From contig CAMAVS010000001.1 of assembly GCA_945861665.1 (NCBI GenBank), positions 146,403-210,402 on the forward strand: a DNA stretch of 64,000 nucleotides, written 5' to 3'. This DNA is from Chitinophaga pinensis. Lineage in GTDB: Bacteria > Bacteroidota > Bacteroidia > UBA4408. Positions 1 through 64,000 of this stretch are shown here, piece after piece. The notes under the pieces are model-generated. The model worked only from the letters and a program-made list of their open reading frames with translations. It ran no database searches and was not told the DNA's origin. How positions within the stretch are numbered: the first letter of the stretch is position 1; every line of letters begins with the position of its first letter. The translations under genes and the position numbers were made by a program.

Positions 1-2
1 AA

Positions 3-545
3 ATTCACAAGAGTATTGGCTATACCGACTATTCTTTAAAACAGTTTTTTAACACAGCCAAAAAAATGAAGTGGTATGAAAACACACTTTTTGTCTTGGT
101 AGCCGACCATACATCCATTTCCAAAAAAAGCTTTTATCAAAACAGAATGGGAAGCTATCAAATACCGATTGTATATTTCGCACCAGACAATAGCCTAGAT
201 TCAATTAATAAAACGATAACACAACAAATTGACATTACCCCTACACTATTGCATTTATTGAGCTACAACAAACCTTATTTTTGTTTTGGAAACAATGCCT
301 TAGATAGCAAAGCATCACATTACGCAGTAAACTATATTAACAATACATTTTATTATGTGAATAAAAATTATGCCCTGGAATTTGATGGAACAAAAACAAC
401 AGCTATTTATGATTTAAAAGCCGACAGTTTACTCCAACACAATCTGTACCCAATCATAGCAAAGGAAAGCAAAGAAAGCGAGAACAGATTAAAAGCACTC
501 ATTCAAACCTATAACAACAGAATCATCAACAACCGTTTGAAATGA
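3..545 (+). CDS. LTA synthase/sulfatase family protein, C-terminal part (5' end outside window)
   Basis: Frame is open from base 3 (IHKSIGYTDYSLKQFF...WYENTLFVLVADH), matching the LtaS/alkaline-phosphatase-superfamily C-terminus. The ATG at 66 is internal. Confidence 0.8.
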   Translation: MHKSIGYTDYSLKQFFNTAKKMKWYENTLFVLVADHTSISKKSFYQNRMGSYQIPIVYFAPDNSLDSINKTITQQIDITPTLLHLLSYNKPYFCFGNNALDSKASHYAVNYINNTFYYVNKNYALEFDGTKTTAIYDLKADSLLQHNLYPIIAKESKESENRLKALIQTYNNRIINNRLK

Positions 546-1429
546 AAAAAATTTGTTTCATTGTTAATCCTATTTCAGGAATAGGCAAGCCAAAAAAAAC
601 AGAATGGCTTGTTTCTAAACTTTTAGATACAAGTGTATTTGACTTTGAAATTATCTATACAAATGCTCGAGGCCATGCTACTGAATTAGCGAAAGATGCT
701 GCCATTAGAAATTATGACATCGTAGTTGCTGTTGGCGGTGATGGATCGGTTAATGAAGTGGCGAAAGGATTGATAGGCACCAATACAGCGATGGCATTAA
801 TACCCGCAGGTTCTGGAAATGGTTTTGCAAGACATATTAAAACTCCGATTGACATTGAAAATGCAATCGTATTACTCAACAACTACTCCATTGAAACTGT
901 TGACACCTGGAAATTAAATGAGCATTTTTTTCTAAACATCGCAGGAATAGGATTTGATGGGCACATTGCACACTTGTTTGAAAGCTATGGTAAAAGAGGC
1001 CTTTCGAGCTATGCTAAATTAATTTTCAATGAATTTAAAAAATACACTTGTAGTGATTATACCTTAGAAATAGATGGTAAAAAAATAATAGAACACAATG
1101 TGTTTTTGATGAGTATTTCAAACGCATCACAATACGGGAACAATGCCTATGTAAATAAAATGTCGAGCATACAGGATGGCATTGCAGAAATATGCGTTTT
1201 AAAAAAATTTCCACTTGGTGCAAGTCCACTTATTGCTTTAAAGATGTTTACAAATTCATTGGCAGCTTCAAAATATGCTACGAACTACAGTGGCAAAAAT
1301 ATTACAATTATTAAAGGCGATAATAAAACACACATAGATGGTGATGCTATTGAAACTGCGTCAACAATTAGTATTTCTTGTAATCCAAAATCCTTAAAAA
1401 TTGTAGTAGCGAAAAATACAAAGCTGTAG
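542..1429 (+). CDS. Diacylglycerol/lipid kinase family protein (YegS/DgkB-like)
   Basis: NPISG, GGDGSVNE and PAGSGNGFA motifs. ATGA overlap with the upstream gene. Confidence 0.9.
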   Translation: MKKICFIVNPISGIGKPKKTEWLVSKLLDTSVFDFEIIYTNARGHATELAKDAAIRNYDIVVAVGGDGSVNEVAKGLIGTNTAMALIPAGSGNGFARHIKTPIDIENAIVLLNNYSIETVDTWKLNEHFFLNIAGIGFDGHIAHLFESYGKRGLSSYAKLIFNEFKKYTCSDYTLEIDGKKIIEHNVFLMSISNASQYGNNAYVNKMSSIQDGIAEICVLKKFPLGASPLIALKMFTNSLAASKYATNYSGKNITIIKGDNKTHIDGDAIETASTISISCNPKSLKIVVAKNTKL

Positions 1430-1432
1430 ATT

Positions 1433-1951
1433 TTACAAATTCACTAACTGTGCCAACACCCTTTTTCCTCTCGCTAAAATTGCAGGAGAGCCGTGAGGAA
1501 GCATATCTTCAATTACCAACTTTATTTCATTTTTAAGTTCAGGCTCCTTCTTTGCAATATTATAAAGTACGCTCATAGCATAGGCTTGTTGTGCCACCTC
1601 TTCCTTATTCGACAGTAATATTTTAAAACATACATTTGCAGCTATACCCATAAACTCTTCGGGTAGCTCAATCAATTCAAGCACTTTTATGGAGTTTCTT
1701 TTTACGGCAGGATGCACAGGATTTTTTAAATTTTCTAATAATTGCTTTAAATAGGGCTGAATTAAAGCGGGAAAATATCCTACACAAGTACTCATAACCC
1801 AAGCAGAACGCTGTGACAACAGAGTGTCTTTACTGAAAAAAAGTTTCATTAATTGGTGAAACTTATTTTTATTATTACCAATATAATCGGCAATTTTTGT
1901 AGCTTGTTTTCGGAAGTGCTCTTTTAGTATTTCTTCTTTAATATCGAAGAT
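1433..1951 (-). CDS. Conserved Bacteroidota helical (HEAT/ARM-like) hypothetical protein; start codon uncertain
   Basis: ORF track starts at ATG 1849, but the frame stays open upstream to 1951 (IFDIKEEILKEHFRKQATKIADYIGNN) with no ATG/GTG/TTG. Confidence 0.6.
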   Translation of the reverse strand: MFDIKEEILKEHFRKQATKIADYIGNNKNKFHQLMKLFFSKDTLLSQRSAWVMSTCVGYFPALIQPYLKQLLENLKNPVHPAVKRNSIKVLELIELPEEFMGIAANVCFKILLSNKEEVAQQAYAMSVLYNIAKKEPELKNEIKLVIEDMLPHGSPAILARGKRVLAQLVNL

Positions 1952-1962
1952 TCAGGGACAAC

Positions 1963-2424
1963 TTAAAGTGCTTTTTCCTTTCTCATCAAAACCGAAAATA
2001 AAGCAGCCAAGAATGTCCCCATCAGTGTTGTTGCGGCCGATAGAAAAAAGCACATTTGAATAAGTCCGCCAATACTTTTTGCTTTTTTAATATCCTCGGG
2101 CTTAGGAGTAGGTAATTGTTTCAATATCCAATCGGGATTAAGCCACTTGCAAAAAATAAAACAAAACAAGCTGGTGATAAGTGCTGAAATCACGACTGTA
2201 ATGATACCGCTTCGCCACGCCAATTTAAAAGTAATCGCACCATTCATTTCTCTTTCTCTAGTATAAAATATGGATAAGACTATGCAAACAGTAAATACCA
2301 TCAGGCCCAAATACTCTGTATACTTACCCTCCGGCCTATCGTGTAAACCGAGGTAAAACTCTGCTATCATCCATAATCCGGAAAAGAGTCCGGAAATTAT
2401 TCCGAATTTTTGAGCTGACTTCAT
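1963..2424 (-). CDS. DUF4199-like membrane protein
   Basis: Four hydrophobic segments; K.GI..GL N-terminus and F..AW..G pattern typical of Bacteroidota DUF4199. Confidence 0.65.
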   Translation of the reverse strand: MKSAQKFGIISGLFSGLWMIAEFYLGLHDRPEGKYTEYLGLMVFTVCIVLSIFYTREREMNGAITFKLAWRSGIITVVISALITSLFCFIFCKWLNPDWILKQLPTPKPEDIKKAKSIGGLIQMCFFLSAATTLMGTFLAALFSVLMRKEKAL

Positions 2425-2425
2425 A

Positions 2426-4114
2426 TTATCCGTTCATTGAAATTAAGAACTCTTCGTTCGATTGTGTATTTTTCATTCTATCGCGTAAAAACTCCATAGC
2501 TTCTACAGGATTCATATCAGCTAAATGCTTACGCAATATCCACAAGCGTTGTAATTGATCCTTATCCAACAATAAATCATCTCTGCGGGTACTAGATGCA
2601 ACAATATCGATAGCAGGGAAAATTCTTTTGTTAGATAATTTTCTGTCCAATTGTAATTCCATATTACCTGTTCCTTTAAACTCTTCAAAAATAACCTCAT
2701 CCATTTTCGAACCTGTTTCAGTAAGGGCTGTTGCAAGAATAGTAAGTGAACCACCATTTTCTATTTTACGTGCTGCACCAAAAAAGCGTTTTGGTTTGTG
2801 CAATGCGTTGGCATCAACACCACCCGACAATACTTTTCCGGAAGCAGGTTGTACAGTGTTATAAGCACGTGCCAAACGTGTAATTGAATCTAACAATATA
2901 CACACATCGTGACCACACTCCACCATTCGTTTTGCTTTTTCAAGAACAAGATTTGCAATTTTAACGTGTCTATCAGCGGGCTCATCAAAAGTAGATGAAA
3001 CAACTTCAGCCTTCACATTTCTTGACATTTCTGTTACCTCTTCCGGACGTTCATCTATCAACAATATTATTAAATAAACCTCAGGGTGATTTGCAGCAAT
3101 TGCATTTGCAACTTCTTGCAATAACAAGGTCTTACCTGTTTTTGGTTGCGCCACAATTAAACCTCTTTGTCCTTTACCAATAGGAGTAAACATATCCATA
3201 ATACGAGTAGATAAACTACTCATCGGTTTATTTCCAGTAAGATTAAATTTTTGGTATGGAAATAATGGAGTTAAGTAATCGAAAGGAACTCTATCGCGTA
3301 CAAAAGAAGGTTCGCGTCCATTTATTTTTTCCACTTTTACTAAAGGAAAATATTTCTCACCTTCTTTGGGAGGACGGACTGTTCCGGTAACAGTATCGCC
3401 TGTTTTTAAACCAAACAACTTTATTTGCGATTGTGATACATAAATATCATCGGGTGAATTAAGGTAATTATAATCGGATGAACGTAAAAAACCGTAACCA
3501 TCGGGCATACTTTCCAACACACCTTCGGCATTTATCGATGTATCAAAACTGTATACAGGTTCAGGCTTTTTTTCGTATGGATTTTTGTATTTGGGTGGCT
3601 GAACACCAATGTCTTTTTTATCACCTTGCTGAATTTGCTCATCTGTTGTTTGTTCCTTAGTTATTTCAGACGACCGCTGTTCAACCGGAGCACTCTCTGC
3701 ATTCGGTTGATTTACTTGTTCATTTGAAACAACTTCCTTTTCCTCTATATTGTTGATATTTTCAAACAAGGTAGGTGTTTCAATTCCTACAGTTGCATCT
3801 TGCTGTTCAGCAATATTTGCAATTATTTCATTTTCGGAAGCAGTCGCAACGTCCTCAATTATTGGAGCCTGTTCAGCAGAAACATCTTTTGGCTTTCTCG
3901 GACGCAATATTCGGTTTGGTTTACTCTCAACTTTGTAAGGGTGGGATTCATTAATGCCATTTTCTATTTTAGAATTATCGGTAGAATTCAACTCAAGTAT
4001 TTTATTAATAAGATCTTGTTTTTTTAAGGCTTCGTAATTTTCGATGTTAAGTTGCCTCGCAATTTCTTTAAGTTCGCCAACAAGTTTGTTGTTCAAGTCT
4101 GGATTCTCGTACAT
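2426..4114 (-). CDS. rho: Transcription termination factor Rho with long N-terminal insertion
   Basis: Rho_N ([12 protein letters not shown]), DGYGFLR RNA-binding motif, P-loop [25 protein letters not shown]. Confidence 0.98.
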
Positions 4115-4321
4115 TAATTGATTTTTAAGTTAATAATTGAATAAAATAATAGAGGTTAAAAATAGTTTTTTTGGGGAAAGATTTAAAATAAACAGAACTA
4201 GTACTAGTTAATTGAAACAATCAGAATTGATTGCACTGCAATAATACAAATAATTTACTTAATACAAAAACTTTTAAAAGAATTGTGTTACTGTTTTTTG
4301 CAATAATTGAAACATAGATGC

Positions 4322-4600
4322 TTAAATTGTTACTGTTTGATTTAAATAAGGAATAGTGGCATCCCAACCATATACTTCCTTTATTTTATCATTCAACCCG
4401 ATTGAACTGTTCTTCTCTCCGTGTACAATAAAAATTTGTGATGGCTTAGAATCAAGGTTAGAAAGCCATTCTATAAGTCCTTTATGATCAGCGTGTGAAG
4501 ACAATCCTTCGATATTTTCAACTTTAGCCTTTACTTTATAAAATTTACCATACAGCCTAATTTCCTCTGCCCCTGAGAGTAATGCCATACCCCTGCGACT
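4322..4600 (-). pseudogene. 3' fragment of an MBL-fold beta-CASP/RMMBL nuclease gene
   Basis: RGMALLSGAEEIRLYGKFYKVKAKVENIEGLSSHAD...VHGE is the beta-CASP C-terminus. No HxHxDH domain is present, and upstream codons to 4750 look unrelated. Confidence 0.8.
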
Positions 4601-4735
4601 ATATAAAGAAATAAAGATTGCAGTACTTCCTCTTCCCTGAAGGATTAAGGTATAATAAGGGAAGTGACACCGTTCGAACCACAAAATACAATTCGGTATT
4701 TTTATGGTTAGCACTCCAACGGCAGAATTTGGAGC

Positions 4736-4777
4736 AAAAAAATGCGGCATACCAAGTTTAAATCTTGACTATGCCGC
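4736..4777 (-). terminator. Intrinsic terminator of tRNA-Met
   Basis: GCGGCATA (4744-4751)/TATGCCGC (4770-4777) stem with inner CAAG/CTTG, followed by a 7-T run on the minus strand. Confidence 0.8.
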
Positions 4778-4779
4778 TT

Positions 4780-4856
4780 TGGTAGCGGAGACGGGAGTTG
4801 AACCCGTGACCTCAGGGTTATGAATCCTGCGCTCTAACCATCTGAGCTACCCCGCC
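4780..4856 (-). tRNA. tRNA-Met (CAT), elongator type, CCA encoded
   Basis: Reverse complement is GGCGGGGTAGCTCAGATGGTTAGAGCGCAGGATTCATAACCCTGAGGTCACGGGTTCAACTCCCGTCTCCGCTACCA; full cloverleaf with paired first base pair (not initiator). Confidence 0.95.
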
Positions 4857-4874
4857 ATTTTGTGTTTTGGGTCG

Positions 4875-4882
4875 CAAATATA
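4875..4882 (-). promoter_or_regulatory. Bacteroidota sigma70 -7 element for tRNA-Met
   Basis: TATATTTG on the minus strand just upstream of the tRNA; matches TAnnTTTG. Confidence 0.7.
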
Positions 4883-5016
4883 GTATATTATAATTTATTT
4901 TTTTGCACCCAAACAAAGTGAAATCGTAAAATATGTTAAGAAAAATCCTATAATTTGCTTTTTTTAAACAAATATATTTATATTGCAAGCGTAAAACACA
5001 TTCTCATAAAAATACA

Positions 5017-6090
5017 ATGGCAAAAAAAAATATTAAAGCAGTAAAAACAAAAGTTTCTGTTTCCAAAAAGAATACTGCGAAAAAAGTTGTTAAAAAAGCC
5101 GCTCCGGTAAAGAAAAAAGTAGCTCCTAAAAGAATTGTAAAGAAAGCCGCTCCGGTAAAGAAAAAAGTAGCTCCTAAAAGAATTGTAAAGAAAGCAGCAA
5201 CGGTGAAAAAAAAAGCTATTTCTAAGTCTTTAAAAAAGATTGTATCAAAAAAAATTATTAAAAAAATAGCTACTAAAAGGACGAATAAACGAATAAAAAA
5301 AACAAGTCCTAAAAAAGCAATAGTAAAACCTGTAATAAAAAAATTATTACTAAAAGTAAATACAAAAAAGGAAGTTGCACCAAAGAAAGTAGTTAAACAA
5401 CCTATTCTGCAAACTACTACAGTTAAAAAAGCACTAGAAAAAGAAACACCTAAAAGCATTCCACCTACTACAAACAAAGTAAAACCGGGTTCCCCTAAAA
5501 GAGGCAGAAAAAAGAAAAACAAAGACGATGAGGAGGACGGTTTTGACACAGATCCTGCTATTGAACTGGAAATTGAAATGCTAAGGGCAAAAAAAAGAAA
5601 AAAGAATGATGGACCAAAAATAATAAGAACACCACTTGTTATTCACCTGGGTTTAGAAGATAAAGAAATTGATTATGCTAAATTAGTTAAGAACACATCG
5701 GCTCCAAAAGGAAAGCTTAGGAAATTTGAACTAGAATTTACGATTAACGCATCCATAAAATTTTTATTCCCATTTTTCCTTACCCCAAGTGAGTTAGCCG
5801 ACTGGTTTGCTGACGATGTAGATATCAAAGGAGACCAATACACATTCTTCTGGGATGGCAGCAAACAAGTAGCTAAATTGGTTGCAAAAAAAGAAAATCA
5901 CTTTGTTCGATTTAAGTGGATTGATGAGCCCGACAATACCTATTTTGAATTTAGGTTGGAAGTTGACGAAATTACAAAGGATGTTGCCTTGATTATTTCT
6001 GATTTTGCGGAAGATCAAGAATCACGCGAAGCATCCACATTACTTTGGAATAACCAAGTACAAAAATTAATGCACGTAATTGGTGCATAA
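5017..6090 (+). CDS. Histone H1-like Lys/Ala/Pro-rich region fused to C-terminal START-like (SRPBCC) domain
   Basis: 48 Lys in the first 128 aa by my count. C-terminal FELEFTINAS...TPSELADWFADDV...FFWDGS...VRFKW matches the Bacteroidota START-like domain. Single uninterrupted ORF. Confidence 0.8.
   Translation: MAKKNIKAVKTKVSVSKKNTAKKVVKKAAPVKKKVAPKRIVKKAAPVKKKVAPKRIVKKAATVKKKAISKSLKKIVSKKIIKKIATKRTNKRIKKTSPKKAIVKPVIKKLLLKVNTKKEVAPKKVVKQPILQTTTVKKALEKETPKSIPPTTNKVKPGSPKRGRKKKNKDDEEDGFDTDPAIELEIEMLRAKKRKKNDGPKIIRTPLVIHLGLEDKEIDYAKLVKNTSAPKGKLRKFELEFTINASIKFLFPFFLTPSELADWFADDVDIKGDQYTFFWDGSKQVAKLVAKKENHFVRFKWIDEPDNTYFEFRLEVDEITKDVALIISDFAEDQESREASTLLWNNQVQKLMHVIGA
5095..5217 (+). repeat. 48-bp tandem repeat, about 2.5 copies (KAAPVKKKVAPKRIVK)
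   Basis: 5095-5142 and 5143-5190 are identical; a diverged partial third copy starts at 5191. Confidence 0.95.
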
Positions 6091-6104
6091 AAAGCAATAG
6101 TGCT

Positions 6105-7541
6105 TTGAAAAAAATCACAAAGCTTGTTTTAAAATCTTACTTAGGACCATTTATCAGCACCTTCGTTATTGTACTGTTCATACTTGTTATGCAATTTGTA
6201 TGGAAATACGTTGACGACTTTGTTGGAAAGGGGCTTGAGATGAAATTGCTTGGAGAACTTTTATGCTTTGCTGCTGTAAGTTTTGTTCCCCTGGCATTGC
6301 CACTAGCAATTCTACTTTCATCTATTATGACTTTCGGGAATTTAGGAGAACGCTATGAATTAACTGCACTTAAATCATCGGGGGTATCCTTACAGCGCAT
6401 TATGAGGCCACTAATTATAACGAGTGCTATAATTAGCGTATTAGCTTTTTTGTTTTCAAACTATGTTTCACCTATTGCCAACCTAAAAATGGGCACTTTA
6501 CTTTTTGATATTCGTGAACAAAAACCGGCATTTGATTTAAAGGAAGGTGTATTTTATAATGGCATCGACAACTATATAATTCGTGTTGAGAACAAAGAAG
6601 CGGATGGACAAACCGTAAAAAACATAATGATATACGACCACAGAAACAGAGATGGCTCAACGGATTTAACAATGGCACAAAGTGGAAAACTTGAAATGTC
6701 GGAAGACAAAAACACAATGCATATAAATTTGTATGAGGGAAGTCAATACAAAGAAATAAAATCAGAAGGCCAACGAAAATCGGTTTACCCTTTTCAACGA
6801 CAACGTTTTAAAAGTATGTTCATTGATATTGACATGAGCGGATTTAACCTCAGCCGCTCAAAAGAAGAACTATTTAAAGACAATTATCAAATGCTGAATA
6901 TTAAACAATTGTCGGCTGAAATTGACACACAAAATACAAAATCGGCTGAAATAAAAGAAGGTTTTAAAAAGCAGGTTATTAAAAATATGAATTTCGAAAA
7001 AAAAATTATTGTTAACACCAACAATAAAAACACAACACAGTTGGTACACAAAAAAAACTTCCTTAAAAATTTTACCAAAATAGAAATGCTAAGGATAATA
7101 GAAACTGCAACAAATATTTCACGTAGTAATAAATCGTATATTGAATCATCCGTGAATATGTTAGAAGGAATGCAAAATAGTACCAATAAGTATGAGATTG
7201 AATGGCACAAAAAAATTGCACTTTCATTTGCTTGCTTCTTGTTATTTTTCATTGGAGCACCATTAGGCGCTATTATTCGTAAAGGAGGACTTGGTATGCC
7301 AGTTGTTGTTTCAGTTCTATTCTTTTTATTGTTTCACGTACTTTCCATATCAGGCGAAAAAATGGCAAATGAAGGTGCACTTCCATTATGGCAAGGGGTA
7401 TGGCTGGCTTCAGCAATCATATTACCAATCGGTATATTTTTAACTTACAAAGCAACGCGCGATTCATCTTTATTTGACTTTGAAAGTTATATTGCCCCAA
7501 TTAAAAAGCTATTTAGCAAAAAAAATGTGTCTACAACCTAA
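6105..7541 (+). CDS. LptF/LptG family LPS export permease
   Basis: PLALPLAILLSSIMTFGNLGERYELTALKSSGVSL and IGAPLGAIIRKGG motifs; TTG start. Confidence 0.92.
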   Translation: MKKITKLVLKSYLGPFISTFVIVLFILVMQFVWKYVDDFVGKGLEMKLLGELLCFAAVSFVPLALPLAILLSSIMTFGNLGERYELTALKSSGVSLQRIMRPLIITSAIISVLAFLFSNYVSPIANLKMGTLLFDIREQKPAFDLKEGVFYNGIDNYIIRVENKEADGQTVKNIMIYDHRNRDGSTDLTMAQSGKLEMSEDKNTMHINLYEGSQYKEIKSEGQRKSVYPFQRQRFKSMFIDIDMSGFNLSRSKEELFKDNYQMLNIKQLSAEIDTQNTKSAEIKEGFKKQVIKNMNFEKKIIVNTNNKNTTQLVHKKNFLKNFTKIEMLRIIETATNISRSNKSYIESSVNMLEGMQNSTNKYEIEWHKKIALSFACFLLFFIGAPLGAIIRKGGLGMPVVVSVLFFLLFHVLSISGEKMANEGALPLWQGVWLASAIILPIGIFLTYKATRDSSLFDFESYIAPIKKLFSKKNVSTT

Positions 7542-7577
7542 TCCTACTGTTCAATTTTTTCCAAAAATATAATAAAA

Positions 7578-8753
7578 GTGAAGCTGCTCATTATTTTATC
7601 GCGTGTACCCTACCCTCTTGAAAAAGGAGATAAATTGAGAGCATTTCATCAACTAAAACATCTTGCTGAGAAGCATGAAGTAAGCTTAGTTTGTTTAAAT
7701 GACGTTGATTTACACCCTGAAGCAAAAGAAGTATTAAACAAAATTTGCTCTGAAGTACACATTGTTCAACTCGGTAAATTCCAAATTGCTTTCAATTTAT
7801 TAAAAGGACTATTTTCTATAAAACCCTTTCAAGTATGCTATTTTTATTCTAAAAGAGCTCAATTATTAATTGACTCACTTATTCAAAAACAGCAGCCTGA
7901 ACATATTTACTGTCAGCTAATACGCACCACAGAATATGTTAAAAAGCATACGCAAATTTCAAAAACTCTCGACTATATGGATGCTCTGTCAAAGGGTATT
8001 GAACGTAGAATTTACAAGGCGAACTGGCTTTTTAAGCAAATCCTTAGATTGGAATACAAGCGACTTTACTACTATGAACAATATATATTTCCATTTTTCA
8101 CTAACAAAACCATTATTTCGCAACAGGATAGGGAATTGATTAACCATCCTCAAAAAAATAGCATTGAAATTATTGCGAATGGGGTTGATGCATCTTTTTT
8201 AAACTACCCAAATAAAGAGGAGAAAAAATATGATTTACTTTTTAGTGGAAATATGTCCTATCCGCCCAATGTTGAAAGTGCAATTTACATTGTAGAAGAA
8301 ATACTTCCACTCGTAAAAAAACAAATTCCGAATATTCATTTAATGATTGCAGGAACAAGCCCTACAAGTAAAATAATGGCATTGCGTTCAGATACTGTTC
8401 TGGTAAGTGGATGGGTAAAGAATATAAAGGAAATTTATGCAAATTCAAAAATTGTAATTGCACCTATGCAAACAGGTACCGGGTTACAAAACAAACTATT
8501 GGAAGCAATGGCAATGAGTATACCCTGTATAAGTTCTGCAATGGCTAATAATGCTTTAAAGGCTCGTCACAATGAAAGTATTTTGGTAGCTGAAACACCT
8601 ACCGAATATGCCGACTTTATTGTTGAATTAATGAACAATAAAAAAAAGGCAAACGATATCGGAAAAAATGGCAAAAACTTTGTTTCAATTAACTATGGAT
8701 GGAATACTATGAACACCAAGTTAGAGAATATAATGAGACAATCCCAACGATAG
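7578..8753 (+). CDS. Glycosyltransferase family 4 (GT-B)
   Basis: SRVPYPLEKGDKLR N-terminus; FSGNMSYPPN and GTGLQNKLLEAMAM C-terminal GT4 motif. Confidence 0.88.
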   Translation: MKLLIILSRVPYPLEKGDKLRAFHQLKHLAEKHEVSLVCLNDVDLHPEAKEVLNKICSEVHIVQLGKFQIAFNLLKGLFSIKPFQVCYFYSKRAQLLIDSLIQKQQPEHIYCQLIRTTEYVKKHTQISKTLDYMDALSKGIERRIYKANWLFKQILRLEYKRLYYYEQYIFPFFTNKTIISQQDRELINHPQKNSIEIIANGVDASFLNYPNKEEKKYDLLFSGNMSYPPNVESAIYIVEEILPLVKKQIPNIHLMIAGTSPTSKIMALRSDTVLVSGWVKNIKEIYANSKIVIAPMQTGTGLQNKLLEAMAMSIPCISSAMANNALKARHNESILVAETPTEYADFIVELMNNKKKANDIGKNGKNFVSINYGWNTMNTKLENIMRQSQR

Positions 8754-8778
8754 TTAATACAATTAAAGTATATTTCCC

Positions 8779-8907
8779 TTACTCCTCGACAGGTTCTTTC
8801 TCTTCTATAATAAAATCAACAGGTAAAAAAACCAAGGCTACTAAAACCAATAAAACCAATAACATGGCTACAATCAATAAAGTGCTTAAGTGTTGAATAA
8901 TTTCCAT
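8779..8907 (-). CDS. Possible 42-aa single-pass membrane small protein
   Basis: MEIIQHLSTLLIVAMLLVLLVLVALVFLPVDFIIEEKEPVEE*; below the ORF-track length cutoff; no recognised family. Confidence 0.35.
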   Translation of the reverse strand: MEIIQHLSTLLIVAMLLVLLVLVALVFLPVDFIIEEKEPVEE

Positions 8908-9047
8908 TGTTTTTTTTACAAAGAAAAGACACTATCATTAACCCAGTGAAAAGAAGGCGTTACGAAAATATTATTTGCGTCAAATAAAACTTCAGGTAAG
9001 CGGAATGTAATTTACAACCACATAACATTGCGTTTATCTAAGCATCC

Positions 9048-11477
9048 TTATTTTATATTTATCGGCACAATCATTTTTAAACTAATATTTCTACCCATAT
9101 TATAAACTCCGTTTCTACTTGTAGCATAATTTTCGGGAGCATATTTTAGCCTGCTTAAATGACTTTGATAGGCAACATCGGCAATATTATTTGCATTAAT
9201 GAAAAAAGAAAAAAGCATTTTTCCCTTTCGAGTCACATCACCTCCTAAGCCTGCACTCACAAGCGTATAGGCTGATGTTGCCGTTTCTGTTCCAAAAGCA
9301 GAAAAGAAATTATTTTGTGCCATATAATTCTCTACTTGTACTTTGACAAAAACATTCCTCAACGATTTGCCCATTTTTTTCGCATCAGCCTTTAATTCAG
9401 AAGTAATTTTTGTTGGCGGTGTAAAAGGTAAATACCTAGTTGAATCAGAAGCATTTTTTTGTGTTGCTTGTACATAGCTGATAGCATTTTCAAAATGCAA
9501 CCAATCAAGTGGATGTGGATGTAAATCAATACGCAATTCGCCTCCGTTTAATAATGCATTCCCTTGTTTAAACTCAAATGTAGATATAGGATTAGCTACA
9601 TCAACAATTGAATCTGTTCCTGCTTTACTGCTCAATTTAGAGAGATAAATAAAATTATTTATGATGTTACTAAAAACATCTAATTCAATCGACAAATGGG
9701 TTATATCAATTCCAAATGCAAGGTCTGTTTGCAAACTATTTTCGGGTTTAAGATTACTGTTTCCTATTTCATATCGCCCTACTCCTTCGTGTTCACCATT
9801 GGCTCCAAGCTCACCAATATTGGGCATTCTAAACCCTCGTGACAAATTGAATTTAGAATATACCTTATCACTAAACTGATAGGTAGCGCCTAAACTTCCC
9901 GAATAACCGTTAAATACTTTGGCAAAGGCAGTAAATTGCTGTATTGCTCCCGATAACGATTTATCTGTTGGGGCTCCTAAAGAATCTAAAAACAGCTCTT
10001 CACCTCTCTCTTGTCGTTGATCAAATCGAAACCCTCCGCTAACATCCAATTTTTTGATCGACTTTTTTATCGTAGCAAAAGCACCTATATCGAATAAATT
10101 ATAGGCAGGAACTAAAAATTCTGTTCCTACATTTTGAGATTGTTGTTGCATTCCGTTTATCCCGACAAAAGTTTTAAATCCACTTTTTTCAGGTAATACA
10201 TACCTAACATCGTAATTCATTGTATTGAGCAAAAAGTACAATCCGTATTGATTTGGATTAAACACATCGCCAAATTCCTTACGGTGATTTTGCTGAAAAC
10301 CTGCTATTACTTTTAGTTGCCCTCTGCCAATAATAAAGCTGCTATTAGAAACAAACTTTTTATGATTGATTGATTGACGAGGTGTCCCTAATGAATATGA
10401 AGTAAAGTCACGATCGGCAGCCATAACTTCACTCATTGAAGTATCATTTACTGCAATTGGTTTTATGAATTTACCTGTTGTACTATCTCTATCGCCCTCA
10501 ACAATGGCAAGATTCATACTGTAAGAACTAAAGTGCAAATGGGAGTAGCCCCAACTTTTATTTAAACCTACTATAGCCTTGTAATTGGTTTCATTATAAC
10601 CCGAACCATAAACATAACCATCGTATTTATTACTATAAGCGTGTGCCTGTTTGTTACTAAAACGTGCATCCCAAATAAAGCCTTTTAAGTTGCCGCTAAT
10701 GTTAAAAGAATTTCCTACCAAACCATTATTCGTTTGGTAATTAGAAATGATATTCGCTGCTATTTTTCCTTCAGGCAAGGATGGAGCAGATATCATATTA
10801 ATAACTCCGGCCATTGCATCCGAACCGAAAGCAAGGCTGGCCGGCCCCTTCAACACTTCCACCTTACTTACCGAATACTCATCTATCTCGATGCCGTGTT
10901 CATCGCCCCATTGCTGACCTTCCTGACGAATACCATCGTTCACTACTAACACACGGTTGTAACCCAAACCTCTTATTACAGGTTTTGAAATACCCGAACC
11001 TGTTGTTATTTGAGAAATACCGGGTTGTTTTGCAATGGCATCAATAATGTTCATTGAAGTATTTTGCTGCAACTCTACAGCAGAAATAGTAGTTATGGGA
11101 GTGGCAATTCTTTTTCTTTCACTGGCTTGTGATAATCCGGTAACAACCACTTCGTTCATTTCCTTTACCGATTCATCCAATATAAAATCCCTTACAATAA
11201 TCGTATCAAGATTCAATAAGACTGTATACTCTGAATACCCAATATACTTTAATTGAACAATATACTTCCCCTTCGGTAAATTCTGCATTTTATACAAGCC
11301 GTTGATGTCGGTGGATGCACCAATTTTTAAATCTGGAAAATAAACACTAACGCCAATAAGTGCTTCACCCGTTTGTTTATCGTTCACCTTGCCGCTGAGA
11401 TTAACCTGAGCGAAGGAAGCGGATGTACCTATGTATGCAATACACAAACATACAATGAAAAATAGTTTATATTTCAT
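9048..11477 (-). CDS. TonB-dependent receptor with N-terminal CarboxypepD_reg-like domain
   Basis: Signal peptide; GKVNDKQTGEALIGVSV; plug with KPVIRG and RQEGQQWGDEHGIEID, VEVLKGPASL; barrel ending in MGRN. Confidence 0.93.
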   Translation of the reverse strand: MKYKLFFIVCLCIAYIGTSASFAQVNLSGKVNDKQTGEALIGVSVYFPDLKIGASTDINGLYKMQNLPKGKYIVQLKYIGYSEYTVLLNLDTIIVRDFILDESVKEMNEVVVTGLSQASERKRIATPITTISAVELQQNTSMNIIDAIAKQPGISQITTGSGISKPVIRGLGYNRVLVVNDGIRQEGQQWGDEHGIEIDEYSVSKVEVLKGPASLAFGSDAMAGVINMISAPSLPEGKIAANIISNYQTNNGLVGNSFNISGNLKGFIWDARFSNKQAHAYSNKYDGYVYGSGYNETNYKAIVGLNKSWGYSHLHFSSYSMNLAIVEGDRDSTTGKFIKPIAVNDTSMSEVMAADRDFTSYSLGTPRQSINHKKFVSNSSFIIGRGQLKVIAGFQQNHRKEFGDVFNPNQYGLYFLLNTMNYDVRYVLPEKSGFKTFVGINGMQQQSQNVGTEFLVPAYNLFDIGAFATIKKSIKKLDVSGGFRFDQRQERGEELFLDSLGAPTDKSLSGAIQQFTAFAKVFNGYSGSLGATYQFSDKVYSKFNLSRGFRMPNIGELGANGEHEGVGRYEIGNSNLKPENSLQTDLAFGIDITHLSIELDVFSNIINNFIYLSKLSSKAGTDSIVDVANPISTFEFKQGNALLNGGELRIDLHPHPLDWLHFENAISYVQATQKNASDSTRYLPFTPPTKITSELKADAKKMGKSLRNVFVKVQVENYMAQNNFFSAFGTETATSAYTLVSAGLGGDVTRKGKMLFSFFINANNIADVAYQSHLSRLKYAPENYATSRNGVYNMGRNISLKMIVPINIK

Positions 11478-11546
11478 AAAATTATCTTAAGGTTTATAAA
11501 TGCCAAAGCTTGTTGAATTTCCAACAAACAAAAGCGTAACAATAAA

Positions 11547-11870
11547 TTAAGATAAGGTAGGCGGTCCTCTTAAGGAAAATGAATAAGCACAAGTTGAAGA
11601 TGTTGCTTGCGTTGGAATTTCAACGGAATAAACAAAATAAAAAATTTCTGCAACAAAGGAGTAATGTTGCCTAAAAGGGCTATCGGAAATATTTATTGTA
11701 AAATCACAGATAGAACAGTCGTGTTCTTCTGCATGAAAATGCTTTTCTGTTGTAGTGGTACAATGCGAATCATCCTTGTGCGAATAATCGTGAAACCCTC
11801 TTTCTACTAATGGAAACAGGAAAATTACAAGTAAAAAAAATGCTACAATACTTTTAAAAATATTTGTCAT
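11547..11870 (-). CDS. His/CxxC-rich membrane-anchored leader protein with C-terminal RGPP (DUF2946/CruR-like architecture)
   Basis: Hydrophobic N-terminal helix; HDYSHKDDSHCTTTTEKHFHAEEHDCSIC; ends SLRGPPTLS*; 69 bp before the receptor ATG. Confidence 0.75.
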   Translation of the reverse strand: MTNIFKSIVAFFLLVIFLFPLVERGFHDYSHKDDSHCTTTTEKHFHAEEHDCSICDFTINISDSPFRQHYSFVAEIFYFVYSVEIPTQATSSTCAYSFSLRGPPTLS

Positions 11871-11877
11871 TACATTA

Positions 11878-13194
11878 CTAATGAGATGTAATTTTGTTAT
11901 TGGTAGGTACTCTTAAAAGTAATAAAAAACCAATAATAAAGAAAGCCGTTAAAGCTAATACTGAATTCCTCATACCTCCATTAAATTGACTAATTAAACC
12001 AAATGAAACAGTTCCTAAAATCATTCCCGTTTTTTCCATCACATCGAAAAAACTAAAATAACTGGCATTATCTTCAGTAACAGGTAATAATTTTGAATAA
12101 GTAGAACGTGATAAAGCCTGAACACCACCCATTACCAAACCTACCGATGCAGCTATAATATAAAAGTGAATTGGATAATGTGCTACAGAATAAGTAAAAA
12201 CACAAATACATATCCAAATAAATATAGCAATCATCAATGCCCTTATATTTCCTATTTTACGAGAAATAAAAGAGAATAAAAAAGAACCTGCTATTCCCAC
12301 AAATTGAATTAAAAGGATGCTTATAATAAGTGAGTTTGTTTTTATTTTTTCGGCTTCAGGACCTAGTCCCCATTCAATTTCTTTACGTGCAAAAATAACA
12401 GCCATCACCATAATCGTTTGCACACCCATATTATAAAAAAAGTAGGACGCTAAAAAACGTCTTAACTCCAAACGAGTGAGGATATCGGCAAACACATTTT
12501 TAATTTCTTTAAAACCATGACTAATTATTCCTTTTTTATCATCTTTTCTTACTCTTGTTTCGGGCGAAGGAATTACCATAAATGGATATTGAGCAAATCC
12601 CATCCACCAAATACCAACACCAAAGAAAGCAAATTTAGCAGGCATTTTAAATACTATAATTCCTACCAAACATATTATAAGCAATAAGGAACTTCCTAAA
12701 TATCCCATAGCAAAACCTCTGGCACTAACTTTATCTTGATCTGCCGTATCAGCAATTTCGGGAAGGTAAGAGTTGTAGTATACCAAACTTCCCCAAAAAC
12801 CTATAGTGGCACTTATGAAAGGAATAAAACTTAATTCTAAATGAAGTCTGTCAAAAAAGCACAAACACATACAAGAGATTGCACCCAAATAGCAGAAAAA
12901 CTGCAGGAATCTCTTTTTATTACCATAATAATCTGCTATACCGGATAAAATGGGAACAGACAATACCACTATCAATAAAGCAAAAGCATATACATAGGAA
13001 TAAACATCTTGGTTGTGAAAATTAAATCCTAAAAAATTAACAACATCTCCAATATCCTTGCCTGTTTCATCGTGACTGGTTTTATACTCATAAAAATTTG
13101 GAAAAATAGCTGAAGTAATCACCAATGGAAAAACAGAATTTGCCCAATCGTAAAACGTCCAAGCCCTTATTACCTTTTTATCGTTTTTTATCAC
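11878..13194 (-). CDS. MFS transporter (UMF1/Atg22-like)
   Basis: RAWTFYDWANS N-terminus, about 12 hydrophobic helices, GGVQALSRS motif. Confidence 0.9.
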   Translation of the reverse strand: MIKNDKKVIRAWTFYDWANSVFPLVITSAIFPNFYEYKTSHDETGKDIGDVVNFLGFNFHNQDVYSYVYAFALLIVVLSVPILSGIADYYGNKKRFLQFFCYLGAISCMCLCFFDRLHLELSFIPFISATIGFWGSLVYYNSYLPEIADTADQDKVSARGFAMGYLGSSLLLIICLVGIIVFKMPAKFAFFGVGIWWMGFAQYPFMVIPSPETRVRKDDKKGIISHGFKEIKNVFADILTRLELRRFLASYFFYNMGVQTIMVMAVIFARKEIEWGLGPEAEKIKTNSLIISILLIQFVGIAGSFLFSFISRKIGNIRALMIAIFIWICICVFTYSVAHYPIHFYIIAASVGLVMGGVQALSRSTYSKLLPVTEDNASYFSFFDVMEKTGMILGTVSFGLISQFNGGMRNSVLALTAFFIIGFLLLLRVPTNNKITSH

Positions 13195-13262
13195 GGTGTT
13201 GATATTAACAGTTTCTTAAACAAAACTAAGGTAAAAAAATCAGTTTCCTAAATAATTTCTAT

Positions 13263-14282
13263 TTAGAAATTATACTCATTCAACTGCTTCCAAAGCAAAT
13301 CTTTCAGCTCGGTAAGTCCTTTTTGAGTATGCGATGAAAAGAAGAGTACAGGAATTTTATTTTTACCTTTTAATTTTCTGTTGAGCTCTGATAAAAGTGC
13401 TTTCTCCAGTTCAGCATCCAATAAATCAGATTTTGAAATCGCCATTATTCTTTTTTTATCAAGCAATTCGGGATTATACAATTTCAATTCGTTCAGCAAT
13501 ATTTTATATTCGGTAAATATATCCTTGGTGTCGGAAGGAATTAAAAACAACAACATTGAGTTACGTTCAATGTGTCGCAAAAAACGTATACCCAAACCTT
13601 TTCCTTCGTGTGCACCTTCAATGATACCCGGAATATCGGCCATTACAAATGATTTATAATCGTGGTACTGAACAATACCTAAATTGGGAACCAAAGTTGT
13701 AAAAGCATAATTTGCAATTTCGGGCTTGGCAGCAGAAACAACCGACAACAAGGTCGACTTTCCCGCATTTGGAAAACCAACCAAACCAACATCAGCCAAT
13801 ATTTTTAATTCCAATATCATCCACTCTTCCTTTCCATCTTCTCCCGGTTGTGCAAAACGAGGCGTTTGCATGGTAGGTGATTTAAAATTATCGTTACCCA
13901 AACCACCCCTTCCTCCTGCCACCAATATTCTTTGTTCGCCCTCTTCTTTTATTTCAAAAAGTATTTCACCTGTCTCAGCATTTCTTGCAATAGTACCCAA
14001 GGGAACTTCCAATATTTCATCTGTTCCTTCGGCACCCGACTTTAAAGAGCTTCCTCCGTGTCCGCCCGGTTCGGCAATAATGTGTTTTCTGTATTTTAAG
14101 TGAATCAAGGTCCACAGTTGCTTATTGCCTCTGAGTATAATGTGTCCACCTCTCCCTCCGTTCCCACCATCGGGGCCACCTTTAGAAGTTAGTTTACTAC
14201 GGTGTAAGTGCGCAGAGCCTCCACCACCCTTTCCCGAGCGACAACATATCTTCACATAATCAACAAAATTGGAATCTGCCAT
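13263..14282 (-). CDS. obgE: GTPase ObgE/CgtA
   Basis: NFVDYVKI, Gly-rich Obg fold, [22 protein letters not shown]. Start set at MADSNF (14282) because the longer ORF overlaps adk. Confidence 0.97.
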
Positions 14283-14304
14283 AAAAACTTGAACTGTTAT
14301 TGTA

Positions 14305-14877
14305 TTAAATACTGTCAATTGTTTTACAAAGTGCGTTAAAAATAACATCAATTTCTCCGATACCATTTACTCCGCAATACTTATTTTGCTTCCCATAAAA
14401 ATCTTTTACGGGAGCTGTTTCGTTATTATATACATCAATTCGTTTTTGAATAACCGAAGGGGCTTGATCATCTGCTCTACCTGAATCTTTGCCTCTAAGC
14501 AATAATCGTTTTTTTAATTCACCTTCTTCTACTTCAAGCGCAAGCATTTTGCTGATGCTAGTATTTTTACTTTTTAACAAATTGTCCAAGGCCTCAGCTT
14601 GTGCTTGGGTACGAGGAAATCCGTCAAAAATAAATCCCTTTGCTGACGAATGCTTGTTCACTTCGCTTTCCAGCATACGTATGGTAACTTCATCAGGTAC
14701 TAATTGTCCTTTTTCCATGTAACTTTTAGCAAGCTGCCCGAGTTCGGTTTCGCCTTTTATGTTTGCACGAAAAATGTCGCCAGTTGATAAGTGTACTAGG
14801 TTATAATGCGCAATTAATTTTTCACTTTGAGTTCCCTTGCCTGCTCCAGGAGGTCCAAATAAAATGATGTTTAACAT
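14305..14877 (-). CDS. adk: Adenylate kinase (short-LID type)
   Basis: [23 protein letters not shown]. Confidence 0.97.
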
Positions 14878-14892
14878 AACGTTTGATTATGA

Positions 14893-15432
14893 TTATTTTT
14901 TTATCAATGTATAAATGTGCTCTAAGTTTCTTCCTTGTCCATCGTAATCAAGCCCGTAACCTACTAAAAAATTGTTTGGCACTTCAATTCCTACATAGTC
15001 AATATTTCTATTACCGGTATATGCATCGGGCTTAAATAAGAGGGTTGCTACTTTTATTGAAGCGGCCTGTTTTCTTTCCAAATCTACAAACAATTTTTCC
15101 AGTGTAATTCCTGTATCCACAATGTCTTCCAAAATAACAACCGTCCTGCCTTTTACATCTTCATTCATTCCAATAAGTTGGCTCACATTTCCAGTAGTAG
15201 CCATTCCTTGGTAGGAAGATAGTTTCACAAAAGATATTTCACACTCTACCTTAATGTTTCGTAATAAATCGGCAGCGAACAAAAAAGAACCGTTTAAAAT
15301 GGCTAAAAACAAAGGATTTGAACTTTGTAGTTCAGCATTCATTTGTGCAGCCATTGAATTCACTGCACTTGTAATATCCTGCGATTGAATAAACAACTCA
15401 AATTCTTTATCCTTTATGGTAACTGTACTCAT
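14893..15432 (-). CDS. hpt: Hypoxanthine phosphoribosyltransferase
   Basis: ILNGSFLF, VILEDIVDTG, FLVGYGLDY. Confidence 0.95.
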   Translation of the reverse strand: MSTVTIKDKEFELFIQSQDITSAVNSMAAQMNAELQSSNPLFLAILNGSFLFAADLLRNIKVECEISFVKLSSYQGMATTGNVSQLIGMNEDVKGRTVVILEDIVDTGITLEKLFVDLERKQAASIKVATLLFKPDAYTGNRNIDYVGIEVPNNFLVGYGLDYDGQGRNLEHIYTLIKK

Positions 15433-15456
15433 TTTATAGCCTTTATTTAGGACTCA

Positions 15457-15464
15457 CAAAGATA
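15457..15464 (-). promoter_or_regulatory. -7 promoter element for hpt-adk-obgE cluster
   Basis: TATCTTTG on the minus strand 25 bp upstream of the hpt ATG. Confidence 0.65.
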
Positions 15465-17066
15465 ATGAATATAGTTTACGCTTTTGTTACGCTAATTTGT
15501 TTTATTTTTATGCAATCTAAACTAAACATATTGGAATTCATACTTCCCTTTATTTACTTTTTTGTTTTTGTTGCCATTGTATTCAAGGTAAACTTTTTTA
15601 ACAGTGCTGTTTTATCTCGACAAAGCAGCGCGATACTCTATACCATTAAAGTATTGGCAGGCATTGTGTTCTATTTGGCATACACCTATTACTATAATTA
15701 TTATACTACAAGCGATGCCTATAAATATTTTCAAGACAGCACCATACTTTTTAATTCATTAAAGGAAAACCCACTGCATTACATACAAATGCTCACCGGA
15801 ATAAATAGCAGCGACAGCGAATTGGTGAAGTATTACGAAGAAATGAATTATTGGTTTACGGGAATTGAAAATAATATTTTTAACGATAACAGAACCGTTA
15901 TCCGCTTTAATGCTTTTGTTTATTTATTCTCTTCAGGTAATTTTTACGTGCATATTTTATTTATATGTTTCCTATCATTTTCAGGATTGGTAGCATTATT
16001 GAAAGCTTTTGTAATGATGGTTCCTAACAGGCGAAATGAATTTATTGTTGCCGTATTCCTAATTCCTTCGGTGCTTTTTTGGACTAGCGGAGTGCTTAAA
16101 GAAGGCTTACTGGTATTTGGTCTAGGTTTTTTCGTTTATTCATTTACTCGAATACTTTTCGATTATGGAAAAAAATGGATGAACTATCTGGGAATTATCC
16201 TCTTTGCTTTTGCAATCCTGATGAGCAAAGCATACATACTTTTCGTACTAATTCCGGGAATATTCACCTTGTTCTTTTTACGTTTTGTGCCCCTCGATAG
16301 CTATCGGGGCAAGAAACAAGCTTATGTTATTTTAGGAACACTTGTATTGCTTGTTACGATTGGAGCAGCGATTATTAGTAAAAATGAAACCATTAACCCA
16401 TTAAGTATTATCGCAAAAAAGCAAAGCGACTTTATTAATTTGGCAAACGGTGGAACCTATTTTAAAATAAACAATGCGAAATGCGATACCATATTTTTAA
16501 AGTATGGTGATGAAAAACAAATTATAAATACAGGCAATTCCAAAGCCTATAAATTGAAAAGCAATACTGAATATTATACTTGGTATAAAGGGCGTATCAT
16601 CGATACCATTACCATTACAGCTAACGACACACTTACCTGTAAAATGTTGGCGCAATTTAACCAAACAGTCAGTAAAATAGAAATACATAAGCTGCAACCT
16701 ACACTGCTGAGTTTTCTTAAAAATACACCGCAAGCAATTTTTAATGGCTTATTCCGACCAACATTTGCGGATGAAGACAAAACATTTATGAAATTATGCG
16801 CCATTGAAAATTATTTTTTATTGTTCACAATTTTTCTTTCTATTATTTTCTTTAAAAAACCTAAAAATGGAGAGTGGAGTTTTATAATTTTATGTATATC
16901 TTTCACTTTATTGTTAGCTGTACTTATAGGCTTTACAACACCTGTTTTAGGAGCGCTTGTACGGTACAAAGTGCCATTGTTACCTTTTATTTTCGGGTGC
17001 TTTTTTATTCTCATAAACCCCCGCGTTACAAAACCATTAGGTTGGATTGGCAAACTTCTCTATTAG
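15465..17066 (+). CDS. Multi-pass membrane protein, possibly polysaccharide polymerase/GT-C-like, with a large soluble loop
   Basis: About 11-12 hydrophobic segments, a hydrophilic loop around residues 305-440, and C-terminal GALVRYKVP. True start may be ATG 15510. Function not determinable. Confidence 0.55.
   Translation: MNIVYAFVTLICFIFMQSKLNILEFILPFIYFFVFVAIVFKVNFFNSAVLSRQSSAILYTIKVLAGIVFYLAYTYYYNYYTTSDAYKYFQDSTILFNSLKENPLHYIQMLTGINSSDSELVKYYEEMNYWFTGIENNIFNDNRTVIRFNAFVYLFSSGNFYVHILFICFLSFSGLVALLKAFVMMVPNRRNEFIVAVFLIPSVLFWTSGVLKEGLLVFGLGFFVYSFTRILFDYGKKWMNYLGIILFAFAILMSKAYILFVLIPGIFTLFFLRFVPLDSYRGKKQAYVILGTLVLLVTIGAAIISKNETINPLSIIAKKQSDFINLANGGTYFKINNAKCDTIFLKYGDEKQIINTGNSKAYKLKSNTEYYTWYKGRIIDTITITANDTLTCKMLAQFNQTVSKIEIHKLQPTLLSFLKNTPQAIFNGLFRPTFADEDKTFMKLCAIENYFLLFTIFLSIIFFKKPKNGEWSFIILCISFTLLLAVLIGFTTPVLGALVRYKVPLLPFIFGCFFILINPRVTKPLGWIGKLLY
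16293..16308. repeat. Palindrome CTCGATAGCTATCGGG, copy 1 (inside CDS)
   Basis: Identical to 21204-21219; self-complementary apart from one T/G pair. Confidence 0.75.
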
Positions 17067-17252
17067 CTGTTTTTTTTAAAGAACTAACAGTAACAGAGCA
17101 ATTGTAATTCTACGAATTATTAGCTTCTAACGTGTCCAACTTTGTAAGGAATCTGGCAATAATCTCAACAGTTATATAAATTAAAGCTAATAACGTTCTG
17201 CTTTAATTAGGTTTTTAAAAAGTTCGTAAATTGCATACTAAATTTTAAACCG

Positions 17253-17260
17253 TATATTTG
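17253..17260 (+). promoter_or_regulatory. -7 promoter element for pyrR-pyrB
   Basis: TATATTTG ending 14 bp before the pyrR ATG. Confidence 0.7.
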
Positions 17261-17274
17261 CCCAATCAAATTAA

Positions 17275-17820
17275 ATGAATCAGCGAGTAATTTTAAACCA
17301 ACAAAGTTTTGAAATAACCATCGCTCGATTATGCCACCAGCTAATCGAAAACCACAATGATTTTACTAATTCAGCTATCATAGGTCTGCAACCCAGAGGG
17401 ATACTGTTGGCTAAACGCATTCATTCAGAACTATCCAAAATACTGGGTAACAATACTCTCCTTTTCGGAAATTTAGACGTTACTTTTTTCCGCGATGACT
17501 TTAGAAGAAGAGAAACCCCTTTGGTTGCAAATGCGACTAAAATGGATTTTATAATCGAAAATAAAAATGTGATACTGGTAGACGATGTGTTGTACACCGG
17601 TCGTACCATACGTGCCGGACTGGATGCAATGCTTGCATACGGCAGACCCAAAAAAGTAGAATTGCTGGTACTTATTGACAGAAGATACAACCGCGACTTG
17701 CCCATACAACCCGATTATACAGGCAAATCAGTTGATACCATTTCATCGGAAAAAGTGAAAGTGTTGTGGAAAGAAACAGAAAACAAGGACGAAGTGATAC
17801 TCATAAACGAAAAAAATTAA
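17275..17820 (+). CDS. pyrR: Bifunctional pyrimidine regulator PyrR/uracil phosphoribosyltransferase
   Basis: LDVTFFRDD, LVDDVLYTGRTIRA, DRR...LPIQPDY; directly upstream of pyrB. Confidence 0.95.
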   Translation: MNQRVILNQQSFEITIARLCHQLIENHNDFTNSAIIGLQPRGILLAKRIHSELSKILGNNTLLFGNLDVTFFRDDFRRRETPLVANATKMDFIIENKNVILVDDVLYTGRTIRAGLDAMLAYGRPKKVELLVLIDRRYNRDLPIQPDYTGKSVDTISSEKVKVLWKETENKDEVILINEKN

Positions 17821-17824
17821 TTAA

Positions 17825-18748
17825 ATGAACCTAAGCGTAAAACACTTACTTGGAATAAAAGACCTTAGCCCACAAGACATTGAATTAATTTTTACCACTG
17901 CCGATAATTTTAAAGAAGTAATCAATCGCCCCATAAAAAAAGTACCTTCTTTACGCGACACAACCATTGCCAACCTCTTTTTCGAAAACTCAACACGCAC
18001 CAAACTTTCCTTTGAACTTGCCGAAAAAAGATTAAGTGCCGATGTGCTCAACTTTTCGGCTTCTGGATCATCGGTGAGCAAGGGCGAAACTTTAATTGAT
18101 ACAGTAAACAATATACTGGCAATGAAAGTGGATATGGTGGTGATGCGCCATCCCAATCCAGGGGCTGCCATTTTATTATCCAAACACATTGATGCAACCA
18201 TTATAAATGCCGGTGATGGGGCACACGAACATCCTACCCAAGCATTGCTTGACGCCTACTCCATTCGTCAAAAATACGGTGAAGTAAAAGGGAAAAAAGT
18301 AGTAATAGTAGGTGATATTCTGCACTCACGCGTTGCCTTATCAAACATTTTTTGTCTGCAAAAACTAGGTGCCAAAGTAATGGTGTGTGGGCCAACCACC
18401 TTAATACCTAAATACATTAATTCCCTGAATGTAAAGGTAGAACACAACCTTAAAAAAGCGCTTGAATGGTGTGATGTAGCAAATATGTTACGGATACAGC
18501 TAGAAAGACAAGATATAAAATATTTCCCTTCACTCCGTGAGTATACTATGCTTTACGGTCTCGATAAGAAGCTCCTTGATTCCCTTTCAAAAGAAATTAC
18601 TGTGATGCACCCCGGCCCGATTAACCGAGGGGTGGAAATAACCAGCGATGTTGCCGACTCCAAGCAGTCGGTAATACTTGAACAAGTTGAAAACGGGGTA
18701 GCTGTAAGAATGGCTGTATTATACCTACTTGCCGCCAACATTGGCTGA
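17825..18748 (+). CDS. pyrB: Aspartate carbamoyltransferase catalytic subunit
   Basis: FFENSTRT, HPTQALLD, MHPGPINRG. Confidence 0.98.
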   Translation: MNLSVKHLLGIKDLSPQDIELIFTTADNFKEVINRPIKKVPSLRDTTIANLFFENSTRTKLSFELAEKRLSADVLNFSASGSSVSKGETLIDTVNNILAMKVDMVVMRHPNPGAAILLSKHIDATIINAGDGAHEHPTQALLDAYSIRQKYGEVKGKKVVIVGDILHSRVALSNIFCLQKLGAKVMVCGPTTLIPKYINSLNVKVEHNLKKALEWCDVANMLRIQLERQDIKYFPSLREYTMLYGLDKKLLDSLSKEITVMHPGPINRGVEITSDVADSKQSVILEQVENGVAVRMAVLYLLAANIG

Positions 18749-18783
18749 TTAAAAAAATTACACTATTTACATTTTTATTTTTT

Positions 18784-18791
18784 TACCTTTG
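18784..18791 (+). promoter_or_regulatory. -7 promoter element for STAS-rnz
   Basis: TACCTTTG ending 16 bp before the STAS ATG. Confidence 0.65.
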
Positions 18792-18807
18792 CTCAAAGCA
18801 TTTTAAT

Positions 18808-19143
18808 ATGATTTTTACGATAGACAAACAAGCGCAATATACTGTAGTTAAAGTAAATGCCGAAATGCTTGATAGTACTATATCTCCGGGATTAAAGTCG
18901 GAATTGGTAATATTGAGCGGAGAGGGTGCGAAAAATATTATTTTGGATTTAAGTAGTACTCGTTATTGTGACTCTTCGGGACTTAGTGCCATTTTGGTTG
19001 CAAACCGTTTGTGTAAAAACGTAAACGGAATTTTAGTGTTGATTGGGATTCAAGAGGCTGTAAACAAGTTAATCGCTATTTCTCAACTCGATTCGATATT
19101 AACGATTACTCCCACATTAGAAGATGCTGTTAAACGTATTTAA
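18808..19143 (+). CDS. STAS domain anti-sigma factor antagonist
   Basis: IILDLSSTRYCDSSGLSAIL with the conserved phospho-Ser motif DSSG. Confidence 0.92.
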   Translation: MIFTIDKQAQYTVVKVNAEMLDSTISPGLKSELVILSGEGAKNIILDLSSTRYCDSSGLSAILVANRLCKNVNGILVLIGIQEAVNKLIAISQLDSILTITPTLEDAVKRI

Positions 19144-19171
19144 AAAATACTTAAACAAAACCTTCTAAGCC

Positions 19172-20083
19172 TTGTCATCACAACTAGTCATATTAGGCGC
19201 CAGTTCCGCCACTCCTACTTCAAACAGGAATCCCTCAGCCCAATTACTTAACATTCACGAACGTTATTTTTTGATTGATTGCGGTGAAGGCACCCAAATG
19301 CAATTGCGCAAATTCAAATTACGCTTTGCCAAAATAAACCATATTTTCATCAGCCACCTGCACGGTGACCATTACCTGGGTTTACTGGGTTTTTTATCGA
19401 GCCTTCATTTATTGGGACGTACCATTGAACTACACCTATATTGTCACCCTCCGCTGAAAGAAATTATTGATGTGCAACTTAAGCATTCCGAAACAACCTT
19501 ACGCTACACTATTGTTTATCACTTTTACGACAAAAAAGCCACAGAAGTATTGTTTGAAGACGATAAGGTAAAAGTAGAAACCATATTACTAAACCACCGT
19601 GTACCTTGCAGGGGCTTTTTGTTCACCGAAAAACCCGGATTGCTTTCCATAAAAAAGGACAAGATAGAATACTACAAAATACAGGTAAAAGAAATACACG
19701 CCATTAAATGCGGTGAAGATTTTGTAACCGCAGAAGGCAAAACCATTGCCAACCACTATTTAACTTGGCCAGCAAACAAACCTGTTTCCTATGCCTATTG
19801 CTCGGATACTTGTTACGATGAACGCATTCTGGAAAGCATAAAAGATGTAGATACACTTTACCATGAAGCCACTTTTATGCAATCGATGCAAAAAAGAGCA
19901 AAGGAGACCTACCACTCTACAGCAAAAGAAGCAGCCACTATTGCATTAAAAGCAAATGCAAAGAAACTTATCATCGGTCATTTTTCTGCTCGCTATAGCG
20001 ATTTAAACCCATTACTGGAGGAAGCAAAAGCTGTTTTTGAAAACACCGAACTGGCAGAAGAAGGCAAAGTGATTAAGTTTTAA
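19172..20083 (+). CDS. rnz: Ribonuclease Z
   Basis: DCGEGTQ, SHLHGDH, HEATF, GHFSARY. Confidence 0.96.
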   Translation: MSSQLVILGASSATPTSNRNPSAQLLNIHERYFLIDCGEGTQMQLRKFKLRFAKINHIFISHLHGDHYLGLLGFLSSLHLLGRTIELHLYCHPPLKEIIDVQLKHSETTLRYTIVYHFYDKKATEVLFEDDKVKVETILLNHRVPCRGFLFTEKPGLLSIKKDKIEYYKIQVKEIHAIKCGEDFVTAEGKTIANHYLTWPANKPVSYAYCSDTCYDERILESIKDVDTLYHEATFMQSMQKRAKETYHSTAKEAATIALKANAKKLIIGHFSARYSDLNPLLEEAKAVFENTELAEEGKVIKF

Positions 20084-20122
20084 GTATCAGCATCATTGCG
20101 CTGAACGAAGCAATATTTAAAA

Positions 20123-20179
20123 ATGAAAAAAAACACTGCTACTCTTTTTATTTTTCTTTTTCACACAAACTTTGTATGA
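20123..20179 (+). pseudogene. Orphan signal-peptide-like start, in frame with the downstream adhesin ORF
   Basis: MKKNTATLFIFLFHTNFV then TGA. Same frame as 20207 but separated by three stop codons. Confidence 0.4.
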
Positions 20180-20206
20180 TAACAAAAAAAATCATATTTT
20201 TAAGGG

Positions 20207-21154
20207 GTGGTGTTTGATAGTGCTACTTGTAATCTTTCGGATGGCTCGGCTGCTTTAGTGGTTGGTGGTGGTGTTTCTCCTTATACTTATTTGTGGGGCA
20301 ATGGAAGTGTGAATGATACCTTAGCGAATGTTATTTCGGGTACTTACAATCTTGTTATTACGGACAGCAACAATTGTTCTAAATCATTTTCAATTGTTGT
20401 TCCTTCGGTTAATCTTGGGGTAGCGTTTGATGTTTTGGTTTCAGAGGACGATACTTGTGGGAATGGTGGTGTGGCTTCGGTTATGAATTTACCCAATGCC
20501 TTTCCTCCTTATTTGTTTAGTTGGAATACTGTACCTGTTCAAAGTGGCTCTACTGCTAATGGTTTGGCTGCGGGGAATTATTCTGTTACTGTAACGGATG
20601 GCAGAGGTTGTAGCAGTGTAAAACAAGTGAGCATTGCTTTGGTAAACAGCAACAATGCCGATGCGGGTGTCGATATACAGATTAATAGTGGTGAAAGAGT
20701 AATCTTGAATGCATTGCCTGATAATGTACAGTATAGTTGGTCACCTACGGATGGTTTAAGTTGCAGCGATTGTAAGCATCCTGAGGCTAGTCCTTTAACA
20801 ACAACTACATACACATTAACCACTACCGATGTTAATGGGTGTAATGCCATTGACAGCATCACCATTACGGTAAACCAGGTAAATACCTTATTTGTTCCGG
20901 ATGTGTTTAGTCCGAACGGGGATGGTAAAAACGATGTGTTATTTGTTCGCGGCAGCAACATTGCGGAAGTTAATTTTGCTGTATACGACCGTTGGGGTGA
21001 AAGGGTATTTGAAACTAGGGATAAGAATTTTGGTTGGGATGGGACTTACAAAGGAAAGGAATTAAGCGGTGCTGTGTTTGTGTATTACTGCATTGGAAAA
21101 TACAACGATGGGAGTGAGTTTAAGGTGAAGGGGGATGTGACTTTAGTACGATAG
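20207..21154 (+). CDS. T9SS type B (gliding-motility-associated CHU_C) C-terminal domain protein with SprB-like repeats, probably 5'-truncated
   Basis: GGVSPYTYLW and GLAAGNYSVTVTDGRGC repeats; FVPDVFSPNGDGKND...DRWG...WDG CTD. GTG start with no signal peptide. Confidence 0.8.
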   Translation: MVFDSATCNLSDGSAALVVGGGVSPYTYLWGNGSVNDTLANVISGTYNLVITDSNNCSKSFSIVVPSVNLGVAFDVLVSEDDTCGNGGVASVMNLPNAFPPYLFSWNTVPVQSGSTANGLAAGNYSVTVTDGRGCSSVKQVSIALVNSNNADAGVDIQINSGERVILNALPDNVQYSWSPTDGLSCSDCKHPEASPLTTTTYTLTTTDVNGCNAIDSITITVNQVNTLFVPDVFSPNGDGKNDVLFVRGSNIAEVNFAVYDRWGERVFETRDKNFGWDGTYKGKELSGAVFVYYCIGKYNDGSEFKVKGDVTLVR

Positions 21155-21203
21155 ATAAAAAGTTAAACTAAAATCACCAATTTTCTAATTGTTACATTTT
21201 CAT

Positions 21204-21219
21204 CTCGATAGCTATCGGG
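21204..21219. repeat. Palindrome CTCGATAGCTATCGGG, copy 2 (intergenic)
   Basis: Extends to TCTCGATAGCTATCGGGA (21203-21220); lies between convergent genes. Confidence 0.75.
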
Positions 21220-21246
21220 ACAAATTTCCTTTAATAATATTAAAAT

Positions 21247-21285
21247 AAAAAGCCCCTTCACTTTATCAGCAAAGGGGCTTCTTTT
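21247..21285. terminator. Probably bidirectional intrinsic terminator after rpmA
   Basis: AAGCCCCTT/AAGGGGCTT stem with A-run on the left and T-rich tail on the right. Confidence 0.8.
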
Positions 21286-21299
21286 AATATGTTATTAAC

Positions 21300-21566
21300 T
21301 TATGCTTCAGCAGCAAATGGAGCTACAGAAACGTATGATTTTTGGTCCTTTTTCTTTCTGAATTCAACAATACCATCAACCAAAGCAAATAAGGTATGGT
21401 CTTTACCAATACCAACATTTACACTTGGATTGTGTTTTGTTCCGCGTTGACGCACGATGATGTTACCGGCTATTGCCAATTGTCCACCAAATATTTTAAC
21501 TCCCAGTCTTTTACTGTGTGATTCTCTACCGTTTTTGGAGCTACCGGCTCCTTTTTTATGTGCCAT
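21300..21566 (-). CDS. rpmA: 50S ribosomal protein L27
   Basis: [16 protein letters not shown]...RQRGTK. Confidence 0.99.
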
Positions 21567-21606
21567 TGTATGTTATAATTAAATGGTTATTAATTTAAAA
21601 TTTGGA

Positions 21607-21918
21607 TTATCCTTTTACCGATTCGATAGCAATTTTGGTAAACTGCTGACGGTGACCGTTCGATTTTTGATATCCTTTTCTACGTTTTTTCTTAAAAACG
21701 ATAACCTTATCACCCTTATCGTGTGAAAGGATTTTTGCGGAAACTTTTGCTCCGCTGATAACTGGGGCGCCTACTTTCACTTTGCCGTTATCGTCAGTCA
21801 ATAAAACTTGCTCAAATTCTACTTTTGAGCCTACTTCACCTTCTAAACGATGTACGAAGATCTGCTGGTCTTTGCTAACTTTGAATTGTTGCCCTGCTAT
21901 TTCTACTATTGCGTACAT
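21607..21918 (-). CDS. rplU: 50S ribosomal protein L21
   Basis: [14 protein letters not shown]...FKKKRRKGY...GHRQ. Confidence 0.99.
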
Positions 21919-22012
21919 TGTTATTAATTTTTATTATCCCTAAAAACAATATTAGGGGGTGCGAAATTACAAATTTTTACGTATTCACAAAAATTTCAAG
22001 CAAAAAATGGTC

Positions 22013-23941
22013 TTATTTCTTTTTGCCGTTTTGTAAAGCCCTTTGCTGTTGCTGTTTTGCCATCGTTTCCAACTTTTGTTGAAAACTCGATTTTTTAGCA
22101 GATTCAGGCTTTTTCTTGTTCTCTTGTATTTTTCTGTGAATAGCATCCTCGTCAACAAACCTCTTTATAAGCCATTGTTGTCCAAAAGTAAGCATATTCG
22201 CCAAGAAATAGTAATAACTCAAACCTGCGGCATAGTTATTAAATACACCTAAGAACACAATCGGCATCAAGTACATTATCCACTTCATTTGCGCCATTTG
22301 AGGGTTATCGCCCGTCAATTGGTTGTTCATTCGGGTATAAATAATAGTAGAAACCGTCATCAATAGGGTAAATAAACTTACGTGGTCGCCATAAAAAGGA
22401 ATTTCAAAACCAAAATTGTAAATAGAATCGTAGGTAGAAAGGTCAGTTGCCCAAAGGAAAGGTTGCTGCCTTAACTCAATAGAAGACGGAAAAAAGCGAA
22501 ACATAGCAATGAGAATAGGCATTTGCAATAACATTGGCAAACAGCCACCCAATGGATTTACACCTGCTTTTCGATACAATGCCATTACCGTTTGTTGCTT
22601 TTTCATCGGGTCGTCTGTTCCGAATTTCAAGTTTATCTCGTCTACTTCGGGCTTTAACACCTTCATTTTTGCTGTAGACAGGTAAGCTTTATAGGTTAGC
22701 GGAAGCAATACTATTTTAATAAGTATGGTAAGCAAAAGGATAATGATACCGTAGTTTAAGTTAAATCCACTCAAAAAGTTAAATACAGGAATAACGCAAA
22801 AACGGTTTACCCAACCAAAAATACCCCATCCCAATGGAATTTGCTCCTCCAAGGCTAAATCGTACTGCTTTAATGTTTTATAGTGGTTTGGACCAAAATA
22901 CATACTCATTTCAATCGTTTCGCTTGCTTGGTGTCCGTATGGAAGCGATAAGCTTGCGCTCATTGCTTTTACATACTTTTTTGAATACGGCAAACCGATG
23001 GTTTCAATATCTGTTGGTTTTTCAAATCCATTTTTCGAAACCAATACCGAAGTAAAAAACTGTTGTTTAAAAGCGACCCATTTCAACTTTGTTGGTATTG
23101 CCTCCTTTTCATCCTTCATCTCATTTAAATAATCTACCTCATCGTCAAAATGCTTGTAATAAATGGTTGAAGCTTCCTGTTCACCTTTATGCCCCTTTTC
23201 GTGCTTCATTGCCTTAACCGACCAATTCAAGTCCAAACTTGTTGAGTTTGCAGCAATTACTTCCTGCATTCCCACAATGTTGATGTTAAAATCGAGCATA
23301 TAGTTATTGCCCGATAATTTGTATTGGTATTCAATGTATTTATTATCGCCTGCATACAACCGCATAGCAAAAGCCTTTTTAGTATCGCCTGTTAAGCTAA
23401 AACCTTCGCTTTGTGCTTTAAAATAAAGTGAGTCGGTATTGTAAATACGGTTTTGGGAAATAAAACTCAAACCAAATTTGGATGAATCGGGTTCAACCAA
23501 AAACAAAGGCTTTTTATCGAATGTAGTATATTTCTTTAACTCAACACTGCGTATCCTACCCCCTTTTGAGGATATACCAACCTTCATTAATTCATTTTCA
23601 ATGGTAATGGTTTCATCTTTACCATCCACCGATTGATAAAAAGCACCGTATATATTTTTCTTATTTACTTGTTTCAATGAATCGCTTACTGATGATGAAG
23701 CGATAGATGATGAAGCGATAGTTGATGCAGTGTCTTTCAATGTATCAGCAACCGTTTTCAAAACCTCGGTACGAAGTTGGGCCTGTTGTTTTTCCTTTTG
23801 AGCTAATTTTGCAACAGCCGCTATTGAATCAGTCTTTCTTTTTGATATAGCTATTTCTTCCTTACTTGGGCTATTGTATACACTAAAACCAATAAGTATA
23901 GCTGCAATAAGCGTCAATCCAATAATCGAATTTTTATCCAT
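22013..23941 (-). CDS. yidC: Membrane protein insertase YidC
   Basis: N-terminal anchor, periplasmic domain with WVAFKQQFF, YFGPN, GGCLPMLLQMP, GLSYYYF. Confidence 0.97.
   Translation of the reverse strand: MDKNSIIGLTLIAAILIGFSVYNSPSKEEIAISKRKTDSIAAVAKLAQKEKQQAQLRTEVLKTVADTLKDTASTIASSSIASSSVSDSLKQVNKKNIYGAFYQSVDGKDETITIENELMKVGISSKGGRIRSVELKKYTTFDKKPLFLVEPDSSKFGLSFISQNRIYNTDSLYFKAQSEGFSLTGDTKKAFAMRLYAGDNKYIEYQYKLSGNNYMLDFNINIVGMQEVIAANSTSLDLNWSVKAMKHEKGHKGEQEASTIYYKHFDDEVDYLNEMKDEKEAIPTKLKWVAFKQQFFTSVLVSKNGFEKPTDIETIGLPYSKKYVKAMSASLSLPYGHQASETIEMSMYFGPNHYKTLKQYDLALEEQIPLGWGIFGWVNRFCVIPVFNFLSGFNLNYGIIILLLTILIKIVLLPLTYKAYLSTAKMKVLKPEVDEINLKFGTDDPMKKQQTVMALYRKAGVNPLGGCLPMLLQMPILIAMFRFFPSSIELRQQPFLWATDLSTYDSIYNFGFEIPFYGDHVSLFTLLMTVSTIIYTRMNNQLTGDNPQMAQMKWIMYLMPIVFLGVFNNYAAGLSYYYFLANMLTFGQQWLIKRFVDEDAIHRKIQENKKKPESAKKSSFQQKLETMAKQQQQRALQNGKKK
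23691..23720. repeat. Exact 15-bp tandem duplication within yidC linker
   Basis: GATGATGAAGCGATA twice; encodes the repeated IASSS. Confidence 0.85.
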
Positions 23942-23963
23942 TTCTCTTTAAAAAATAAGGTTG

Positions 23964-23971
23964 CAAAGATA
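23964..23971 (-). promoter_or_regulatory. -7 promoter element for yidC
   Basis: TATCTTTG on the minus strand 22 bp upstream of the ATG. Confidence 0.65.
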
Positions 23972-24025
23972 TTATTTTTTGATTAGTAAATTGGAATTAA
24001 TAGCTTTGCTTAACTGATTTTAACG

Positions 24026-24055
24026 AAAAAGGCGGTTAGAATCTAACCGCCCTTT
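24026..24055 (-). terminator. Intrinsic terminator of the S8 peptidase gene
   Basis: GGCGGTTAGA-A-TCTAACCGCC inverted repeat (24031-24051) with T-run on the minus strand. Confidence 0.85.
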
Positions 24056-24074
24056 AAACTAAAATTAAGAAACC

Positions 24075-27000
24075 TTAATTCTTTACAAACTTTGATGAGT
24101 AAACCCTCTTCTCTCCCATCATTCTTATATAATAAATTCCATCAGCTTGCTTAGCCATATCAATATATAATTTATTTTCGCCCGAAACAATCATCATATC
24201 AGATGAGTATACAATTTGTCCCAAACTATTCACAATCGATACAGTTGAGTTTTTTACACCAATTCCATTATTGTTTATAGTTAACTGCAATGCATCTACA
24301 ACACTATTGTAAATAGTTGAAATAGTATTGTTGTTTATTAAGTAATCAATTCCGGTACAGGGATCAACCGTAATTTTGATTGATATTGAGTCGGGGCAAC
24401 CGTTAGCAACCGTACCGGTAACAGTATACGTGGTAGTTTGAGTAGGTGTGGCAATTACTGTTGCAGCGTTGTTCACATTTAAACCTGCGGCAGGCGACCA
24501 AGAATAAGTTGAGGCGCCGCCTGCAGTTATTGTAGCACCCACTATAGCACCAACACAAATAGTATCGCTGCTTGGTGTGACTGTTACGATTGGAGACTGT
24601 ATTACAGTAATAGTTTTTGTATATGAATTATCGCTACCGCAATTGTTTGTAGTAGTTAAAGTTGCGGTATATGTCCCAACAGTACTATAAGATACTACAG
24701 GAACTGAAGTATTTGAAGTAGCAGGTGTTCCGCCAACAAAGGTCCAAGCAAATGTATTCACATTAGAACTTAAAGAACCATCAAAAGTAATTAATTGTCC
24801 TGTGCAACCGGTCGTAGTTGATTCTGTGACAACTGAAAGCGGTACAGGCTCTACAATTATTGTTACAAGTGTAGTTCCTACACAGCCGTTAGCACCTGTA
24901 CCGGAAACAGTATAGGTTGTAGTTTGAACAGGATTGGCAACAGGGTTAGCACAATTGGTGCAACTTAAGCCCGTAGCAGGGCTCCAAGTAAATGAAGGTG
25001 CACCGGTTGCTGTTAATTGAGTTGAACCGCCTATACATATTGTTCCTTGTGCGGCAGTAACACTCACTGTTGGTTTTGGTTTTACAACTATCGTAGTTGC
25101 CAAAGAATCGACATTGTGGCAACCTCCTCCTTGAACATAAAGTACTACGTTGTATGTTCCCGGTGTACTGTATAAAACAATTTGTTGGATATTGTTTGAA
25201 AATGCTGGTGAACCACCCGGAAAAAGAAACAACAAGGTATCATCAAGGGTAGAACCTGTAGCATTAAAATTAACTACTTCGCCTTCACAAATACTGAAAG
25301 ATGACTGAGTATAAGTTGCAACAGTTGGCACATTGGTAACGAATGGGAAAATAGCTGCCGAAATAAATACATTCCAAGTACCTGCATTTCCATATTGAAA
25401 CCAATTATTTGTTTGTTGTTGCTCCCAAATTCCAGCGGGGATTGATTCAGGGTCAGTATTGCTTACTAAACTCAAGGTATCCTTCGTTGCAGCCCAAGAT
25501 AAATTTGTTAAATCAATTCCGATGAAAAATTTCTTAGAAGCAGGAATATTTATTGGTGTTGGGAACTCAATTCTGGTGAGGTAGTTATTTTGAACATCGC
25601 TCATAATTTGCCCCATTGTTAAATTCAAAGTTGCTAATACAGCTCCAGGTGTTCCTGCAGTTCCATCATATACCTTAACAGGAACCACTTTATTTTGATT
25701 CGCGGAATAAGCTCTTCCAAAATATAAAAATGCTCCGGTAAGGAAATTTTTAGGATTTGCTGTTAAATCATAATACTGCGCTTTTATCTTTGCATTATCA
25801 GTAGCATTCTTACCGTTTATCCAACCGTTTTGTCCTACCCCTCCTCCACCAACATAGTATTGTGTAAGGCTCCAAACAGGATTCTGACCGGTAACATATT
25901 GCCAATTTACAGTATCACAACCTCCACTTGGGCTCACAATAATATAACCGGTTTTGGTTTCGGTATCTGAACCGTTAGCATTGGTAGCAACCAGTGTTAC
26001 AGTATAAGTTCCTGCAGTATTGTAAGTAATATTTGGTGGATTTTGACCAACAAAAGATGCAGGAGTTCCACCTGTGAAAGTCCAAGTCCAAGTTGTTGGA
26101 GTAAAAGAACTTAAATCGGTAAACTGTGTTTGTCCACCTGCATTTAATGTAGTATATGATGCTATAAAATCGGCAGTTGGAGGAAAACTAAGCGATAAAT
26201 CAACACAGTTCATAGCTGCATTGGCATTTATTCTTCCGCTTCCCAATTGTCCAATATAGCCAGGATTTTGAGCATTAATATTATCGGCAGTTGATAACAA
26301 ACAATTTGTTAAATAAGCTTGAGACAATCCGGGGTTTAATGAGAGCATTAAACCACAAAGTCCTGCAACCATAGGCGATGCCATAGACGTCCCTGATTTA
26401 TTACCATATGTATTCCCAACCACGGTTGCATATATATTGTCACCAGGCGCAGAAACATCAATCCAGTTTCCATAGTTAGAAAAACTTGCCTTAGCATCGT
26501 TACTTGAAGTTGCCGCGACAGAAATTACATTGGTAAAGGCCGCAGGGTAAAACAAGGTATTCACATTGCTATTTCCTGCGGCAGCAATTAAAACACATCC
26601 TTGACCATAAGCATAATTCATTATATTTTGTCCTGTTTGGGAAAATCCGCTCCCCCCCCACGACATATTGATAACATCGGTACCATTGTCTGCCGCATAC
26701 ACAACACCATCATAACCGTTTGTAATTGATACAGGAGTACTTGTACTTTTCACACACATTAAGCTTACTCCAAATCCAATAGAAGCAACACCTGTATTGT
26801 TGTTGCCTTCTGCTCCTACAATACCTGCAACGTGTGTTCCGTGATCGTATGAATTATTGGTTGGATTTGGATTATTATCCATATCGGCAACATCATAACC
26901 ATTTATATCGTCTATGTATCCATTATTATCGTCATCAATATTATTGTTAGCTATTTCACCTGGATTAACCCAAACATTACCTATTAAATCTGGATGTGAA

Positions 27001-27533
27001 CGCAATACCGCATCGTCAACAATTGCCACAACTATAGATGAACTTCCTGTGGAGTAATCCCAAGCAGTGGTAGAATTAATTTTTGCCAAACCCCACTGAG
27101 AACCATAGCTGGGATCGTTTGGAGTAAGTGTGGTTTTTGAAATGGGTACCTTTTCGGCATATTCCACTTTACCCGATGCTTCAATTGCTTTTATAAACTT
27201 ATCTACGTTTGAAATATCGCTGAATTCTACTAAATATATTCTTTTTAAGTCTCCGTGTTTTGCTTTTGCAAAAGGAATAGAAAGATTTGTTACACCGTAA
27301 CTTTTAGATAAAGATGCAATAAATGATAAATTATTTATGTTTACGTGTCTGTTATCCTCATTGATATTTACATCAATTACAGTGTTGTTTTTTACCTTGA
27401 GCCATATTTTTCCATCTTGGTAGTCATTGTAAACGCTTTGTGCCGACAATGATTGAGAGATTAAAAATAACGAGAAAGCAATTTTTGAAATTGTTTTAAA
27501 ACTAATTTTTAGAAAAGTAGACTGTTTTTTCAT
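24075..27533 (-). CDS. S8 subtilisin-like serine peptidase with PKD/Ig-like domains and T9SS type A C-terminal domain
   Basis: Triad motifs VAIVDD, HGTHVAG, GTSMASP; PKD (WTWTFTGGTP); CTD ending GIYYIRM...KFVKN. Confidence 0.92.
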   Translation of the reverse strand: MKKQSTFLKISFKTISKIAFSLFLISQSLSAQSVYNDYQDGKIWLKVKNNTVIDVNINEDNRHVNINNLSFIASLSKSYGVTNLSIPFAKAKHGDLKRIYLVEFSDISNVDKFIKAIEASGKVEYAEKVPISKTTLTPNDPSYGSQWGLAKINSTTAWDYSTGSSSIVVAIVDDAVLRSHPDLIGNVWVNPGEIANNNIDDDNNGYIDDINGYDVADMDNNPNPTNNSYDHGTHVAGIVGAEGNNNTGVASIGFGVSLMCVKSTSTPVSITNGYDGVVYAADNGTDVINMSWGGSGFSQTGQNIMNYAYGQGCVLIAAAGNSNVNTLFYPAAFTNVISVAATSSNDAKASFSNYGNWIDVSAPGDNIYATVVGNTYGNKSGTSMASPMVAGLCGLMLSLNPGLSQAYLTNCLLSTADNINAQNPGYIGQLGSGRINANAAMNCVDLSLSFPPTADFIASYTTLNAGGQTQFTDLSSFTPTTWTWTFTGGTPASFVGQNPPNITYNTAGTYTVTLVATNANGSDTETKTGYIIVSPSGGCDTVNWQYVTGQNPVWSLTQYYVGGGGVGQNGWINGKNATDNAKIKAQYYDLTANPKNFLTGAFLYFGRAYSANQNKVVPVKVYDGTAGTPGAVLATLNLTMGQIMSDVQNNYLTRIEFPTPINIPASKKFFIGIDLTNLSWAATKDTLSLVSNTDPESIPAGIWEQQQTNNWFQYGNAGTWNVFISAAIFPFVTNVPTVATYTQSSFSICEGEVVNFNATGSTLDDTLLFLFPGGSPAFSNNIQQIVLYSTPGTYNVVLYVQGGGCHNVDSLATTIVVKPKPTVSVTAAQGTICIGGSTQLTATGAPSFTWSPATGLSCTNCANPVANPVQTTTYTVSGTGANGCVGTTLVTIIVEPVPLSVVTESTTTGCTGQLITFDGSLSSNVNTFAWTFVGGTPATSNTSVPVVSYSTVGTYTATLTTTNNCGSDNSYTKTITVIQSPIVTVTPSSDTICVGAIVGATITAGGASTYSWSPAAGLNVNNAATVIATPTQTTTYTVTGTVANGCPDSISIKITVDPCTGIDYLINNNTISTIYNSVVDALQLTINNNGIGVKNSTVSIVNSLGQIVYSSDMMIVSGENKLYIDMAKQADGIYYIRMMGEKRVYSSKFVKN

Positions 27534-27675
27534 CCTTATTAAATTTTTATTTGAAATCTAAATTAAAATTAATCCATCCAAAAACCTAATTCAAGCCCCA
27601 ATATTTTATTCACAAGTATTTTAGGCTGTTGAAAAAACAATTCGGTAAAAAATAGATAAGCCACATTAATAAAAT

Positions 27676-27683
27676 TACTTTTG
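27676..27683 (+). promoter_or_regulatory. -7 promoter element for purL
   Basis: TACTTTTG ending 19 bp before the ATG. Confidence 0.65.
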
Positions 27684-27702
27684 TGGAACTAAAAAAAAGA
27701 CA

Positions 27703-29940
27703 ATGCAATCGACCGCAAACGAGACCTTAACAAACCTTGATACAGCAAAAAAGCTAGGATTATTGCCTGAAGAATTTGAAAAGATAAAAGAAATTCTAGG
27801 GCGTACCCCTAATTTTACAGAACTGAGCATTTTTTCAGTAATGTGGAGCGAACACTGCTCGTATAAAAATTCTATCACTTGGCTTAAAACTTTGCCTAAG
27901 GATGGCGCAAGAATGTTGGCAAAAGCAGGGGATGAGAATGCAGGATTGGTTGATATCGGTGATGGTTTAGCCTGTGCTTTTAAAATAGAATCACACAACC
28001 ACCCTTCGGCACTTGAACCTTACCAAGGTGCTGCAACCGGAGTAGGTGGAATTAACAGAGATATTTTTACAATGGGTGCTCGCCCAATCGCTCAACTTAA
28101 TTCGCTTCGTTTTGGTGATATTAAACTTGACCGCACAAAATGGTTGGTAAAAGGTGTTGTAAAAGGAATTGGTAATTATGGAAATGCTTTTGGAATACCT
28201 ACCGTTGGCGGTGAAGTATTTTTTGATGAATGCTATAATATCAATCCACTTGTAAATGCAATGAGTGCAGGAATAGTAAAAGTGGGCGAAACAATTTCCG
28301 CAACTTCTTATGGTGTTGGAAACCCTGTATACATTGTAGGTTCCGCAACTGGAAAAGACGGTATTCACGGAGCAACTTTCGCTTCTTCCGACATTACCAA
28401 AGATTCAGCAAAAGACTTACCAGCCGTTCAAGTAGGTGACCCTTTTCAAGAAAAACTATTGTTGGAAGCTACCTTAGAAGTAATAAAAAGTGGGGCAGTT
28501 GTGGGTATGCAAGATATGGGAGCGGCAGGAATAATTTGCTCTACCAGTGAAATGAGTGCAAAGGGCGAACATGGAATGAAAATATATTTAGACAAAGTGC
28601 CTACCCGTCAGGCCAATATGTTACCGTTTGAAATCTTGCTTTCCGAAAGTCAAGAAAGGATGTTGGTAGTAGTTACAAAAGGAAGAGAAAAAGAAATTGA
28701 AAAAATATTTGATAAATGGGATTTAAATTGTGAATTGATTGGAGAGGTTACTAGCACAAAAAGATTGGAGTATTATATGAAAGGGGAATTGGTTGCCGAT
28801 GTTCCTGCTTACGATTTAGTGTTGGGCGGTGGTGCTCCAATTTACAAACGTGAGTATAGAGAACCAAGCTATTTTGCTGAATCAAAAAAGTTTTCAATTG
28901 ATCAGGTGCAAGAACCTACTGACATTAATAAAGTAATAGAACACTTGGTTAGTCACCCGAACATTGCCTCTAAAAAATGGGTAGTAGAGCAATACGATTC
29001 AATGGTAGGAACAGTGAATATGAGTACCAACAATCCCTCGGATGCCGCCATTGTAAATATAAAAGGAACAAACAAAGCTATAGCACTAACTGTTGATTGT
29101 AACTCTCGTTATGTAAATGCCGACCCTGAAACGGGTTGTGCCATTGCTGTTTCGGAAGCTGCGCGCAACATTGTTTGTTCTGGTGGAGAACCTACTGCAA
29201 TTACAAATTGTTTAAACTTTGGTAATCCTTATAACCCTGAAGTGTATTGGCAATTTGTAGGGGCAATAAAAGGTATGAGCAAAGCTTGTTTAAAATTTGG
29301 AACACCTGTTACTGGTGGAAATGTTAGTTTTTACAACCAAACGAGTAACGGTGATAAAACAGAACCTGTTTTTCCAACTCCGACAATAGGTATGTTGGGA
29401 ATTGTTGACAACAAAGAATTTTTCACTTCCCTTTCTTTTAAAAAAGCAGGTGACAAAATTTATTTAATAGGAAAATCGGTTAATGATATTGCATCATCTG
29501 AATATTTGTACTCTTACCAAAAAGTTAAAAACTCTCCGGCACCAGCATTCAATTTGGATTATGAATATACAATTCAGCAAGGTATTCGTAAACTCATTCA
29601 AGGAAAACATATACAGTCGGCTCACGATTGTGCTGACGGTGGTTTATTTATCACCCTGTTAGAATCGTCAATGCCAAACAATTTAGGTTTTGATATTGTT
29701 TGCGACAAAAGCATTCGAAAAGACGCTTTCCTTTTTGGTGAAGCACAAAGCAGAGTTGTTGTTTCAGTAAGCAAAGAAAAAGAAGAAGCATTTGTAAACT
29801 TATTAAAAAAAGAAGCTATTGATTTCAGTTTATTGGGCGAAGTGAGCATTGGAGAAAACAGCATCGACAAGCAAAAAACAAGGAACACCAAGGAGTTGAA
29901 AAACAAATTTGATAGTGCACTTGCAAACTGCTTAAACTAA
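27703..29940 (+). CDS. purL: Phosphoribosylformylglycinamidine synthase subunit PurL
   Basis: [40 protein letters not shown]. Confidence 0.98.
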
Positions 29941-29945
29941 TTTTC

Positions 29946-30446
29946 ATGTACAGAAAAACGGATGATTTTATAAAAAACTGGAGATACGAATCTGAATCAA
30001 CCCTCAAAGTATTTAAAACGATTACAAATGAATCACTTGATAAAAGTTTTGATGGAGAGGTTAGAAAAATAGGTCGTTTGGCTTGGCACATAACAATTAC
30101 CATTGGTGAAATGCTTGGAAAAGCAGGCTTGCAAGTAGATTGTGCAGAAGAACATTCAGCTGTTCCAAATACGATAGAAGAAATAATTAAAGCTTATACA
30201 GAAGCATCCGCTTCATTGTTAGTGAATGTTAAAAAGCAATGGAGTGATGCCGATTTACTTACAGAGGTAAATATGTATGGTGAAAATTTGACCAAAGGAA
30301 CTGTACTAAATATACTAATAACACATCAAGCACATCACCGCGGACAATTAGGCATTCTTATGCGCTTATGCGGATTAAAAGTACCGGGTGTTTATGGTCC
30401 TTCAAAAGAAGAATGGGCGGCTTGGAATATGCCTGCAGCTGAATAG
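29946..30446 (+). CDS. DinB family protein
   Basis: LAWHI...HQAHHRGQL...VPGVYGP His motifs. Confidence 0.9.
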   Translation: MYRKTDDFIKNWRYESESTLKVFKTITNESLDKSFDGEVRKIGRLAWHITITIGEMLGKAGLQVDCAEEHSAVPNTIEEIIKAYTEASASLLVNVKKQWSDADLLTEVNMYGENLTKGTVLNILITHQAHHRGQLGILMRLCGLKVPGVYGPSKEEWAAWNMPAAE

Positions 30447-30468
30447 AGGCAAAGAAATTTCGATAATA

Positions 30469-31302
30469 TTATAATTTTGCTTCCCACACAAAACTATTAG
30501 GAAAGCAGTTTTTTAGGTTAGTTGGCTGTTGAAATATACCAAATACACTTGAGCCACTCCCACTCATACTGCTATAGATAGCACCTTTTTCGTATAATTC
30601 ATTTTTTATTTTTTGAATGCTTGGGTGTTTCACAAAAACAGACTCTTCAAAATCATTTACAATGCTTTCCTTCCAAGTATTCATCGGCTCCTTTATCAAC
30701 TCTTCGATGGAATGTTTAGTTTTTTTGGGTTTTACCCCACTGTATGCCTCAGCAGTACTAATATGAATGGCAGGATACACTAATACTATATAATAAGCAG
30801 ATAAATCAAGTGCTATCCGTTCAAACTCATCGCCCCGTTGTTGGGCAAAAACTGCTTGATTATTAATAAAGAAAGAGCAATCACTTCCTAGTTGTCTTGC
30901 ATAATGGTGCATTTCGCCAAAAGATAAATTCAAATCGAACAAATCATTCAATGCCCGAACAAAAAATGCTGCATCAGAAGACCCTCCACCCAAACCAGCA
31001 CCAATAGGTATTACTTTGTGTAAGTGTATCTTTATTGGAGGCAAATAATAAGCGGATGAAATAAGTTGATAGGCTTTTACACATAAATTATCTTCTACTT
31101 TTCCGGGAACTTCTATACCAGTAATTGTCATAGACACCCTATTTTCTGAATTTTCAGGTATAGCCTTATCTTCTACTATCTCTAATATATCACATAAACC
31201 AATGGGATAGAATACAGACTCTATGTTATGGAAAGCATCCGCCCTCTTCTCAATTATATTGAGACCTAAATTAATTTTCGCATTCGGATAAACTATCATC
31301 AA
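30469..31302 (-). CDS. ispE: 4-(cytidine 5'-diphospho)-2-C-methyl-D-erythritol kinase
   Basis: PNAKINLGL, IPIGAGLGGGSSDAA, MSGSGS. Confidence 0.96.
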   Translation of the reverse strand: MMIVYPNAKINLGLNIIEKRADAFHNIESVFYPIGLCDILEIVEDKAIPENSENRVSMTITGIEVPGKVEDNLCVKAYQLISSAYYLPPIKIHLHKVIPIGAGLGGGSSDAAFFVRALNDLFDLNLSFGEMHHYARQLGSDCSFFINNQAVFAQQRGDEFERIALDLSAYYIVLVYPAIHISTAEAYSGVKPKKTKHSIEELIKEPMNTWKESIVNDFEESVFVKHPSIQKIKNELYEKGAIYSSMSGSGSSVFGIFQQPTNLKNCFPNSFVWEAKL

Positions 31303-31394
31303 TATTTACATAAGTTGCACAAATATAAGTACTTAATACGAGTAGTTTTGACTAAAATATATTTAGTAAATTAGCGGCTTAAATATAAACTAAA

Positions 31395-32351
31395 ATGACA
31401 TTTTTAGATTTTGAAAAACCCATCAGCGAAATCCTTGATCAAATTGAAAAGGTAAAGCAAGTTGCCGAAAAAGGAAAGGTAGATGTATCAAAAACAATTA
31501 TTGATCTTGAGAATAAATTAAAGGAAAAAAGGACGGAGATTTATGAGAACCTAACTGCTTGGCAACGAGTTCAGCTCTCTCGTCACCCTGAAAGACCTTA
31601 TACATTAGATTATATAAAAGCCATTACCAATAATAACTTTATTGAGTTGCACGGTGACAGAAGCGTAAAAGATGATAAAGCAATGGTAGGCGGTTTTGGT
31701 GAAATTGATGACCAAACAGTTATGTTTATTGGTCAACAAAAAGGGAATAATACAAAAATGAGGCAGTTCCGTAATTTTGGTATGCCAAATCCCGAAGGTT
31801 ACAGAAAAGCATTGCGTTTGATGCGCCTTGCAGAAAAATTCAATAAACCCATCGTTACATTTATAGATACACCAGGTGCTTATCCTGGTTTGGAGGCTGA
31901 GGAGCGCGGTCAAGGAGAAGCCATTGCAAGAAACTTACTTGAAATGTCGCAGTTAACCGTACCTGTTATTTGCATTATAATTGGTGAAGGGGCTTCCGGT
32001 GGAGCTTTAGGGATTGGTGTTGGAGATAAAGTATTGATGTTGGAAAACACCTGGTATTCGGTAATTTCGCCTGAATCGTGTTCATCTATTTTATGGAGAA
32101 GTTGGGATTTTAAAGAAAAAGCGGCAGAGGCATTAAAGCTCACAGCAAATGATATGCTCAAAAATTCACTAATTGATGGTATCATTAAAGAACCACTTGG
32201 AGGAGCACATACATTCCCTGATGAAATGTATAAAACTGTAAAAGAAGAAGTATTAAAAAACATAAAAAGCTTATCAAAGCAGAGTGCCGAGAAAAGAATT
32301 GAAAACAGAATAGAAAAGTTTTGTGCAATGGGTGTAATTGTAGAGAGCTAA
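31395..32351 (+). CDS. accA: Acetyl-CoA carboxylase carboxyltransferase alpha subunit
   Basis: [35 protein letters not shown]. Confidence 0.98.
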
Positions 32352-32470
32352 CAGAACAATACTATTACAAAAGCTTCAAATACTGCTTCACAATTTTAAA
32401 TGTGATTAATTTTCCGTTTACATTTAATTTAACAAAATAAACTAAAAAATACTGTCTAATAATTGAATAG

Positions 32471-33781
32471 CTAAGAACTCTCCTCGGCCCATTTCAATCT
32501 GTCGGAAGGAGAAAATTGCCAAGGTGCTCCATTATTTTCAATATTTGTAAACATACCGTTCAATTCGGTAGGTGCAGCGGATTCCTCCATTACCAAGTAC
32601 CTTCTCAAATCCATTATAATAGAAAGCGGATCAATATTTATTGGGCACGATTCCGTACAAGCATTGCAACTAGTACAAGCCCACAATTCTTCGGCACTTA
32701 TATAATTACCGAACAAACTTTTTCCATCATCGTAATTAATACCATTTTTATCAATATTATTCCCTACCTCCTCTAACCTATCGCGTGTATCCATCATTAT
32801 TTTGCGCGGTGACAAAAGTTTCCCTGTTTGATTTGCCGGACAGTTGGATGTGCACCTTCCACATTCTGTACAGGTATATGCATTCATCAACTGTACCCAA
32901 TTTAGGTCTTTTACATCTTTAGCTCCAAATTTTTGAGGAGAGGTATTTGAAGGAAGCAATACGTTAGGATCCAACATAAGCTTTACCTCATTTGTTACAC
33001 TTTCCAGGTTATTAAATTTTCCTTTTGCATTTAAATTTGAAAAATACACGTTGGGAAATGACAATACGATATGAAAATGTTTTGAGAATGGAATATAATT
33101 AAGGTATGCTAATATCCCTATAATATGTGCCCACCAACAGGTGCGTTCCAATAATATCAAATTTCCCTCACTAAAATCTTGGAACAAGAAAGTAAACATT
33201 GAACTGATTGGGAATGAGCCCGCTTGTTTGTAATGCTCCGCATTCATTTGTTGCAACAAACTATCACTCGCATTCATAGTTAAAATAGCTGCCATTAAAA
33301 CTATTTCTGCCGTCAAAATAATATTTGCATCCAATAACGGCCATTTAGTCATTTCTGAACCTGAGAATCGTTTTAATTTAAGAATTTTTCTTCTTACTAA
33401 AAATAAAATGCAGGCTATCAATACCAAAAATGCAAGTACTTCAAAAAATCCTATTAAAAAATTATAGAAAGGTCCTAAAGCAGACAATACCCTATGAGTA
33501 CCAAAAATTCCGTCTATAATAATTTCAAAAACCTCAATATTGATAAGTACAAAACCTGCATACACAATTATATGAAGAATTCCCGGAATTGGGCGGACAA
33601 TCATTTTTGATTGGCCTAAGGCAACCCTCATCATTAAGGTTAAACGTTTCATAGGATTATCTTTCCTATCAATGTCTTTTCCTAAATTAATGTTGCGAGA
33701 AATTTTTTTCACATTCTTTGTAAAAAAAACAGTGGCAGCTATAATTAGTCCAATAAAAAGAATATTATCTACCCATTCCAT
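32471..33781 (-). CDS. Membrane-bound (Fe-S)-binding oxidoreductase subunit (FadF/HdrC-like N-terminal half)
   Basis: Several TM helices plus CTECGRCTSNCP and CTSCNACTESCP 4Fe-4S motifs. Confidence 0.88.
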   Translation of the reverse strand: MEWVDNILFIGLIIAATVFFTKNVKKISRNINLGKDIDRKDNPMKRLTLMMRVALGQSKMIVRPIPGILHIIVYAGFVLINIEVFEIIIDGIFGTHRVLSALGPFYNFLIGFFEVLAFLVLIACILFLVRRKILKLKRFSGSEMTKWPLLDANIILTAEIVLMAAILTMNASDSLLQQMNAEHYKQAGSFPISSMFTFLFQDFSEGNLILLERTCWWAHIIGILAYLNYIPFSKHFHIVLSFPNVYFSNLNAKGKFNNLESVTNEVKLMLDPNVLLPSNTSPQKFGAKDVKDLNWVQLMNAYTCTECGRCTSNCPANQTGKLLSPRKIMMDTRDRLEEVGNNIDKNGINYDDGKSLFGNYISAEELWACTSCNACTESCPINIDPLSIIMDLRRYLVMEESAAPTELNGMFTNIENNGAPWQFSPSDRLKWAEESS

Positions 33782-33791
33782 TTCGATAGAA

Positions 33792-34814
33792 TTACTTTTT
33801 CAATATAACTTTAGTGCCTGTGTTGATTGTGGGAGGAGGTGCAACATACCCTATATCCTTTTTTCCAAATACGGAAACGTGTATGTACCTTTTGGGATGC
33901 AAGCGTAAATCTTCCAATAATTTATCTAAATCTCGAGATGCTGCCTCCAAGTTGTTATACAAACTATCGTTGTTCACCAACATACCCATCGTGCCTTTTC
34001 CTGAATTTATTTTTTCCATAATTTCAGCGGCTTGCTTCATAGCAATGGATGAATGGTTAATGGCTTCTCTAATGTTTGCTTTTGCTAGAGAATCACTTAT
34101 GGAGGAAAAATTTGCAAGAATATTCGTTATCTTTTCATTATTTATTTTTAGGTTTTGAGTAATCGACTCAATGTTTGCCGATATATGTGATAAACGACTT
34201 CTTTGTTCTGCTACTAAACTATCAAACCTATTGGTAGTTTGTTTAAATATTTTTATTGCTTGAGTAATTGTTTCAAAACTCTCGTGAATATTTCCTTGCG
34301 CCTCCTCATTGAAAACTGCACGCACAATAAGAATCAATGAATCAATTGAAGCAATTAAGTTCTCAGCTTTTGCTTTTAAAGGGAGAATTTGTTTGTTTAC
34401 CTCTTCTTTTAATCCACTTTCCAAGGAAGAGTTAAGTGTATCACCATGGGCTGCCAAAACAATTGTATCGCCCAATAATAATTTCAATCCTTTTGAGCCT
34501 AAAACACCATCACTGAATATTTTTGCTATTGAATTTCTAGGAATTGCAATATCGTTATCTTTCATTGCGATATCAACAACAATTTTACCGTAACGAGTTG
34601 GGTGAAAAAATATTTTATCAACTTGCCCAACAACAAATCCATTAATTACTACTGGATTGGATTCGGCCAAGCCATCAATATTGTCGTACAAGGCATAATA
34701 ATGGGTTCTATTTGTAAATAAGTTTTTACCCTTTAAAAAATTTAACCCAAATATAAGCGCTGTAATAGCTGCTAAAAGGGCAAGTCCAATTTTTACTTCT
34801 TTTGTTAATTTCAT
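33792..34814 (-). CDS. MlaD/MCE family protein
   Basis: KEVKIG N-terminus, GLAESNPVVINGFVVGQV MCE motif, long helical tail with NLEAASRDLDKLLEDL...PKRY. Confidence 0.92.
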   Translation of the reverse strand: MKLTKEVKIGLALLAAITALIFGLNFLKGKNLFTNRTHYYALYDNIDGLAESNPVVINGFVVGQVDKIFFHPTRYGKIVVDIAMKDNDIAIPRNSIAKIFSDGVLGSKGLKLLLGDTIVLAAHGDTLNSSLESGLKEEVNKQILPLKAKAENLIASIDSLILIVRAVFNEEAQGNIHESFETITQAIKIFKQTTNRFDSLVAEQRSRLSHISANIESITQNLKINNEKITNILANFSSISDSLAKANIREAINHSSIAMKQAAEIMEKINSGKGTMGMLVNNDSLYNNLEAASRDLDKLLEDLRLHPKRYIHVSVFGKKDIGYVAPPPTINTGTKVILKK

Positions 34815-36112
34815 TTATTTTCAAGCAATCTTTTTGCCTCGTTTAAAGTTATTTTTTCGCCTTTGTTAAACGCTACTAAAAAAGCATCTTTATATCCTTT
34901 TCCCCTTAATTTTGTTTGTGTTTCAACTGCATTTTCAAGGCGGCTGTAATTTCCTGAAAAATATTTATACACAACTCCACTTTGCATTTCACTTACTTCA
35001 TTGATATCTGAAAATTTAGGCGAATTTAAGGGAATTTTTTTGTCTGAGTTCATAAACTGCACCTTAAAAGTTATTTCACTATTCATTTTGGCAGTTTCGC
35101 TCACTTTTAAAACTGCTTTTTCTTCAACATCCACCTTTCTTTCTGTTGTATCTTTTTCTATCTTTTCATATTCCAAATCATTGTCCTCTATCCTTTCTTC
35201 AAGCTTTATTTCGGGTAAATCTTTAGGTACTTCAATATCTAAAGCCTTCACTTGGTCAGTAAGTCTATTATCCTCTACTTCATTTTTATATTCCTTAAAG
35301 GCATTAAATAAAGCACGCGCAATAAGGTCTTGTCCTTTATCTGAACCAATCAATCGCTCATCGTCCGGATTGGATAAAAATCCAATTTCGGTAAGCAAAC
35401 TAGGCATTGCCGTTTTCCACAGCACTAAAAAACCTGCTTGTTTAACACCCCTGTCCTCCCTCTTAGATTTTTCTCTGTATTGGTGCTGAATTTTGGACGC
35501 CAAGCTTAAACTCTTCTCCAAAAAAATATTTTGGAACATACTAAATACAATGGTAGCCTCATCAGAACTGGGATCAAAGCCATCGTACTTATTCTGGTAA
35601 TTATCTTCCAATAAAATGGACTCGTTTTCACGTTTTGCTACATCTAAGTTTCCTTTTGTTTTATGAAGACCCATTACATACGTCTCTGCACCACAGGGAA
35701 CAGGATTTATAATTATTTTTTTACCTTTTTTGTAAGAGGCTGAATTGCAATGTATACAAATAAAAAAATCGGCTTTTGCATCGTTCGCAATTTTTGCTCG
35801 TTCACCTAATTCGAGAAATATATCGGTTTTTCGAGTATAAATTACTTTTACATTTTTATAATTATCCTCAATGTACTTTCCCAGCTTCAGTGAAACTTTC
35901 AACGCAACATCTTTTTCATAGTATTTTTGTCCGTGACAACCGGCATCCTTTCCCCCGTGACCGGCATCAATAACAATTGTGCGTATTTTATAACCACCCT
36001 CTGGTATTAAAGTAAAAGCTAAGAACGAACAGGAAGGGATATAACAAAATAGTACAATTTTAATGCAGGTAAACTTGTTAAACTTGGTTAAACAATATTT
36101 TATGTTCTTCAT
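34811..36112 (-). CDS. N-acetylmuramoyl-L-alanine amidase (Amidase_3) with C-terminal SPOR-like domain
   Basis: IDAGHGG, ICIHCN, SLLTEIGF. Start set at 36112 because the longer ORF overlaps lptD. Confidence 0.92.
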   Translation of the reverse strand: MKNIKYCLTKFNKFTCIKIVLFCYIPSCSFLAFTLIPEGGYKIRTIVIDAGHGGKDAGCHGQKYYEKDVALKVSLKLGKYIEDNYKNVKVIYTRKTDIFLELGERAKIANDAKADFFICIHCNSASYKKGKKIIINPVPCGAETYVMGLHKTKGNLDVAKRENESILLEDNYQNKYDGFDPSSDEATIVFSMFQNIFLEKSLSLASKIQHQYREKSKREDRGVKQAGFLVLWKTAMPSLLTEIGFLSNPDDERLIGSDKGQDLIARALFNAFKEYKNEVEDNRLTDQVKALDIEVPKDLPEIKLEERIEDNDLEYEKIEKDTTERKVDVEEKAVLKVSETAKMNSEITFKVQFMNSDKKIPLNSPKFSDINEVSEMQSGVVYKYFSGNYSRLENAVETQTKLRGKGYKDAFLVAFNKGEKITLNEAKRLLENK

Positions 36113-36178
36113 CAAAAACTTTATTTTACTTAGCTTTGTTTTTTTAGATAGCATTACAAATTCATTAGCATTCATAAT

Positions 36179-38716
36179 TTGCATATAAAAGGTCGAAATA
36201 AGTTTATTCTGTTAATTACTGCTTTTTTACTTTATACAAAGGTAATGGCTGCAATACTAACAAATCCCATACCTACTTTTTCTGATTCGACTAAAAAAAA
36301 CTCAACAAAGATTTCAACAAGTGCGCTGGACTCCAGAATAGACTACAATTCAAGCGATTCCATTGTATTTGATGTGGACAGTGGAATTGTATTTTTATAC
36401 AATAAAGCTACAGTTAACTATGGTGATTTAAAATTGAATGCCGATTACATTCAAATGGATACCAAAAACAATGTGGTAAAAGCCGAAGGAGCTAAGGACA
36501 GTTTAGGAAAAGTGAGGGGAAATCCGGAATTTTCACAAGCGGAACAAAATTTCAAAGCCAAATCCATGAGCTACAATTTTGAAACAAAAAAAGGACGGAT
36601 TAACGATGTAATTACCAAAGAAGGCGAAGGGTATATACACGGTGAAACTATAAAAAAGGATAGCAGTGACAACTACTACATTAAGAACGGAAAATACACT
36701 ACGTGTGAAGATGAGGATCACCCCCACTTTTATATTGCTGCTCAAAAACTGCGAGTAATTCCGGATGACAAAGTGGTTACTGGTCCGGCTAATTTATGGA
36801 TAGGCGATATTCCAACACCATTGGCTGTCCCATTTGGCTTTTTCCCGCTAAACAAAGGTCAAAAATCGGGAATACTGATTCCGGCACCAGGAGAAGCGGA
36901 TAATTTAGGTTTTTTTCTTAAAAATGGAGGTTATTACTTTGGCATAAGCGACAAACTGGATTTAACTTTGCTTGGCGATATTTATTCAAGGGGCAGTTGG
37001 ACCGGAAAAGTGATAAGCAATTATAATAAAAGATATAAATACGATGGAGATATCAGTTTGGGCTATTCCAACATTATGCTAGGAGAAAAAGAATTACCTA
37101 ATTTCGACCTTACACAAAGTTTTTTTGTAAAATGGCAACACGCACAAGACCCGAAATCGAGACCCAATAGCCGTTTCTCTGCAAGTGTAAATGCAGGAAG
37201 TGCAAATTATAACCGATTTAATTCTACGAATACAAACCAATACTTAACAAACACCTTCCAGTCCTCCATATCATACCAAAAAACCTTTACTAATACCCCT
37301 TTTTCATTATCTGTTAATGCCCGTCATAGTCAAAATACACTTACCCGCAAGGTAGATATAAGTGCCCCCGATATCACATTCAATGCACAACGTTATTATT
37401 TATTTCGTAAAAAAAACAAAGTTGGAGAATACAAATGGTTTGAAAATATTGGTACCAGCTATACCAACACCCTTCGTAATGATATTAGTTTTATTGATTC
37501 TGCGATTTCAGAACCGACTTTTAATGTACTCGATCATATGAAATATGGTATGAAGCATTTTGTACCAATTACTACTTCCGTTAAATTTTTAAAATTCTTC
37601 ACATTTAATCCATTTGCTAATTTGTCGGCCAACCAATATTTAAAGACTTACGAAAGAGTTTGGAATGCAACAAAAGAGAAGGTTGATACAGTGACTGTTA
37701 ATGGATTAAAAACATCTTTGGACTACTCATTAGGCACTTCTACAAACACAAAGCTGTATGGTATGTTACAATTCAAAAAAGGTCCCGTAAAGGCAGTAAG
37801 GCATGTGCTAACTCCCGATATTGGCTTTATGTATATTCCGGGGCTTGGAAAATACGACAGTATAAGAAATCCGAATATTGTTGATCCTAAACTTCAATAC
37901 ACCAAATACACCCATTACGATGGAACAATTTTTGCTGGAGCCAGTCCAATAGAAGCAGGCAATATCACTTTTGGTTTGATTAATAATTTGGAAATGAAAG
38001 TGAAATCCAAAAAAGATACTGCGAGTGGAACAAAAAAAATAAAAATATTTGAAAACCTTGGTATCAATAGCTTTTACAATATTATTGCAAAGGAGTTTAA
38101 TTTGGCTCCCATTCGCGTAACAGCTCGAACGCAATTATTTAAAGACGTTGCCATAAACTACAATGCCACATACGACCCTTATGTGCTGCATGTAATAACA
38201 GGGAACCGTTTAAATAATTTTGAATGGACTCAAAACCAAAGAATTGGCAGATTAACAGATGCTAATGCTTCTTTGAGCTTTAGTTTACGAAGCAAAAAAA
38301 CATCACCTGAGAAAAAAAGAACAGACCGAATTGGAAAAGATGAGATGGATAAGATAAACAGTACTTCTTACGACTATGTAGACTACACTGTACCTTGGAA
38401 TGTAAATATCAGCTACAATATTAGCTACTCAAAACCGGTATTTGTTTCTAATCTAACCCAATCGGTGCGTTTTTATGGTGATGTAAACATTACCGAAAAA
38501 TGGAAAATAGGTTTTGATTCGGGATATGACTTTATCACGAATAAGCTAACACAAACCACACTGGATATATACCGTGACTTGCATTGTTGGGAAATGAAAT
38601 TTCACTTAGTTCCATTTGGTTCAATAAAAAGTTATAGCTTTGATTTAAAAGTAAAAGCATCAACACTGCAAGATTTAAAGCTTAGTCGCAGACGCAGTTG
38701 GTATGACCTACAATAA
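36179..38716 (+). CDS. lptD: Putative LPS assembly protein LptD (Bacteroidota type)
   Basis: GKYTTC, PTPLAVPFGFFP, GYYFGISD, RDLHCW beta-barrel end. Confidence 0.85.
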   Translation: MHIKGRNKFILLITAFLLYTKVMAAILTNPIPTFSDSTKKNSTKISTSALDSRIDYNSSDSIVFDVDSGIVFLYNKATVNYGDLKLNADYIQMDTKNNVVKAEGAKDSLGKVRGNPEFSQAEQNFKAKSMSYNFETKKGRINDVITKEGEGYIHGETIKKDSSDNYYIKNGKYTTCEDEDHPHFYIAAQKLRVIPDDKVVTGPANLWIGDIPTPLAVPFGFFPLNKGQKSGILIPAPGEADNLGFFLKNGGYYFGISDKLDLTLLGDIYSRGSWTGKVISNYNKRYKYDGDISLGYSNIMLGEKELPNFDLTQSFFVKWQHAQDPKSRPNSRFSASVNAGSANYNRFNSTNTNQYLTNTFQSSISYQKTFTNTPFSLSVNARHSQNTLTRKVDISAPDITFNAQRYYLFRKKNKVGEYKWFENIGTSYTNTLRNDISFIDSAISEPTFNVLDHMKYGMKHFVPITTSVKFLKFFTFNPFANLSANQYLKTYERVWNATKEKVDTVTVNGLKTSLDYSLGTSTNTKLYGMLQFKKGPVKAVRHVLTPDIGFMYIPGLGKYDSIRNPNIVDPKLQYTKYTHYDGTIFAGASPIEAGNITFGLINNLEMKVKSKKDTASGTKKIKIFENLGINSFYNIIAKEFNLAPIRVTARTQLFKDVAINYNATYDPYVLHVITGNRLNNFEWTQNQRIGRLTDANASLSFSLRSKKTSPEKKRTDRIGKDEMDKINSTSYDYVDYTVPWNVNISYNISYSKPVFVSNLTQSVRFYGDVNITEKWKIGFDSGYDFITNKLTQTTLDIYRDLHCWEMKFHLVPFGSIKSYSFDLKVKASTLQDLKLSRRRSWYDLQ

Positions 38717-39253
38717 ATGAAAAAAATAGTATTCATTTTCGCGCTATTAACCCTGTCAAAGTACTCATTTGCACAAACAACCAACACTCAAAGTTATACC
38801 GACTCAATTAACACACTTTACAGAATACAGGGCAGGTTGGATACGCTTAAAAAATTTTACACTGCAAAAAATATAGTTTTTGATTCCATTTTAAATATTG
38901 GTTTGTATTCAACAGCGTACGATTGGATAGGAACACCTTATCGTTATTCGGGAAGCAGTAAAAAGGGAATAGACTGTTCGGGATTTACAAAAAACGTTTA
39001 CAAAGAAGTATATTGCAAAGAATTACAGGGTGGAAGTGCTGATTTATATACAATTTCTACGCTTATTGAAAAAAAAAATCTGAAAGAAGGCGATTTGATT
39101 TTTTTTAAAATAAAAAAAGGAAGAATTTCGCACGTTGGAGTATATTTAAGAAATAATAAATTTGTACACGCATCGGTAAAAGGCGGTGTAATGATTAATG
39201 ATTTAGATGAAGCATATTATAAAAAATATTTTTTCAAAGGCGGTCGCTTATAA
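38717..39253 (+). CDS. NlpC/P60 (C40) peptidoglycan endopeptidase
   Basis: GTPYRYSG, GIDCSGF, HVGVY, FVHAS. Confidence 0.95.
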   Translation: MKKIVFIFALLTLSKYSFAQTTNTQSYTDSINTLYRIQGRLDTLKKFYTAKNIVFDSILNIGLYSTAYDWIGTPYRYSGSSKKGIDCSGFTKNVYKEVYCKELQGGSADLYTISTLIEKKNLKEGDLIFFKIKKGRISHVGVYLRNNKFVHASVKGGVMINDLDEAYYKKYFFKGGRL

Positions 39254-39271
39254 CTCTTAATAACACTTTAA

Positions 39272-39769
39272 ATGAAAACATTGATATTAAACAACCAGCA
39301 GATTCAGCAAAAAATTAATCGTATGGCTTATGAAATATACGAAAACAATTACGATGCCCAAAAATTAGTATTAGCAGGCATTGCCGACCGTGGATACACA
39401 TTAGCAACTAAGTTAAAAAAAGCACTAAACGAAATTTGCTCAATAGAAATTGAATTATTAGAAATTTTTGTAAATCGTGAAAACCCCATTGAGAAAAAAT
39501 CAACCAAAGAATTGAATACAACCAATTTAAGCAACAATATTATTATTGTTGTAGACGATGTACTGAATTCGGGCAAAACACTTATTTATGGAGTGAAGCA
39601 CTTTTTATCGATTCCGATAAAAAAAATATCAACTGTGGTTCTTGTCGACAGAAGCCATAAACACTTCCCGATACAAGCTGACTATGTTGGAGTAAGCTTA
39701 GCAACAACTATGCAGGAGCATGTAAGTGTTGAATTTTATGAAGGAAATGATTCCGTATTTTTGGTTTAA
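39272..39769 (+). CDS. Phosphoribosyltransferase family protein (PyrR-like paralog)
   Basis: VVDDVLNSGKTL PRPP loop, DRSHK.FPIQADYVG. Confidence 0.85.
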   Translation: MKTLILNNQQIQQKINRMAYEIYENNYDAQKLVLAGIADRGYTLATKLKKALNEICSIEIELLEIFVNRENPIEKKSTKELNTTNLSNNIIIVVDDVLNSGKTLIYGVKHFLSIPIKKISTVVLVDRSHKHFPIQADYVGVSLATTMQEHVSVEFYEGNDSVFLV

Positions 39770-40272
39770 TTTTTATTCTTTATTATTTCTATTAACTGAT
39801 TTATTTTAATGCCCTTTGCTGCTAACGTATACTTAGCTTGCCCGTAAAAAACAGCTCTCTTTTCAAGCTGACTGGTAATATAGTCGAACAATTCATTTTT
39901 GTTCTTACCTTTTAATAAAGGTCTTTCTGTTTTGGCATCCATTAATCTATTAACAAGGTCAATGCAATTCATTTTGAGGTAAATAGAAATCCCTGAACTG
40001 TTTATCAACTCAATATTATTTTCAAAACAAGGGGTACCTCCACCTGTTGCTATCACAGTCATATCAATTTCTGAAACTCTATTAAGGTGTCTCCTTTCAA
40101 TTTTCCGAAAGCCCTCCTCCCCTACTTTTGCAAAAATATCAGGAATACTTTCGCCCTCATGTTTCTCTATATACCTGTCAAGATCAATACACTTATAGCC
40201 TAATTTAGCCGCAAGTTTTTTTGCAACTGAACTTTTACCACACCCCATATATCCTATTAAATAAACTCTCAT
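39766..40272 (-). CDS. aroK: Shikimate kinase
   Basis: GYMGCGKS, DLD, IATGGG, RPLL. Confidence 0.95.
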   Translation of the reverse strand: MRVYLIGYMGCGKSSVAKKLAAKLGYKCIDLDRYIEKHEGESIPDIFAKVGEEGFRKIERRHLNRVSEIDMTVIATGGGTPCFENNIELINSSGISIYLKMNCIDLVNRLMDAKTERPLLKGKNKNELFDYITSQLEKRAVFYGQAKYTLAAKGIKINQLIEIIKNKN

Positions 40273-40324
40273 TGAATTGTATAATAGCTTCTTATAAATA
40301 TTTTACAAAAATAGGCAAAAGCAT

Positions 40325-40355
40325 TTTGTAGTATAAATTATTGAAAGTATATTTG
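40325..40355 (+). promoter_or_regulatory. Complete Bacteroidota sigma70 promoter for tRNA-Lys
   Basis: TTTG (40325-40328), 19 nt spacer, TATATTTG (40348-40355). Confidence 0.75.
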
Positions 40356-40371
40356 CGCCTCTTAAAAAAAA

Positions 40372-40444
40372 GATTCCGTAGCTCAGCTGGTAGAGCACAT
40401 CACTTTTAATGATGGGGCCCTGGGTTCGAATCCCAGCGGGATCA
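40372..40444 (+). tRNA. tRNA-Lys (TTT), CCA not encoded
   Basis: GATTCCG/CGGGATC acceptor stem, CATCA-CTTTTAA-TGATG anticodon arm, GGTTCGAATCC T-loop. Confidence 0.95.
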
Positions 40445-40460
40445 CAGTTAACAAATGTAA

Positions 40461-40492
40461 AAGCCTCACAAATAAACAATTGTGGGGCTTTT
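40461..40492 (+). terminator. Intrinsic terminator after tRNA-Lys
   Basis: AAGCCTCACAA/TTGTGGGGCTT stem then T-run. Confidence 0.8.
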
Positions 40493-40534
40493 ATTCTTAA
40501 TACATACGAATTTACATACACTGTAGTATGTAAC

Positions 40535-40654
40535 TTACCGAAGCAAAGTAACATAAACCTTCTCCTTAAACTCGCTTCCATCATTCTATTTTCCGATACA
40601 ATAGTAAACAAAAACAGCACTGCTTAGTTCTTTTCCCTTATATGTCCCATACCA
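40535..40654 (-). pseudogene. Relic 3' end of a T9SS type B (CHU_C) gene, paralog of 21035-21154
   Basis: WYGTYKGKELSSAVFVYYCIGK*NDGSEFKEKVYVTLLR*; 32/39 aa identical to the tail of the 20207 ORF, with an internal TAG. Confidence 0.88.
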
Positions 40655-40822
40655 ATCAATATTGGCAATATCATTTCTTAAGGCCAGACAACTATTGGAT
40701 AAAAGCGAGTAAGCTATTTTAAATTTACAAATTGTTAACATTAATTAATAACTAGTACTTAAACAAATGCCATTATTATAGCACATCATTTTAATTTTAC
40801 AATTCTAAAAAAAACGTATTAT

Positions 40823-41767
40823 ATGTCTTCTGAAGTTGAAAAAGTAAACTGCTTTATTATTGGTTCCGGCCCTGCGGGATATACAGCTGCAATATACGCA
40901 TCGCGTGCAGGTTTAAAACCACTTATGTATCAAGGTTTACAGCCGGGCGGACAATTAACTATAACTACTGAAGTGGAGAATTATCCGGGGTACCCAAACG
41001 GAATTCAAGGACCTGAAATGATGGAGGATTTTAAAAAACAAGCAGAGCGGTTTGGTGCAGATATTCGTTGGGGAATAGCTACTTCAGTAGACTTTTCAGT
41101 TTTTCCACGAAAAATCATTACTGAGGATAATAAAACTATTTTAGCCGATACTGTAATTATTGCAACAGGAGCATCAGCAAAATGGTTAGGTATAGCTAGT
41201 GAAGAAAAATTTAATGGCTTTGGCGTTTCGGCTTGTGCTGTTTGCGATGGTTTCTTTTTTAAAGGACAGGATGTAGCAATTGTAGGTGCCGGTGATACAG
41301 CAGCTGAAGAAGCATCTTACCTCTCAAAATTATGCCGTAAAGTTTATATGATTGTCAGACGCGATGAAATGCGTGCGTCAAAAACAATGCAAACTCGTGT
41401 GGAGAATACACCCAATATTGAAATTTTATACAACCACTCCACTGTAGAAATATTAGGCGATAAAAGTGTTAATTCAGTAAAAGTATTGAACAATAAAAGC
41501 AATGAAGAATCGATACTAAACGTTTCCGGCTTTTTTGTGGCTATAGGCCATACACCAAATTCAGGGATATTTAAAGACTTTTTGGAGATGGATGAGAATG
41601 GTTATATTAAAACTATTCCCGGCAGTTCTAAAACAAATGTTGAAGGTGTTTTTGCTTGCGGAGATGTGCAAGATCACATTTACAGACAAGCCGTTACAGC
41701 GGCAGGAAGTGGCTGTATGGCTGCTTTAGATGCCGAAAGATACTTAGCTGCAAAAGGAATACACTAA
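40823..41767 (+). CDS. trxB: Thioredoxin-disulfide reductase
   Basis: GSGPAGYTAA, GVSACAVCDG, GAGDTA, RQAVTAAGSG. Confidence 0.98.
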   Translation: MSSEVEKVNCFIIGSGPAGYTAAIYASRAGLKPLMYQGLQPGGQLTITTEVENYPGYPNGIQGPEMMEDFKKQAERFGADIRWGIATSVDFSVFPRKIITEDNKTILADTVIIATGASAKWLGIASEEKFNGFGVSACAVCDGFFFKGQDVAIVGAGDTAAEEASYLSKLCRKVYMIVRRDEMRASKTMQTRVENTPNIEILYNHSTVEILGDKSVNSVKVLNNKSNEESILNVSGFFVAIGHTPNSGIFKDFLEMDENGYIKTIPGSSKTNVEGVFACGDVQDHIYRQAVTAAGSGCMAALDAERYLAAKGIH

Positions 41768-41775
41768 GTCGCTTA

Positions 41776-42447
41776 ATGCATTCAATTGTAACTACTGACG
41801 ATGGTTCTCATTCCTTATATGAAGAACAATTAAATGAACAGTATCATTCAAAAAATGGTGCCATTAATGAGTCTAATCACGTGTTTATTCAAGCAGGATT
41901 ACGCTTCACAAACAATCACTTTTCAAGTATTCACATACTTGAAATTGGCTTAGGGACAGGCTTAAATGCTATTCTTACTCTCAAAGAAAATGCTTCTATC
42001 AACAAAAGTATTCAGTATGATGCACTTGAACCCTTTCCAATTAAAGAAGAGATTGTTACAAAACTAAACTATGTTTCACTCTTAGGGATAGAATTCGAGC
42101 CGGCTTTTAAAAAAATACATTCCTGTGTATGGGAAAAAGACATTGCGCTAAGACCTAATTTCTATTTCAAAAAAAAGTTGAACAAATTAGAAAAATGGGA
42201 GGGTGATAAAAATTACAATCTTATATACTTTGATGCCTTTTCCCCTTCAACACAGCCAGAATTGTGGACAAAAACAATATTTGAAAAACTAAATGGATTG
42301 TTATTGAACAACGGAAGTTTGGTTACTTATTGTGCAAAAGGGGAAGTTAAACGCCAGTTAAAAGCGGCAGGTTTTGTTGTTGAATCTCTCCCTGGCCCCC
42401 TTGGAAAAAGAGAAATGATACGTGCCATTAAAAGCGATAAAAATTGA
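41776..42447 (+). CDS. mnmD: tRNA (mnm5s2U34) methyltransferase MnmD (stand-alone MnmC methyltransferase domain)
   Basis: DGSHSL...YHS..GA..ES.HVF, EIGLGTGLN, YFDAFSP..QPELW, KREM. Start set at ATG 41776 after the trxB stop. Confidence 0.9.
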   Translation: MHSIVTTDDGSHSLYEEQLNEQYHSKNGAINESNHVFIQAGLRFTNNHFSSIHILEIGLGTGLNAILTLKENASINKSIQYDALEPFPIKEEIVTKLNYVSLLGIEFEPAFKKIHSCVWEKDIALRPNFYFKKKLNKLEKWEGDKNYNLIYFDAFSPSTQPELWTKTIFEKLNGLLLNNGSLVTYCAKGEVKRQLKAAGFVVESLPGPLGKREMIRAIKSDKN

Positions 42448-42466
42448 TATATACAATTGTAAATAA

Positions 42467-42480
42467 TTGATCAATATCAA
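42467..42480 (+). promoter_or_regulatory. FNR/Crp-family-type box TTGAT-N4-ATCAA upstream of usp
   Basis: Exact TTGATCAATATCAA; a -7-like TATCTTTA lies at 42523-42530. Confidence 0.55.
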
Positions 42481-42553
42481 AAAAGCAGAGCGCAATAGTT
42501 TACAAACAATGGCAAATAATTATATCTTTACATCTTAAACAAAAATTTACATA

Positions 42554-43429
42554 ATGGATTTAAGTAGATTAAAAAAACGCGCTTCTTTTCCTTTCGAAAC
42601 AATCGCTACAGCTGTTGCTTTTTCTCCACGACTGGAATCCATCCTTGCCGAAACAAAAAGAATATCGGTACTATTTAACACCAATTTAGTATTGATTCAC
42701 ATCGGGGAAAAAACAACTGAAAAAGAAGAAACATTGGATAAACTTATTGAAAAAATAGGCTTTGATAAGGACAAATATCGAATCATTTGGATGGATGGAG
42801 ACCCTGTAGATACTATTTTAAAATTATGCAAACTGAATACAGTAGATTTAATTATTCTAGGAGCCTTAGAGAAAGAAAATTTATTTAAATACTATGTTGG
42901 CTCCATTGCTCGAAAAATTAGTAGGAGAGCAAAATGTTCGGTATTGCTATTAACCAATCCGAGTGTGAGTCCTAAGAAATTTAAAAAAATTATTATTAAC
43001 GGAGTTGATAACATTAAAACAATTCATACATTAAGAGCAATGGTGTATTTTGCTCGTTATGAAAAAACAAAAAACATAACAGTAGTGCAAGAAGTAAACA
43101 TACCAACCTTAGCAATGACAATGGCTGATAGTAATACTGCACCTGAAGCAAATAAAATAAAAAAAGAATTAGTACAAGAAGAAAGTATTAAACTGCAAGC
43201 AATGCTAGACAGTCTTGATAAAATGGATATTGAAGTTACAATGAAGACATTGAATGGTAAACCAGGTTACGCTATCTCTAACTATGCTAAAATAAAAAAT
43301 GCCGATTTGTTGGTTTTTAACTCTCCCGATACCCACTTAGGAATATTCGACAGAATATTTACACACGACATAGAATACGTACTTGCTGATTTACCTTGCA
43401 ATTTATTAATTATACATTCACGTGTTTAA
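42554..43429 (+). CDS. Universal stress protein (tandem USP domains)
   Basis: IATAVAFSP, DLIILGA, GSIARKISRRAKCSVLLL, and a second domain ending LPCNLLII. Confidence 0.85.
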   Translation: MDLSRLKKRASFPFETIATAVAFSPRLESILAETKRISVLFNTNLVLIHIGEKTTEKEETLDKLIEKIGFDKDKYRIIWMDGDPVDTILKLCKLNTVDLIILGALEKENLFKYYVGSIARKISRRAKCSVLLLTNPSVSPKKFKKIIINGVDNIKTIHTLRAMVYFARYEKTKNITVVQEVNIPTLAMTMADSNTAPEANKIKKELVQEESIKLQAMLDSLDKMDIEVTMKTLNGKPGYAISNYAKIKNADLLVFNSPDTHLGIFDRIFTHDIEYVLADLPCNLLIIHSRV

Positions 43430-44664
43430 TGTATAAACTTTCACATCACGATTTAATTATACTGTTAGCATCAATGTCTGCGATGCTTATATTTTCACGT
43501 ATCGCGTCAGAATTAGGCCGTAAATTAAAATTCCCTGGAGTAATGGGTGAACTTATTGTTGGAATTTTATTAGGCCCAACTATATTAGGTGAGATAGCGC
43601 CTGATTTTTCACATTCACTTTTCCCTAAAGTAGGAAACGTAAGTATTGCCTTGGATGGCATAGTGAAAATATCGGTAATTATGATGCTATTTGTTGCCGG
43701 ATTAGAAGTACAGCTTCCCCTTATGCTAAAGCAAGGTAAAGCTGCAGTTTACACAAGTAGTTTGAGTATGGTAATACCATTTCTTACAGGTTTTTTAGTG
43801 GCTTGGTTTTTTCCGAATTTATTCGAAATTAAAGACGAAAAGCAACATTTGCTATTTTCACTTTTTTTAGGAACAGCGCTAGCTATATCTGCATTGCCTG
43901 TAATTGCTCGAATTCTAATGGATATGAATATATTCAAAACCCGTATAGGGATGATTATTATCGCGTCAGCTATGTTTAATGATTTACTGGGTTGGCTTAT
44001 TTTTTCATTTATTATAAGTTTTATGTCAGGCGGGGCGAGCACTGTTAACGTTTGGTATTCTATTGCATCAATAATTGGCTTTGGCTTATTTATGTTAACT
44101 CTTGGAAAAAAATTAATTGATAGGGCATTGCCTTGGATACAAACAAAATTATCATGGCCAGGTGGTGTATTGGCAATATTACTAGGATCTTGCTTTTTAT
44201 GTGCCGCATTTACCGAATCAATTGGAATACATGCCATATTAGGAGCCTTTATTGCAGGTATTGCTTTCGGTGATTCAGTTCATTTGAATGAAAAGGCACG
44301 TGAAATTATTCATCAATTTGTTACCAATATTTTTGCTCCGTTATTTTTTGTTTCAATTGGGCTAAGTGTAAATTTTATTGAAAATTTCAATTGGCTAATT
44401 GTAGTTATTATTTTAGTTTTAGCTTATGTTGGAAAAGTTGCCGGTGCAGGAATTGGGGCCTACCTTGGAGGTTTTACAAAAAAGGAATCACTTGCTATTG
44501 GTTTTGGAATGAATGCACGAGGTGCAATGGAAATTATTTTGGGTAATTTAGCATTAAATGCAGGCTTAATAAATGAAACTGTGTTTGTTGCACTTGTCAT
44601 AATGGCTCTCATTACAAGTTTATCAAGCGCACCCTTGATGCGTAAATTTTTAGAACTTAATTAA
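43429..44664 (+). CDS. Cation:proton antiporter (CPA2, Na+/H+ exchanger family)
   Basis: GELIVGILLGPT, ISALPVIARIL, APLFFVSIG, MNARGAME. ATG overlaps the usp stop (TAATG). Confidence 0.92.
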   Translation: MYKLSHHDLIILLASMSAMLIFSRIASELGRKLKFPGVMGELIVGILLGPTILGEIAPDFSHSLFPKVGNVSIALDGIVKISVIMMLFVAGLEVQLPLMLKQGKAAVYTSSLSMVIPFLTGFLVAWFFPNLFEIKDEKQHLLFSLFLGTALAISALPVIARILMDMNIFKTRIGMIIIASAMFNDLLGWLIFSFIISFMSGGASTVNVWYSIASIIGFGLFMLTLGKKLIDRALPWIQTKLSWPGGVLAILLGSCFLCAAFTESIGIHAILGAFIAGIAFGDSVHLNEKAREIIHQFVTNIFAPLFFVSIGLSVNFIENFNWLIVVIILVLAYVGKVAGAGIGAYLGGFTKKESLAIGFGMNARGAMEIILGNLALNAGLINETVFVALVIMALITSLSSAPLMRKFLELN

Positions 44665-44688
44665 AATCTAGAATTATAAAAAAGGAAT

Positions 44689-44725
44689 ACTTAGCGAATT
44701 AAACAAACAGTTGATTTTGCTAAGT
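44689..44725 (+). terminator. Possible hairpin/terminator after the antiporter gene
   Basis: ACTTAGCGAA...TTTGCTAAGT inverted repeat with a long loop and weak T tail. Confidence 0.4.
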
Positions 44726-44866
44726 TCTTAAGCTTACAACAAGTATTATACTATACTAGTGCTTTTGAGGTATTTTGTATAGTGTTTTTATATGTAATAA
44801 ATTAACCTAAAAATTAAATTATTAATACTACTTTCGTAACACTAAATTAATACCTCCAATTAGTTA

Positions 44867-45631
44867 ATGAGACTATTTTCGAAAGATATTTTTGGACACT
44901 ATAATATTTTAAAACGTATCTTAATTTCTACGGTTGGCTTGATTACATTTCCACGATTTAATTGGATTAACAAAACAAAAATATCAGGGACAGAGCATCT
45001 TAAAAATTTAAGAAAAAAAAATGTTCTTTTTGTTTCCAATCATCAAACATACTTTGCCGATGTAATTGCTATGCAGCACGTTTTTTGTAGCGTAAAGTAT
45101 GGCTTCAAAGATTCAATTCGCAATCCAATATACTTACTCAATCCAATGACAACAAGTAGCTTTATTGCTGCTAAGGAAACAATGAAGGCTGGATTATTAC
45201 CAAAAATATTTGCATATGCCGGATCAATATCCATAAAAAGAACTTGGCGAGAATCCGGTAAAGACATCAATCGACAAGTAGAAATGTCAGATATTACAAA
45301 AATAGAAAATGCACTCAACCAAGGCTGGGTAATTACATTTCCACAAGGAACAACAACACCTTACGTTGAAGGAAGAAGGGGAACTGCTCATATTATAAAA
45401 GAGTTTAAACCTATCGTTATACCTGTAGTGATTGATGGATTTAGAAGAGCTTTTGATAAAAAAGGCTTGAGGTTGAAAAAGAAAGGAGTGAATTTATCAG
45501 TAACATTTAAAGCTCCACTCAACATTGATTTTAAGGATTCAGCGGATAGCATAATGGAAAAAATAATGTTTGAAATTGAGCAAAGCAAAATCTTTGCTTT
45601 CGAAAAAAAGGAAGTAGCTATTAGCACATAA
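44867..45631 (+). CDS. Lysophospholipid acyltransferase family protein (PlsC-like)
   Basis: NHQTYFAD (HX4D) and FPQGT motifs. Confidence 0.9.
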   Translation: MRLFSKDIFGHYNILKRILISTVGLITFPRFNWINKTKISGTEHLKNLRKKNVLFVSNHQTYFADVIAMQHVFCSVKYGFKDSIRNPIYLLNPMTTSSFIAAKETMKAGLLPKIFAYAGSISIKRTWRESGKDINRQVEMSDITKIENALNQGWVITFPQGTTTPYVEGRRGTAHIIKEFKPIVIPVVIDGFRRAFDKKGLRLKKKGVNLSVTFKAPLNIDFKDSADSIMEKIMFEIEQSKIFAFEKKEVAIST

Positions 45632-45635
45632 CACC

Positions 45636-46028
45636 ATGCAAAAAATATTCCTAACCTACGGTTCTATTTTTGGAATATTGGGTGTAATTCTTGGTGCAAT
45701 GGGAGCACACGCTTTAAAAAGTCAACTATCTTCCGAACAATTGGTAAGTTATGAAACAGGGGTTAAATTTCAAATGTATCATGCCATTGCTTTAATACTC
45801 ATTGCTTTATTAATCGACAAACTTGATAACAAATCGCTTCGGTACAGTGGCTACTTTTTTATTGCAGGAGTGTTTCTGTTTTCCGGATCGGTTTATTTAT
45901 TATCACTTAAAAATGTATTGGGTATTGAGAATTGGACTTTTTTGGGTCCAATTACGCCATTTGGTGGAGTCTGTTTTATTATAGGTTGGATTTTTATTTT
46001 ACTTGCTGCCATAAAATTAAAAATATAG
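45636..46028 (+). CDS. DUF423 (YgdD/TMEM256) membrane protein
   Basis: GAMGAHAL, FQMYHA, FSGSVY, GPITPFGG. Confidence 0.92.
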   Translation: MQKIFLTYGSIFGILGVILGAMGAHALKSQLSSEQLVSYETGVKFQMYHAIALILIALLIDKLDNKSLRYSGYFFIAGVFLFSGSVYLLSLKNVLGIENWTFLGPITPFGGVCFIIGWIFILLAAIKLKI

Positions 46029-46029
46029 T

Positions 46030-47517
46030 ATGAGTTATTCAGATTACAAGGAGCAATTGCAAAAAATTGCTGATATTAATTATTCTTCGGCATTGCTAAG
46101 TTGGGACCAAGAAGTACATATGCCTCCTAAAGGTGCCGAAATTAGAGCGCGTCAACTATCAACACTTGCAGGTGTAGCACACGATATGCTTACTGCCGAG
46201 TCATTTGGAGTACTATTAAATGCGTTAAAAGCAGATACTTCCTTATCAAAAAAAGAATCAAAAAATATTGCCTTATCACTAAAGGATTATACCAATAGAA
46301 AAAAATACAGCCGTGAATTTGTTGAGCTAATGAGTAAAACAATTTCACAAACATTTCAAGCCTGGCAAGAAGCAAAAGAAAAAAACGACTTTTCTATTTA
46401 TGCCCCACAACTTGAAAAATTAGTAAAACTGAAAAGAGAAGAGTGTACCATTTTAGGTTATAAAGAACACCCTTACGATGCCCTACTCGACCAATATGAG
46501 CCAGAAATTAAAACATCTGACTTAACGATGCTTTTTAGTGATGTACGTATACAATTGGTTGATTTTGTAAAAAAAATTGCTGAAAAGCCACAAATTAAAG
46601 GTGACTTTATGTTCCAATATTTTGACAAAGACACCCAATGGAAGTTTGGATTGGATTTACTAAAACAAATGGGATATGATTTAGAAGCAGGTCGACAAGA
46701 CATATCATCACACCCCTTTACCATCAATTTCAATTCACACGATGTTCGCGTTACTACTCGTGTAAATGAAAACAATTTGCACGAAATGATTTGGAGCTGT
46801 ATTCACGAAGGTGGTCACGCTTTATACGAACAAGGACTAGATTTTAACGACTATGGACTTCCTTCGGCAGAAGCGATTTCATTAGGCATTCACGAATCGC
46901 AATCCCGATTGTGGGAAAACAATATAGGAAGAAGTTTCGGCTATTGGAAACAAAATTTTCCTCTTATTCAATCCTATTTTCCGGAACAATTAAAAAATGT
47001 AACTGTTGCCGATTTTTACAAAGCGATGAATCTTGTTGAGCCTTCTTTGATTAGAACAAGTGCCGATGAGTTAACCTATCATTTTCATATACTTATTCGT
47101 TTTGAAATTGAAAAAGCATTAATTGAAGGGGGTATTGAAGTATCTGATTTACCTGCACAATGGAACAAAAAATACAAGGAATATTTAGGAATAGATGTTC
47201 CGAATGATTCACATGGAGTATTGCAAGATATACATTGGAGTCATGGTAGTTTTGGTTATTTCCCTACCTATTCGTTAGGAAGTTTTTACGCTGCCCAATT
47301 TTTAAAACAAGCAAAAAATGAAATACCGACATTAGAAAGTGAAATAGAGAATGGAAACATGAAACCCTTACTTGATTGGCTTCGAATTAAAGTACATGGT
47401 CACGGAAAATATTATTCAGCAGAAGAGTTATGTATAATGATATGCGGTGAAAAACTTAACTTCTCTCACTTTATGGAATACGTAAAAGTGAAGTATAGCG
47501 ATTTATACAAATTATAG
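46030..47517 (+). CDS. Carboxypeptidase M32 (Taq family)
   Basis: WDQE, HPF, HEGGHALYEQ, HESQS, QDIHW, GYFPTY. Confidence 0.96.
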   Translation: MSYSDYKEQLQKIADINYSSALLSWDQEVHMPPKGAEIRARQLSTLAGVAHDMLTAESFGVLLNALKADTSLSKKESKNIALSLKDYTNRKKYSREFVELMSKTISQTFQAWQEAKEKNDFSIYAPQLEKLVKLKREECTILGYKEHPYDALLDQYEPEIKTSDLTMLFSDVRIQLVDFVKKIAEKPQIKGDFMFQYFDKDTQWKFGLDLLKQMGYDLEAGRQDISSHPFTINFNSHDVRVTTRVNENNLHEMIWSCIHEGGHALYEQGLDFNDYGLPSAEAISLGIHESQSRLWENNIGRSFGYWKQNFPLIQSYFPEQLKNVTVADFYKAMNLVEPSLIRTSADELTYHFHILIRFEIEKALIEGGIEVSDLPAQWNKKYKEYLGIDVPNDSHGVLQDIHWSHGSFGYFPTYSLGSFYAAQFLKQAKNEIPTLESEIENGNMKPLLDWLRIKVHGHGKYYSAEELCIMICGEKLNFSHFMEYVKVKYSDLYKL

Positions 47518-47527
47518 TGTCGTGTAT

Positions 47528-48253
47528 TTATTTTCTTAGCTCAAAGTTTTTGCCAAGATACACCCTTCTAACTTGTTCATCGTTTGCTAACTCTTCTGCA
47601 GTGCCTGCTTTTAAAATTTTACCCTCAAAAAGTAAATAAGCACGGTCGGTAATGGTAAGTGTTTCGTGCACATTATGATCGGTAATTAATATGCCAATAT
47701 TCTTTTCTTTCAATTTTGCTATAATACTTTGAATGTCTTCTACAGCAATAGGGTCTACACCAGCAAAAGGTTCATCCAATAAAATAAAATTAGGGCTAAC
47801 CGCTAAACAACGTGCTATTTCTGTCCTTCTTCTTTCACCACCCGATAACAAATCGCCTCTATTTGAACGTATATGCTGTAAACTGAATTCGTCCAACAAA
47901 CTTTCCAATTTAGCACTCTGTTCCTGCTTCGTAAGATTTGTCATTTCAAGAACTGCTTTGATATTATCCTCTACACTTAATTTACGAAACACTGACGCCT
48001 CTTGTGCCAAATACCCAACACCTAACTGTGCACGCCTATACATGGGCTCATTGGTTATATCCTTATCGTCTAAAAATATTTTGCCTGAATTGGGTTTTAT
48101 CAAGCCTACTGTCATATAAAAAGTTGTCGTTTTTCCAGCACCATTTGGCCCAAGTAATCCAACAATTTCGCCTTGGTTTACTTCAACTGATACACCTTGA
48201 ACAACTGTTCTATTTTTATATTTTTTAATTAAATTCTCTGTACGTAATTTCAT
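47528..48253 (-). CDS. lptB: LPS export ABC transporter ATP-binding protein
   Basis: [40 protein letters not shown]. Start set at MKLRT (48253). Confidence 0.96.
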
Positions 48254-48254
48254 C

Positions 48255-50720
48255 TTAAAAACCGTATTGAAGTGTTGCGCGTATTCCAAAATTTGTAATG
48301 TTAGGATGATCTAGTTGGGTTAATCGCCAAATAGCATTTATTCGAATTACTCTAAAAATATTTTCTATACCAACTCCTACTTCCGCATAAGGATCCTTCA
48401 ATGAATATAGAGTGGAAGGTAAAATAAGTTCCCCCCTATTTACATCCGATATACTTCCTATAACCGTTTTCCCCATTGCTATTTCGCGCCATTTTAATTT
48501 ACGCATAAGCGGAATGTGGTTTAAAAAAAACCCATCAAAATGGTGGGTAAAGGTGAGCGATGCATATTGGTCGCTGGCAAACTCAAAGTAATTCATTAAG
48601 TTGTATGAATAATAATCGTAAACGTAGGTTTCATTACCTGCGTGCATTTGTAATAATGGATAAGGCAATGTTCCAAATATTTTTCCCGCTTCTATCAGGT
48701 AATCAAAATAACCCAAAGGATTCAAACGGATACGGTCATCACAGCTAAATGATAATCGGTTATAAGAATAATTGCTTCCGAACACACCTTTGAGTCCGAC
48801 TGTGTAATTTAAAATAAAAATTGGGTTACGAGTACCCAAACTTATGCGATCAAACTCTCCGTTTACATATTTTTCATCGTAAGCAAAGCGATTATTGATA
48901 CTTATTTCAGATGATTTAATATTTTGTATGTAGTTTAAGCTTTGTGCATCATCAAAATACTGGTAAACAGTTCCTCCAAGTGGGGTCATTATTCGATGTA
49001 TCATTGTTACACGCGTATTGTATCCTTGAAACCACTCCTTATCATAAAAGGTTTTGTACTGTTCCACTTTTGTAAGATTACTCAAGGGGGTTCTGCGAGC
49101 CAAGGCAACCAATAAATTATCCTGACTAAATGCATTGGTACTTTGCCCCAATATTTCATAATCATTTTTATAATTCACAGCAATTTGTTGGCGAGTTGGC
49201 TTTTTTGATAACATTGCCCTACACCCTATACCGTATTTAAATTCCTTATCCAATGTCCCATAAGCAGTATAGCCATTAAATTCAATCCAATTACTAAATG
49301 CGTTACTTGTTCTACCACCTGTCCTGAAACGATTGCCTTCAATTTGGTTAAAACTGTAGGTGCTGAATATTAAACCATACTCAAACTTACCCTTTACAAA
49401 ATAGCCACTATAAAGAGTTTCAATTATTTTTTTATACATTAAAAAAGCAGGCACCTTTTGAATAGTGTCTACCAACTTATAAATTAATTCTTCATTCTTT
49501 GAGAGAGTGTCGTGTCGTGCAGCTTGCCAAAAATCTTTATCCTTCTGATCAGCACCCTCTTCGACTATCATGTTATCCGTTTTTGAATAAAAATCATCCG
49601 CTTGAGGTTTGTTTATCTTAAAGTTACGGTTCGAAGTAGTTTTACGTCCGTATAAACCTGTAGTTCCTTTAACTTCTACAGGGGTGAAATCAATCACCAT
49701 TTTATCTTTACTAAGCATCCAAGTACTATCAATGTTCACATACTCCTGCACTACACTAAATGTTTTTATGAAGTTTATATTAGCGTCTTCTGCAATCCCC
49801 ATCTCAATACGTTTTAGCGCAAAAGAAGTATCGCTTATCCACATATTTCCATTAAAGGTAAGCTCCTGCTTTCTTTTGGGTTTAAACTGTATGTGGTAAC
49901 ACCAAACATTGCCAAGGTAAAGGCTGTCTATTAAATAATACTTGTAATACAATAAACCATTGTCGGAAATTGGACTCACAAAATATTTCCCAAACACAAT
50001 CATATTGTTGTCGTATATGTTTACTTGCTCGTACATACGACTCATTACATTTGTAATACTTTTATTTTTTATACCCGCAATTTTGGATGCTTTGAGAACT
50101 TCCTTTTTAAACTTCGGAGAATTTTTAAAATAAAAATTCGAAATAGACTCACTCATAAACATTGGTAAATATGGTTTCTCATTTTTATTAGTACTATCAA
50201 TCTTTGAAAACACAAAATCAAATGGCTTAAGTACTTTCCGACCCGTTGTTTTAGGTTTAAGATTATTTATATCAAATTCAATCTTGTTATAGGATTCAAA
50301 TTCATAGGCCAACAACTTCTCGTTATCGTTTCTATACTTATTTTTAATGAGCTTTCTAATAATTATATGTGAAGGATTTTCGCCTGACCTAATTACAACT
50401 TCTTTTAAATCAACTGTATTTATAGTCATCCCAACCGTAATGTTTTGAGATTGGCCAACCTTAATTTTAACAATTTTTTTACGATAACCGATATACGTAA
50501 AAACCAAACTATCGATATTAACAGCACAGCTAATGGCAAAATTACCATCAAAATCGGAAGTAGCTCCAATTCTAGAACCTTTAAATATTACGTTTATAAA
50601 AGGGAGAGGCTCCTGTGAGTCAGCATCAACAACCTTTCCAGTAACTTTGGTGGTTTGGGCAGAAGCATCGAAAAAAACACCAATGCTCGTAAGCAGTAAA
50701 ATCAGTGCTTTCTTTTTCAT
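48255..50720 (-). CDS. DUF5686 and CarboxypepD_reg-like domain outer-membrane protein
   Basis: [26 protein letters not shown]...[17 protein letters not shown]. Confidence 0.85.
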
Positions 50721-50768
50721 TCTTTCTTTAAAAACATCTATAGCAAATATAACAAATATGTATCTTTT

Positions 50769-51113
50769 TTAGCTTTTATTTATTTCATCCCAAAACTCAA
50801 CAGCCTTTCGCAAATGCGGTATCACAATAGTTCCACCCACAATATTTGCAATAGCGAATACTTCAAATACTTCTTCATTACTCACTTTTTCATCCTTACA
50901 TTTTATTAAATGGTATTTAACGCAATCATAGCATCGTAATACCATAGAGGCAACAAGTCCTAACATTTCTTTCGTCTTAACAGGCAATGTGCCCTCTGAA
51001 TAGGTGTTGGTATCGAGATTAAACAATCTCTTTAATACTAAATTATCCGAAGCCATAATCCGCCCATTCATTTGACTTCTATAGTTATTAAAATCTTCTA
51101 ATTGACTGTTCAT
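50769..51113 (-). CDS. Carboxymuconolactone decarboxylase/AhpD family protein
   Basis: KTKEMLGLVASMVLRCYDCVKYH, GGTIVIPH. Confidence 0.9.
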   Translation of the reverse strand: MNSQLEDFNNYRSQMNGRIMASDNLVLKRLFNLDTNTYSEGTLPVKTKEMLGLVASMVLRCYDCVKYHLIKCKDEKVSNEEVFEVFAIANIVGGTIVIPHLRKAVEFWDEINKS

Positions 51114-51122
51114 TTGCTTAGA

Positions 51123-51965
51123 TTAAATGAGCTTATGTAATTTGTGATTGCGAACAACGTATGCAGATACATAAATACTTACTTCATACAAAAGATACAA
51201 TGGAAATGCTACCATCAACTGGGAAGTAACATCGGGCGAAGGTGTAATTACAGCTGCCACAATTAAAATTACGACAACAGAGTGTTTGCGATATTTACGT
51301 AAAAATGTATCTGTAACCAAGCCTACTTTACTTAAAAAATAAATAATAATAGGCAATTCAAAAATAAGTCCTGCTGCAAGTGTTAAGGTAGTTACAGTAG
51401 AAATGAACGAATCCATTTCTATCATATTTTTTACATCAGAACTTATTTTATAACTTGCCAAAAAATTTACCGACAAGGGAACAATGGCATAATAACCAAA
51501 CAAAACTCCACAAATAAAAAGGAGCGAACTGTAAAATACAACACCTGAAGTATAATTTTTTTCAGTTTGTTTTAAAGCAGGCTTTATAAAACGCCATAGT
51601 TCCCATAAAACATAAGGTAAAGCAATAATAAAGCCACCTACCAAAGAAACCCAAATATGCATTGTAAACTGGCCCGACAAATTCGTGTTTATAAGTTCAA
51701 ACGGAATCGTTGTAACACATAACCCATCTTCAAGATTTAATGCCACAGAAAGCTTACAAAGCATTCTGTACGTCCAAAAATCAGTATGTTTTGAAGCAAA
51801 AATAATACCATCGAAAACAAATTCGCGAAAACAAAAAAGTACAACTGCAAAAGTTACTATAGCTAAAACAGAACGTACCAAATGCCAACGCAAGGCTTCA
51901 ATATGATCTAAAAAAGACATTTCAGCACCAGGATTGTGCGATGATTTACTAAACAATTTCCACAT
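51123..51965 (-). CDS. tatC: Twin-arginine translocase subunit TatC
   Basis: MSFLDHIEALRWH, LWRFIKPAL, FELP, ITPSPD, LYEVS. Start set at 51965 because TATCTTTG (51981-51988) overlaps the longer start. Confidence 0.96.
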   Translation of the reverse strand: MWKLFSKSSHNPGAEMSFLDHIEALRWHLVRSVLAIVTFAVVLFCFREFVFDGIIFASKHTDFWTYRMLCKLSVALNLEDGLCVTTIPFELINTNLSGQFTMHIWVSLVGGFIIALPYVLWELWRFIKPALKQTEKNYTSGVVFYSSLLFICGVLFGYYAIVPLSVNFLASYKISSDVKNMIEMDSFISTVTTLTLAAGLIFELPIIIYFLSKVGLVTDTFLRKYRKHSVVVILIVAAVITPSPDVTSQLMVAFPLYLLYEVSIYVSAYVVRNHKLHKLI

Positions 51966-52007
51966 AAACTTAAGCTCCAGCAAAGATAGGATTTATTATC
52001 CTTTTAG

Positions 52008-53030
52008 CTACTTTTTTTGCTTTTCTTTGATGATTCTAAATCCTAATAAAATGCCTGTATTATACCTATTTTGAAAGGTTGAAAAACGATTTTTAGTTTT
52101 AGAATTTGAAATATCCGAATTAAAATAAACACCTGTGTATATTTTTTTTCCATTGTAACCCAATGCACACTTCGAACGACTTGCTAAACAAAATCCTGAA
52201 CCTGAATTGGAATTGCTAAGTTGTTTGTAATTTTGTACTTGCAAACCAACTCCTATATACTGTGCCAATGCCAAGTATATACTTTTGTACACCAGTGTAT
52301 ACCCATAGCCGGGCAATAAATTAAAATTAACTTGAGTATTTCGATTTAAGCCTATAAGATTAGAATACACACCATAATTTGCAATATTACTGCTATCAAT
52401 ACTCGTTATGTAACCTCCATTATCTTTAAGTTGATTATAATCGAATGAAGTAAGCAGCATAAAAGAACCTGCCGGCTTTATTTGAAACTGCGATTGATTA
52501 AAAGCCGCATTGTATGAATATTTTGAACCATTAAATATAAAAAATGTTTTAAGCCCCAATTGAAAATAGGCCAGGTTGTTGTTTAATGTACTATTTGCAA
52601 CATTACTGTTTGTTCCTGTTCCATAGTACAATTTTTTATAATCTTGGTAATAGCTTTCTAAACAAAAAACCTTACCATAATAGCTAAGCTCGTAATTTCT
52701 AAAAGTAGTTTCTTTTCGATTATTTTTATTAAAATAAGTATCGGTAAACTGAAAAGTATGCGACAAACTTATAAGCCAAAAACTCAATGAAAGTGAAGTT
52801 GTAAAAGGAACATACGCCAATGAATTAATTTTTGCATTCTTTAATTCAGTGCTGGAATACTTACCTAAACTAATGGGTGTTAAGCTGTATGTTAACTTGT
52901 TTGTTTCAACAGTACTCTTGATTGAGAATTTTTTATAGAATTTTTTAATGTACTCAGGATTGGTATCTTTTGAAAATACATTGTTCGAGAGAATGAGAAT
53001 CACAAATAAAATTGAAAAACACTTTTTCAA
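52008..53030 (-). CDS. DUF4421-like outer-membrane beta-barrel protein
   Basis: Signal peptide; YSYNAAFNQSQFQIKPAGSF and LLPGYGYTLV patterns. Confidence 0.7.
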   Translation of the reverse strand: MKKCFSILFVILILSNNVFSKDTNPEYIKKFYKKFSIKSTVETNKLTYSLTPISLGKYSSTELKNAKINSLAYVPFTTSLSLSFWLISLSHTFQFTDTYFNKNNRKETTFRNYELSYYGKVFCLESYYQDYKKLYYGTGTNSNVANSTLNNNLAYFQLGLKTFFIFNGSKYSYNAAFNQSQFQIKPAGSFMLLTSFDYNQLKDNGGYITSIDSSNIANYGVYSNLIGLNRNTQVNFNLLPGYGYTLVYKSIYLALAQYIGVGLQVQNYKQLSNSNSGSGFCLASRSKCALGYNGKKIYTGVYFNSDISNSKTKNRFSTFQNRYNTGILLGFRIIKEKQKK

Positions 53031-53033
53031 ATT

Positions 53034-53330
53034 CTACTTTTTAATTACCACCTTGGGTACTTTAAAATAATCGGAGTCCTTTTTAGGGGCATTCTTCAAT
53101 GCATCCTTCTGACTTAAATTCTGCTGCATTATATCCTCACGCAGAACATTTGTCTCATCTGTCATATAAATCAAAGGCTCTACGTTGCTTGTATCAAGTT
53201 CGTTTAGCTTATCAACAAAACTTAGCATATTGTTTAAGTCCTTTATCATTTGGTCTTTTCCTTCATTGTTAAATTCCAATCGGGCCAAATGTGCCAACTT
53301 TTCAACAGTATCCTTATCAATTTTACTCAT
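53034..53330 (-). CDS. gatC: Asp/Glu-tRNA amidotransferase subunit GatC
   Basis: LAHLARLEF, DTSNVEP, LRED, NAP....YFKVPKV. Confidence 0.95.
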   Translation of the reverse strand: MSKIDKDTVEKLAHLARLEFNNEGKDQMIKDLNNMLSFVDKLNELDTSNVEPLIYMTDETNVLREDIMQQNLSQKDALKNAPKKDSDYFKVPKVVIKK

Positions 53331-53370
53331 ACATTATAGTTAATACATTATCAAAGATACAAAAAAGGAT

Positions 53371-53967
53371 TTATTTGCCTTTTACTACAGGAAATACTTT
53401 AGCAAAAAAATCAAATTTACTTTTGCTTTTGGCATAACCTGTTTTTTCGGCTTCTTTCACATCTTCTACGGTATAAAATGCGTTCGGATTATACCTTTCA
53501 ATAAGCGCTTCAACCGAGACCACCTCTTTTCTTTTTACAATTGCAAATATCATTTTTACCGGCCCCCTCGATCCCATTCCATCAAAAATAGTATATCCTC
53601 TATTTTCCTTCTTTAATGACTCCGTTAATTCATCACAATTTTGATTGGTAATGATGCGCACAAGTTGCGTACCAATTGCCAATCTCTCTTCAATAGTTAA
53701 GCCAATAAAAGTACCGCAAGCATAACCACTTGCCCAGGCAAAATAACACATAAAATTAGTAAGGTTATGCATAAGTTGACTGATTGCAAAAAGCCATATC
53801 AGTACTTCAAAAAAACCAATAAATGGCACGATTCTTTTTTTACCTTTTGCAGCTAAAACGCCTCTAAGTGTCCCCAAACTCACGTCCGACAAACGTGCAA
53901 AAAAAATCATCGCAGGAAACAATATCCAATCGTGAAAAGTGCTTCCATTAAAAAACTCAAGATTCAT
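53371..53967 (-). CDS. UPF0316 (DUF5698/DUF2179) membrane protein
   Basis: FFARLSDVSLGTLR, GFFEVLIW, GTFIGLTIEERLAIG. Confidence 0.88.
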   Translation of the reverse strand: MNLEFFNGSTFHDWILFPAMIFFARLSDVSLGTLRGVLAAKGKKRIVPFIGFFEVLIWLFAISQLMHNLTNFMCYFAWASGYACGTFIGLTIEERLAIGTQLVRIITNQNCDELTESLKKENRGYTIFDGMGSRGPVKMIFAIVKRKEVVSVEALIERYNPNAFYTVEDVKEAEKTGYAKSKSKFDFFAKVFPVVKGK

Positions 53968-54082
53968 TGCACAAAAGTATTCAAATAGAGAAAAACTTTA
54001 TGAATACAATCAACAATTTGTTAACCGTTGAGTATTGATATGTTCAAAATGTAGAAATCAAAATTAGGTTAAAGCAACTAAT

Positions 54083-54372
54083 TTACTTGACAAAAATATT
54101 CTCAGCAAATTTAAAAGACACATTTGTTTTAAGATCCTTACCTATTTGTATTGACAAAGAACCATCGTAAGGAATTTTATCTAAAACCTTAATTTTTGTA
54201 CCAATACTCACCGACAATTGTAATAAATATTTCAAAAAATAGGGGAGGTATCCTTTACGGCTATTACCCTACAAGCTTTGCCTAACTCTATTTCCGATAA
54301 AACTGTTTTAACAGTTGAAGGTATCTCACCGTTTGATTTTGGTATAGGGTCTCCGTGTGGATCATATTCCGG
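54083..54372 (-). pseudogene. 3' fragment of a DtxR/MntR-family regulator (FeoA-like C-terminal domain), frameshifted
   Basis: PEYDPHGDPIP...RVIAVKDTSP, frameshift near 54240, then FLKYLLQLSVSIGTKIKVLDKIPYDGSL...ENIFVK*. HTH domain is absent. Confidence 0.85.
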
Positions 54373-54479
54373 ATCTAGCAAAAGCAATCGGAACAGAGGA
54401 CGAAATAATGGAAGAATTCAAACAGGTGAGACAGTTAATTAAAAAGTACTCAAAAAAATTTGTTGCTGAAAATTTATAA
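54369..54479 (+). pseudogene. 3' fragment of an ArsC (LMW-PTP type) arsenate reductase gene
   Basis: PDLAKAIGTEDEIMEEFKQVRQLIKKYSKKFVAENL* resembles the PDPAK..GT.EE....F..VR..I C-terminus of Bacteroidota ArsC (from recall). Confidence 0.7.
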
Positions 54480-54520
54480 TTCAAAGCAAGAGATGACAAC
54501 ATTTTAACGAAAAATAATCT

Positions 54521-54528
54521 TAATTTTG
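54521..54528 (+). promoter_or_regulatory. -7 promoter element for the lipoprotein gene
   Basis: TAATTTTG ending 27 bp before the ATG. Confidence 0.55.
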
Positions 54529-54555
54529 CAATTAATCTTATTAAATCATAAATAA

Positions 54556-54957
54556 ATGAAAAAGTTAATCATACTCATTGCAAGTGCTCAATTACTTTCT
54601 TCGTGTGGCAGCGAAAAATTAAATACAGCGGAAGCTAAAAAAACAGCTGAAAGTGCTATTGAATATATGGGCAAAAAAAAATACGATGATTTATATAAGT
54701 TATATACCAACGATTTTGCACACAGTGAAAGTAAAGAAGTGAGGGAATCAAAAATTAATGAAATAATAACCGTTATTGGTGCTGTTGAGAATTACACTTT
54801 AATTGACAGTGTTGCACAAGAAAATTTTGGTGAAGCAAACAACTTATTGCTAACGTATCAAGTAAAACATACTAACCTAACAAGCAAAGAATTATTTACT
54901 ATAATTGTAGAAGATGGTAAATACCTAATCGCTAAAATTGACATACAGGGTAAATAA
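54556..54957 (+). CDS. Hypothetical lipoprotein
   Basis: MKK...LLSSC lipobox; no family recognised. Confidence 0.7.
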   Translation: MKKLIILIASAQLLSSCGSEKLNTAEAKKTAESAIEYMGKKKYDDLYKLYTNDFAHSESKEVRESKINEIITVIGAVENYTLIDSVAQENFGEANNLLLTYQVKHTNLTSKELFTIIVEDGKYLIAKIDIQGK

Positions 54958-57237
54958 TTACTCCAACAATTTTTTCAATCGATTAAAAGAAGTTTGATTC
55001 TCCTTCATAAAAATGGAGCGGTACACTTTTTGTTTTTCTAAATTTGTAAGGTGCCAACTTAGCGAAATATTATCGCTCGTTTCGTTAAATAATTGAAAAT
55101 CGACTATATCAATATCACCCTTAAACCAAGAGCTTGCGTACTGTATCAATTGATTTTGATTATAATCTTGAACCTGAAACATATTTCCATACAAGGAATT
55201 AATCGGAGCACTGAAAGACTCAAAAAGTGTTTTGTCAGGATTTTTCTCGATTGGTCGCTCTTTATGTCGATCTCGAATTTGAACAAATACAACACCAGAT
55301 GTGTTCTCTTCTATCCATTTTTTAAAAACAAAAAAAAACTTAAGAGATGTTTCCATTCCATAATTATCTCTTCCACCGGCATCCAATACTTCAATTATAG
55401 GTTCACTAGGAAGCGCAACAAAGGGAGTAATGTATGGAAAAGTTGCACTCATCCGTAAAACACTGCTAAACCGTATACTATCGGCATCTTGTTGCGAAAA
55501 AAAACGAGCAAACTCTACCCCATCTATTAAAAATTTATTGTTGCAATTTTCATTCGATGAATTATTGGTAATGTACGATACAGGCTGAGAACAAACAACC
55601 ATTTTGCGCCCGTCATTGGCAATAATTGGGCTAAAAATCATCATTGGAATACTAGCATTATTTTCCGAAAAACGGTAATCAATTAATTTTTTGTTAAGCA
55701 CGCTCTTTGTATTCTCATTTAACTTTTGCTCAAAGGCATATCCCCTATCTTTCTTAAAAACATTTTTATTAATGGTGGTATTCCGGAAACGTAAAAACAT
55801 ATCGTTGGTAGCAATACTCATCGTAATGGGATTTAACATATCCATAGAAATATTTTTTGCATATTGCTTATCCGAGTAAGCTGGAATTTGTTTGTTTAGG
55901 AAACGAAGGTAAATTTCTCTGAGGTAAGCAGCACCAATCATTCCACCAGATGCACCCGAAATAACTTGAGTTTGCTTTAATAGTTTTCCCCCCGAAATAC
56001 TATCAGCATAAGTCAGTGAAAGCACGGTCCACAATGCCGAACGCAACCCACCTCCACTGGTATTTACAAGTACTAATTTTGGCTTATGAAGTGAATCAGA
56101 CACACTGTTTTTTACTTTCCATTTCGCAAGGATATCAAGTGTATGATCGATATCACTTTTTTGTAAACTTTTATCGTTGTTGTAAGAAGTTAAATTTTGA
56201 TAAGTATAAAGAGCTTTTACGCCATTATAATTTAAACCGTAAGCACGATTCCTACTGTGAAAAAAATTAGACGCAAACAACATACTTATCAAAAACAATA
56301 ACATAATTAAAACAGTTGCCGACCATCCCCGTAACCAATTATGGATAGCAGAAGACAGCATTAAATACATTGTAAACAGCAATAGCAAACTTGCTCCGGC
56401 CGGTATTTCAAATAATTTATTTTCTCTAAAAAAGCCTAACAAAATAAGGCTTACAAAAACCCCTAATTCAAAAATTGCAGCATTTCGATGATTCTGTATA
56501 AAAACAGCTTTGAGCATTTCCTTTTCATAATGGTCAACACTCCTGGCAAGCTTAATACGTGTAAAACTACCTACATATGTTTCAATGTGCCAGTCCCTTT
56601 CTTCTTTCAAATTCAAAGATTTCCACACCATATTTTTATTCAGTATAATTTTACTCATACGCTTAGGCTTGTAACCGTCACTTTGCTCGTCTGTTTTAAC
56701 ACCAAACATTTTATAAATGTTCTTATTGGTACGAAAAAAATAAGTGAGTGCAACCGATAAAAATAATACCAAACCACATAAAAAACCGATTATATCGATA
56801 AAAGCATCACCAATAGAAACGAACTGCACATGTCGTTGAAACGAGAAAACGCTTAAACAGTAATAGCCAATAAAAGAAAGAGGAATAATAGAGTTATTTA
56901 TACAAAATTTAAAAAACGGATTTGACAATGTTGCCAAAAATGGGAAGCGGAAACCATTCATAATATAGCTTGAAATCTGAAAAGCCATGATAAATCCAGC
57001 TAAAGCAAATCCGACAATAAAATAAGATAAAAAATTTACTTGGTTCAAATATTCAGGATTAAGAAACAAAAAGGGTATGCCATACTTCAATGCTACTACC
57101 TTAGCAATTATGCCAAATAACAGTAACCAAAATAATAACAGTAAGAAATTTTTTTTGAACTGAACCAATAATAACTGAATAGGAAAAAAGAATGCAATTC
57201 TCCTTAAGGTTTGATTATTTGTAAAAACAGATTTCAT
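54958..57237 (-). CDS. Patatin-like phospholipase with N-terminal multi-pass membrane domain
   Basis: SGGGLRSA oxyanion loop, GASGG nucleophile elbow, DAG acid motif; about 8 N-terminal TM helices. Confidence 0.8.
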   Translation of the reverse strand: MKSVFTNNQTLRRIAFFFPIQLLLVQFKKNFLLLLFWLLLFGIIAKVVALKYGIPFLFLNPEYLNQVNFLSYFIVGFALAGFIMAFQISSYIMNGFRFPFLATLSNPFFKFCINNSIIPLSFIGYYCLSVFSFQRHVQFVSIGDAFIDIIGFLCGLVLFLSVALTYFFRTNKNIYKMFGVKTDEQSDGYKPKRMSKIILNKNMVWKSLNLKEERDWHIETYVGSFTRIKLARSVDHYEKEMLKAVFIQNHRNAAIFELGVFVSLILLGFFRENKLFEIPAGASLLLLFTMYLMLSSAIHNWLRGWSATVLIMLLFLISMLFASNFFHSRNRAYGLNYNGVKALYTYQNLTSYNNDKSLQKSDIDHTLDILAKWKVKNSVSDSLHKPKLVLVNTSGGGLRSALWTVLSLTYADSISGGKLLKQTQVISGASGGMIGAAYLREIYLRFLNKQIPAYSDKQYAKNISMDMLNPITMSIATNDMFLRFRNTTINKNVFKKDRGYAFEQKLNENTKSVLNKKLIDYRFSENNASIPMMIFSPIIANDGRKMVVCSQPVSYITNNSSNENCNNKFLIDGVEFARFFSQQDADSIRFSSVLRMSATFPYITPFVALPSEPIIEVLDAGGRDNYGMETSLKFFFVFKKWIEENTSGVVFVQIRDRHKERPIEKNPDKTLFESFSAPINSLYGNMFQVQDYNQNQLIQYASSWFKGDIDIVDFQLFNETSDNISLSWHLTNLEKQKVYRSIFMKENQTSFNRLKKLLE

Positions 57238-57448
57238 AAAATTGAATTCATTACAAAAATAGCATTTGAAAACTTGTTTATTAGTCTAATGATTATCAAT
57301 TTATTTTACTTAAAATATCCCCTTTAGGTTTCAATTACTAAGCAGTATCTTAATTGACACTGCTTTAATTTAGAATTATTGTTTAAAAAAGTGTATAAAA
57401 TCACCACTTGAAATCGATGCTATCTTTTTGATTATCCAATTTTTATGG

Positions 57449-57456
57449 TATATTTG
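57449..57456 (+). promoter_or_regulatory. -7 promoter element for the large T9SS gene
   Basis: TATATTTG; implies the start is TTG 57479 rather than 57428. Confidence 0.65.
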
Positions 57457-57478
57457 TTATAAGGTTAATTCCGTTTTT

Positions 57479-60400
57479 TTGAGAGCAATTAAAAACATAC
57501 AGATTTTCTTCTTTTTTTTCTTGTCTACAACAAGATTAATAAGCTATTCGCAATCGAACTCTCAACTCCCGCAAAATCTAAAATTTACCGAAAATAAAAA
57601 ACAGTGGGCTTCGAACATACTTTTCCAGACCGATTTTAATGGCGGAAGATTGTTTTTAGAGCAAAATACATTTACCTATGTTTTTTATGAAAATGGTATT
57701 TTTGAAAAAATTCATCCACATGACAAAAAAATTAAAGAGGGCAAAGAAAAACAAATTAAACTTCATTCGCTTAAAATAAACTTATTAAATAGCAATACAA
57801 ATCTTGCTATCGCAGGTACAAATGAAACACCTGACTATCGTAATTACTTTATCGGAAACGATGAAAGTAAGTGGGCAAGTAATGTAAAATCCTACAAAGA
57901 AGTACTATACAGCAACGTATACAAAAATATTGATTTAAAAATTTACAGCTCGACAAACAATACCAAAACAGATTACATTGTAAATCCAAGCGGTGATGTA
58001 AATTCAATAAAACTATCCTATAAGGGGCAATACAAGTTAAGTTTAAAAAACAATCATCTTTACATTAAAACCAGTGTTGGTAACATTATTGAACAAAAGC
58101 CTTATGCCTACCAACTTATAAATGGATTTGAAACAGAGGTTCCTTGTTATTTTTCACTTTACAAGGATGTGATTAGCTTTATTTTACCTAATGGATACAA
58201 CAAAACTTTACCATTAATTATTGACCCAACACTTGTTTTTTCAACCTTTAGTGGTTCAACAGTTGACAACTGGGGTATGACTGCAACGTACGATGCTATA
58301 GGAAATGCATACGCAGGTGGTATTGCTTGGGGAATTGGATACCCTACTACAGTTGGTGCTTATCAAACATTTTTTGCCGGAGGTGGTGCTGGTGGAGGTA
58401 ATGGTGGTGTGTTTTTAGTAGATGCCGTAATCACCAAATACAATTCAACAGGTACTTCACTTATTTATTCTACATTTCTGGGAGGAAACGATAATGAGCA
58501 ACCGCAAAGCTTAGTGGTTGATAACAACAACAATTTAAACGTTTTTGGGAGAACATACTCCGTAAATTTCCCAACTACTTTAGGTGCTTACGACAGAATT
58601 TTTAATGGAGGTGCTGATATTTTTGTAACTAAATTTAACGCAAATGGAACAGCACTTGTGGGCTCAACTTATATTGGAGGAACAGGTGATGACGGAGTTA
58701 ATTTTTCTTCTATTGAAGTAATATTGGGTTCTATAAAATACAATTACAGCGATGATGCAAGAGGCGAAATTATTAATGACAACAACAATGATGTATATGT
58801 AGCATCTTGCACACAGTCAAACAATTTCCCTACAACTCCAGGAGCTTTTAGAACATTTTTTCAAGGTGGGTTGCAAGATGGCTGTGTATTAAAATTAAAT
58901 TCTAACCTAACAGCTTTACTGTGGAGCAGCTATTTAGGAGGTAATCAAAACGATGCGGCCTACTCTATTTCATTAGATAATACAAACAATCCATATATAA
59001 CTGGCGGAACAGAAAGCACAAACTTTCCTACAATGGCAGGTGCTTACAAAACAGCCTATCAAGGAGGAGTATCCGATGGCTTTATCAGTCATTTAAACAA
59101 CACAGGATCACTTTTACTTCACAGTACTTTTCTTGGAACTAACTTATACGATCAATCTTTTTTTGTACAAACAGACAAAGCAAATAATGTATACGTTTTT
59201 GGTCAAAGTAGAGGCGCATACCCTGTTTCTGTTGGAGTTTACAGCAATGCTAATAGTGGTCAATTTGTTCATAAACTAAATCCAGCACTTACCACTTCTA
59301 TCTTCTCAACGGTGTTTGGCTCAGGCAGGGGAACTCCTGATATATCCCCTTCGGCATTTTTAGTTGATACCTGCGAAAACATATACTTAAGTGGTTGGGG
59401 AGGGACCCTGGGTGGTTATAACCAAGCATCCAGTTCAACATTAGGAATGCCTACTACCGGAAATGCATTTCAACTTACTACCGATGGAAGTGATATGTAT
59501 GTAATGTCATTAGGAAGAGGTGCCCTAACAATTTTGTACGGAACTTTTTTTGGAGGCAATAGTAGTTTAGAGCACGTAGATGGTGGCACAAGTCGTTTTG
59601 ATAAATATGGAAATATCTACCAATCTATCTGCGGAGGTTGTGGAGGCCAATCGGATATGCCCACTACTGCGGGTGCTTGGTCGCAAACAAACAACAGTAA
59701 CAATTGCAATAATGCACTTTTTAAAATGCATTTTGATTTAATAAATACAATTGCCTCTTTCACCACAAACCCTTTTCCATTAATCGGTTGCGCACCATTT
59801 GTAGTAACGTTTACAAACACAACAATAAATGGACAAACCTATCTTTGGAATTTTGGCGATGGCAGCACCAGTTTTAACATAAACCCAACACATACATACA
59901 ATACACCCGGCAACTATAACATTGTGCTGTATGCTTACAACAACCAAACTTGTAATTTAAGCGATACAGCCTATGGCTCAGTAACAGTAATTGCACCTCC
60001 AACTATAATACCAATGCCCGATACCTTTATTTGCTTTGGAAACAATACACAACTAAATGCTACAGGTGGCGGATTAACGTATACTTGGACTCCTACAACC
60101 TATCTCAACAATCCTAATATTTCCAATCCTATTGCTACACCAGATACAACAACACAATACATTGTAGAAGTTGCAAATGCCTATTGTTCCAATTACGACA
60201 CCGTTATTGTTCAAGTCGTACAGGCTTATATCACGCAATCAGGCCCAACCACTTTTTGTGTAGGCGATACTGTAATATTAGATGCCGGTCCTGGTCACTT
60301 AACATATAGCTGGTCGAACGGACAAAACACACAACTGATTACCGTTACTACAAGTGGAAATTATATTGTAACAACAACAGATGTTAACGGCTGTGTAAGT

Positions 60401-62026
60401 AAAGATACGGTGGTTGTAACAGTTCAACCTGCCGTAATTGCGAATGCAGGAAACGATACTTTAATTTGCATTGGAACCTCCGCAATCCTTAATGCAAGAG
60501 GCGGAACAAACTATTTATGGACTCCCGCAACAGGATTAAGCAATGTGAATATTGCCAATCCGACAGCTACTGTTAACACAAATACACAATATGTTGTTTT
60601 GGTTACAACCGGAATCTGTTCCGATTATGATACAGTGAATGTACTTGTTGACACAAACATAACAAACATCACCCCCTTAGGTCCGATTCCTTTTTGCATT
60701 GGGAGTTCAGTGACCCTGGATGCAGGATTGGGCAATACAAATTACCTTTGGTCGACCGGACAAACAACACAAACAATTACAGTAAATACAAGCGGAAATT
60801 ATTGGGTTAGTACACTAAACCCAAACGGTTGTGTTGGACAAGACACAATTGTTGTAACTGTACTTCCTCCTGTATTAGCAAGTGCGGGTAACGATACAAT
60901 GATTTGCTTGGGCGACTCCATAAAACTTCTCGCAAGCGGTGGAATTGCCTATACTTGGACTCCTGCAACAGGATTGAGCAATACAAATACTCCCAACCCT
61001 TATGCAAAACCCATTGTTACAACTACCTATATCGTTGATGTTTTTAACGGAGGCTGTTCTGCCAAGGACACCATAACAATTACGGTACAAGATAACATTA
61101 CTCAAATTACGCCACTTGGACCAACGATGTTTTGCATAGGTGGTTCCGTTGTGCTGGATGCAGGTGCAGGACACAGCTTTTTCCTATGGTCTACAGGGCA
61201 AACCACACAAACCGTCACCGTTACACAATCGGGTAATTATAGTGTACATACATTAAATGCAAATGGTTGCGATGCAATAGACAGTATTGACATTTTAGTA
61301 TTGCCAGTATTAAATGCCTTTAACGATACAGGAATTTGCGAAGGAGAATCAGCACAAATTTTTGCAACAGGTGGAAATAACTTTACTTGGATTCCTGTTA
61401 TTGGATTAGATAATCCTTCAAGTGCAAGTCCTACTGCAACACCCTCACAAACTACAACCTATTATGTTGTATCAAACGAAACCTGTAATCCAACCGATTC
61501 TGTTACAATCACTGTTTTTCCCCTGCCGCAAGTGGACGCAGGTGCCGATCATTACATCGACTTTGGAGACCGAGCTTATCTGAATGCAAGTGGAAATTCT
61601 GTTTATCGTTGGAGTCCTGACAAGTGGTTAAACTGTACGGTTTGCCCATCTCCTGTTTCAATTCCCGATTCTACCATTACCTATTACGTAACTATAATTA
61701 CTGCCGAAGGATGTTCTGCTATCGATTCTGTTACTGTTTTTGTAAAACAAATTCCTACTATTTTTGCACCCAATGCATTCACCCCTAATGGAAATGGTAC
61801 AAACGAATTCTTTGCGCCAAAATTCACAAACATGAAAGAAATAGAGGTGCAAATATTTGACCGTTGGGGGGAAATGATTGCCAGTTGGAATGATTTAAAC
61901 GGACACTGGGACGGTACTTATAAAGGACGCGTTGTGCAGCAAGATGTATATGTATGGGTAATTGATGCAACAGACATATACAATAAAAAAACAAAACGAA
62001 CAGGAACCGTTACTGTAGTAAAATAA
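57479..62026 (+). CDS. Large T9SS type B surface protein: SBBP-type beta-propeller, PKD, Ig-like repeats, CHU_C C-terminal domain
   Basis: RNYFIGNDESKW, IIDPTLVFSTF, repeated YSTFLGG..., EHVDGGTSRFD, YLWNFGDG (PKD), PNAFTPNGNGTN...DRWG CTD. Confidence 0.9.
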   Translation: MRAIKNIQIFFFFFLSTTRLISYSQSNSQLPQNLKFTENKKQWASNILFQTDFNGGRLFLEQNTFTYVFYENGIFEKIHPHDKKIKEGKEKQIKLHSLKINLLNSNTNLAIAGTNETPDYRNYFIGNDESKWASNVKSYKEVLYSNVYKNIDLKIYSSTNNTKTDYIVNPSGDVNSIKLSYKGQYKLSLKNNHLYIKTSVGNIIEQKPYAYQLINGFETEVPCYFSLYKDVISFILPNGYNKTLPLIIDPTLVFSTFSGSTVDNWGMTATYDAIGNAYAGGIAWGIGYPTTVGAYQTFFAGGGAGGGNGGVFLVDAVITKYNSTGTSLIYSTFLGGNDNEQPQSLVVDNNNNLNVFGRTYSVNFPTTLGAYDRIFNGGADIFVTKFNANGTALVGSTYIGGTGDDGVNFSSIEVILGSIKYNYSDDARGEIINDNNNDVYVASCTQSNNFPTTPGAFRTFFQGGLQDGCVLKLNSNLTALLWSSYLGGNQNDAAYSISLDNTNNPYITGGTESTNFPTMAGAYKTAYQGGVSDGFISHLNNTGSLLLHSTFLGTNLYDQSFFVQTDKANNVYVFGQSRGAYPVSVGVYSNANSGQFVHKLNPALTTSIFSTVFGSGRGTPDISPSAFLVDTCENIYLSGWGGTLGGYNQASSSTLGMPTTGNAFQLTTDGSDMYVMSLGRGALTILYGTFFGGNSSLEHVDGGTSRFDKYGNIYQSICGGCGGQSDMPTTAGAWSQTNNSNNCNNALFKMHFDLINTIASFTTNPFPLIGCAPFVVTFTNTTINGQTYLWNFGDGSTSFNINPTHTYNTPGNYNIVLYAYNNQTCNLSDTAYGSVTVIAPPTIIPMPDTFICFGNNTQLNATGGGLTYTWTPTTYLNNPNISNPIATPDTTTQYIVEVANAYCSNYDTVIVQVVQAYITQSGPTTFCVGDTVILDAGPGHLTYSWSNGQNTQLITVTTSGNYIVTTTDVNGCVSKDTVVVTVQPAVIANAGNDTLICIGTSAILNARGGTNYLWTPATGLSNVNIANPTATVNTNTQYVVLVTTGICSDYDTVNVLVDTNITNITPLGPIPFCIGSSVTLDAGLGNTNYLWSTGQTTQTITVNTSGNYWVSTLNPNGCVGQDTIVVTVLPPVLASAGNDTMICLGDSIKLLASGGIAYTWTPATGLSNTNTPNPYAKPIVTTTYIVDVFNGGCSAKDTITITVQDNITQITPLGPTMFCIGGSVVLDAGAGHSFFLWSTGQTTQTVTVTQSGNYSVHTLNANGCDAIDSIDILVLPVLNAFNDTGICEGESAQIFATGGNNFTWIPVIGLDNPSSASPTATPSQTTTYYVVSNETCNPTDSVTITVFPLPQVDAGADHYIDFGDRAYLNASGNSVYRWSPDKWLNCTVCPSPVSIPDSTITYYVTIITAEGCSAIDSVTVFVKQIPTIFAPNAFTPNGNGTNEFFAPKFTNMKEIEVQIFDRWGEMIASWNDLNGHWDGTYKGRVVQQDVYVWVIDATDIYNKKTKRTGTVTVVK

Positions 62027-62038
62027 AAAATTAATAAA

Positions 62039-64000
62039 ATGAAAAATACAAGCCTAATTGCAATACTTATAGCAGCATTGCTATGCATATCAAAAAATTC
62101 AACCGCACAAGTTGTAATAAATGAATACTCTTGTTCAAATACAACAACAATACAAGATAATTTTTTTCAATTCGAAGATTGGATTGAATTGTATAACACC
62201 GGAAACGTTGCAGTGAATTTAGCAGGATACTACCTAAGTGATAATGCTGCACTGCCAACTAAATGGCAAATTGCAAATGCCAACATTCCGGCAAACGGAA
62301 GACTTTTAATATATGCATCAGGAAATAATATAATGAACGGTACTTTGCACACAAATTTTAAAATCACTCAAACAAAATTCGAGCAAATAGTTTTATCAAA
62401 TGCAGGGGGACAAATTATTGACAGTTTAACAGTTAAACTCACTCAAAATAACCATTCGCGTGGACGCACAACGGATGGAGCAGCAACCTGGAGCGTATTT
62501 ACCACACCCAATCCAAATGCTGCAAACACAAATGCAAAACAAGATTATACCCCACGACCAACTTTCAATATTGCTCCCGGATTTTATGGAGGAGCTCAAA
62601 ATATTATTTTATCAACTATTGACCCGAATGCTCAAATTCGTTACACCACAGATGGTTCAGTACCAACTATTGCATCTACATTATACGCTGCTCCAATAAA
62701 CGTTGCCAGCACAACTGTTATAAGAGCCAAAGGATTCAGCAACAATCCAAATGTTCCTGCAAGTTTTACAGAAACCAATACGTATTTCATCAACGTAAAC
62801 CATTCATTACCGATAGTATCTGTTGCCTCTGCAAATTATACGCAGCTTTTTAATACAGCACAACCCATTGTTTCATCCATTGAATATTTTGACAAAAACA
62901 AAGTATTTCAATTTGAAACAGAAGGAGATGTTGACAAACACGGAAACGACTCTTGGGCCTTTCCACAAAAAGGGATTGACTTTGTTGCTTCTGATGAATA
63001 CGGTTACGATGCAATTATGGACTACCCTATCTTCTCAGCAAAAATCCGTACTAAATTTGACCGAGTAATTTTAAAAGCTGCAGCATCCGACAATTACCCT
63101 TTTTCACAAACTCAAAATGGAGTACCGGGATGTCACCTTAGAGATGCTTTTGTTCAAACTATTTCGCAAAAAGGAAATTTTGAAATGGATGAACGCTCTA
63201 CAGAATCGTGTATACTGTTTATTAATGGACTATATTGGGGAGTATATGAATTAAGGGAAAAAGTTGACCACCATAATTTTACAAATTTTTACTATAATCA
63301 AGATAAGAAAGACATTGATGTATTAGCCTTTTGGGGAGGCTTAAACATTAAGTACGGAAGTGATACTGCTTGGGTAAATTTGTATAATTTTATTATGTCA
63401 CATAATATGGCAAACGCCACAGAGTATGCTTACGTTGATAGTTTACTGAGTTACAAAAGTGTAATCGACAATATTATTCTGAATACCTATGTAGTAAACA
63501 GCGACTGGATTAGTTGGAATACAATGTGGTGGAGAGGAAGAAATCCAAATGGCAATAAAAAGAAATGGCGCTATGCTTGTTGGGACCAAGATAATGTATA
63601 TGATCTTGGAGAAAATTATGCGGGGTGGCCAACCACAACCTTTATAGTTGACCCTTGCGATTTGGATAATATTTATGCAAACGTGGGTCCGGAAATGGGG
63701 CACTTGGATATTTTCACCCGCCTTATGCAAAATGCCGATTTTAAATCTATGTATGTTAATCGTTATGTTGAACTTGTAAATACCAGTTTAAGTTGCGACA
63801 GTTTAAATGCTTTGTTAGGAAGAATGATAACTGTGTTAACACCCGAAATGCCGGCTCAAATAGCACGATGGGGTGGAAGTATGGCAGGGTGGCAAGCTAA
63901 TTTAGTTCACATCAAGCAACAAATTGATGGCCGGTGTTCAGTTATTGACAGCTTATTTAAAGATTGCTATCAAGTAACAGGGCCATTTGCAGTAACATTT
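62039..64000 (+). CDS. CotH kinase family protein with lamin-tail-like and FN3/chitobiase-type domains (3' end outside window)
   Basis: Not in the ORF track because there is no stop. Signal peptide, VVINEYSCSN, DWIELYN, IRYTTDGSVP, NGLYWGVYELREK, DW..WN, W...CWDQD. Confidence 0.85.
   Translation, partial: MKNTSLIAILIAALLCISKNSTAQVVINEYSCSNTTTIQDNFFQFEDWIELYNTGNVAVNLAGYYLSDNAALPTKWQIANANIPANGRLLIYASGNNIMNGTLHTNFKITQTKFEQIVLSNAGGQIIDSLTVKLTQNNHSRGRTTDGAATWSVFTTPNPNAANTNAKQDYTPRPTFNIAPGFYGGAQNIILSTIDPNAQIRYTTDGSVPTIASTLYAAPINVASTTVIRAKGFSNNPNVPASFTETNTYFINVNHSLPIVSVASANYTQLFNTAQPIVSSIEYFDKNKVFQFETEGDVDKHGNDSWAFPQKGIDFVASDEYGYDAIMDYPIFSAKIRTKFDRVILKAAASDNYPFSQTQNGVPGCHLRDAFVQTISQKGNFEMDERSTESCILFINGLYWGVYELREKVDHHNFTNFYYNQDKKDIDVLAFWGGLNIKYGSDTAWVNLYNFIMSHNMANATEYAYVDSLLSYKSVIDNIILNTYVVNSDWISWNTMWWRGRNPNGNKKKWRYACWDQDNVYDLGENYAGWPTTTFIVDPCDLDNIYANVGPEMGHLDIFTRLMQNADFKSMYVNRYVELVNTSLSCDSLNALLGRMITVLTPEMPAQIARWGGSMAGWQANLVHIKQQIDGRCSVIDSLFKDCYQVTGPFAVTF

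Follow-up and report, generated by a model that had tools for sequence, protein, structure and literature searches.

The window, i.e., the whole 64,000-nucleotide stretch of DNA analyzed here, comes from an uncultured Bacteroidota bacterium living in lake water and contains an open reading frame (ORF) in which a polycationic disordered tail, a conserved linker, and a START_2 domain follow one another in a single frame (Table 1). The net charge is +60 over residues 1-234 and -9 over the START part, and the fusion protein was matched by none of the NCBIfam models. As it has no signal peptide, the fusion protein should be cytoplasmic. An lptF/lptG-family gene begins 15 bp after the stop codon of the fusion ORF, and its product matches the full Pfam LptF_LptG profile with E = 9.5e-82; its NCBIfam score is higher for LptF than for LptG, with both scores below cut-off. 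The sequence-only reading of this stretch had placed the fusion gene at the head of a transcription unit with this permease and a GT4 glycosyltransferase, and lake metatranscriptomes bear this out, with RNA contigs 5736-6230 and 6149-6351 spanning the START-lptF junction or continuing beyond it. TAnnTTTG, the Bacteroidota -7 promoter motif, has no exact plus-strand match in 4857-5700, which includes the tail-coding part, and is not enriched across the whole window (115 found vs. 110 expected). A minus-strand ORF at 5004-5549 (181 aa, Phe-rich) is the mirror of the AAA-rich coding strand and was rejected as a gene.

Table 1. Features of the fusion locus, in window coordinates.
Feature	Position	Strand	Basis or remark
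tRNA-Met (CAT), upstream limit of the transcription unit	4780..4856	-	ARAGORN
Intergenic region, presumed promoter-bearing, A-rich right before the ATG	4857..5016	+	bounded by tRNA-Met
Fusion ORF, 357 aa: Lys-rich tail, conserved linker, START_2	5017..6090	+	ATG start
Polycationic disordered tail, aa 1-160	5017..5496	+	composition, AF2, dN/dS
Tandem repeat array inside the tail, 48-bp period, 2.8 copies	5080..5215	+	Tandem Repeats Finder
Conserved linker, aa 161-234	5497..5718	+	alignments, dN/dS, AF2 helix
START_2 (PF19569) helix-grip domain	5719..6087	+	Pfam, PDB, AF2, Foldseek
LptF/LptG-family LPS export permease, TTG start	6105..7541	+	Pfam LptF_LptG
GT4 glycosyltransferase, gene 3 of the unit	7578..8753	+	Pfam Glyco_trans_1_4 and Glycos_transf_1

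Coding status and start site of the fusion ORF

ORF 5017-6090 is not a chance frame in A-rich DNA, because hundreds of homologues retain the Lys-rich N-terminal extension at loci ranging from 33 to 49% G+C and because purifying selection acts on the frame. Against the same-genus relative L013, dN/dS is 0.19 in the tail, 0.015 in the linker, and 0.037 in the START part, at a dS of 0.93-1.5, and all indels in the tail are in-frame. The entire ORF is under purifying selection, and the linker, with the lowest dN/dS of the three parts, is the most constrained portion of the fusion protein. Lake metatranscriptome RNA contigs 5022-5124, 5118-5596, and 5175-6147 lie over the ORF, with coverage starting near 5022. 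Purifying selection and the RNA contigs together uphold the earlier description of a single translated fusion whose polycationic tail is H1-like in composition: the ORF is coding over its full length and is transcribed, and the tail is continuous with START.

The sequence-only reading had allowed for translation beginning only near the START domain, in which case ribosomes would begin at M188 (ATG 5578) or further on, producing only the START part and leaving the Lys-rich frame as an A-rich leader that is not translated. This ATG is in frame, and start sites in Bacteroidota are hard to call because strong Shine-Dalgarno signals are absent there, but a START-only product is scarcely credible: residues 161-187, upstream of this only internal ATG, are 100% conserved between species at saturated synonymous divergence, the linker has the very low dN/dS given above, homologues do not conserve M188, an internal Met ahead of START is missing altogether from 85 of 212 long forms, and the frame is kept open in hundreds of lineages. 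The internal start at M188 was rejected on the upstream conservation, the dN/dS, and the poor conservation of M188 among homologues.

Composition and repeat-number variation of the tail

Residues 1-160 comprise 34% K, 13% V, 10% A, 8% P, and 2% D+E, with Val and Ile unusually high (V+I+L amount to 25% of the tail) and a KKxxKK-type periodicity. A recount of the first 128 residues gave K = 48, R = 4, D = 0, and E = 1, in agreement with the 48 Lys and one acidic residue reported earlier. The tail is predicted to be disordered, with an AF2 pLDDT of ~50 and no secondary structure. Its Lys/Ala/Pro-rich low-complexity repeats and near lack of acidic residues give it the composition of bacterial histone H1-like proteins (Hc2, AlgP, BpH1 type). 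The likeness is compositional and not homologous; the tail scores below the cut-off of the Pfam HC2 profile (PF07382; 11.1 bits vs. a cut-off of 40, E = 0.43). A Pfam search with the tail alone returned only HC2 and Rio2_N, both sub-threshold noise, and a Pfam search with a 60-aa tail fragment returned no match. The AT-hook core R-G-R-P is not found either, as the window protein has KRGRKKK and the family consensus is K.GRKPK.

The perfect 48-bp duplication noticed in the sequence-only reading was recovered within the longest exact direct repeat, which is 53 bp long with a 48-bp period (5095-5147 = 5143-5195). Tandem Repeats Finder reports 89% matches over the array, the unit of which is the 16-aa sequence KKAAPVKKKVAPKRIV. 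Length variation between strains, which had been anticipated from these repeats, does occur: very close strains carry alleles of 341 and 357 aa, the shorter being the longer minus exactly one repeat unit, and this is the repeat-number polymorphism that H1-like proteins display. The two alleles lie on R92 and Q92 backgrounds in 25 contigs from many samples, these being assembled contigs in which collapse of the repeat during assembly is possible. Six out of eight DNA runs from lakes contained junction-specific unitigs, at 5118-5172 (or at 5118-5175/5118-5195, merged with flanking repeat), and no contig that reads through the repeat with 48 bp missing was found in the eight runs. Because Logan unitigs break at the repeat, copy number can be estimated only from k-mer depth, and the depths in the lake DNA runs suggest mixed populations. 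The tail evolves fast, by in-frame gain and loss of repeats.

The linker and the START_2 domain

The linker runs from a basic stretch (PKRGRKKKNK) through an acidic one (DDEEDGFDTD) and a helix predicted by AF2 at residues 180-192 to PKIIRTP...APKGK, and the charged patches listed earlier (PKRGRKKK, DDEEDGFDTD, and RAKKRKK) are all present in the protein. Two alignments yielded the consensus K.GRKPK..DDDEPE..D.LIE.I..TKK..PKIIKTFVNP, of which a strict version occurs in 56 of 212 long forms. This conserved basic-acidic-helical linker accompanies the tail in the window's clade.

The claim that a complete START-like domain lies in the same ORF holds, since residues 235-357 match START_2 (PF19569) with E = 1.2e-39 (135.5 bits vs. 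a cut-off of 23.6) over profile positions 5-126 of 126. PDB entry 2LIO matches residues 234-356 with E = 1e-19. AF2 predicts a helix-grip fold (pLDDT ~90) that includes seven strands and, at 334-355, a C-terminal helix, and Foldseek gives a probability of 1.00 to 2LIO, the best match, and to Aha1/AHSA1-like SRPBCC proteins. The nearest structures are uncharacterized Aha1/AHSA1-like proteins, and CERT-START-like and PR-10 proteins are among the Foldseek neighbors.

Distribution of the fusion and of similar tails

The idea that the fusion might be an oddity of one genome had to be given up. At least 259 long homologues were found, all with tails of ~30% Lys. Among the 150 best family representatives, 105 exceed 200 aa and 115 have an N-terminal extension of at least 30 aa (median Lys of the latter ~29%), so that most of the nearest representatives have the fusion architecture. 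When 301 Bacteroidia genomes were searched class-wide, long open frames accounted for 44 of the 150 matches listed (~30%), in roughly a dozen families. The Lys/Ala/Val/Pro-rich tails of the long forms carry a net charge of about +50, range from 108 to 349 aa, and vary widely in sequence, and their Lys content holds at ~30% across loci of 33-49% G+C. Across these predicted proteins the fusion architecture is conserved.

A stand-alone protein of ~130 aa, which the sequence-only reading took to be the usual form, is indeed what Flavobacteriales, Bacteroidales, and Marinilabiliales keep (125-130 aa in the first two), and the description fails for other lineages. Long and short states are phylogenetically clustered, with 13 changes vs. 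68 in shuffles. The tail is dispensable for the core role, because three genera of the window's own family have lost it yet retain lptF downstream. The distribution is best explained by a ~125-aa strongly acidic cytoplasmic Aha1/START-like domain as the ancestral core, to which the N-terminal module was added in about a dozen families. No cultured carrier of the long form was identified among 80 named loci. As for the earlier caveat that the fusion might already be a common and described architecture, the first half proved right; in the literature searched on PF19569, on START-like proteins with LptF, and on Lys-rich Bacteroidota nucleoid proteins, we found no description of the family or the fusion. 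The fusion family is thus common in Bacteroidia, with no published description that we could find.

Tails of matching composition occur elsewhere in the same genome, on a DksA/TraR-like protein (a Lys-rich tail joined to zf-dskA_traR), at the C-terminus of TopA, and on a Thx-like ribosomal protein. No DNA is shared among the tails of these different genes, so they are not recently exchanged cassettes. Across 41 related genomes, long START forms were found only where the DksA-like protein is also long.

Gene neighborhood

The next same-strand gene encodes LptF/G in 43 of 95 loci and a PAP2 phosphatase in 21 (together 64 of 95), the latter often followed by PMT_2, GT2, and LptF. In 16 loci lptF is itself followed by a GT4 glycosyltransferase gene, and 3 loci have an LpxL-like gene in convergent orientation. 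This operon-like adjacency to LPS genes extends across orders, as would be expected of the proposed lipid A/LPS accessory component, and gene order points to a genetic tie between the START_2 core and lipid A/LPS genes (lptF/G, PAP2 with an ArnT-like transferase, and the LpxL-like gene). The START_2 gene could be mapped to none of the six unassigned partners in a preprint on the Lpt interactome of B. thetaiotaomicron.

Possible functions of the fusion protein

We tentatively favor, while giving it somewhat less than an even chance, a reading in which the tail would be a portable polyanion binder, most likely of nucleic acid, mounted on an LPS-linked cytoplasmic START-like module. For the START core, one LPS-related cytoplasmic role would be common to long- and short-form lineages, and the tail would bind nucleoid DNA (or RNA) without sequence specificity, in the manner of the tails of DdbA, PhaF, AlgP, Ku, and actinobacterial TopA. 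Such binding could concentrate the START module on the nucleoid or sequester it there, and the linker, with its acidic patch adjoining the basic tail, may act as a short partner-docking or autoregulatory motif. In favor of a portable module of the nucleic-acid type are the matching tails on the DksA/TraR-like, TopA, and Thx-like proteins, the restriction of long START forms, among the 41 genomes, to those with a long DksA-like protein, and the published precedents compared below; the neighboring lipid A/LPS genes favor the LPS link. Several observations speak against this reading: the gene neighborhood suggests the envelope and not DNA, an amphipathic, membrane-binding tail could equally have this Val/Ile/Leu-rich composition, the HC2 model is unmatched, the strict linker motif is limited to the 56 of 212 long forms, and the tail is lost in three same-family genera.

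A membrane or LPS-precursor anchor is, in our view, unlikely. The polybasic, partly amphipathic tail (e.g., SLKKIVSKKIIKKIATK) would in that case attach to the cytoplasmic leaflet, which is anionic, or to newly made lipid A and hold START beside LptB2FG and lipid A-modifying enzymes, which would agree with the conserved same-strand LptF (or PAP2/PMT_2/GT2 and then LptF), the convergent LpxL-like gene, the co-transcription with lptF seen in the RNA contigs, and the V+I+L content and KKxxKK-type periodicity of the tail. START/SRPBCC folds commonly bind lipids, and the CERT-START-like and PR-10 neighbors from Foldseek fit in with this. However, tails of the same composition sit on the DksA-like, TopA, and Thx-like proteins, none of which is a membrane protein, the LPS context persists in short-form lineages, where there is no tail, and AF2 predicts no helices in the tail. 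The sequence-only reading had proposed a possible ligand-responsive nucleoid protein or a polycation binding LPS or polyphosphate; the conserved lipid A/LPS neighbors lend the LPS-binding polycation indirect support, but the lack of a signal peptide should place the protein in the cytoplasm.

It is rather doubtful that the tail is a neutral or generic low-complexity expansion, i.e., an 'entropic bristle' or a tag for solubility or abundance, evolving fast, that replication slippage spread in certain lineages and that has no specific binding partner. The widely variable length (108-349 aa) and sequence of the tail, its loss in some same-family genera, the gain and loss of repeats between near-identical strains, and the similar tails on several unrelated proteins of the genome would all be consistent with such an expansion, but the tail dN/dS is 0.19 and not ~1, Lys stays at ~30% across the 33-49% G+C loci, the long state is retained over deep phylogeny, and the adjoining linker is extremely conserved. 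Very improbable is an association with polyphosphate granules, with the tail binding polyP and positioning the protein or the granules, for although AlgP is an H1-like Lys-rich protein at such granules (PMC9239181) and polyP storage is plausible in a lake-water organism, there are no polyP genes near the fusion locus.

On a broader and more speculative proposal, which we regard as a long shot, START_2 might act in the cytoplasm of Bacteroidota as an unrecognized factor in lipid A/LPS biogenesis or export, one that is tethered in about a dozen families via the H1-like tail and docking linker, to the nucleoid or another polyanion and would couple envelope lipid export to the state of the chromosome or of growth. 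A lipid-A-precursor carrier or a regulator of LptB2FG or of lipid A-modifying enzymes would be examples of such a factor. In the same lineages such tails would have been placed independently on the DksA-like factor, TopA, and Thx, and a 'polycationic tail' system that serves sub-cellular organization across the lineage might lie behind this.

LPS transport and lipid A remodeling are less well understood in Bacteroidota than in Proteobacteria. Further proteins associated with Lpt continue to come to light (PMC13692018), and one concrete candidate for a factor still missing is the small cytoplasmic START-like protein encoded beside lptF, or beside genes for lipid A modification, in several orders. 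The fusion is not unique to this genome, and its value lies in offering a well-defined family to test, in which lineages with the tail, without it, and with the tail lost form a natural comparison for tail function. H1-like polycationic modules are best known from Actinobacteria, Pseudomonas, and Chlamydia; the Lys-rich tail shows that they are also widely used in Bacteroidia, on several unrelated proteins.

Comparison with known systems

BfR322 of Bacteroides fragilis (PDB 2LIO) has a homologous globular domain that is likewise acidic and without a signal peptide, and short START_2 proteins are followed by the same lptF neighbor in many lineages. These proteins are 125-136 aa long, uncharacterized structural-genomics targets that lack the 234 aa of tail and linker.

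In DdbA of Streptomyces, an H1-like domain is fused to a DksA-like domain, and DNA binding has been demonstrated (PMC3643593). DdbA and the window protein both carry a Lys-rich H1-like N-terminal tail on a small globular regulatory domain, and DdbA has a direct analogue in the window's genome, namely the protein combining a Lys-rich tail with zf-dskA_traR. The partner domain is DksA-like in DdbA and START_2 in the window protein, the phylum also differs, and DNA binding, shown for DdbA, is a prediction for the window protein.

The PhaF phasin of Pseudomonas putida has a nucleoid-binding H1-like AKP tail (PMC7590123), and AlgP of P. aeruginosa both localizes to polyP granules and spaces them (PMC9239181). 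As in the window protein, an H1-like tail of low-complexity Lys repeats is combined with a module directed at a hydrophobic or other structure in the cell. In contrast to the window tail, which is N-terminal and has more Val and Ile, theirs is C-terminal and accompanies no START fold; relative to classic AKP tails, the window tail is richer in Val/Ile/Leu. Chlamydia Hc2 (hctB) is likewise a Lys-rich repeat protein and differs in length from strain to strain with the number of repeat units (PMC2848022), but Hc2 is a stand-alone DNA condenser, and the window tail has no Pfam HC2 match. Finally, the lysine repeats of actinobacterial TopA (PMC5714199) and the PAKKA repeats of mycobacterial Ku (PMC3553676) are appended tails that raise DNA affinity. 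These are, like the tail described here, lineage-specific Lys-rich additions to otherwise conserved proteins, and the TopA of the window's genome also has a Lys-rich end; their hosts are DNA enzymes, whereas the host domain in the window lies in an envelope-lipid gene context.

A conserved fusion of a lysine-rich tail to a START_2 domain

The 357-aa START_2 protein divides into a Lys-rich tail, a linker and a C-terminal domain that Pfam assigns to START_2 (PF19569, aa 235-357, E = 1.2e-39), and no NCBIfam model matched it. Residues 1-128 hold 48 Lys, 4 Arg, no Asp and one Glu, and the net charge is +60 over residues 1-234 and -9 over the C-terminal 123 residues. All the elements listed by a sequence-only reading of this DNA (the Lys-rich part, its repeat, the START-like domain, lptF/G and GT4) were found in the window.

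Features of the START_2 locus and other Lys-rich-tailed proteins of the genome
Feature	Position	Strand	Evidence
Tail, linker and START_2 ORF, 357 aa	5017-6090	+	ORF translation
Tandem repeat array, 2.8 copies	5080-5215	+	Tandem Repeats Finder
LptF/LptG-family permease	starts 15 bp past the START_2 stop codon	+	ORFs, Pfam, NCBIfam
GT4 glycosyltransferase	next after the permease	+	ORFs, Pfam
tRNA-Met	upstream of START_2, closes the transcription unit	-	tRNA search
Tailed DksA/TraR protein, 317 aa	contig C2, from 83941 (outside the window)	+	Lys-dense scan; PF01258, 28.8 bits vs cut-off 24.9
TopA (topoisomerase I), 808 aa, ~50-aa Lys-rich C-terminus	contig C5	-	Lys-dense scan
Thx-like small ribosomal protein, 87 aa, K/A/P-rich C-terminal tail	contig C4, 138756	+	PF17070, 27.8 bits, just below cut-off

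Alignments of 22 and 82 long forms, i.e., START_2 proteins with an N-terminal extension, both resolve these three parts. The tail opens M-[AS]-K-K and is otherwise hypervariable in sequence and length. The linker has the consensus K.GRKPK..DDDEPE..D.LIE.I..TKK....PKIIKTFVNP..SL....PKKEPKG and reads PKRGRKKKNKDDEEDGFDTDPAIELEIEMLRAKKRKKNDGPKIIRTP in the window; of 212 long forms, 56 carry the strict motif, which is therefore missing from other long-form clades, and one 209-aa relative has the linker and no long tail. Invariant aromatic and acidic residues mark the START domain (W263, F264, F277, W279, W301, W344, E240, E311, D317 and D329), which is acidic in long and short forms alike (mean net charge about -10.5). 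In the AlphaFold2 model, built from the 82-sequence alignment, the tail is disordered (pLDDT about 50), aa 180-192 form a helix and the helix-grip domain is predicted with confidence (pLDDT about 90). The nearest solved structure is 2LIO (BfR322, B. fragilis; E = 1e-19), followed by bacterial Aha1/AHSA1-like structural-genomics proteins, none with a known ligand or partner. The protein is thus a bona fide START_2 member, and since its sequence has no hydrophobic N-terminal segment, it should be cytoplasmic. The alignment revealed no canonical AT-hook in the window protein or the family consensus.

Around the gene, the start of lptF is best placed at TTG 6105 (window 6105-6189), with which the Pfam profile is matched in full, beginning at residue 7. 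Public gene calls in sister strains use an ATG 84 nt further on (450 aa), so that the gap between the two genes seems to be 98 bp instead of 15 bp. A 142-aa minus-strand ORF (4322-4750), also present as the same short ORF in sister strains, is probably what is left of a truncated metallo-beta-lactamase-fold RNase, because only the C-terminal RMMBL domain was matched (aa 71-134) and the N-terminal half resembles non-coding junk. The Rho factor (2426-4114, minus strand, 562 aa) carries an Asn/Glu/Gln-rich insert of ~155 aa between its Rho_N and RNA-binding domains, which is the large disordered insertion that typifies Bacteroidota Rho.

Translation and expression of the full frame

Compared with the 353-aa orthologue of a same-genus species (L013), dN/dS is 0.19 for the tail (aa 1-160), 0.015 for the linker (aa 161-234) and 0.037 for the START domain, at a dS of 0.93-1.5, i.e., with synonymous sites near saturation, and every indel is in frame. 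The residues just upstream of M188, the sole internal ATG, are identical between the two species; in the alignment M188 itself is not kept in other homologues, and the 212 long homologues include 85 with no internal Met ahead of the START domain. Contigs from four lake metatranscriptomes lie at 5022-5124, 5118-5596, 5175-6147 and 5295-5928, and further RNA contigs (5736-6230 and 6149-6351) reach into or carry on in lptF. RNA word depth, indicative only as it comes from assembler contigs, is higher for the START_2 gene than for lptF and GT4. Together, these lines of evidence favour the first ATG as the start codon by a wide margin, in agreement with the single fused ORF proposed from sequence, and the dN/dS values, the M188 data and the RNA contigs leave translation of the START domain only as a very improbable rival. 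A minus-strand ORF at 5004-5549 was rejected as a poly-Phe mirror of the Lys codons.

Ahead of its START-coding part, the frame contains seven runs of 7-9 A. Contigs of one metatranscriptome (X28) show one extra A in the A8 run at 5589-5596, in the linker-coding region, and another in the A7 run at 7202-7208, in lptF; neither is seen in any other RNA or DNA run. The extra bases could stem from slippage during transcription, from a variant strain or from an artefact of the library.

Distribution of long and short forms

Searching a word index with the full protein yielded at least 259 START_2 proteins, 237-473 aa long, and all 120 inspected have an N-terminal extension with about 30% Lys. When the START domain alone was scanned with HMMER against 1.84 billion cluster representatives (992 matches), 105 of the best 150 matches exceeded 200 aa and 115 had an N-terminal extension of at least 30 aa (median Lys 29%). 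In the GTDB species genomes, MAGs with the labels Bacteroidota, Bacteroidia, Chitinophaga and Sphingobacteriaceae encode long forms of 260-474 aa, and Flavobacteriales, Bacteroidales and Marinilabiliales encode the 125-130-aa form. The family is present in 259 of 301 sampled Bacteroidia genomes, where 44 of the 150 matches listed have open frames of 270-530 aa, in roughly a dozen family codes. On the START-domain tree, the long/short state requires 13 changes, against 68 with shuffled labels, and well-supported branches force at least two; the short form also occurs in three genera of the window's own family, which indicates that the tail was lost there. The stand-alone protein of ~130 aa expected by the sequence-only reading holds for the cultured orders, and outside them the fusion is a standard architecture. 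That reading had also raised the prospect of a fusion both common and already described; common it is, but literature searches found no published description.

Repeat-length variation

The longest direct repeat without mismatches spans 53 bp (5095-5147 = 5143-5195) and is a tandem duplication with a 48-bp (16-aa) period. In the 90%-identity cluster of the window protein, 13 contigs encode the identical 357-aa allele, alongside an R92Q variant, and 11 contigs from several samples encode 341-aa alleles shorter by exactly one 16-aa unit; these lie on R92, Q92 and other backgrounds, and their contigs show about 0.2% difference from the window elsewhere. Logan unitigs of eight lake DNA runs end at the repeat; in six, a unitig starting at 5118 crosses the junction of copies 1 and 2, for which an allele with at least two copies is the only possible source, and the other two carry a diverged strain whose unitigs likewise break within the repeat. 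Relative to the flanks, junction and repeat depths are 0.56 and 1.45 in run X1, which suggests that one- and two-copy alleles are present at roughly 1:1, and about 1.2 and 2.2 in run X7. In-frame indels in the repeat part of the tail also separate species of the genus (357, 353 and 349 aa). This copy-number evidence consists of MEGAHIT contigs and unitig depths, and the 341-aa alleles could reflect repeat collapse in short-read assemblies. Nevertheless, the recurrence of the same alleles in independent MEGAHIT assemblies, together with the depth ratios, makes a real copy-number polymorphism of the 16-aa unit, as predicted from the identical repeats, likely.

LPS gene context

We scanned 95 START_2 loci with proteins from the window and three annotated contigs. 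The next same-strand gene 3' of START_2 is LptF/G in 43 loci and a PAP2 phosphatase in 21, the latter often followed by a PMT_2 (ArnT-like) transferase, GT2 and then LptF; in three loci an LpxL-like lipid A acyltransferase is convergent. This context accompanies short and long forms across orders, and is absent from Flavobacteriaceae and some Sphingobacteriaceae-like lineages. Together, PAP2, PMT_2 and GT2 are the enzymes commonly used to dephosphorylate and glycosylate lipid A, judging from the LpxE/LpxF and ArnC/ArnT families. These recurrent neighbours link the START_2 core to lipid A/LPS biology, and as a guide to function the conserved gene order outweighs the fold alone. Among the related loci (L094 6001-11698 / L095 6001-7667), a long-form START_2 gene of Chitinophagales-like MAGs heads a PAP2, PMT_2 (ArnT-like), GT2 and LptF cluster beside TamB, and one of another lineage is convergent with an LpxL-like lipid A acyltransferase.

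Lys-rich tails elsewhere and possible roles

When every ORF of the genome (2.49 Mb) was scanned for Lys-dense windows, four relevant proteins emerged, the START_2 protein included. The DksA/TraR protein joins a ~170-aa Lys-rich, H1-like N-terminal tail to a C4 zinc finger, and its tail nearly equals the START tail in composition (37 vs 34% K, 15 vs 13% V, 7 vs 8% I); sequence comparison found no shared DNA between the two. Among 41 related genomes, all 25 of the window's family have a long DksA-like frame, as do several other families, and every genome with a long START form also has a long DksA-like protein. The Lys-rich tail is therefore a lineage trait, not START-specific.

From the directly observed architecture and its conservation, expression, LPS gene context and lineage-wide tail use, we tentatively favour the following reading. 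The tail would bind polyanions without specificity, most likely nucleoid DNA or RNA, and so would localise or sequester the acidic START-like module; the START core would act in lipid A/LPS biology on the cytoplasmic side; and the linker, with its basic patch, acidic patch and amphipathic helix, may be a docking or autoregulatory motif. The tails on the DksA-like, TopA and Thx-like proteins are the main reason for favouring nucleic acid. Anchoring of the tail to the membrane or to lipid A precursors is unlikely, a functionally generic low-complexity expansion somewhat more so, and polyphosphate binding by the tail improbable.

Comparison with known systems

Chlamydia Hc2 shows the type of repeat-length polymorphism that is likely in the window protein (PMC2848022); by sequence, Pfam does not place the window protein in the Hc2 family. 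The H1-like domain of Streptomyces DdbA is described as DNA-binding, and the genome's tailed DksA/TraR protein is its direct Bacteroidota analogue (PMC3643593); lysine repeats of actinobacterial TopA stabilise the enzyme-DNA complex, with a parallel in the Lys-rich C-terminus of TopA here (PMC5714199). By analogy, the START_2 fusion may work like the H1-like tail fusions of DdbA, PhaF, AlgP, Ku and TopA (PMC3643593, PMC7590123, PMC9239181, PMC3553676, PMC5714199). Given such tails, this common but unstudied architecture is unsurprising per se; its testable leads are the LPS context conserved around the START_2 core, the highly constrained linker and the lineage-wide set of tailed proteins.

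Follow-up and report, generated by a model that had tools for sequence, protein, structure and literature searches.

The locus lies in a 64-kb window (the whole stretch of DNA that was analysed) and consists of a short leader ORF followed by a gene for a TonB-dependent receptor, whose ATG at 11477 is separated from the leader stop codon by 69 nt. A sequence-only reading of the window had described the leader as a candidate metal-sensing arrest peptide controlling this receptor, and every feature that it listed for the two genes and the gap between them, including the 69-nt distance and the QWGDEH sequence of the receptor (residues 189–194), was found where it had been placed (Table 1). In the leader, the hydrophobic residues 7–22 come after Lys6, six His and three Cys fall within residues 27–55 (H27, H31, H36, C37, H44, H46, H50, C52 and C55) with CSIC (residues 52–55) closing the cluster, and the RGPP at residues 101–104 is followed by T-L-S and then the stop codon. 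A search of every reading frame on both strands of the 64-kb window, covering 300 ORFs of 40 aa or more, gave no R[AG]PP besides this RGPP, and the features of the leader exceed chance. AF2 on the family alignment models a single helix at residues 2–29 and then coil, with no secondary structure beyond residue 29, at a mean pLDDT of 80.

Table 1. Features of the leader–receptor locus (window coordinates).
Feature	Position	Strand	Basis or remark
Atg22-like MFS gene, context only	11878..13194	-	stop codon 7 nt before leader ATG
Leader ORF (uORF), predicted metal-sensing arrest peptide, 107 aa	11547..11870	-	ORF call, family of homologues, conserved motifs
N-terminal hydrophobic helix (signal-anchor or export signal), codons 7–22	11805..11852	-	sequence, AF2, conserved block
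His/Cys cluster, presumed metal-binding sensor, codons 27–55	11706..11792	-	conservation
45-residue spacer, codons 56–100	11571..11705	-	length kept, sequence not; modelled as coil
RGPP arrest motif (predicted), codons 101–104	11559..11570	-	conserved as [RK][AG]PP
P1 5′ arm, UUAUCUUAA (Leu106, Ser107, stop)	11547..11555	-	MFE and centroid structures; inside predicted stalled-ribosome footprint
Inner 9-bp gap hairpin, enclosed by P1	11508..11529	-	predicted; non-canonical as terminator
P1 3′ arm, UUAAGAUAA, at -13 to -5 of receptor AUG	11482..11490	-	masks translation-initiation region (predicted)
TonB-dependent receptor (TBDR), 809 aa, regulated gene in the proposal	9048..11477	-	CarboxypepD_reg-like domain, plug, barrel (Pfam)
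Receptor EGQQWGDEHG, residues 186–195	10893..10922	-	conservation, ZnuD alignment
Receptor His563, between FRAP-like and NPNL-like boxes	9789..9791	-	invariant, aligns with ZnuD His499

In this organism another gene apparently precedes the leader on its transcript. Contigs from four lake metatranscriptome runs cover it, and metatranscriptome contigs cross its junction with the MFS gene, which is apparently co-transcribed with it and overlaps it in the sister species. The MFS gene is outside the conserved module and absent from the other leader loci, and at one locus (L091) the leader is itself the first gene. The receptor closes a run of co-oriented housekeeping genes in this genome, so a post-transcriptional switch may be its only metal control.

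The leader family comprises 348 representative clusters, whose members are labelled 'hypothetical protein' or left nameless in every database row examined and mostly go unrecognised by Pfam. Among 150 distant homologues, representatives of clusters at 50% identity or less, [RK][AG]PP is kept in 144 (RGPP in 76, RAPP in 66 and KAPP in 2) and stands 1–5 residues from the C-terminal end in 140, while the distance from CxxC to RxPP is 43–46 residues in 142, compared with 45 in the window ORF. The spacer itself has no conserved columns in either of two alignments (A1 and A2) and, being constant in length only, fits a linker that spans the tunnel, as opposed to a folded domain. The best-conserved parts of the leader are the His/Cys cluster and the N-terminal helix. 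In alignment A1, made of 83 homologues and numbered without the start codon (hence H26, C36, H43, C51 and C54), the residues H27, C37, H44, C52 and C55 of the window leader are invariant, H31, H36 and H50 are at least 90% conserved, and the FLFP-type hydrophobic block is conserved as well. Across 40 diverse syntenic leaders H27 and C52 alone stay invariant, and the second Cys of CxxC is substituted in Chitinophaga and Hymenobacter leaders. The sequence-only reading had tied its proposal to conservation of RGPP and CxxC: the former is borne out, and the latter in part, as both Cys are invariant in the 83 homologues and only the first is universal across Bacteroidota leaders.

The same reading had suggested that small ORFs of this xRGPP type should recur upstream of the receptor family, and indeed a leader ending in RxPP stands at 66 of 77 orthologous receptor loci, distributed over many Bacteroidota orders. 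Three diverse leader homologues (P0202, P0115 and P0303) each lie 30–85 nt upstream of a TonB receptor, which is the gene downstream of the leader at every locus examined, with no sec or yidC gene in that position among them. No other conserved neighbour genes surround the leader–receptor pair across loci, and no PepSY or copper genes lie near the leader at the loci compared. The resulting two-gene module is present in Chitinophagales, Cytophagales, Flavobacteriales, Bacteroidales (including Prevotella and Bacteroides) and Saprospiraceae.

A link to DUF2946 (PF11162), the family of the copper-sensing leader CruR, had also been proposed, and it emerges from relatives of the window ORF, which itself has no Pfam match to this model at E ≤ 1. 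DUF2946 is the top recurring Pfam match of the family, found below threshold in 15 of 83 members (best E = 0.0021), and syntenic leaders score 21.9, 19.1 and 15.3 bits against a gathering threshold of 23.7 bits, the best of them (L043) being near-full-length and end-anchored over profile positions 8–117 of 117. Most relatives thus remain sub-threshold, and P0303 exceeds the cut-off at 24.9 bits while matching the Bacteroidota leader profile with E = 1.6e-8. When alignment A2 was compared by hhalign with 12 annotated DUF2946 proteins, the global alignment reached a probability of 76% (E = 2.6e-6) and was collinear over TM, CxxC and RAPP, and the local alignment reached 89% (E = 2e-6) over the CxxC region; A1 gave 62% locally and 47% globally. 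The CXXC-to-RAPP spacing is 44–47 in 11 annotated DUF2946 proteins, and the window leader has the corresponding CXXC, C-terminal RGPP and spacing of ∼45 residues. Judged by sequence, it appears to be distantly related to the stalling leader CruR and to represent this kind of leader in Bacteroidota.

CruR (Bp2923) of Bordetella pertussis is the leader of cruR-bfrG(crtA)-bp2921 (PMC9426467; PMC12914433). It begins with an export signal and continues with CXXC, a stretch of 45 residues, RAPP and three final residues, and its gene precedes that of a TonB transporter (PMC9426467). Mutations in CruR act only in cis and are not complemented in trans. The window leader, with its putative N-terminal export signal, has in common with it the CxxC, some 45 unconserved residues and an R[AG]PP with just three residues after it, as well as a poorly structured protein, a non-coupling intergenic gap and a TonB-dependent transporter directly downstream. 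Unlike CruR, it has RGPP in place of RAPP (the two being about equally frequent in the Bacteroidota family), carries an extra conserved His-rich block and one further Cys, and has no Met-rich stretch. Its gap is 69 nt and AU-rich, whereas that of CruR is 162 nt and GC-rich; the PepSY_TM partner gene of the CruR operon is missing; the receptor resembles ZnuD and heme receptors, with nine conserved His, and is not of the CrtA or OprC type; and the output predicted below is unmasking of a start region, in contrast to Rho for CruR. Bacteroidota are absent from the published CruR list of >2000 sequences.

RAPP and the functionally equivalent RGPP are depleted from proteomes, resistant to EF-P and enriched upstream of TonB receptors, and arrest with a Pro codon in each of the P and A sites has among these leaders been shown only for CruR (PMC12992588). 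In the same study, Fujiwara et al. 2025 catalogued RAPP/RGPP small ORFs before TonB receptor genes, at least one of them from Bacteroidota, a phylum in which leaders of Cu-annotated genes are missing (PMC12992588). The window locus fits this class exactly, with a small ORF, a putative export signal, RGPP near the C terminus and a TonB-dependent receptor downstream, and the source data contain near-identical architectures labelled 'hypothetical protein', among them WP_083645465.1 (Gramella flava) and WP_132536099.1. The catalogue surveys motifs and annotations and does not go on to define a family for Bacteroidota, a motif for the sensor, a rule for the spacing, a family of receptors or an RNA structure. 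All of the computational tests put forward in the sequence-only reading came out in favour of its interpretation. Its description of the locus as an undescribed system is too strong, given that this appears to be a divergent CruR/DUF2946 branch and that RGPP/RAPP leaders before TonB receptors had already been catalogued (PMC12992588). The window ORF looks like a real, strongly conserved leader that is a variant of the CruR kind and not a new kind of system.

For the receptor, of which 592 relatives were confirmed in genome contigs, the nearest solved structure is ZnuD (PDB 4RDR, E = 1e-18), with heme receptors next. The zinc ligands of ZnuD are Asp99, His100, Glu340 and His499 (PMC6288298). 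Receptor E193-H194 align with ZnuD Asp99-His100 and H563 with His499, a mapping supported by a consistent chain offset of 14. All three receptor residues are invariant in 60 orthologues, and Glu340 lies outside the aligned stretches. Residues 186–194 as a whole are invariant in the same number of orthologues, and G195 is kept in 59. The aligned positions are an acidic-His pair at the plug apex and a His between the FRAP and NPNL boxes; in this family the stretch reads GFR(A/M)PN, NGxHEG and NxxLKPE in that order, and its His is invariant. Unlike ZnuD of Neisseria meningitidis, the window receptor carries an N-terminal CarboxypepD_reg-like domain. Against the ZnuD model NF038289 it scores 87.2 bits, in the plug region only, versus a 950-bit cut-off, and against the heme-receptor models TIGR01785 and TIGR01786 it scores 143–144 bits, where the cut-offs are 317–324. 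Both conserved His positions also serve as heme ligands in heme receptors, so the substrate could be heme or a metallophore.

The 69-nt gap between the two genes holds no promoter consensus, in line with the sequence-only reading, which had considered an independent promoter there as an argument against control by the leader. The hairpin within it has a core of TTGTTG (11510–11515) and CAACAA (11522–11527), and it is kept and longer in the sister species. In both the MFE and centroid structures this hairpin is enclosed by P1, a helix formed between the end of the leader and the region around the receptor start. The same structure is predicted in the sister species (z = -3.9), and no compensatory changes were seen. 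When the segment that a stalled ribosome would cover is freed, predicted pairing of the start region falls from 0.61 to 0.33. Over 54 loci the tail–start pairing probability is 0.205, versus 0.084 in shuffles (p = 1e-4), and at 22 of 60 loci the leader tail is in the top 10% of start-region partners (binomial p = 3e-8), these statistics being thermodynamic predictions made with author-called receptor start codons on phylogenetically related loci. Such pairing is predicted at only ∼40% of loci.

Taken together, the anatomy, conservation and synteny of the leader, the recurrent predicted pairing and the transcription of the leader are shown here, along with an apparent remote homology to DUF2946. 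We consider it probable that this is a leader of the CruR/DUF2946 kind, in which a stall at RGPP and metal sensing by the His/Cys cluster would control the receptor through P1. What we infer is that the ribosome stalls, that metal is bound, which way control runs and in which compartment the metal would be sensed, and in the literature stalling, metal binding or regulation has been demonstrated for no Bacteroidota member. As the leader is translated, its N-terminal helix would direct the nascent chain to the membrane, and the ribosome would stall at RGPP, its P site holding Pro103 and its A site Pro104, a geometry borrowed from the CruR toeprint (PMC12992588). The His/Cys cluster would then be 48–76 residues from the peptidyl-transferase centre and hence would have just emerged from the exit tunnel, in a position from which the cluster, on binding metal or folding, could pull on the nascent chain and alter the stall duration. 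The stalled ribosome would occupy the last three leader codons and the stop codon, a segment that includes the P1 5′ arm, so P1 would melt and the receptor initiation region would be unmasked. Once the stall is released and translation terminates, P1 would re-form and the receptor would be turned off. By analogy with CruR, which serves uptake, the stall should be released, and the receptor repressed, when the metal is in sufficient supply. The ligand would most likely be a divalent metal such as Zn, or alternatively Ni, Co or Cu(II). Shielding of the transcript from Rho, in the manner of CruR, may be an additional effect.

A precedent for this output is CutF, the DUF2946 leader of cutFOG in Rhodobacter capsulatus, whose stall melts an mRNA stem shielding the downstream start (bioRxiv 10.1101/2025.02.05.636593). 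As proposed here, the CutF nascent chain is targeted to the membrane, senses metal during co-translational export and stalls at a C-terminal proline motif, and the unmasking of a start site by the stalled ribosome is the output that we predict for the window leader. In contrast, CutF stalls at a PPP motif, where its stalling interacts with EF-P, whereas the window leader has RGPP, and CutF regulates a detoxifying multicopper oxidase, with copper raising stalling; an uptake receptor should show the opposite logic. Since Shine-Dalgarno sites are generally missing from Bacteroidota, what P1 would mask in the window is an AU-rich start region, unlike in CutF.

SecM, ApdA and ApdP are likewise small exported proteins with a C-terminal RAPP-class arrest core, and the ribosomes stalled on them remodel the mRNA and so regulate the gene downstream (PMC10987492; PMC10951233). 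These peptides monitor Sec or YidC, precede sec or yidC genes and have no metal-binding cluster. The window leader might similarly monitor protein export, its release reporting membrane insertion capacity, and an export-type N-terminal helix with a C-terminal RAPP-class motif is indeed the anatomy of a monitoring substrate (PMC10987492, PMC12992588). We regard this as highly improbable: the downstream gene at all loci examined is a TonB receptor and not sec or yidC, such a model gives no function to a His/Cys cluster that is invariant and keeps a constant spacing from the stall site, and the export signal of CruR is dispensable for regulation. Also unlikely, though less remote, is that the ORF encodes a stable metal-binding protein, anchored in the membrane and facing the periplasm, such as a metallochaperone or a partner of the receptor, with no control over the receptor. 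Conservation that peaks in the His/Cys cluster and the N-terminal helix would suit such a protein, as would the mean pLDDT of the family model, and CutF was initially read as a copper chaperone (PMC9426467). However, the 45 residues from the cluster to RGPP keep only their length, nothing past residue 29 is modelled as structured, and the end of the leader has complementarity to the region around the receptor start. RAPP/RGPP is, moreover, selected against in ordinary proteins and causes EF-P-resistant arrest in varied contexts (PMC12992588), and its position within five residues of the stop in 140 of the 150 homologues argues against a structural motif.

The remaining alternative retains the metal-sensing arrest peptide and gives it a transcriptional output, in which the stalled ribosome would block Rho and P1 would be secondary or incidental; we hold this to be possible but doubtful. 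The stall would keep Rho off the leader RNA or stop it short of RNA polymerase, and release would result in termination before the receptor. This is the mechanism of CruR (PMC9426467), and the ∼60% of loci that have no predicted start-region pairing would need another output. RNA abundance also apparently falls past the leader, which is present in four runs, while the 2.4-kb receptor gene holds only two short contigs across eight metatranscriptome runs, whose low-depth contigs show presence and not absence. One contig stops at 11512, within the gap hairpin, and the 3′ half of the leader is mildly C-rich over G (skew +0.28). However, this skew is within the normal range of the window (sd 0.24), the contig data are thin, and no terminator-like site was called in the 69-nt gap. 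Since untranslated mRNA also decays faster, the drop in RNA cannot tell Rho from the unmasking model, and the two outputs can coexist.

We tentatively extend the preferred reading, arrest with P1-based control, to a Bacteroidota-wide, His-rich branch of arrest peptides, of which the window leader could be the founding example. Its members would respond, on the nascent chain just beyond the ribosome or translocon, to a non-copper metal, with zinc the most plausible, and their stall would switch on a ZnuD-like receptor by unmasking its start, devoid of a Shine-Dalgarno site; this wider claim may hold but is far from assured. Bacteroidota rely heavily on TonB transporters, and no metal-responsive leader peptide has been characterised in the phylum. 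If the proposal is true, nascent-chain metal sensing would reach beyond Proteobacteria and probably beyond copper, and a ribosome stall would be coupled to downstream initiation in an organism without Shine-Dalgarno sites. It would also supply a rule for annotation—a His/Cys cluster, 44–46 residues, R[AG]PP and then 2–3 residues. Should the wider, non-copper reading prove true, no leader peptide before this one would have been known to sense a metal apart from copper, and Bacteroidota would have their first described arrest-peptide regulator.

The leader upstream of the TonB-dependent receptor gene has the anatomy described for it by the sequence-only reading, exact to base level, from the hydrophobic helix, the His/Cys cluster with its CSIC, the 45-residue spacer and the RGPP to the hairpin in the gap and the QWGDEH of the receptor, with 69 nt separating the leader stop from the receptor start. 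No other ORF of 40 aa or longer carries R[AG]PP in any of the six frames across the 64-kb window. AlphaFold2, applied to the 83-sequence alignment of the leader family (A1), predicts a helix at residues 2–29 and coil for the remainder.

Features of the leader, the gap and the receptor, including the two arms of P1, a predicted long-range RNA helix
Feature	Position	Strand	Content
Leader ORF	11547..11870	-	product MTNIFKSIVAFFLLVIFLFPLVERGFHDYSHKDDSHCTTTTEKHFHAEEHDCSICDFTINISDSPFRQHYSFVAEIFYFVYSVEIPTQATSSTCAYSFSLRGPPTLS
Hydrophobic segment of leader	residues 7-22	-	sequence
His/Cys cluster of leader	residues 27-55; CSIC = 52-55	-	6 His + 3 Cys
Leader spacer	residues 56-100	-	45 residues between CSIC and RGPP
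RGPP of leader	residues 101-104, codons 11570-11559	-	followed by T-L-S and the stop
Predicted P1, 5' arm	11555-11547	-	UUAUCUUAA (Leu106, Ser107, stop)
Predicted gap hairpin, 9 bp	11508-11529	-	core is the TTGTTG/CAACAA repeat
Predicted P1, 3' arm	11490-11482, -13 to -5 of receptor AUG	-	UUAAGAUAA
Receptor	9048..11477	-	809 aa: CarboxypepD_reg-like domain, plug, barrel
QWGDEH	receptor residues 189-194	-	sequence

A word-indexed homologue search with the window ORF alone returned 2 proteins, and an exhaustive phmmer search with the same ORF (E ≤ 1e-3) gave 348 representative clusters, nearly all of ~105 aa, which make up a large family without annotation. Motif statistics were drawn from 150 of these clusters, and they show that the arrest motif is conserved in homologues, as the arrest-leader reading had supposed: [RK][AG]PP occurs in 144 of the 150 (76 RGPP, 66 RAPP, 2 KAPP) and lies 1–5 residues before the stop in 140, usually 2 or 3. 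Between CxxC and this RGPP/RAPP-type motif (RxPP) there are 44 residues in 111 homologues, 45 in 21, 43 in 6 and 46 in 4. Throughout A1, H27, C37, H44, C52, C55, P103 and P104 are invariant and conservation reaches at least 90% at P20, H31, H36, H50 and R101 (numbering follows the full ORF; A1 itself runs one lower, the start codon being omitted), while no sequence conservation was found among these 83 sequences in the ~45-residue linker from the Cys motif to RxPP. Since this linker is conserved in length only, and joins a ligand-type cluster to a terminal stalling motif, a nascent-chain sensor fits better than a folded protein. One long candidate, P0079 (1019 aa, tandem repeats), was rejected from the family as a false positive in which only an 'S..GPPT' tail matches; its nine matches to the last 24 residues of the leader arise through a repeated '...SYKMQGPPTMQ' unit.

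Conservation of the CxxC, which had been expected alongside that of RGPP, was confirmed in part: both of its Cys are invariant in A1, but across 40 diverse syntenic leaders (alignment A2) only H27, C52, P103 and P104 are invariant, and Chitinophaga and Hymenobacter leaders have HxHC in place of CxxC. Judged from these alignments, the sensor chemistry varies by clade despite an orthologous receptor. In the HxHC leaders (L024, L029, L033, L035, L038 and L049 in Chitinophaga; L042, L045, L047, L050, L053 and L057 in Hymenobacter), the H-x-H-C precedes (D/E)-(F/V) and the N-terminal part carries HHDT or HxHxH.

The association with the receptor was surveyed from both sides. On the receptor side, GTDB genomes yielded 592 confirmed relatives, from which the best 80 loci (45–61% identity) were fetched, a leader being counted where a same-strand ORF ending in [RK][AGS]PP plus 0–12 residues lay within 600 nt of the receptor. 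An RxPP-terminated leader precedes the receptor at 66 of the 77 loci with upstream DNA, which bears out the proposal that small RGPP-type ORFs accompany this receptor family; such loci were found in Chitinophaga, Hymenobacter, Adhaeribacter, Saprospiraceae, Lewinellaceae, Chryseobacterium, Flavobacteriales, Dysgonomonas, Paludibacter, Prevotella and Bacteroides, with gaps of 16–351 nt (median near 95) between leader and receptor ATG. On the leader side, three diverse homologues, from Seonamhaeicola, a Chitinophagales MAG and a metagenome contig, each lie 30–85 nt upstream of a TonB receptor. No conserved neighbours beyond genus level, sought as a clue to the substrate, were found around the receptor loci; since the other neighbours are not conserved, leader and receptor form a two-gene module. 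This two-way synteny, together with the family-wide conservation of motif and spacing, supports the interpretation of the ORF as an arrest leader. Two further receptor loci (L008, L009) have an RGSP variant. RGSP or NKGPP replaces R[AG]PP, with CxxC at the usual distance, at L008 2514-2946, L009 1699-2047, L055, L058, L061 and L070, and by their sequence these endings may represent natural variation in the arrest core, with differing stall strength.

CruR (Bp2923), the DUF2946 (PF11162) copper leader of Bordetella pertussis, is characterized by an export signal, a CXXC, 45 intervening residues (± 1–2) and a position upstream of a TonB transporter, and both the CXXC and its spacing are required for copper control (PMC9426467). 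Its defining numbers are all matched by the window ORF. A search against DUF2946, the family to which the sequence-only reading had turned for comparison, gave a divided answer: the window ORF has no PF11162 match at E ≤ 1, but some of its relatives score near the cut-off and one scores above it. Pfam and NCBIfam searches of the window ORF returned nothing meaningful, and the family consensus sequence had no match in Pfam. Among the 83 members of A1, DUF2946 is the most recurrent Pfam match (15 members, best E = 0.0021). Syntenic leaders from Prevotella (L043), Saprospiraceae (L006) and Bacteroides (L026) score 21.9, 19.1 and 15.3 bits against PF11162 (cut-off 23.7); the alignments of syntenic leaders are nearly full-length and reach the last profile position, that of L043 covering positions 8–117 of 117. 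The A1 HMM in turn finds L026 at 1e-6 and L006 at 9e-5 (Z = 1e6). The 40-leader profile recovers P0303 (E = 1.6e-8 against 5.8 billion database sequences), a homologue that sits before a TonB receptor and, at 24.9 bits, exceeds the Pfam threshold. Using hhalign against 12 DUF2946-annotated proteins from the source data of PMC12992588, A2 aligned locally over the CxxC region with a probability of 89% (E = 2e-6) and globally with one of 76% (E = 2.6e-6), the transmembrane helix, CxxC and RAPP being in register and order; A1 alone gave 62% locally and 47% globally, and the local alignments are short fragments. From these profile comparisons, we read the leader family as a remote branch of the DUF2946 superfamily that Pfam mostly misses, with the window ORF below the formal threshold. 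As a separate observation, 12 of the 83 members show a weak match over the helix-plus-His/Cys region to LIC10965_fam, an NCBIfam model of 104 positions for a small Leptospira protein (E = 0.03 for the window ORF, 0.004 for the best member), and a spirochaete counterpart of the leaders may exist.

In this uncultured freshwater Bacteroidota, the gene order is hpt-adk-obg-MFS(Atg22-like)-leader-receptor. The Atg22-like MFS stop lies 7 nt before the leader ATG (window 11871-11880), and in the sister species it overlaps the leader start codon (L087 2999-3003). Lake metatranscriptome contigs cover the leader in 4 runs, with two of them (11606-11969 and 11756-11897) spanning the MFS/leader junction and one passing the leader stop to reach 11512. 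In this lineage, the leader-receptor pair seems to be appended to the obg-MFS transcript, not to head its own operon. An independent promoter in the 69-bp gap would have argued against control by the leader; neither a sigma-70-like promoter nor the Bacteroidota -7 motif (TAnnTTTG) was found there, the nearest upstream copy of the latter being at 12143, within the MFS gene. The gap likewise holds no terminator-like site and no Rfam family or known riboswitch. Across eight runs, only two short contigs fall in the 2430-nt receptor gene, which fits a lower level of receptor than of leader mRNA, whether from attenuation or from the decay of untranslated RNA, although contigs are weak evidence and cannot show absence. 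A Rho site was also sought by C>G skew, and the leader 3' half (+0.28) is unremarkable. Further upstream, the obg-like GTPase ORF 13263-14366 (-), as called mechanically, shares ~60 nt with the 3' end of the adenylate kinase ORF 14305-14877 (-); obg probably starts in fact at an internal ATG, the sister-species call having 339 aa versus 367 in the window.

In the fold predicted from the leader 3' end to the receptor start, P1 pairs the leader tail with the receptor start region and encloses the gap hairpin (z = -2.1), and forcing the 5' arm to be single-stranded reduces the computed mean start-region pairing from 0.61 to 0.33. The sister species, whose leader is 77% identical and whose DNA is 88% identical in this region, is predicted to form the same P1 around a longer inner hairpin (z = -3.9, 0/200 shuffles folding as well). 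This sole close relative keeps both arms almost unchanged, and no compensatory changes were found in P1. Across 54 loci, the segment that a stalled ribosome would cover has a mean pairing probability with the start region of 0.205 versus 0.084 when shuffled (Wilcoxon p = 1e-4), with 25 of the 54 above 0.2, and the tail falls among the best 10% of start-region duplex partners at 22 of 60 loci (binomial p = 3e-8) when other 24-nt windows of the same leader serve as controls. By these predictions on related sequences, pairing between tail and start is enriched, but only at ~40% of loci.

Of the solved structures, that of the zinc receptor ZnuD (4RDR, E = 1e-18) lies nearest to the receptor by sequence, and the heme receptors ShuA and PhuR come next; every curated NCBIfam model scored far below its cut-off. 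In the ZnuD alignment, E193-H194 of the receptor fall on chain D113-H114 and H563 on H513, and with a constant offset of 14 these ZnuD positions are the zinc ligands Asp99-His100 and His499 (ligands as given by PMC6288298). The stretch 186-194 of EGQQWGDEHG does not vary among 60 orthologues, 59 of which also keep G195; H194, H372, H563 and H661 are invariant, H313, H594, H653, H655 and H773 are 85–98% conserved, and there is no conserved Cys or Met. H563 is flanked by FRAP-like and NPNL-like boxes. This pattern of conserved His is unlike OprC, which has a Cys/Met copper site, and unlike CrtA, which has just two conserved His. The residue pattern supports a metal cation, or heme or a metallophore, as the substrate. 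Since the two His positions that align with ZnuD ligands are also those through which ShuA-type receptors ligate heme, zinc can be taken as a lead only, and as the ligand we regard it as rather doubtful.

RAPP and RGPP cause robust, EF-P-resistant arrest (Fujiwara et al. 2025, PMC12992588), in which the Pro-Pro pair occupies the P and A sites (PMC12992588, PMC10951233). In CruR, which ends in RAPP plus three residues, toeprinting confirmed arrest with the two Pro codons in these sites (PMC12992588). In the DUF2946 leader CutF of Rhodobacter capsulatus, periplasmic copper is sensed during export and a stall results, the stalled ribosome melting a stem that shields the ribosome-binding site of the next gene (bioRxiv 10.1101/2025.02.05.636593). 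For the leader studied here, we propose that the ribosome would stall at RGPP; with Pro103 in the P site and a toeprint at ~+16, its leading edge would sit on the stop codon, and the entire 5' arm of P1 would lie within the ribosome. The His/Cys cluster would then be 48–76 residues from the peptidyl-transferase centre, just outside the tunnel, where it could bind metal, and the folding force from metal binding would release the stall. By way of P1, receptor translation would be set by how long the stall lasts, as might transcription by way of Rho, and metal sufficiency would lead to repression of the receptor. The ligand would be a divalent metal, zinc being the foremost candidate. We consider it probable that the leader is an RxPP-dependent regulatory leader that senses a metal; that unmasking of P1 is its main output is a slightly doubtful proposal drawn from the predicted folds.

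The system had been put forward as the best candidate for an undescribed one in the window, a claim that goes too far, since its kind is already known from CruR and CutF and the class was counted in bulk by a 2025 survey (PMC12992588). According to that survey, proteomes are depleted of RAPP and RGPP, both motifs are enriched close to the C-terminal end in small exported proteins whose genes precede those of TonB-dependent receptors (RGPP 4450 versus AGPP 125; RAPP 5450 versus AAPP 722), and such leaders occur 'universally in Gram-negative bacteria' (PMC12992588). Its source tables include the same architecture listed as 'hypothetical protein' (for example WP_083645465.1 from Gramella flava, and WP_132536099.1). 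Within the same tables there are at least two further small His-rich RxPP-terminated ORFs, WP_236995823.1 from Gramella flava, a Bacteroidota, and WP_045033083.1, upstream of an RND efflux adaptor gene; by these entries, Bacteroidota, in Gramella at least, appear to have more than one such leader. Bacteroidota are absent from the published CruR list of >2000 proteins, and we found no literature pairing DUF2946 with Bacteroidetes. The Bacteroidota leader family itself is neither described nor tested in earlier literature.

The arrangement is real, its conservation is strong, and it falls within the CruR/CutF class as a divergent variant from Bacteroidota. Its distinguishing features are a His-rich sensor below the Pfam threshold, a ZnuD/heme-type receptor with no PepSY partner and, from the predicted folds, an output that is probably translational, in a phylum that is generally without Shine-Dalgarno sites. 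Since the receptor appears to share one transcript with the housekeeping genes that precede it, a post-transcriptional switch would be biologically sensible.
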